Origin: an uncultured delta proteobacterium
Lineage (GTDB): Bacteria > Myxococcota_A > Polyangia > Palsa-1104
Assembly (NCBI GenBank): GCA_963785725.1
Contig: CAWAWS010000028.1
Coordinates: 1-18,851 of the forward strand
Length of the DNA: 18,851 nucleotides
Reading direction: 5' to 3'
The notes beneath the pieces were generated by a model that worked only from the letters and a program-made list of their open reading frames with translations, had not been told where the DNA came from and searched no databases. Every line of letters starts with the position of its first letter. Position 1 is the stretch's first letter. The translations under genes were made by a program, and so were the position numbers. Shown one piece after another: positions 1-18,851 of the stretch.

Positions 1-87
1 CGCTTCTTCCAGGCCCTTAGTCACGGTCACGTTGGAATTGGGGTTGATCACGAGGATGCGGGAGCAGGATAATGCTTTTCCTTGCAA
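1..87 (-). CDS. Asp/Glu/hydantoin racemase family protein, N-terminal fragment (runs off the window edge)
   Basis: Not in the ORF track. The reverse complement of 1-60 translates as RILVINPNSNVTVTKGLEEA, the typical hydantoin-racemase-family N-terminus (RILVINPNS), and it is divergent from a hydantoinase. The start is unclear: there is no in-frame ATG, an in-frame TTG lies at 87-85, and a purine-rich AAGGAAAAG lies just upstream of the conserved part. Confidence 0.8.
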   Translation of the reverse strand, partial: MQGKALSCSRILVINPNSNVTVTKGLEEA

Positions 88-135
88 CTTAGCTATGCCT
101 TGCAGCTATTAGCATAGTTTGCAAAAGTTTCGAAA
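82..135. promoter_or_regulatory. AT-rich divergent promoter region with an imperfect inverted repeat (candidate operator)
   Basis: TTGCAA (82-87) and CTATGC (93-98) mirror GCATAG (112-117) and TTGCAA (119-124). There is also a TTTCGAAA palindrome at 128-135. The region lies between two divergent hydantoin-metabolism genes. Confidence 0.35.
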
Positions 136-177
136 CGCGGCTTTGTCTCGATGGCCCTTGTTATCTCGGAGAATTGC

Positions 178-618
178 ATGACCGAACCGGCCTATGACCT
201 CGTAATCCGCGGCGGGCGCGTAGCGACCGTGTCCGACGTGTTCGAGGCTGATGTCGGCATATCAGGTGAAACCATTGCAGCCATCGGCCGTGACCTGCCT
301 GCCGGCCGGAGCGAGATCGATGCGCGCGGCAAACTGGTGTTGCCCGGCGGCGTCGACAGCCACGCCCATATCGAGCAGCTTTCGGCCGCGGGTATCATGA
401 ACGCCGACACTTTCGAAAGCACGACGACCTCGGCGGCTTTCGGCGGCACCACCACGGTCATCTCCTTTGCGGCCCAGCATGTCGGCATGCATCTGCCGCA
501 GGTCGTGAGCGACTATCATGCGCTCGCCCAAAAGGGCGCGGTGATCGATTATGCCTTTCACATGATCATCGCCAACCCGACGGTGGAACGCTGGCCCATG
601 ACATTCCGGCGCTGGTGA
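178..618 (+). pseudogene. hydA: Dihydropyrimidinase / D-hydantoinase, N-terminal part only (frameshifted near 587, broken near 620)
   Basis: Motifs YDLVIRGGRV, IDARGKLVLPGGVDSHAH (metal-binding HxH), SAAFGGTTTVISF and DYAFH. ATG 178 has a GGAGA RBS at 168-172. Restoring one A at 587-588 gives ...NPTVETLAHDIPALV, which is still family-like; similarity then stops abruptly. Confidence 0.88.
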
Positions 619-628
619 ACCGACGGCG

Positions 629-1162
629 ATCGAGGTCGTGCGCACGAAAGAGCCGACCAACGGCAAGTGGGGCCAGCTGGTGCGGCAGTCGGCGTCGACG
701 GGCCGCTTGTCGCCCGACGAAGAGCTGCACGCGTTCCTGGAGGATCGGCGCGAGCACGTGGCGACGCTGATCAATCCGGCGCTGCACAAGGGGCAGATCG
801 TCATCGTGGATCGCTACTATTTCTCGACGGCGGCTTATCAAGGCGCGCGCGGACAGGATCCGGTCGAGCTCCTGCGCATCAACGAAGCGTTCGCGCCCAA
901 GCCCGATCTGCTGGTGCTGCTGGCGATCGACACGCCGGTGGCGATGCAGCGGATTCGCCAGCGCGGCGAGCTCGACAACGCGTTCGAGCGTGAGGAAGAT
1001 CTGAAGAAGTCGGCGCGCATCTTCGACGCGCTGGCCGCGCCTTATCTGCTCAAGCTCGACGGCACGCGCGCGCCGCAGGCGATCGCCGGCGACATCGCGG
1101 CCGCGATGAGCCGCTTGCCGGCGCTGGCGGCGCATCTCGCGCGCAACGCATCGTCTCAGTAG
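629..1162 (+). CDS. tmk: Thymidylate (dTMP) kinase, 5'-truncated (P-loop missing)
   Basis: Motifs EVVRTKEPT, DRREHV, IVIVDRYYFSTAAYQG, PKPDLLVLL and RIRQRG..FE. The N-terminal EGxDGxGKTT loop is absent, and the frame is closed upstream by TGA at 599-601. Confidence 0.85.
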   Translation: MEVVRTKEPTNGKWGQLVRQSASTGRLSPDEELHAFLEDRREHVATLINPALHKGQIVIVDRYYFSTAAYQGARGQDPVELLRINEAFAPKPDLLVLLAIDTPVAMQRIRQRGELDNAFEREEDLKKSARIFDALAAPYLLKLDGTRAPQAIAGDIAAAMSRLPALAAHLARNASSQ

Positions 1163-2259
1163 GAATAGCGGCGGACGCTGACGTTCATGATGAGGCCGAG
1201 CGTCACCATGACCGTGAGCAGCGACGACCCGCCGTAGCTGATGAGCGGCAGCGTCACGCCGACGACCGGCAAGAGGCCGGCGACCATGCCGATGTTGAAG
1301 AACACGTGCCAGAACAGGAGCGCCGCGCAGCCGACGCACAACGTCTCGGCGAAGCGATCGCGCGCCTCGGCGGCCAGATTCAGCGCCCACAAGATCAGGA
1401 ACAAGTAGCAGCCGATCAACAAGGCGCAACCGAGAAAACCCCATTCTTCGGCGAACACGGCGAATGGGAAATCGGTCCAGTGCTCGGGCAAGAACTGCAG
1501 CTGATTTTGCGTGCCGTGCAGCCAGCCTTTGCCGGTCCAGCGGCCGCTGCCGACGGCGAAGATGGCCTGCCGCGCGTGCCAGCCGGCGCCCGACGGATCG
1601 AGCGACGGATCGATGAACGTCAATAATCGTTTCTTTTGATATCCGTGCAGCTTGAATAAGAAGAATATCGACCCGACCAGAAACTCCGAGCCGAGCGTGA
1701 GCAGCTTGACGTGCAGCTGCAGCGTCACGACCATCATGATCGTCGTCGCGATGAGATAGAGGATGAGCGCCGTGCCCAAGTCGGGCTGCTTCATGATGAG
1801 CAGCATCGGAATGCCCATCAGCGCCAGCGCCGACGCCACGTAACGCCACGGCCGCAGCGCCTGATCGAAGGGATCGCCCGAGAACAGCTTGGCCAGCGCG
1901 ATGATGACCGCTATCTTCGCCAGCTCCGACGGTTGAATGCCGAAGGGGCCGAAGCCGAGCCAGCGCGAGCTGCCTTTGACCGTCTTGCCGCCGACGAGCA
2001 CGGCCACGAGCAGCACGATGCCGACGCCGTAGATGGCGTAGGCGAGCCGCTCGAACAGGCGATAGTCGCTGGCCGCGGTGGCGACGAAGATGACGCCGCC
2101 GACGGCGAACCACATGAGCTGCGTCTGAAACAGCCCCTTCGGCGCCACGCGCGTGGCCGAGTAGAGGTTCACGAGCCCGATGGCGATGATGGCGATGATG
2201 GCGCCGAAGAGCGGCCAGTCGAACTTGCGGCGCAGCTTGGAGAACGCGGTGATCGCCAT
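1156..2259 (-). CDS. rodA: Rod shape-determining protein RodA (SEDS peptidoglycan polymerase)
   Basis: Polytopic membrane protein with GSSRWL, IQPSELAK, KQPDLGTA, FLPEHWTDF, EEWGF and LPLISYGGSS; last gene of the mre/mrd operon. Confidence 0.97.
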   Translation of the reverse strand: MAITAFSKLRRKFDWPLFGAIIAIIAIGLVNLYSATRVAPKGLFQTQLMWFAVGGVIFVATAASDYRLFERLAYAIYGVGIVLLVAVLVGGKTVKGSSRWLGFGPFGIQPSELAKIAVIIALAKLFSGDPFDQALRPWRYVASALALMGIPMLLIMKQPDLGTALILYLIATTIMMVVTLQLHVKLLTLGSEFLVGSIFFLFKLHGYQKKRLLTFIDPSLDPSGAGWHARQAIFAVGSGRWTGKGWLHGTQNQLQFLPEHWTDFPFAVFAEEWGFLGCALLIGCYLFLILWALNLAAEARDRFAETLCVGCAALLFWHVFFNIGMVAGLLPVVGVTLPLISYGGSSLLTVMVTLGLIMNVSVRRYSY

Positions 2260-2261
2260 CG

Positions 2262-4235
2262 TTACGGCTCGTCACCGTCGCTGCTGACGTCGTTCGCGGC
2301 CGGCGTGGTCGCGGCTTCGCTGGCGCGGCGAGCGGCCAGCTCTTGCGCCTTGTCGGCGGCCGTCGCCTTCGGCGGAACGTAGTGCGGCTTGTGGAAGTAG
2401 CCTTCGTAAATCTCCATCGCCGTCGGCGTCGCCGCTTTGCCGCCGAACCCGCCATGCTCGATGAGCACGACGACCGCGATCTTCGGATTCTTGTAGGGCG
2501 CGAAGCTGGCGAACCACGAGTGGCTGTTGGCTTCGTCGCCCTCGGCGCCCTCTTTGTGGTTCTTGCCCGTCTGCGCCGTGCCGGTCTTGCCGGCGACGTC
2601 GAGGCCGGGCACGTGCGCCGCCCAGCTCGTGCCCTTCGGATGGTTGACGGCGTCGTACAAGGCCGCGCGCACCTTCTGCAGCGTCTCGGGCGAGGCTTCG
2701 ATCTGCCGGCGCAGGCGCGGCTCGAACGACTGCACCGTCGTGCCATCGGCCGACTGCACGCGCTCGACGATTTGCGGCACGAACAGCTTGCCGCCGTTGG
2801 CCAGCGCCGCGTACGCCATCGCCATCTGCAACACCGTCGCTTTGGTGTCGCCTTGACCGATGGCCGTATTCAAGAGGAAGCCCTTCTGAAAGCCGCCGGG
2901 CACGCGCTTGTAGTAGTCCATCGACGGCACCAACCCGGGCGACTCGGCGTTCAGGCCGAGACCGGTCGGCTCGCCGAGCCCGAGGTCGTGCGCCACGTGC
3001 GCCATGCGATCGAGCCCCAACGTCTGCCCGAGCTCGTAATAATAGACGTCGCACGACTCGGCGAGCGCGAAGTGCAGGTTGAGCTTCCCGTGCGTCTCGG
3101 CGCAATGGAACATGCGCTTGCCGAAGCGCAGCCCGCCGTGACAGGTGATCGTCGCCTCGGGATTGACGAGATGATCTTCGAGCGCGGCGATCGTGGGCAC
3201 GATCTTGAACGTCGAGCCCGGGAAGTAGTTTTCGCGCAGCGTCTTGTCCATCATCGGCCGCAGCGGATCTTCGTTCAGCAGCGTCGACTCGGCGCGCGTC
3301 AGCCGTCCCGTCAGCACGTTCGGATCCGGCTCCGGCCACGACGCCAACGCCAGCACGCGCCCGGTCTCGACGTCCACCACCGCCGCCGCGCCCGATTTAT
3401 GCTTCTGCAGCGCCGCTTCCACCGTCTTTTGCAGGTCGAGATCGATCGACGTGACGAGGTCGTCGCCCGGCTGCGGCTCGGTGCGCTGCGGACCGCCGAG
3501 CAGCGCCTCCAAGTCGCCGGCCTCTTTACGCTGCCCTTTGGCGTCGACGACGATGCGCTCGACGCCGTCTTTGCCGCGCAGGAACGACTCCCACTGCCGC
3601 TCCAGCCCGGCGCGCCCGACGTAGTCGCCGAGGTGATAATTCAGCGTATCGGCGCGCTGCCGCTTGTCGGCCAACTCCTCGGGCGTGATTTGGTTCATGT
3701 AGCCGAGCGCGTGCGCCGCCAGCGTGCCGTGCGGATAGTTGCGATGCGCCACCGCCTGCACCGCGACGCCGGGCAGGTCGTTCTTCTCCGACTCGAGCGT
3801 CGCCAGCTGATCGCGCGTGATGTCTTCGAACGCCAACAGCTGCCGGAAACGATCGAGCCCATGCTTTTGCGCGACGCGAACTTCGAGCGCCGTCGCCGCG
3901 TCGTCGTTGAGCGCGAGATACTTCTTGAGCCGCGTAAAGGCGTCGGTGTTGAAGAAGCGCGGCGTGATGTAGACGTTGTAGGCCGGCCGATTGTCGACGA
4001 GCACGCGCCCTTTGCGATCGCGAATTTGCCCGCGCGTCGCCGGCAGCTCCAGCTCCTTGACGAAGTTGTCGGCGCTCTTGCGCATGTAGTATTCGCCCGA
4101 CATCACCTGCAGCTGATAGAGCCGACCGATGAGCAAGACGAGCGCGCAGCCGACGACGATCTGCGCCCAGGCGAAGCGGCTGGCCGGCGCTTGCGTGCCT
4201 TTGGCGCGCGGCGTGATGCGGGTGCGGCCGGTCAC
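2262..4235 (-). CDS. mrdA: Penicillin-binding protein 2 (class B transpeptidase)
   Basis: N-terminal TM, RGQIRDR, GRAGLE, catalytic SxxK (PGSTFK), SxD (SCDVYYY) and KTG (AGKTGTAQ); lies between mreD and rodA. Confidence 0.97.
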   Translation of the reverse strand: MTGRTRITPRAKGTQAPASRFAWAQIVVGCALVLLIGRLYQLQVMSGEYYMRKSADNFVKELELPATRGQIRDRKGRVLVDNRPAYNVYITPRFFNTDAFTRLKKYLALNDDAATALEVRVAQKHGLDRFRQLLAFEDITRDQLATLESEKNDLPGVAVQAVAHRNYPHGTLAAHALGYMNQITPEELADKRQRADTLNYHLGDYVGRAGLERQWESFLRGKDGVERIVVDAKGQRKEAGDLEALLGGPQRTEPQPGDDLVTSIDLDLQKTVEAALQKHKSGAAAVVDVETGRVLALASWPEPDPNVLTGRLTRAESTLLNEDPLRPMMDKTLRENYFPGSTFKIVPTIAALEDHLVNPEATITCHGGLRFGKRMFHCAETHGKLNLHFALAESCDVYYYELGQTLGLDRMAHVAHDLGLGEPTGLGLNAESPGLVPSMDYYKRVPGGFQKGFLLNTAIGQGDTKATVLQMAMAYAALANGGKLFVPQIVERVQSADGTTVQSFEPRLRRQIEASPETLQKVRAALYDAVNHPKGTSWAAHVPGLDVAGKTGTAQTGKNHKEGAEGDEANSHSWFASFAPYKNPKIAVVVLIEHGGFGGKAATPTAMEIYEGYFHKPHYVPPKATAADKAQELAARRASEAATTPAANDVSSDGDEP

Positions 4236-4750
4236 GACATCCTGAGCGCCCGCGGATCGGGCTGCAAGCGACGATCGAGCTTGCGCAAGATCGAGAACAC
4301 GAACGGCGCCACCAACGCCGTCGCCACGGCCATCGGCGGAATCAGCCGCAAGGAAGCCAGCGTGTCGCCGTCATAGAGCGTCGACGACAAGGCGAGCAGC
4401 ACGAGCGCGTGCGCGACCGCGGCCACGCCGGCGATGACCACCGTGTGCCACGAGGTCGCGACATCGAGCCGCGACGACGCCGCGCGCGCCACCACCATCG
4501 CCACCGCCAGCGTCAGCGCGTGCAGGCCTTTGGGCGCGCCCGCCGCCAGATCCGCCAAGTAGCCGATGACGAGCGCGACGCCGACGTGCGTCGGCGCCGT
4601 GCCGCGGCCGCCGAGGCCGAGGTAGAGCACGACGCAGAGCGCGATCTCCGGCGTCGGCAAGCGCCACGGCGACAGCGCCAGCAGCGACGACGTCACGAGC
4701 AGCCCGACGTAGGCCGCGAGCACCATGACGACGGCTCTTGGGAAGCTCAC
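4232..4750 (-). CDS. mreD: Rod shape-determining protein MreD
   Basis: 172-aa hydrophobic protein with a GYLADLAAGAPKGLHAL motif and 4-bp overlaps with mreC and mrdA, in the canonical operon position. Confidence 0.88.
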   Translation of the reverse strand: MSFPRAVVMVLAAYVGLLVTSSLLALSPWRLPTPEIALCVVLYLGLGGRGTAPTHVGVALVIGYLADLAAGAPKGLHALTLAVAMVVARAASSRLDVATSWHTVVIAGVAAVAHALVLLALSSTLYDGDTLASLRLIPPMAVATALVAPFVFSILRKLDRRLQPDPRALRMS

Positions 4751-5658
4751 GGATTCTCCGTCGCCGGCTTGGCTTCGGGGCCGTTGGAAATGGCGGGCGC
4801 GATCGACTGCGGCGACGGGCCGAACGGCTGCGCCTCGCGCGGCACGACGACGAGCACGTCGTGCAGCTTGCCGAAATCGACCGCCGGCTGCACCTCCGCC
4901 TCTTGGTACAGGCCGAAGCCGCGCTTGTCGACGTGCGTGATCTTGCCGATGGCCAAGTCGCGCGGGAAAGTGGCGCTCAAGCCGCTGGTGACGACGAGAT
5001 CGCCCTCGGCGGCTTCGTCGCGGCGCTCCAAATATTCGATGCGCGTGCGGTAACGATCGCTGCCGGCGATGCCCTTCAACACGCCGCGACCGCCGGTGCG
5101 CGCGACGACGACGTCGATCGACGACTTGGGATCGGTGGCGAGCAGCACGTCGCAGTAGCTGCCGAAGACGCGCTGCACGCGCCCGACGACGCCGGCCGCC
5201 GCCAACACCGCCATGCCCGGCTTGACGTCGTCGCCGCCGCGGTCGAGCTTGATGCGCACGACGCGGAAGAAGCTCGACGTCTCGACGGAGATGACGTGCG
5301 CCGCCAGCGCGTCGAACTGCAGCGCGCCGCGCAGGCCGAGCAGCTTCTCGAGATCGCCGGCGCGCGCCGCGCTCACCTTGGCCGCGGTGAGCTCGACCTG
5401 CAGCCGCGCGTTCTCGTCGGCGAGCCGCTCGTTGTCGGCTTTGACGTGCACGAGCGCGATGTAGCGATGCCAGAGCGCGCCCACGCCGCCGGCGATCGCC
5501 GTCAACGCCGCCTGCAGCGGCGCCGAGATGCGCAAGATGGCCCGATCGAGCGCGTTCAGATGCTCGCGATCGGCCAAATTCGCCCGCAAGAACAGCACCG
5601 GAAGCGCGAGCAGCGTCGCGACAATCACGAGCTCGCGGGCCCTACGCGTCAGCGTCAC
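4747..5658 (-). CDS. mreC: Rod shape-determining protein MreC
   Basis: TM followed by a coiled coil (DNERLADENARL), GVVGRV, and GDLVVTSGLSATFPRDLAIG. GTG 5658 is better spaced from the GAGGGAG RBS than the ORF-track start at 5667. Confidence 0.95.
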   Translation of the reverse strand: MTLTRRARELVIVATLLALPVLFLRANLADREHLNALDRAILRISAPLQAALTAIAGGVGALWHRYIALVHVKADNERLADENARLQVELTAAKVSAARAGDLEKLLGLRGALQFDALAAHVISVETSSFFRVVRIKLDRGGDDVKPGMAVLAAAGVVGRVQRVFGSYCDVLLATDPKSSIDVVVARTGGRGVLKGIAGSDRYRTRIEYLERRDEAAEGDLVVTSGLSATFPRDLAIGKITHVDKRGFGLYQEAEVQPAVDFGKLHDVLVVVPREAQPFGPSPQSIAPAISNGPEAKPATENP

Positions 5659-5718
5659 GTACGCCACTCCCTCAGGCTAGACGACACTCGAGTGTGGTGC
5701 GTCGAGACGCAGACCAAC

Positions 5719-6773
<1,055 letters not shown>

Positions 6774-6982
6774 CTATGGATCTTGAGTTACCACGCAGAT
6801 CCGAGAGGTTCAAGGAATTCGTCGTTCGCAAGACAGCTTACGCGCGATTGTCACTAATCGCCGGTGCTCATTTTGCCGCAGGGCGTAATACACGAATCGC
6901 CCGAAGGTAGGCGGCCCCGATCGCGGCGCCAGCCGGCGGGCAAATTTTTGCGGCCCGCGCGAATGCGAGTTACCGGTGGTGG

Positions 6983-7519
6983 ATGATGGAAACACCTCTG
7001 GTCCGCTGCGGCGGCTGCAGTAAGCCGCCCAGCGACGGTGTCCTGCGCCGCGGCCGCTGCTACCGCTGCTACGACGCGTGGGTCAAGGCGCGCGTCGTCG
7101 GCGCCGGCGCCAATTGCGCGGCCTGCGAAGATCGCCGTCTGACGCACTTGCGCTACTGGGAGATCGGCGGTCGCGGCAACGCGCCCGGCGGTCGCTGGGT
7201 CGTCTTGTGTCACAACTGCGTCGCCCAAGCGGAGAAGATGGATCCGCAGCCGCGCAGCATCGACGGGCTCAAAATGCGCCTGGCGCGCGACCGGCGCTGG
7301 GGCGATCGGCGCGCCGAGGCCGTCGGCGGCCGGCCCAGCCCGCGCGGCGCCGGCCACGAACGGCGCGACAACGACCGTCGTCAGAGCCTGCGGGGCATGA
7401 AATACTTGGACGAGATGGTGCTGGAAATCGAGGCCGAGTTCGAAGAGGTCACCGACGACCAGATCGAAGCCTCGGAAGAGGTGACCGGAATTCACCTCCG
7501 CATCCCCTTGCCCGAATAA
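6983..7519 (+). CDS. Hypothetical protein with four CxxC motifs (putative double zinc finger), DRR/ERR repeats and an acidic tail
   Basis: CGGC, CYRC, CAAC and CHNC motifs; GC-rich third-position codon pattern; fills the gap between the mreB promoter region and the PpiD-like gene (24 bp apart). Confidence 0.75.
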   Translation: MMETPLVRCGGCSKPPSDGVLRRGRCYRCYDAWVKARVVGAGANCAACEDRRLTHLRYWEIGGRGNAPGGRWVVLCHNCVAQAEKMDPQPRSIDGLKMRLARDRRWGDRRAEAVGGRPSPRGAGHERRDNDRRQSLRGMKYLDEMVLEIEAEFEEVTDDQIEASEEVTGIHLRIPLPE

Positions 7520-7543
7520 ATTCACTAAGCTAGTCTCCGCCGC

Positions 7544-9217
7544 ATGTTGTCGGCGATGCGGCGCAACTCGCGCCACGCAATCATCTATGTGCTCTTCGGT
7601 ATCTTGATCGCAGCTTTCGTGATCAGCTTCGGCCCCGGCTCGCGCGGGTTCGGCTATCAAGGAGTGTCGTCAGCCTATGCGGCGAAGGTCGCAGGCTCGA
7701 CGGTGAGCGAGCAGGATTTTCACTTCGCGTACGTGGCCCTCGGGCGCACGCGATATCCCCCGCAAATGGCGCGCGAGCAGCGGCTCAAAGAGCAGCTGAT
7801 GGACCGCATCATCGAGCGCGAGCTGTTCGCCGAGGAGGCGGAGCGGCTCGGTTACAACGTGTCGATGAAGGAGGTCGAGGACATGATCGCCGACGGGCGC
7901 ATGCTCGTCGTCGGCATCCCCGAGCGCATCGACAGCTACGTCTACAAAGACGGCAAGTTCGACTACGACCGCTTCAAGATGGTGGCGCAGAACCAGCTCG
8001 GCGTCACGGTGCGCCACTTCATCGAGATCGAGCAGCGCGAGCTGATGGCGGACAAGGTGCGCGAGCTGATTCGCGTCGGCGCCAAGGTCTCGCCCGACGA
8101 CGTCAAGAAGCAGTTCGCCGACCGCGGGCTGCAGGTCAACCTCGAGTATGCGCGCTTTCCCGAGCGTAAATACGAAGAGGAGATCGGCGACCCGACGCCG
8201 GCCGAGATCGACGCCTACGTCAAGGCGCACGGCGACGAGCTGAAGAAGAGCTACGACGATCGCGCCTTCCTCTACAAGAACCTGGAGAAGCAGGCGCAGC
8301 TGCGTCACATCGTGGTCGACGTCAAGAAGGACGCGCCGGCGGCGGAAGCGGACGCGGCCAAGAAGCAGATCGACGCGGCGGCGGCCAAGATCAAGGGCGG
8401 CGCCGACTTCGCGGCGGTCGCCAAGGACGTCTCCAGCGACGAGCGCACCAAGAAGCGCGGCGGCGAAATCGGCTGGCGCAAGAAGACGTTCACCGGCTTC
8501 GGCGAGGCCGTCGACGCCAAGGTGTTCGCGGCCAAGGCCGGCGACGTCATCGGACCGGAGCGCACCGATCGCGGCTTCGAGCTGGTCAAAGTCGAGGGCT
8601 TCCGCGAAGGTGACGTGCCGCTGGCCGAGGCCGAGAAGGAGATCGCCGTCGACGAAGTGCGCAAGGAGAAGGCCAAAGAGAAGGCCAAGGCCGACGCGCA
8701 GGCGCTGATGGACCGCGTGCACAAAGGTGAGAAGCTCGACACCATCGTGCCGAAGGAGACGCCGGACGCGCCGGGCACGTCGGCGCAGGAGAAGCAGCTC
8801 AAGGCGCTGCTGCAGAAGCCGTCGGAGCCGGTCAAGCTGCAGGAGACCGGGCTCTTCTCGCGTCGCGGAGACATCATCCAAGACATCGGTATCTCGAAGG
8901 ATCTGGCGAAGCAGGCGTTCGACTTGAAGACCGGCGAAGTCGCGGGTCCGTTCGATGTCGGCACCGGCTACGTCGTCGTGCGCGTCAAAGAGCACAAGGA
9001 TCCGGATCTGGCGGACTTCGAGAAGCGCAAGTCGGACATCGTGCGCGACGCCGAGCGGTCGAAGTGGGCCGAGCTCGTCGACACCTGGTCGAAGCAGCGC
9101 TGCATCGAAGTGCGTGACGACGGACGCATCAAGGTCAACGCCGAAGCGCTGGAGTACGAGGGCGTAGGCAAAGGGGTGTCGAAGTACGAACCCTGCGCCA
9201 TGAAGCCAATGTTTTAG
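7544..9217 (+). CDS. SurA N-terminal domain / parvulin-type peptidyl-prolyl isomerase (PpiD-like membrane-anchored periplasmic chaperone)
   Basis: PpiD-type start MLSAMRRNS followed by a TM, a SurA-N region (AKVAGSTVS...LMDRIIERELFAEEAERLG) and a rotamase region (LRHIVV...GADFAAVAKDVSSD...GGEIGW). Confidence 0.9.
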   Translation: MLSAMRRNSRHAIIYVLFGILIAAFVISFGPGSRGFGYQGVSSAYAAKVAGSTVSEQDFHFAYVALGRTRYPPQMAREQRLKEQLMDRIIERELFAEEAERLGYNVSMKEVEDMIADGRMLVVGIPERIDSYVYKDGKFDYDRFKMVAQNQLGVTVRHFIEIEQRELMADKVRELIRVGAKVSPDDVKKQFADRGLQVNLEYARFPERKYEEEIGDPTPAEIDAYVKAHGDELKKSYDDRAFLYKNLEKQAQLRHIVVDVKKDAPAAEADAAKKQIDAAAAKIKGGADFAAVAKDVSSDERTKKRGGEIGWRKKTFTGFGEAVDAKVFAAKAGDVIGPERTDRGFELVKVEGFREGDVPLAEAEKEIAVDEVRKEKAKEKAKADAQALMDRVHKGEKLDTIVPKETPDAPGTSAQEKQLKALLQKPSEPVKLQETGLFSRRGDIIQDIGISKDLAKQAFDLKTGEVAGPFDVGTGYVVVRVKEHKDPDLADFEKRKSDIVRDAERSKWAELVDTWSKQRCIEVRDDGRIKVNAEALEYEGVGKGVSKYEPCAMKPMF

Positions 9218-9297
9218 CGTTTTTTCGTTACCATCCTTCGCGCTCTACCCTTCCGTTTTTTCCTCCCCATCTGGTACAGTAAGGCGTCCCCCATTCT

Positions 9298-11145
9298 GTG
9301 TGGAGGAGTTGGCGCCTGCCCAAGAAGCGTTCCGATCTCGACCGCACGCCTCCGCATGAGGAGGTGCGCGACAAAGGGGGCCCCCCGTTGCCGGAACCGC
9401 CGCGCGCGCAGGTCTCTCGTGTCGACACGCTGCCCGAGGCGTTGGTCAAGCTGATCACGTCGCGGCCGCTGTTCGTCGGCGACGTGATCGCCGGACGCTA
9501 CAAGCTCATGCAGACGCTGGGCGACGGCGCGATGGGGCAAGTCTTCGTCGCCGAGAACCTCGCCATCGGTCAGAAAGTCGCGCTCAAGCTGCTCAAGACC
9601 GAGCTGCTCGCCGACGCGACGTTCCGCATGCGCTTTCAGCAGGAGGCCGAGGCGATCGCAGCCGTCGAGCATCGCAACGTGGCCCGCTTCCTCGATCTCG
9701 TGGTCGGCGATCCGACGTTCATCGTCATGGAGTACGTGCGCGGGCAGACGCTGGCGCAGGTCATCCGCGAGAAGAAGCGCATCCCGGCGCTGGACGCGAT
9801 GTACATCGCCGAGCGGCTGTGTTGGGCGCTCGATGCGGCGCACCAGCGCGGCGTCGTGCATCGCGACATCAAGCCGTCGAACGTCATCTTGTGCCCGGAC
9901 TCCGAGAACGAGATCGAGCCAAAGCTCATCGACTTCGGGCTGGCGAAGGTGGCGGCGGCGACGAACGAGAAGGGGCTGACGCGAACCGGGCAGATCGTCG
10001 GCACGCCCGATTACATGTCGCCCGAGCAGATCGCGAACAAAGAAGTCGACGCGCGCTCGGACGTCTACTCGCTCGGCTGCCTGATGTTCGAGATGTGCGT
10101 CGGCCATCCGCCGTTCACCGGCGGCGACGACGTGCAGGTCCTTTATCAGCAGCTGCAGGTCAAGCCGGACAAAGTCGAAGATCACGTCCCCGACGCGCCG
10201 CCGGAAGTCGACAAGGTGCTGGCCAAGGCGCTGGCGAAGGAGCCGAGCGCGCGCTTTCAGTCGATGCGCGAGATGGCCGAGGCGCTGTCGCGGGCGCGGC
10301 GACGGGTCTATCGCAGCATCACGGGCGAGATGACGGCCGACATTCCGCGCTCGACGCAGCGGGTGCCGGCGGCGCTCGCCAGTCGGTGGACGGCGCGCAT
10401 CAGCTGGCCGCTCGTGGCGCTGCTCGTCGCCATCGTCGGCGGCGGCGCCGGCTTTTTGTTTTCGCGCCTGACGAAGCCGGCGCCGGTGGCCGCGCCCGTC
10501 GGTGGCGGCATCCTCGTCGTCACGCGGCCGGCGGGCGCCAGCATCGACATCGACGGCACGCCGTTCGGCGAAGCGTCACCGACGATGGTGCCGAATTTGG
10601 GGCCGGGCGCGCACACGATCAAGCTGCGCAAGGGCAAGCTCGGCGTCGTCGAGCGGCAGGTGACGTTGGCGGCGGGCGAGCACGCGGTCGTCAACGTCGT
10701 GTTGCCGCCGGCGAGCCACAAGGTCGAGGTGCGCTCGGTGCCCGAAGGCGCGACGGTCTATCTCGACGATCGCGTGGCCGTGGGCGAGACGCCGACGACG
10801 ATCGAAGTGACCGACGACGAGTTCCACGAGCTCAAGGTGGTCAAGGTCGGCTACGAGACGGGGACGCGCGCGCTGACGCCGGACGATCACGATCCGGTGT
10901 TGACGATGGCGCTGCCGGCCGAGCGCCAGCCGCGCGGCACGCTGCTCGTCGACGCCAACACCGCCGCCGAAGTGTGGATGGACGGCGTCGATACCGGTTA
11001 CACGACGCCGACCTTGGGCATTCACGTGCCGCTCGGCGAGCACATGGTCGAGGTGCGCGACGGCGCCGGCCATAAAGCGACCGCGAAAGTGCAGGTGCAG
11101 CAAGGTCAGACGATACGGCTGCTGTTGAGCCCGGGCGCGAAATGA
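9298..11145 (+). CDS. Membrane-anchored Hanks-type Ser/Thr protein kinase with about 3 extracytoplasmic PEGA-like repeats
   Basis: All core motifs are present: LGDGAMGQVF, VALK, HRDIKPSN, DFG, GTPDYMSPEQ and DVYSLG. A TM (WPLVALLVAIVGGGAGFLF) is followed by PEGA-like repeats (TRPAGASIDIDG, SVPEGATVYLDD, AEVWMDG...GEHMVEV). The exact start is uncertain. Confidence 0.93.
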   Translation: MWRSWRLPKKRSDLDRTPPHEEVRDKGGPPLPEPPRAQVSRVDTLPEALVKLITSRPLFVGDVIAGRYKLMQTLGDGAMGQVFVAENLAIGQKVALKLLKTELLADATFRMRFQQEAEAIAAVEHRNVARFLDLVVGDPTFIVMEYVRGQTLAQVIREKKRIPALDAMYIAERLCWALDAAHQRGVVHRDIKPSNVILCPDSENEIEPKLIDFGLAKVAAATNEKGLTRTGQIVGTPDYMSPEQIANKEVDARSDVYSLGCLMFEMCVGHPPFTGGDDVQVLYQQLQVKPDKVEDHVPDAPPEVDKVLAKALAKEPSARFQSMREMAEALSRARRRVYRSITGEMTADIPRSTQRVPAALASRWTARISWPLVALLVAIVGGGAGFLFSRLTKPAPVAAPVGGGILVVTRPAGASIDIDGTPFGEASPTMVPNLGPGAHTIKLRKGKLGVVERQVTLAAGEHAVVNVVLPPASHKVEVRSVPEGATVYLDDRVAVGETPTTIEVTDDEFHELKVVKVGYETGTRALTPDDHDPVLTMALPAERQPRGTLLVDANTAAEVWMDGVDTGYTTPTLGIHVPLGEHMVEVRDGAGHKATAKVQVQQGQTIRLLLSPGAK

Positions 11146-11155
11146 ACAGCGCGCG

Positions 11156-12157
11156 ATGAAGTCTGCGGCGCTCTGTCTCGTCGGCCTTCTGTCAGCAGCG
11201 AACGCAGGAGCCGAGCCGGTCACGCTGCGCATGGCGGCCATCGCGCCCGAAGGCACCGCTTGGGCGCGCGAGATCAAAGGCTTCGCGCGCGAAGTCGAGA
11301 GCAGCACCAACGGCGAAGTGAAGGTCAAGTGGTACCTGGGCGGCATCGCCGGGGACGAGGTCACCGAGCTGACGCGCATGCAGCACGGCCAGCTCGACGG
11401 CGCGGCGGGCGCGATCTTCTGTCAGCGGCTGGCGCCCTCCTTGCGCGTCGTGCGTCTGGTCGGGCTCTTTCAGTCGCGCGATGAAGTGGCCTACGTGCTC
11501 GGGCGCCTGAAGCCGCAGCTCGACGACGAGTTCCGCAAGGCCGGCTTCGCCAACTTGGGCGAAGGCATCTTCGGCATCGACATGCTGTTCTCGCGTAAGC
11601 CGGTGCGCTCGATGGCCGACTTGCGCGCCGGAAAGTGGTGGGTCTGGAACCTCGATCCGATCTGGCAGGCCATCCTGCCCATGCTGGGCGCCAAGATGGC
11701 CACGAGCTCGCTCGACGAGCTGAGCGGGCAATATCGCGCCGGCGTCTTCGACGGCTTCTTCGCCGTGCCGTCGGCGGCGCTGGCCTATCAGTGGTCGACG
11801 CAGGCGACGCACTTCGTCGACTTGAACGCCGCGGTCCTGCCGGCGTGCGCGGTCATCTCCAACAGCGCGTTCGATCCGCTGCCTGTCGACGCGCGGCAGA
11901 AGATCGCGGCGGCGGCGGCCAAGTTCATGAACCACTTCAACGCCATCAACGCGCAGCTCGACGAGCAGCTGGCCGACGGGCTGTTCGAGAAGCAAGGGCT
12001 GCTGAAGACGCCGCTGACCCCCGAGTTCCGCGCGGCGTTCATGGCGGCGACGAAGACGGCGCGCGAGCAGCTGAGCGAGAAGGACGTGCCGCACGCGCTC
12101 TTGAACGAAGTGGAAAAGATGCTGGCCGACTACCGCCATCACGAGCGAGGGCGATGA
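11156..12157 (+). CDS. dctP: TRAP-type periplasmic substrate-binding protein (DctP family, TatP-like), copy 1
   Basis: Signal peptide ending AGA-EP; motifs LRMAAIAPEGTAW, YLGGIAGDE, GQLDG, FSRKPVRSMADL and ALAYQW. Confidence 0.85.
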   Translation: MKSAALCLVGLLSAANAGAEPVTLRMAAIAPEGTAWAREIKGFAREVESSTNGEVKVKWYLGGIAGDEVTELTRMQHGQLDGAAGAIFCQRLAPSLRVVRLVGLFQSRDEVAYVLGRLKPQLDDEFRKAGFANLGEGIFGIDMLFSRKPVRSMADLRAGKWWVWNLDPIWQAILPMLGAKMATSSLDELSGQYRAGVFDGFFAVPSAALAYQWSTQATHFVDLNAAVLPACAVISNSAFDPLPVDARQKIAAAAAKFMNHFNAINAQLDEQLADGLFEKQGLLKTPLTPEFRAAFMAATKTAREQLSEKDVPHALLNEVEKMLADYRHHERGR

Positions 12158-13164
12158 CGCGCGCGGCCTGCGCCGTCGGCGTCGTGCTCATGTTGTGCGG
12201 CGGCGGCGCGCGCGCCGAGCCGGTGACGCTGCGGATGTCGTCGATCACGCCCGAAGGCACGGCCTGGGCGCGCGAGCTCAAGGCGTTCGCCCGCGAAGTG
12301 CAGTCGGAGACGCGCGACAACGTGCGCATCAAGTGGTACTTGGGCGGCATCGCCGGCGACGAGTTCGCGCAGCATGAGCGCGTGCAGCGCGATCAGCTCG
12401 ACGGCATCGTCTCGGGCGGCATGCTGTGCGAGAAGCTGGCGCCCTCCTTGCGCGCCGTGGCCATGGCCGGGCAGCTGCGCGATCGCGACGAGGCCGACTT
12501 CGTGGTCAATCGGCTGCGCTCGACGCTCGACGACGAGCTCTTGCAAGCGGGCTACATCAACCTGTCGGAATCGGGGATGGGCTTCAGCCTCGTGTTCTCG
12601 AAGACGCCCGTGCGCACGCTTGCCGATCTGCAGCGGCTGCATCCGTGGCTGTGGGCGCACGACGAATCGCTGGCGCGGCAGCTCGAGTTCCTCGGCATGC
12701 ACCCGGTGCCGCTGCCCATCGAGTCGGCCGGTCCGGCCTACGACGCGGGCAAGGTCGACGGCTTCATCGCCATTCCGTCGGCGGCGCTGGCGTTTCAATG
12801 GTCGACGCAGGCGCGCTACGTGACCGAGCTGCGCATCGGCTATCTCGTCGGCTGCATGCTGATCTCGCGGCGCGCCTGGGATCCGATCGGCCACGACGAT
12901 CGCGAGATCATGCGCACGGCGGCGGCGAAGATGCGCATGCGCATGGAGGATTCGATCCGGCAGATGGACACGAACCTCGTCAACGGGCTGTTCGCGAAAC
13001 AGGGCATGACGACGGTGCCGTTGTCGCGCGATCTGCAGACCGAGTTCGTGCAGCTGGCGCGGACGTCGCAAAAAGTCGTGCAACAAATGGTGCCGCCGGG
13101 CGTCCTCGAGCGCATGGCCGGCTGGCTCGCCGACTATCGACAACATCGTGCGCAGCGTCAGTAA
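12154..13164 (+). CDS. dctP: TRAP-type periplasmic substrate-binding protein (DctP family, TatP-like), copy 2
   Basis: The true start is ATG 12154 (ATGA overlap with the copy 1 stop), not 11635. Signal peptide ending ARA-EP; motifs TPEGTAW, GGIAGDE, DQLDG and ALAFQW. Confidence 0.85.
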   Translation: MTRAACAVGVVLMLCGGGARAEPVTLRMSSITPEGTAWARELKAFAREVQSETRDNVRIKWYLGGIAGDEFAQHERVQRDQLDGIVSGGMLCEKLAPSLRAVAMAGQLRDRDEADFVVNRLRSTLDDELLQAGYINLSESGMGFSLVFSKTPVRTLADLQRLHPWLWAHDESLARQLEFLGMHPVPLPIESAGPAYDAGKVDGFIAIPSAALAFQWSTQARYVTELRIGYLVGCMLISRRAWDPIGHDDREIMRTAAAKMRMRMEDSIRQMDTNLVNGLFAKQGMTTVPLSRDLQTEFVQLARTSQKVVQQMVPPGVLERMAGWLADYRQHRAQRQ

Positions 13165-14173
13165 TTGCGCAGCGGCGCTGATCGTGGCCGCGCTGTTGGC
13201 GCGCGTGGCGCACGCCGATCCCATCGTGCTGCGCTTCGGCACCGTCGCGCCCGAAGGCACGGCGTGGGCGCGCTTGGCCAAGAGCACGAGCCGCGCGGTC
13301 GCCGAAGCCACCGGCGGCCAAGTGACCGGCAAGTGGTACTTCAACGGCATCGCCGGCAACGAGCTGGAGATGGCGGCGCGCGTGCGCAAAGATCAGCTCG
13401 ACGGCATCGTCTCGGGCGGCATGTTGTGCCAGCGGCTGGCGCCGTCGATGCGCGTCCTGCGCGTCGTCGGCCTGTTTCAGACGCGCGACGAGTCGGGCTA
13501 CGTCGCCGGCCGCTTGAAGCCGGTGTTCGACGAGGAGTTCCGCAAGGCCGGCTTCGTCAACCTGGGCGAGGTCGGCATCGGTCCCGACCTCATCTTCTCG
13601 CGCGAGCCGATTCGATCGATGCAGGATCTGAAGAAGACGCGCTTTTGGATCTGGGATCTGGACGAGATGTTCGGCGCCGAGTGGCCGCTCATCGGCGCGC
13701 CCGTCGTCGCCACGCGGCTCGACGAAGCGTGGCGCGCCTACGATCATCACCTCGTCGACGGTTTTCTCGCGGTTCCCTCGGCGGCGCTGGCGTTTCAGTG
13801 GTCGACCGAAGCGCGCTACATGACCGACCTGCGCGTCTCGTTCCTGCGCAGCTGCATCCTCATCGCGACGCGCTCGTTCGACGCGCTGCCGCTCGAGGCG
13901 CAACAGGCGCTCTTGGCGTCGTCGGCCAAAGGCATGATGCAGCTCGAGGAGCTCGGCCGCAGCCAAGACGACGCGCTGCTCGGCGGCCTCTTCGCCAAGC
14001 AGGGCATCAAGCCGGTGCCGGTGTCGGAGTCGTTCCGCTCCGAGTTCTTCGCGACGGCGCTGGCGGCGCGCGATCAGCTGCCGCACGCGCTCGTCGATCC
14101 CAAGCTCCTGCAGCGTGTACTCTCGCTGTTGGCCGACTTTCGCGCCGAGCATCGCAACGCCGAAGGCAGATGA
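13148..14173 (+). CDS. dctP: TRAP-type periplasmic substrate-binding protein (DctP family, TatP-like), copy 3
   Basis: GTG start overlapping the end of copy 2; signal peptide ending AHA-DP; motifs APEGTAW, NGIAGNE, DQLDG and ALAFQW. Confidence 0.85.
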   Translation: MRSVSNCAAALIVAALLARVAHADPIVLRFGTVAPEGTAWARLAKSTSRAVAEATGGQVTGKWYFNGIAGNELEMAARVRKDQLDGIVSGGMLCQRLAPSMRVLRVVGLFQTRDESGYVAGRLKPVFDEEFRKAGFVNLGEVGIGPDLIFSREPIRSMQDLKKTRFWIWDLDEMFGAEWPLIGAPVVATRLDEAWRAYDHHLVDGFLAVPSAALAFQWSTEARYMTDLRVSFLRSCILIATRSFDALPLEAQQALLASSAKGMMQLEELGRSQDDALLGGLFAKQGIKPVPVSESFRSEFFATALAARDQLPHALVDPKLLQRVLSLLADFRAEHRNAEGR

Positions 14174-14206
14174 ACGCAGGTCGAGGGAAGGTTGAGGCAA
14201 GGACCC

Positions 14207-15235
14207 ATGAGCCACGCGCGCTTTGCCACCTGGGGTTCGCTCTCTGTGCTGCTCGGCGCCGCCGGCGCGGCCCACGCCGATCCGAGCGTGCTCTTGCGCT
14301 TCGCGTCCGAGGCGCCGCAAGGCACGGCGTGGGCGCGCGAAGGTCAGGCGCTCGAGCGGGACATCGCCGATCTGACCCACGGTCAAGTGCGCATCAAGTG
14401 GTACTTGGGCGGCATCGCCGGCGACGAGGCGCAGATGCTCGATCGCATGCGCCGCGACCAGCTCGACGGCGTCGCATCGGGCGGCATGATGTGCCAAAAG
14501 CTGGCGCCCTCGATGCGCGTGATGCGCATTCCCGGCCTGTTCCAAAATCGCGACGAATCGCAGTACGTCTCGGGACGGCTCAAAGACCAATTCGATCACG
14601 AGATGCTGCACAACGGCTTCGTCAACTTGGGCGAGCTCGGCATCGGTCCCGACGTCCTCTTCTCGCGCAAGCCCATCAGCGACTACGCGCAGCTGCGCGC
14701 CACCAACACCTGGATCTGGGATCTCGATGACGTCTACAAGTCGGCGTTGGTGACGATGGGCTTCAACGTGGTGCCGAGCTCGCTGCAAGGCGCCTATCGC
14801 ACGTTCGAGGACGGCAAGATCGACGCGTTTCTCGCGGTTCCGACGGCGGCGTTGGCCTATCAGTGGTCGGCCGAGACGCGCTTTTACAGCGATCTGCGGG
14901 TCAGCTTCTTGCGCGGCTGCCTCATCGTCACCAGCCGCGCGTTCGATCAGCTGCCGATCGAAGGTCAGCACGCCGTCAAGCAGGCGACCGCGCGCGTCAT
15001 CGTGCGGCTGGAAGAGGTCGGTCGCGAAGAGGACGACGCGCTCTTGGGCGGCCTCTTCGCCAAGCAGGGGCTGAAGCCCGTGCCGGTGTCGGAGAGCTTT
15101 CGCTCGGAGTTTTACGCGGCGGCGCGGGCGATGCGCGAGCAGCTCGGCGAGCGACTGGTGCCGGCGCCGCTGCTGCAGCGCGTGCTCGGCTTATTGGCCG
15201 ATTACCGCGCCGAGCGGCGCGCGCCCGGAAATTAG
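14207..15235 (+). CDS. dctP: TRAP-type periplasmic substrate-binding protein (DctP family, TatP-like), copy 4
   Basis: ATG 14207 follows AAGGA; signal peptide ending AHA-DP; motifs APQGTAW, GGIAGDE, DQLDG and ALAYQW. Confidence 0.85.
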   Translation: MSHARFATWGSLSVLLGAAGAAHADPSVLLRFASEAPQGTAWAREGQALERDIADLTHGQVRIKWYLGGIAGDEAQMLDRMRRDQLDGVASGGMMCQKLAPSMRVMRIPGLFQNRDESQYVSGRLKDQFDHEMLHNGFVNLGELGIGPDVLFSRKPISDYAQLRATNTWIWDLDDVYKSALVTMGFNVVPSSLQGAYRTFEDGKIDAFLAVPTAALAYQWSAETRFYSDLRVSFLRGCLIVTSRAFDQLPIEGQHAVKQATARVIVRLEEVGREEDDALLGGLFAKQGLKPVPVSESFRSEFYAAARAMREQLGERLVPAPLLQRVLGLLADYRAERRAPGN

Positions 15236-15250
15236 CCGCGACAGCGACGT

Positions 15251-15269
15251 CGGCGAACCGAGTTCGCCG
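15251..15269 (+). terminator. Stem-loop after the dctP array (possible terminator or mRNA 3' stabiliser)
   Basis: Perfect 8-bp stem CGGCGAAC-cga-GTTCGCCG, 15 bp after the copy 4 stop; no U-tract. Confidence 0.4.
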
Positions 15270-15299
15270 CACCGCGTCTCAGTCACCGTCGGCAGCACA

Positions 15300-15363
15300 A
15301 ACGTAAACGGAACGTAAAATAGGGCGGCGTCGCATTGACAGCGCGCCGATGCCGGCTAAAGAT
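15300..15363 (+). promoter_or_regulatory. Sigma70-type promoter with an upstream tandem direct repeat
   Basis: Perfect TTGACA at 15335-15340 and a weak -10 (TAAAGAT, 15357-15363) right before the riboswitch. AACGTAAA is repeated at 15300-15307 and 15311-15318. Confidence 0.6.
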
Positions 15364-15370
15364 CGTCCGC

Positions 15371-15493
15371 ACGCCGAATCCGCGCAGCGCGGAGCGGGGG
15401 AACCAAGTTACTGGGGCGAAGCGCAAACCTGCGCCGGGAGACCTCCCCTTCCGAGCCCGTCAGCTAACTCCGCAGGCGTCGACCATGGAGGTC
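15371..15493 (+). ncRNA. Cyclic di-AMP riboswitch (ydaO/yuaA class)
   Basis: Conserved blocks in the correct order: CGCCGAATCC, GGAGCGGGGGAACCA, TGGGGCGAA and CCGAGCCCGTCAGCTAACTCCGCAGGCG. P1 ACGCC (15371-75) pairs with GGCGT (15475-79). P2 is TCCGCG/CGCGGA. Pseudoknot GACCTCC (15440-46) pairs with GGAGGTC (15487-93). Confidence 0.92.
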
Positions 15494-15495
15494 AT

Positions 15496-15735
15496 ATGAA
15501 GCGGAAGGTGAGCAGTGACGAGCTGCTGCTGGCGGCCAGGCGGGCGCTGGCGTTCGCGTACGCAGCCATCGATCGGCCATCGCGCAAGCGGGTTCAGGAT
15601 GCGCGCAAGCGCGTCGTCGGGCTGTTGGCGGCCGTCGACCGCACGCTGTGCGGCGGCGAAATCGGCGAGCTCATCGCCGCGCTCGAGCGCGTGGCTGCAA
15701 CGCTCCTCGGCATCGAAGTCACCGCGCCGGCGTAA
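15496..15735 (+). CDS. Small (79 aa) helical hypothetical protein downstream of the c-di-AMP riboswitch
   Basis: ATG 15496 is preceded by a strong GGAGGT RBS. Sequence MKRKVSSDELLLAARRALAFAY...LLGIEVTAPA. The longer ORF-track start (15349) would translate the riboswitch. Confidence 0.75.
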   Translation: MKRKVSSDELLLAARRALAFAYAAIDRPSRKRVQDARKRVVGLLAAVDRTLCGGEIGELIAALERVAATLLGIEVTAPA

Positions 15736-15780
15736 GCCGGGCGAACCATCCCGTTAAGTCGAAGCGAAGACGACGCGCAC

Positions 15781-16134
15781 TCAAGGATGCGTCGCCTTCG
15801 CGATGACGCGCAACAGCTCCGAGAGGTCGACCGGCTTCGTCAGCACGCAGACGCTGTCGAGCGGCGCCCACTCCGGCGTCGCCGTCACGACGCACACGGG
15901 AATCGCCGACAGCTCGTGCTGCTCTTGCATCTTGCTGCGCACTTCCCAGCCGTCCATCACCGGCATCATCAAGTCGAGGATGACGAAGCACGGCTGATGC
16001 GCCTGCATCTGCGCCACCGCCTCCGCGCCGTTCTCGGCGGTGATCGTCGCGTAGCCCTCGCCTTCCAGGAGCGCGCACAACGACTCGCGAATATCGGGAT
16101 CGTCATCGACGACGAGAACTGGCTTGGCGGGCAC
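15781..16134 (-). CDS. Single-domain response regulator (CheY-like receiver)
   Basis: VLVVDDD, phospho-acceptor region ILDLMMPVMDG, VVTA and LTKP; no output domain. Confidence 0.93.
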   Translation of the reverse strand: MPAKPVLVVDDDPDIRESLCALLEGEGYATITAENGAEAVAQMQAHQPCFVILDLMMPVMDGWEVRSKMQEQHELSAIPVCVVTATPEWAPLDSVCVLTKPVDLSELLRVIAKATHP

Positions 16135-16166
16135 CCTTTTGTCCTAAGCACAAGTATGATGCCCCA

Positions 16167-16523
16167 ATGTTGATGACGGCGCGCGTTTTAACCGCAATCG
16201 TCGCCTTGGAACATTTCTGGTTCCTGGTGCTCGAGGTCTTCTTGTGGACCAAGCCGACCGGTCGCCGCACCTTCGGCACGACGGCCGAGTTCGCCGCGAC
16301 GACGGCGCCGATGATGAAGAACCAAGGCACGTACAACGGCTTCCTCGCCGCCGGCCTCGTGTGGGCGGTCGTCGCGCCGAGCCATCAGCTCGCCTTCTTC
16401 TTCCTCGGCTGCGTGCTCATCGCCGCCTGCGTCGGCGGCCTCACCGTCAAGCGCAGCGTGCTCTTCGTGCAAGGCACGCCCGCCGCGCTCGCCCTCGTCT
16501 CGTGGATCGTCTACGGCGGATGA
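16167..16523 (+). CDS. DUF1304 family small membrane protein
   Basis: The ALEHFWFLVLE..LW, NQGTYNGFLAAGL and FVQGTPA motifs are typical of DUF1304; about 4 TM segments. Confidence 0.85.
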   Translation: MLMTARVLTAIVALEHFWFLVLEVFLWTKPTGRRTFGTTAEFAATTAPMMKNQGTYNGFLAAGLVWAVVAPSHQLAFFFLGCVLIAACVGGLTVKRSVLFVQGTPAALALVSWIVYGG

Positions 16524-17614
16524 TGGACCCCAATCTGCGCACACGCATCGCGTTCACCCTCCTGTTCGCGCTCGCGCTCGGGCTGTCGGCCTATGTCATG
16601 TGGCCGTTTCGCGGGCCGCTCTTCTTGGCGATGGTGCTGGCCAGCGTGCTGCAAGGGCCCTATCGCGCGCTGACTCGGCTGATGCGCGGGCACAAGCTCT
16701 TGGCCGCGGCGACGACGACGCTCTTGCTGCTCGTCCTGCTCATCGGCCCGTTGGCGGCGGTGTTGGCGATGACGGCGACGCAAGTCTTGAAGGGCCTCGG
16801 CTTCGTGCGCGACGAGCTCGGCATCGCCAGCGTGCACCAGCTGCGCGAGGAGGAGTCGCTGCCGCCGCGCGCGCAGCAGCTCATCGAGCACACGCTGGCG
16901 ACGCTGCACTTGTCGCTGACGCAAGTCGAAGGCTACCTCAAGCAGGCGGCGACGGTGGCCGAGCACGGGCTGCAGAGCGTGCTCGAGTCGTCGTCGCGCG
17001 CCGGCTTTCACACGGCGATCATGCTCATCGCCTTCTACTTCTTCCTGCACGACGGCGAGAAGCTGGCGGCGTGGCTGCGCCGCGTGTCGCCGCTGCAGGC
17101 GCGGCAGACGAGCGATCTGCTCGAGGAGTTCCGCGCCGTCTCGCGCGCGTCGATCCTCGGCACCGCCATCGCGTCCGGCTTTCAAGCGGTCATCGCCACC
17201 GTCGGCTTCTTCATCTTCGGCGTGCCCAACGCCGTCTTCTTCGGCCTGGTGACGCTGATCGCGTCGTTCATCCCCGTCGTGGGCACGCTGCTCGTGTGGG
17301 TGCCGGCGTGCGGCTTTTTGTGGCTGCTCGGCCATCACGCGAGCAGCATCCTGCTCGGCATCTGGTGCGTCGTGTTCGTCGTCGGCGCCGAGCACATCGG
17401 CAAGCCGTTCGCGATGCGCTTCGTGCTCGGCGGCAAGGACGAGATGCACACCGGCCTCGTCTTCTTGGCGCTGCTCGGCGGCCTCGAGATGTTCGGCCTC
17501 ATCGGCCTCGTCGTCGGTCCGCTCGTCTTCGCGTTCCTCTTGGCGATGCTGCGCATCTACGAGCGCGACTTCTCGCTGGCGCCGCGCATCGTCGAGACGT
17601 CGACCGAGTCGTAG
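16520..17614 (+). CDS. AI-2E (PerM/YdiK-like) family transporter
   Basis: Start ATG 16520 or 16523 overlaps the upstream stop. Motifs WPF..PLFLA, FYFFLHDG, SFIPVVGTLLVWVP and GGLEMFGLIGLVVGP. Confidence 0.93.
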   Translation: MMDPNLRTRIAFTLLFALALGLSAYVMWPFRGPLFLAMVLASVLQGPYRALTRLMRGHKLLAAATTTLLLLVLLIGPLAAVLAMTATQVLKGLGFVRDELGIASVHQLREEESLPPRAQQLIEHTLATLHLSLTQVEGYLKQAATVAEHGLQSVLESSSRAGFHTAIMLIAFYFFLHDGEKLAAWLRRVSPLQARQTSDLLEEFRAVSRASILGTAIASGFQAVIATVGFFIFGVPNAVFFGLVTLIASFIPVVGTLLVWVPACGFLWLLGHHASSILLGIWCVVFVVGAEHIGKPFAMRFVLGGKDEMHTGLVFLALLGGLEMFGLIGLVVGPLVFAFLLAMLRIYERDFSLAPRIVETSTES

Positions 17615-17617
17615 CGC

Positions 17618-18640
17618 CTACCAAAAATGCGAGACGCGCAGGCCGATGAAGCGGCTGATGCCCGCGCTCCCCGTCGCGTGGATGTCTTGGTTGTACTGCG
17701 GTAACAACAGCGTCTGCGGATCGACGCGAATGCCGATGCCGAAGCGCAGCGTCTGCACCGTCTGCTGGGCGATCGCCTGCTCGTCGATGTGCAGCGGCAC
17801 CTCGGTGAAGTTCTGCTGCCCATTCACCGTCAGGTAATAGGACACGCCGACATAGACGTGCTCGGCCACGTCCATCGTCAGATGCGCCGCGAACGCGCCG
17901 CTCACTTTGTGCGTCAAGCTGCCCTGGAGCTGGCCGAGCGGCGAGGTAATGGCGAACTTGTCGTTGTCCGTGTATTCGGTGACGTTTCCCACGAGCTCGA
18001 CATCGAACACTTTGTAGAAGCGCTGGCCGAGGCCGATCTCCTGCTCGAACCAATAGCGATGCGTCCCGACATTGACGGGATGATTGACGTCGTACTGCCC
18101 AGTCGGAAACGAGAAATAGGGCGTTAAGCCAATATACGTATGATTGAATTGTCCTTCGGGCCGCAGATAGCCGAGCGTCGGTAGGAGCTCGAAGTCGCCG
18201 ATGCCCGACGCGTGCAGCGCGACGTCGGCCGGCGAACCGGGCATGGCCGGCGTGTACGCGGTGACGTCGGCGACGGGCAAGAGGGCGTCGAAGGGCACGA
18301 GCGACCAATGGCCGAAGTGCATGATGTAAGCGGCGCGTAGGACGCCCAAGTCCTGCGAGTAGTCCTGCGAGCCCGACGCCGACACGTGGCGATAGTAAAT
18401 GACGGCGACGAGCGTGCAATCGGGCAGCCCGGTCTCGGCTTCGTAGTCGCGCGCGTCGGCCTCGGCGTGAGCGCGAGGGCCGAGCGCGCCGGTGAGCGAC
18501 AGCGCTAAGAGCGACGCGACAACTTGCCGCAGGGCGCGCCCGACAGGCGCGGCGCGCCGCGACGGTCGGCCGCGACAGTCGGCGATCGCGGCCGGGGCGT
18601 GCGCGCTGCGAGGACCCTCGGCGCCAGGCTCATTCGTCAT
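17618..18640 (-). CDS. Outer-membrane beta-barrel channel, COG4313/SphA (MetA-pathway of phenol degradation)-like
   Basis: Signal peptide ending AHA-EA; family-like motifs SGIGD and FPTGQYDVNHPVNVGTHRY; alternating beta-strand pattern; C-terminal aromatic (RVSHFW). ATG 18640 is well spaced from GGAGGAG. Confidence 0.75.
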   Translation of the reverse strand: MTNEPGAEGPRSAHAPAAIADCRGRPSRRAAPVGRALRQVVASLLALSLTGALGPRAHAEADARDYEAETGLPDCTLVAVIYYRHVSASGSQDYSQDLGVLRAAYIMHFGHWSLVPFDALLPVADVTAYTPAMPGSPADVALHASGIGDFELLPTLGYLRPEGQFNHTYIGLTPYFSFPTGQYDVNHPVNVGTHRYWFEQEIGLGQRFYKVFDVELVGNVTEYTDNDKFAITSPLGQLQGSLTHKVSGAFAAHLTMDVAEHVYVGVSYYLTVNGQQNFTEVPLHIDEQAIAQQTVQTLRFGIGIRVDPQTLLLPQYNQDIHATGSAGISRFIGLRVSHFW

Positions 18641-18663
18641 GGGCATCTCCTCCGAATCGTTAG

Positions 18664-18678
18664 TTCTGCAGTGCAGAA
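18664..18678. promoter_or_regulatory. Perfect 7-1-7 inverted repeat (candidate operator) upstream of the outer-membrane channel gene
   Basis: TTCTGCA-G-TGCAGAA, about 24 bp upstream of the start codon. Confidence 0.4.
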
Positions 18679-18851
18679 TCGCATTCCACTGCTATGAAAC
18701 TATCCGCCCGTGACGAGGGCGCCGTCAACATTCAGCGACGAGGCGCGACATGACGCGCGCCGCCGCGGTCGCACACCTGCCGTTAGACGAGTGAGCCGCG
18801 TGACGTGCGGAAACATCGAAGAGCACGCGAAGCGGCCGTGCCGCTAACGGC

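Follow-up and report, generated by a model that had tools for sequence, protein, structure and literature searches.

Each myxobacterial genome encodes considerably more than 100 Ser/Thr kinases, most of them without a known signal. The source genome examined here encodes at least 161, and in the window, by which we mean the whole 18,851-nucleotide stretch analyzed, one kinase gene of the receptor type is directly followed by four genes for secreted binding proteins of a transporter family. This locus raises the question of whether these proteins serve a transporter or the kinase itself. A sequence-only reading had favored the latter, with the proteins feeding the kinase through its PEGA-like domains. 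The module offers one kinase clade a candidate input and a partner that can be tested.

The kinase gene and the binding-protein array

The features of the locus are listed in Table 1. The kinase-TM-PEGA gene had been described as intact, and this was confirmed by the Pkinase match, the three PEGA stretches and the one hydrophobic segment. The protein consists of a cytoplasmic kinase domain (aa 68-322), one TM segment and three periplasmic PEGA domains, and its catalytic motifs VALK, HRDIKPSN and DFG are intact; thus the VAxK/HRD/DFG motifs, TM segment and extracytoplasmic domain of a Hanks-type receptor are all present. Its start is uncertain and possibly later than the GTG at 9298, as a CTG at 9316 is preceded by GGAGG and the gene caller chose 9364. 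Searched against the PDB by Foldseek, the ectodomain model drew only low-scoring alignments with pilin and Ig-like repeats (TM at most 0.35), so no close solved structure was found.

Profile matches, together with signal peptides of the Ala-X-Ala type read from the sequence at the N terminus of all four proteins, support four paralogous secreted DctP-family genes. Their spacings are as claimed, with a 10-bp gap between the kinase and protein 1 and the overlaps and gap given in Table 1. The mature proteins share 42-58% pairwise identity and each has orthologues in the arrays of relatives, so a recent tandem duplication of the four genes was rejected. The array had also been said to end in a hairpin. 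A hairpin core does lie 3′ of the last gene, but it has no U tract and is absent from the terminator scan list, and it is a candidate terminator at most. A promoter scan of positions 9000-15800, a scan uninformative for this high-GC organism, returned no sigma-70-like site.

Table 1. Features of the kinase/binding-protein locus (positions in the window)
Feature	Position	Strand	Evidence or remark
ppiD/surA-like periplasmic chaperone gene (context)	7544..9217	+	
Receptor-type Hanks Ser/Thr kinase ORF	9298..11145	+	Pkinase E 4.7e-50; three PEGA stretches
Predicted single transmembrane segment, about aa 370-390	10405..10467	+	Hydropathy maximum 2.07 at aa 371
Three-PEGA all-beta ectodomain	10498..11142	+	Structure model pLDDT 95.4
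Orphan TatP-derived binding protein 1, cognate gene directly 3′ of the kinase	11156..12157	+	PF03480 / NF037995
Orphan TatP-derived binding protein 2, ATGA overlap with 1	12154..13164	+	PF03480 / NF037995; orthologues in relatives' arrays
Orphan TatP-derived binding protein 3, 17-bp overlap with 2	13148..14173	+	PF03480 / NF037995; orthologues in relatives' arrays
Orphan TatP-derived binding protein 4, 33-bp gap after 3	14207..15235	+	PF03480 / NF037995; orthologues in relatives' arrays
GC-rich hairpin core 3′ of the last gene	15251..15269	+	z -2.68; 3/200 shuffles as good

Origin of the binding proteins

Judged by profiles and trees, the four genes are members of an orphan clade derived from TatP of the TRAP family. 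They matched the TRAP binding-protein (DctP) profile PF03480 with 59-90 bits (cut-off 23.4) and NF037995 with 168-191 bits (cut-off 50), with scores under the TIGR00787 cut-off. The model of protein 1 (pLDDT 97.3) has the two-lobed fold of TRAP binding proteins, to which it aligned with Foldseek TM values of 0.79-0.88, and an ESM Atlas search returned DctP clusters only. The closest solved sequence relatives are TPAT proteins (E 7e-27; PDB 3u65 and 4di3), and in the tree the orphan clade was monophyletic and separate from canonical TatP (SH-aLRT 100, with a long-branch warning).

Clade and canonical TatP sets were then compared at an equal mean identity of 45%. In place of the classical carboxylate-binding Arg of TRAP proteins (SiaP R147, domain 2), Trp143 was aligned, and Trp is found in 95% of the 123 clade members. 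At the position equivalent to SiaP E172, mapped via the 25-residue spacing from the Arg position in pairwise alignments, an acidic residue occurs in 60 of 123 clade members versus 33 of 34 canonical TatP proteins. The [LM]x[TS]G (L-x-T-G) motif of the C-lobe helix is retained by none of the 123 but by 30 of the 34, whereas an invariant Cys pair was found in 123/123 and 0/34, respectively. In mature numbering, residues conserved specifically in the clade include R19, R89, E91, D250, L253, F258 and R308, and C70 and C212 are a candidate disulfide. The C-lobe helix of TRAP binding proteins is described as docking on DctM in the SiaP E172 region (PMC9352664), and by mapping to E172 the altered helix of the clade would be the DctM-docking surface. 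Having lost a motif likely needed for transporter docking, the proteins are likely the outside sensors of the kinase. Nevertheless, neither the LQTG motif nor an acidic residue at this position is present in T. pallidum TatP, a protein placed in a TPAT transporter; therefore, motif loss in the clade is no proof of transport loss. A PxAALAFQWS segment is conserved as well, with Q193 present in 24/24 rows found by other means, but this was given no weight because the segment was itself a search pattern and its conservation is partly circular.

Linkage of kinase and binding protein across genomes

The adjacency of kinase and binding protein was clearly borne out in relatives. A three-PEGA ectodomain is the defining trait of the kinase clade linked to the binding proteins, and in a class-wide search 34 of 38 kinases with this ectodomain were directly followed by a clade gene; the same held for 31 of the 34 hits of a single-protein ectodomain query. 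Of the four exceptions, one kinase lies at a contig end, another adjoins a clade gene in divergent orientation, the third is followed right away by an internally deleted binding-protein remnant, and for the fourth the gene pair lies on another contig, which shares a 36-bp stretch with the sequence 3′ of the kinase stop codon. Among 301 genomes of the class, both families were present in the same 13 (13/13), as determined in searches where 7-10 candidates were scored per genome, thresholds were placed at the score gap and the genomes are related. The binding-protein gene is thus conserved beside a signaling gene and not a transporter gene, as in binding-protein-stimulated receptors. Chance adjacency in a kinase-rich genome was rejected, since only two of the 151 kinases detected in the source genome precede a clade gene, and both are clade kinases.

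Comparison of the ectodomain and binding-protein trees revealed five matching supported clades and a Mantel r of 0.54 (0/5000 permutations). Furthermore, at two loci (L116 and L125) the kinase domains belong to other subfamilies, yet the ectodomain and the binding-protein gene are retained. The linkage tracks the ectodomain through catalytic-domain swaps. As for the four-protein unit initially proposed, its linkage is conserved but its number is not: three distant genomes (G274, G424 and G445), from three distant families, each carry exactly one kinase and one binding protein, and these are adjacent. The conserved unit is therefore one kinase plus one cognate binding protein, and arrays are lineage-specific expansions.

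The clade has expanded into many stably inherited paralogues, most of which stand alone in unrelated neighborhoods. No clade kinase was found at 51 of 74 clade loci (up to 6 kb per side, some contigs being short), and 7 of the 12 clade members in the source genome lie away from any clade kinase. Among 35 neighbors scanned, out of 43 on the same strand, no second recurring partner of the lone paralogues was detected. The C7 kinase-PEGA gene 5′ of another paralogue does not form a module with it, as the intervening 850-bp gap contains an opposite-strand reading frame. The sole binding protein-kinase fusion among 8000 longer-protein candidates was an artifact, a frameshifted read across an array; a search of longer proteins that yields no genuine fusion is weak evidence only.

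In three genomes without the module, the ppiD/surA-like gene abuts a giant TPR gene, which marks the site of cassette insertion or loss. A FadL-type gene lies directly 5′ of one sister module in four relatives, two of the four being Pfam-confirmed.

A candidate receptor, its alternatives and known systems

We lean toward the reading that the kinase and a TatP-derived protein form a receptor in which a binding protein couples a hydrophobic ligand to a Ser/Thr kinase. The orphan binding proteins would act as periplasmic sensors catching a probably hydrophobic ligand, at best guess a fatty acid or other lipid; they would dock on the three PEGA domains, and docking would switch the kinase, with dimerization and activation of an RD-type kinase assumed from family knowledge. 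Proteins 2-4 and the scattered paralogues might feed into the same kinase as alternative inputs, and the four array proteins might be interchangeable, as first suggested. That the proteins serve the kinase via PEGA, and not a transporter, has strong comparative support in the linkage and the trees, but the complex prediction is weak. Protein 1 with the ectodomain scored 0.44 (runs 0.31, 0.44 and 0.66), and all three controls scored 0.00. The runs agreed in at least 71% of contacts with partner pLDDT of at least 89, no ligand being modeled. It is a weak pass, with one of the three runs just below the mark and the interface not output; in the calibration of the tool, 18 of 157 solved complexes passed at 0.60 or lower, as did the only 2 of 215 mismatches that passed. 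This weakly suggests that protein 1 may physically contact the ectodomain.

All linkage results would fit equally well if the proteins partnered the ectodomain as constitutive regulators or scaffolds, such as inhibitory lids, chaperones or readers of protein or envelope cues, and were not small-molecule sensors. The complex score, obtained without any ligand, agrees with this, and the invariant Cys pair could rigidify the fold. The two-lobed fold is intact, however, and many stably inherited paralogues would be more in keeping with a diversity of ligands than with an unchanging lid, so we regard this as unlikely. We give even less credence to linkage by shared regulation only, with the binding proteins as decoys or lipid sinks that belong to the kinase regulon, stay free in the periplasm and make no contact with the kinase. 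The many lone paralogues and the weak predicted complex would suit such an arrangement, which is very improbable given that the link follows the ectodomain despite catalytic-domain swaps, that 1:1 pairs are kept in three distant families and that every complex control scored zero.

Could the proteins still be transport or lipid-shuttle components working with TatT and DctQM encoded elsewhere, the kinase being a mere co-transcribed regulator? The claim that no dctQ, dctM or tatT gene lies nearby holds for the window, where none was found, and none of the 74 clade loci had a tatT, dctQ or dctM match (up to 6 kb searched). It fails for the longer gene run of relatives, four of which (G002, G003, G004 and G010) carry a divergent TatT lipoprotein gene approximately 10 kb 3′ of the orthologous array, after a giant TPR gene; in the source genome this TPR/tatT tail sits on a different contig. 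A transport role would also be favored by a sister module only three genes away from a complete tatT-tatP-dctQM locus, by two complete loci of this kind in the source genome and by the presence of DctM in 30 of 31 relatives. Yet each of these two loci encodes a TatP of its own, in which the docking-helix motif missing from the clade is retained; DctM, at 0-3 copies per genome, does not track the family expansion (25-37 hits in five genomes); no genome was found to hold the clade without the kinase clade; and the divergent tatT is also present in G005, a genome without the module. A transport role is thus distinctly unlikely.

Returning to the binding-protein-coupled receptor, a broader version, which we put forward only tentatively and rather doubt, is that 25-35 diversified TatP-derived proteins, arrayed or scattered, each bind their own hydrophobic cue and converge on a few three-PEGA kinases, on which they dock, giving combinatorial lipid sensing. 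This would represent a direct binding-protein-to-Hanks-kinase receptor in which the PEGA domain gains a function as docking platform. If the receptor itself is real, binding-protein signaling, which is known for histidine kinases, for chemoreceptors and, indirectly, for one Ser/Thr kinase, would be extended to a direct receptor Ser/Thr kinase; a role would be assigned to the PEGA domain; and a transporter subunit would be seen to have given up its contact surface for the transporter and multiplied into a family of sensors. As soluble periplasmic domains, the parts are easy to test, even though metagenome-assembled genomes are all that is known of the hosts.

A literature search at the title and abstract level, with subscription journals mostly outside, found no description of a TRAP-type binding protein paired directly with a receptor Ser/Thr kinase, and Table 1 of a review of such systems lists neither a PF03480 binding protein nor a PEGA receptor domain (PMC8050422). 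Binding proteins paired with membrane kinases are represented by LuxP-LuxQ and TorT-TorS (PMC8050422). Orphan binding proteins far outnumber membrane transporters in the Bug/TctC expansions as well, for which signaling is proposed; in the part of that source available, a partner kinase is named only for BctC (PMC5812351). In the TPAT system (TatT-TatP-DctQM of Treponema pallidum, and myxobacterial TatT), the conserved Arg is likewise missing and a hydrophobic ligand is proposed (PMC5812351, PMC11713862), whereas the present clade is a separate monophyletic group with a new invariant Cys pair and without the C-lobe motif, has no dctQM at its loci and has a tatT gene at a distance in a single locus type. 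In DctB-DctS(-DctA) of Bacillus subtilis, a membrane kinase has a TRAP-type binding protein as its co-sensor, and this kinase, DctS, is a two-component histidine kinase that senses C4-dicarboxylates together with a transporter (PMC6978683, PMC12718363); here, the kinase is a Ser/Thr kinase, and the TatP-derived proteins have Trp at the Arg position and are expanded into arrays. A further likeness is GlnH-GlnX-PknG of Mycobacterium tuberculosis, according to the review the only characterized case as of 2021, in which a solute-binding protein encoded with signaling genes controls a Hanks Ser/Thr kinase (PMC8050422). In that system a PF00497 binding protein reaches a soluble kinase through a distinct adaptor in the membrane, whereas the module described here combines a PF03480 binding protein, with no adaptor gene, and a kinase with a TM segment and a PEGA ectodomain of its own.

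The window locus and its own genome

The window is one entire contig of an 8.9 Mb genome that is 88% complete, and its sequence-found relatives are titled Polyangia or Myxococcales MAGs. The kinase-TM-PEGA gene proved intact, as the sequence-only reading had held. The four genes 3′ of it encode PF03480 proteins, each with a signal peptide, and their spacing was exactly that claimed (10 bp, an ATGA overlap, a 17-bp overlap and a 33-bp gap). The hairpin reported at the array end is real but lacks a U tract. A search of the window for dctQ, dctM and tatT found none, in line with the claimed absence.

Features of the window and of related loci
Feature	Location	Strand	Description
Amidohydrolase-like and thymidylate kinase genes	window 151-1162		contig start; truncated amidohydrolase-like start, then thymidylate kinase without its initial part; possibly broken or misassembled
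mreB	window 5811-6755	minus	314 aa versus 344 aa in relatives; out of frame near the 3′ end; head of mreB-mreC-(mreD-like)-pbp2-rodA cluster
Protein with Cys pairs	window 6983-7519		178 aa; conserved between mreB and ppiD in relatives' orthologous loci
Kinase	window 9298-11145		intact Hanks domain, one hydrophobic segment, three PEGA domains
Proteins 1 to 4	window 11156-12157, 12154-13164, 13148-14173, 14207-15235		binding proteins; protein 1 is the cognate one
Giant protein and TatT	L014 8014 to L015 4079 (G000:C25:26013-37078)		own genome; 3403-aa TPR-like protein, then divergent TatT lipoprotein
Third canonical-type TatP	L015 9798-10751 (G000:C25)		own genome; very short leader; neither tatT nor dctQM adjacent
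Binding-protein remnant	L103 2942-3339 (G011)		internally deleted, directly after kinase; first and last parts of a family gene fused, plus a stop
Domain-swapped kinase	L116 3676-5457		same ectodomain, kinase domain of another subfamily; likewise L125 and P0059
Sister module	L134 4117-15141, L135		relatives; kinase and two binding-protein genes behind a FadL-type gene; tatT-tatP-dctQM three genes away

The frame loss in mreB looks like the result of single-base insertions and is probably an assembly error in an essential gene. The 178-aa protein had no Pfam or NCBIfam match.

Above the cut-off, the own genome carries 15 DctP-family genes, 2 dctM, 2 dctQ and 3 tatT. Two DctP genes belong to complete tatT-tatP-dctQM loci. 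Another is a canonical TatP standing alone, for which relatives hold orthologue-like third copies; the other 12 form one clade, with 41-55% identity to the window proteins, and dctQM adjoins none of them. Among 151 profile-detected kinases, only two precede a clade gene, namely the window kinase and its nearest paralogue, which overlaps a clade gene on another contig and stands at 61% over the kinase domain, against 41.5% for the runner-up.

Conservation of the kinase and binding-protein link

A single-protein ectodomain search of 31 genomes gave 34 matches at E 2.4e-43 or better, followed by a gap to 3e-16, and a same-strand clade gene lay directly 3′ of 31 of these kinases. Extending the search to the whole class with a profile brought in four genomes from four other families and a total of 34/38; because linked kinases had been used to make this profile, 31/34 is the unbiased count. 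The adjacency is conserved, which answers the refuting condition named in the sequence-only reading. Of the four exceptions, one lies at a contig end, one has a divergent gene beside it, one is followed by the deleted remnant in G011, and one meets a contig break at which a 36-bp inverted stretch is shared. Across 301 genomes, the ectodomain and binding-protein profiles each matched the identical 13, nine of which belong to one family, with 7-10 candidates per genome scored and thresholds placed at score gaps. In each of three genomes (G274, G424 and G445) there is a single kinase and a single clade gene, and the two adjoin.

Trees of 30 cognate pairs shared five supported clades, a match that shows joint inheritance, not contact. 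More telling are the domain swaps, in which the ectodomain is fused to kinase domains from other subfamilies; for two of these the surrounding DNA is available, and in both the binding-protein gene is still next, so the link goes with the periplasmic part of the kinase. Orthologous arrays of relatives hold five or six genes, with an orthologue for each window gene. Three genomes lack the module, and in them ppiD directly abuts the giant TPR gene, indicating that kinase and binding proteins were gained or lost as one cassette.

Probable departure of the clade from transport

By profile and fold the binding proteins are DctP-family, but they do not qualify as part of a TRAP or TPAT transporter, lacking adjoining dctQM genes and the C-lobe motif. 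The clade is nearest to T. pallidum TatP, and the predicted model folds as a TRAP binding protein, with Trp at the position of the carboxylate binders' Arg, a residue mostly missing from TatP homologues according to the accessible part of PMC5812351. The available text of PMC9352664 describes the SiaP C-lobe residue E172 as needed for docking on QM. Asp or Glu stands 25 residues after the Arg position in 33/34 canonical TatP of the class versus 60/123 clade members, and [LM]x[TS]G follows in 30/34 versus 0/123, each set averaging 45% identity; T. pallidum TatP likewise lacks the C-lobe motif, a caveat on its loss. A Cys pair, presumably a disulfide, is invariant in the clade (123/123 versus 0/34), and other gained conserved residues are common to cognate, array and lone members. 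Of 30 canonical TatP loci checked, 29 adjoin tatT. DctM numbers 0-3 copies in all 31 genomes, whereas five of them have 25-37 clade-profile matches (2-4 of them canonical). G460 has 31 DctP-like matches on contig C722 and others, of which 28, including six from a single small contig, score weakly with the clade profile; they make up an independent expansion of another subfamily.

In four relatives the giant TPR gene is followed, some 10 kb 3′ of the array, by a divergent tatT. This tatT lies on a separate contig in the own genome and is present in G005, where the module is absent. Upstream of the own genome's 3403-aa giant protein lies the orthologue of the relatives' last array member, and the array was split in this genome. 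One sister module sits directly behind a FadL-type gene, with a complete TPAT locus three genes away, and may be where the clade arose. This neighbourhood fits a hydrophobic ligand, given that long-chain fatty acids are bound by myxobacterial TatT, as stated in the accessible part of PMC11713862.

Predicted contact, competing readings and known systems

One complex prediction of the ectodomain with protein 1 scored 0.44 (runs 0.31, 0.44 and 0.66) against 0.00 for the best control, with at least 71% of contacts in agreement and a partner pLDDT of at least 89. The tool rates 0.44 as weak: a pass at 0.60 or below occurred for 18 of 157 solved complexes and for the only two of 215 mismatches that passed at all, counts that apply only roughly to the alignments used here. 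Because a search of solved structures found no close ectodomain match, the prediction is unlikely to be a memory of a like complex.

We consider it most likely, and somewhat probable overall, that a hydrophobic ligand would close the binding protein, which would then dock on the PEGA stalk and switch the kinase, presumably via dimerisation as family knowledge suggests. That the binding protein is instead a ligand-independent regulator seems unlikely. A transport or shuttle accessory is slightly less likely again; the loss of the C-lobe motif speaks against it, while the divergent tatT in the gene run and the sister module near a TPAT locus keep a lipid-shuttle role alive. Co-regulation without contact, against which the domain swaps speak, is the least likely of these. 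Against ligand-dependent docking, 51 of 74 clade loci had no clade kinase within up to 6 kb a side (some contigs were short), and no recurring partner was seen among 35 neighbours scanned; the members at these loci would need to work in trans or have another role. A bolder reading, a combinatorial repertoire of binding proteins feeding a few kinases, is tentative, at rather less than even chances.

In the literature searched, mostly without subscription papers, we found no published description of a three-PEGA kinase paired with a TatP-derived protein. Judging from the accessible part of PMC8050422, whose Table 1 lists neither a PF03480 protein nor a PEGA domain, GlnH-GlnX-PknG is the only characterised binding-protein-stimulated Ser/Thr kinase, and there, unlike in the docking proposed here, stimulation is indirect. 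The proposed module would work like LuxP-LuxQ and like B. subtilis DctB-DctS, in which, according to the available portions of PMC6978683 and PMC12718363, a TRAP-type protein serves a histidine kinase as co-sensor.
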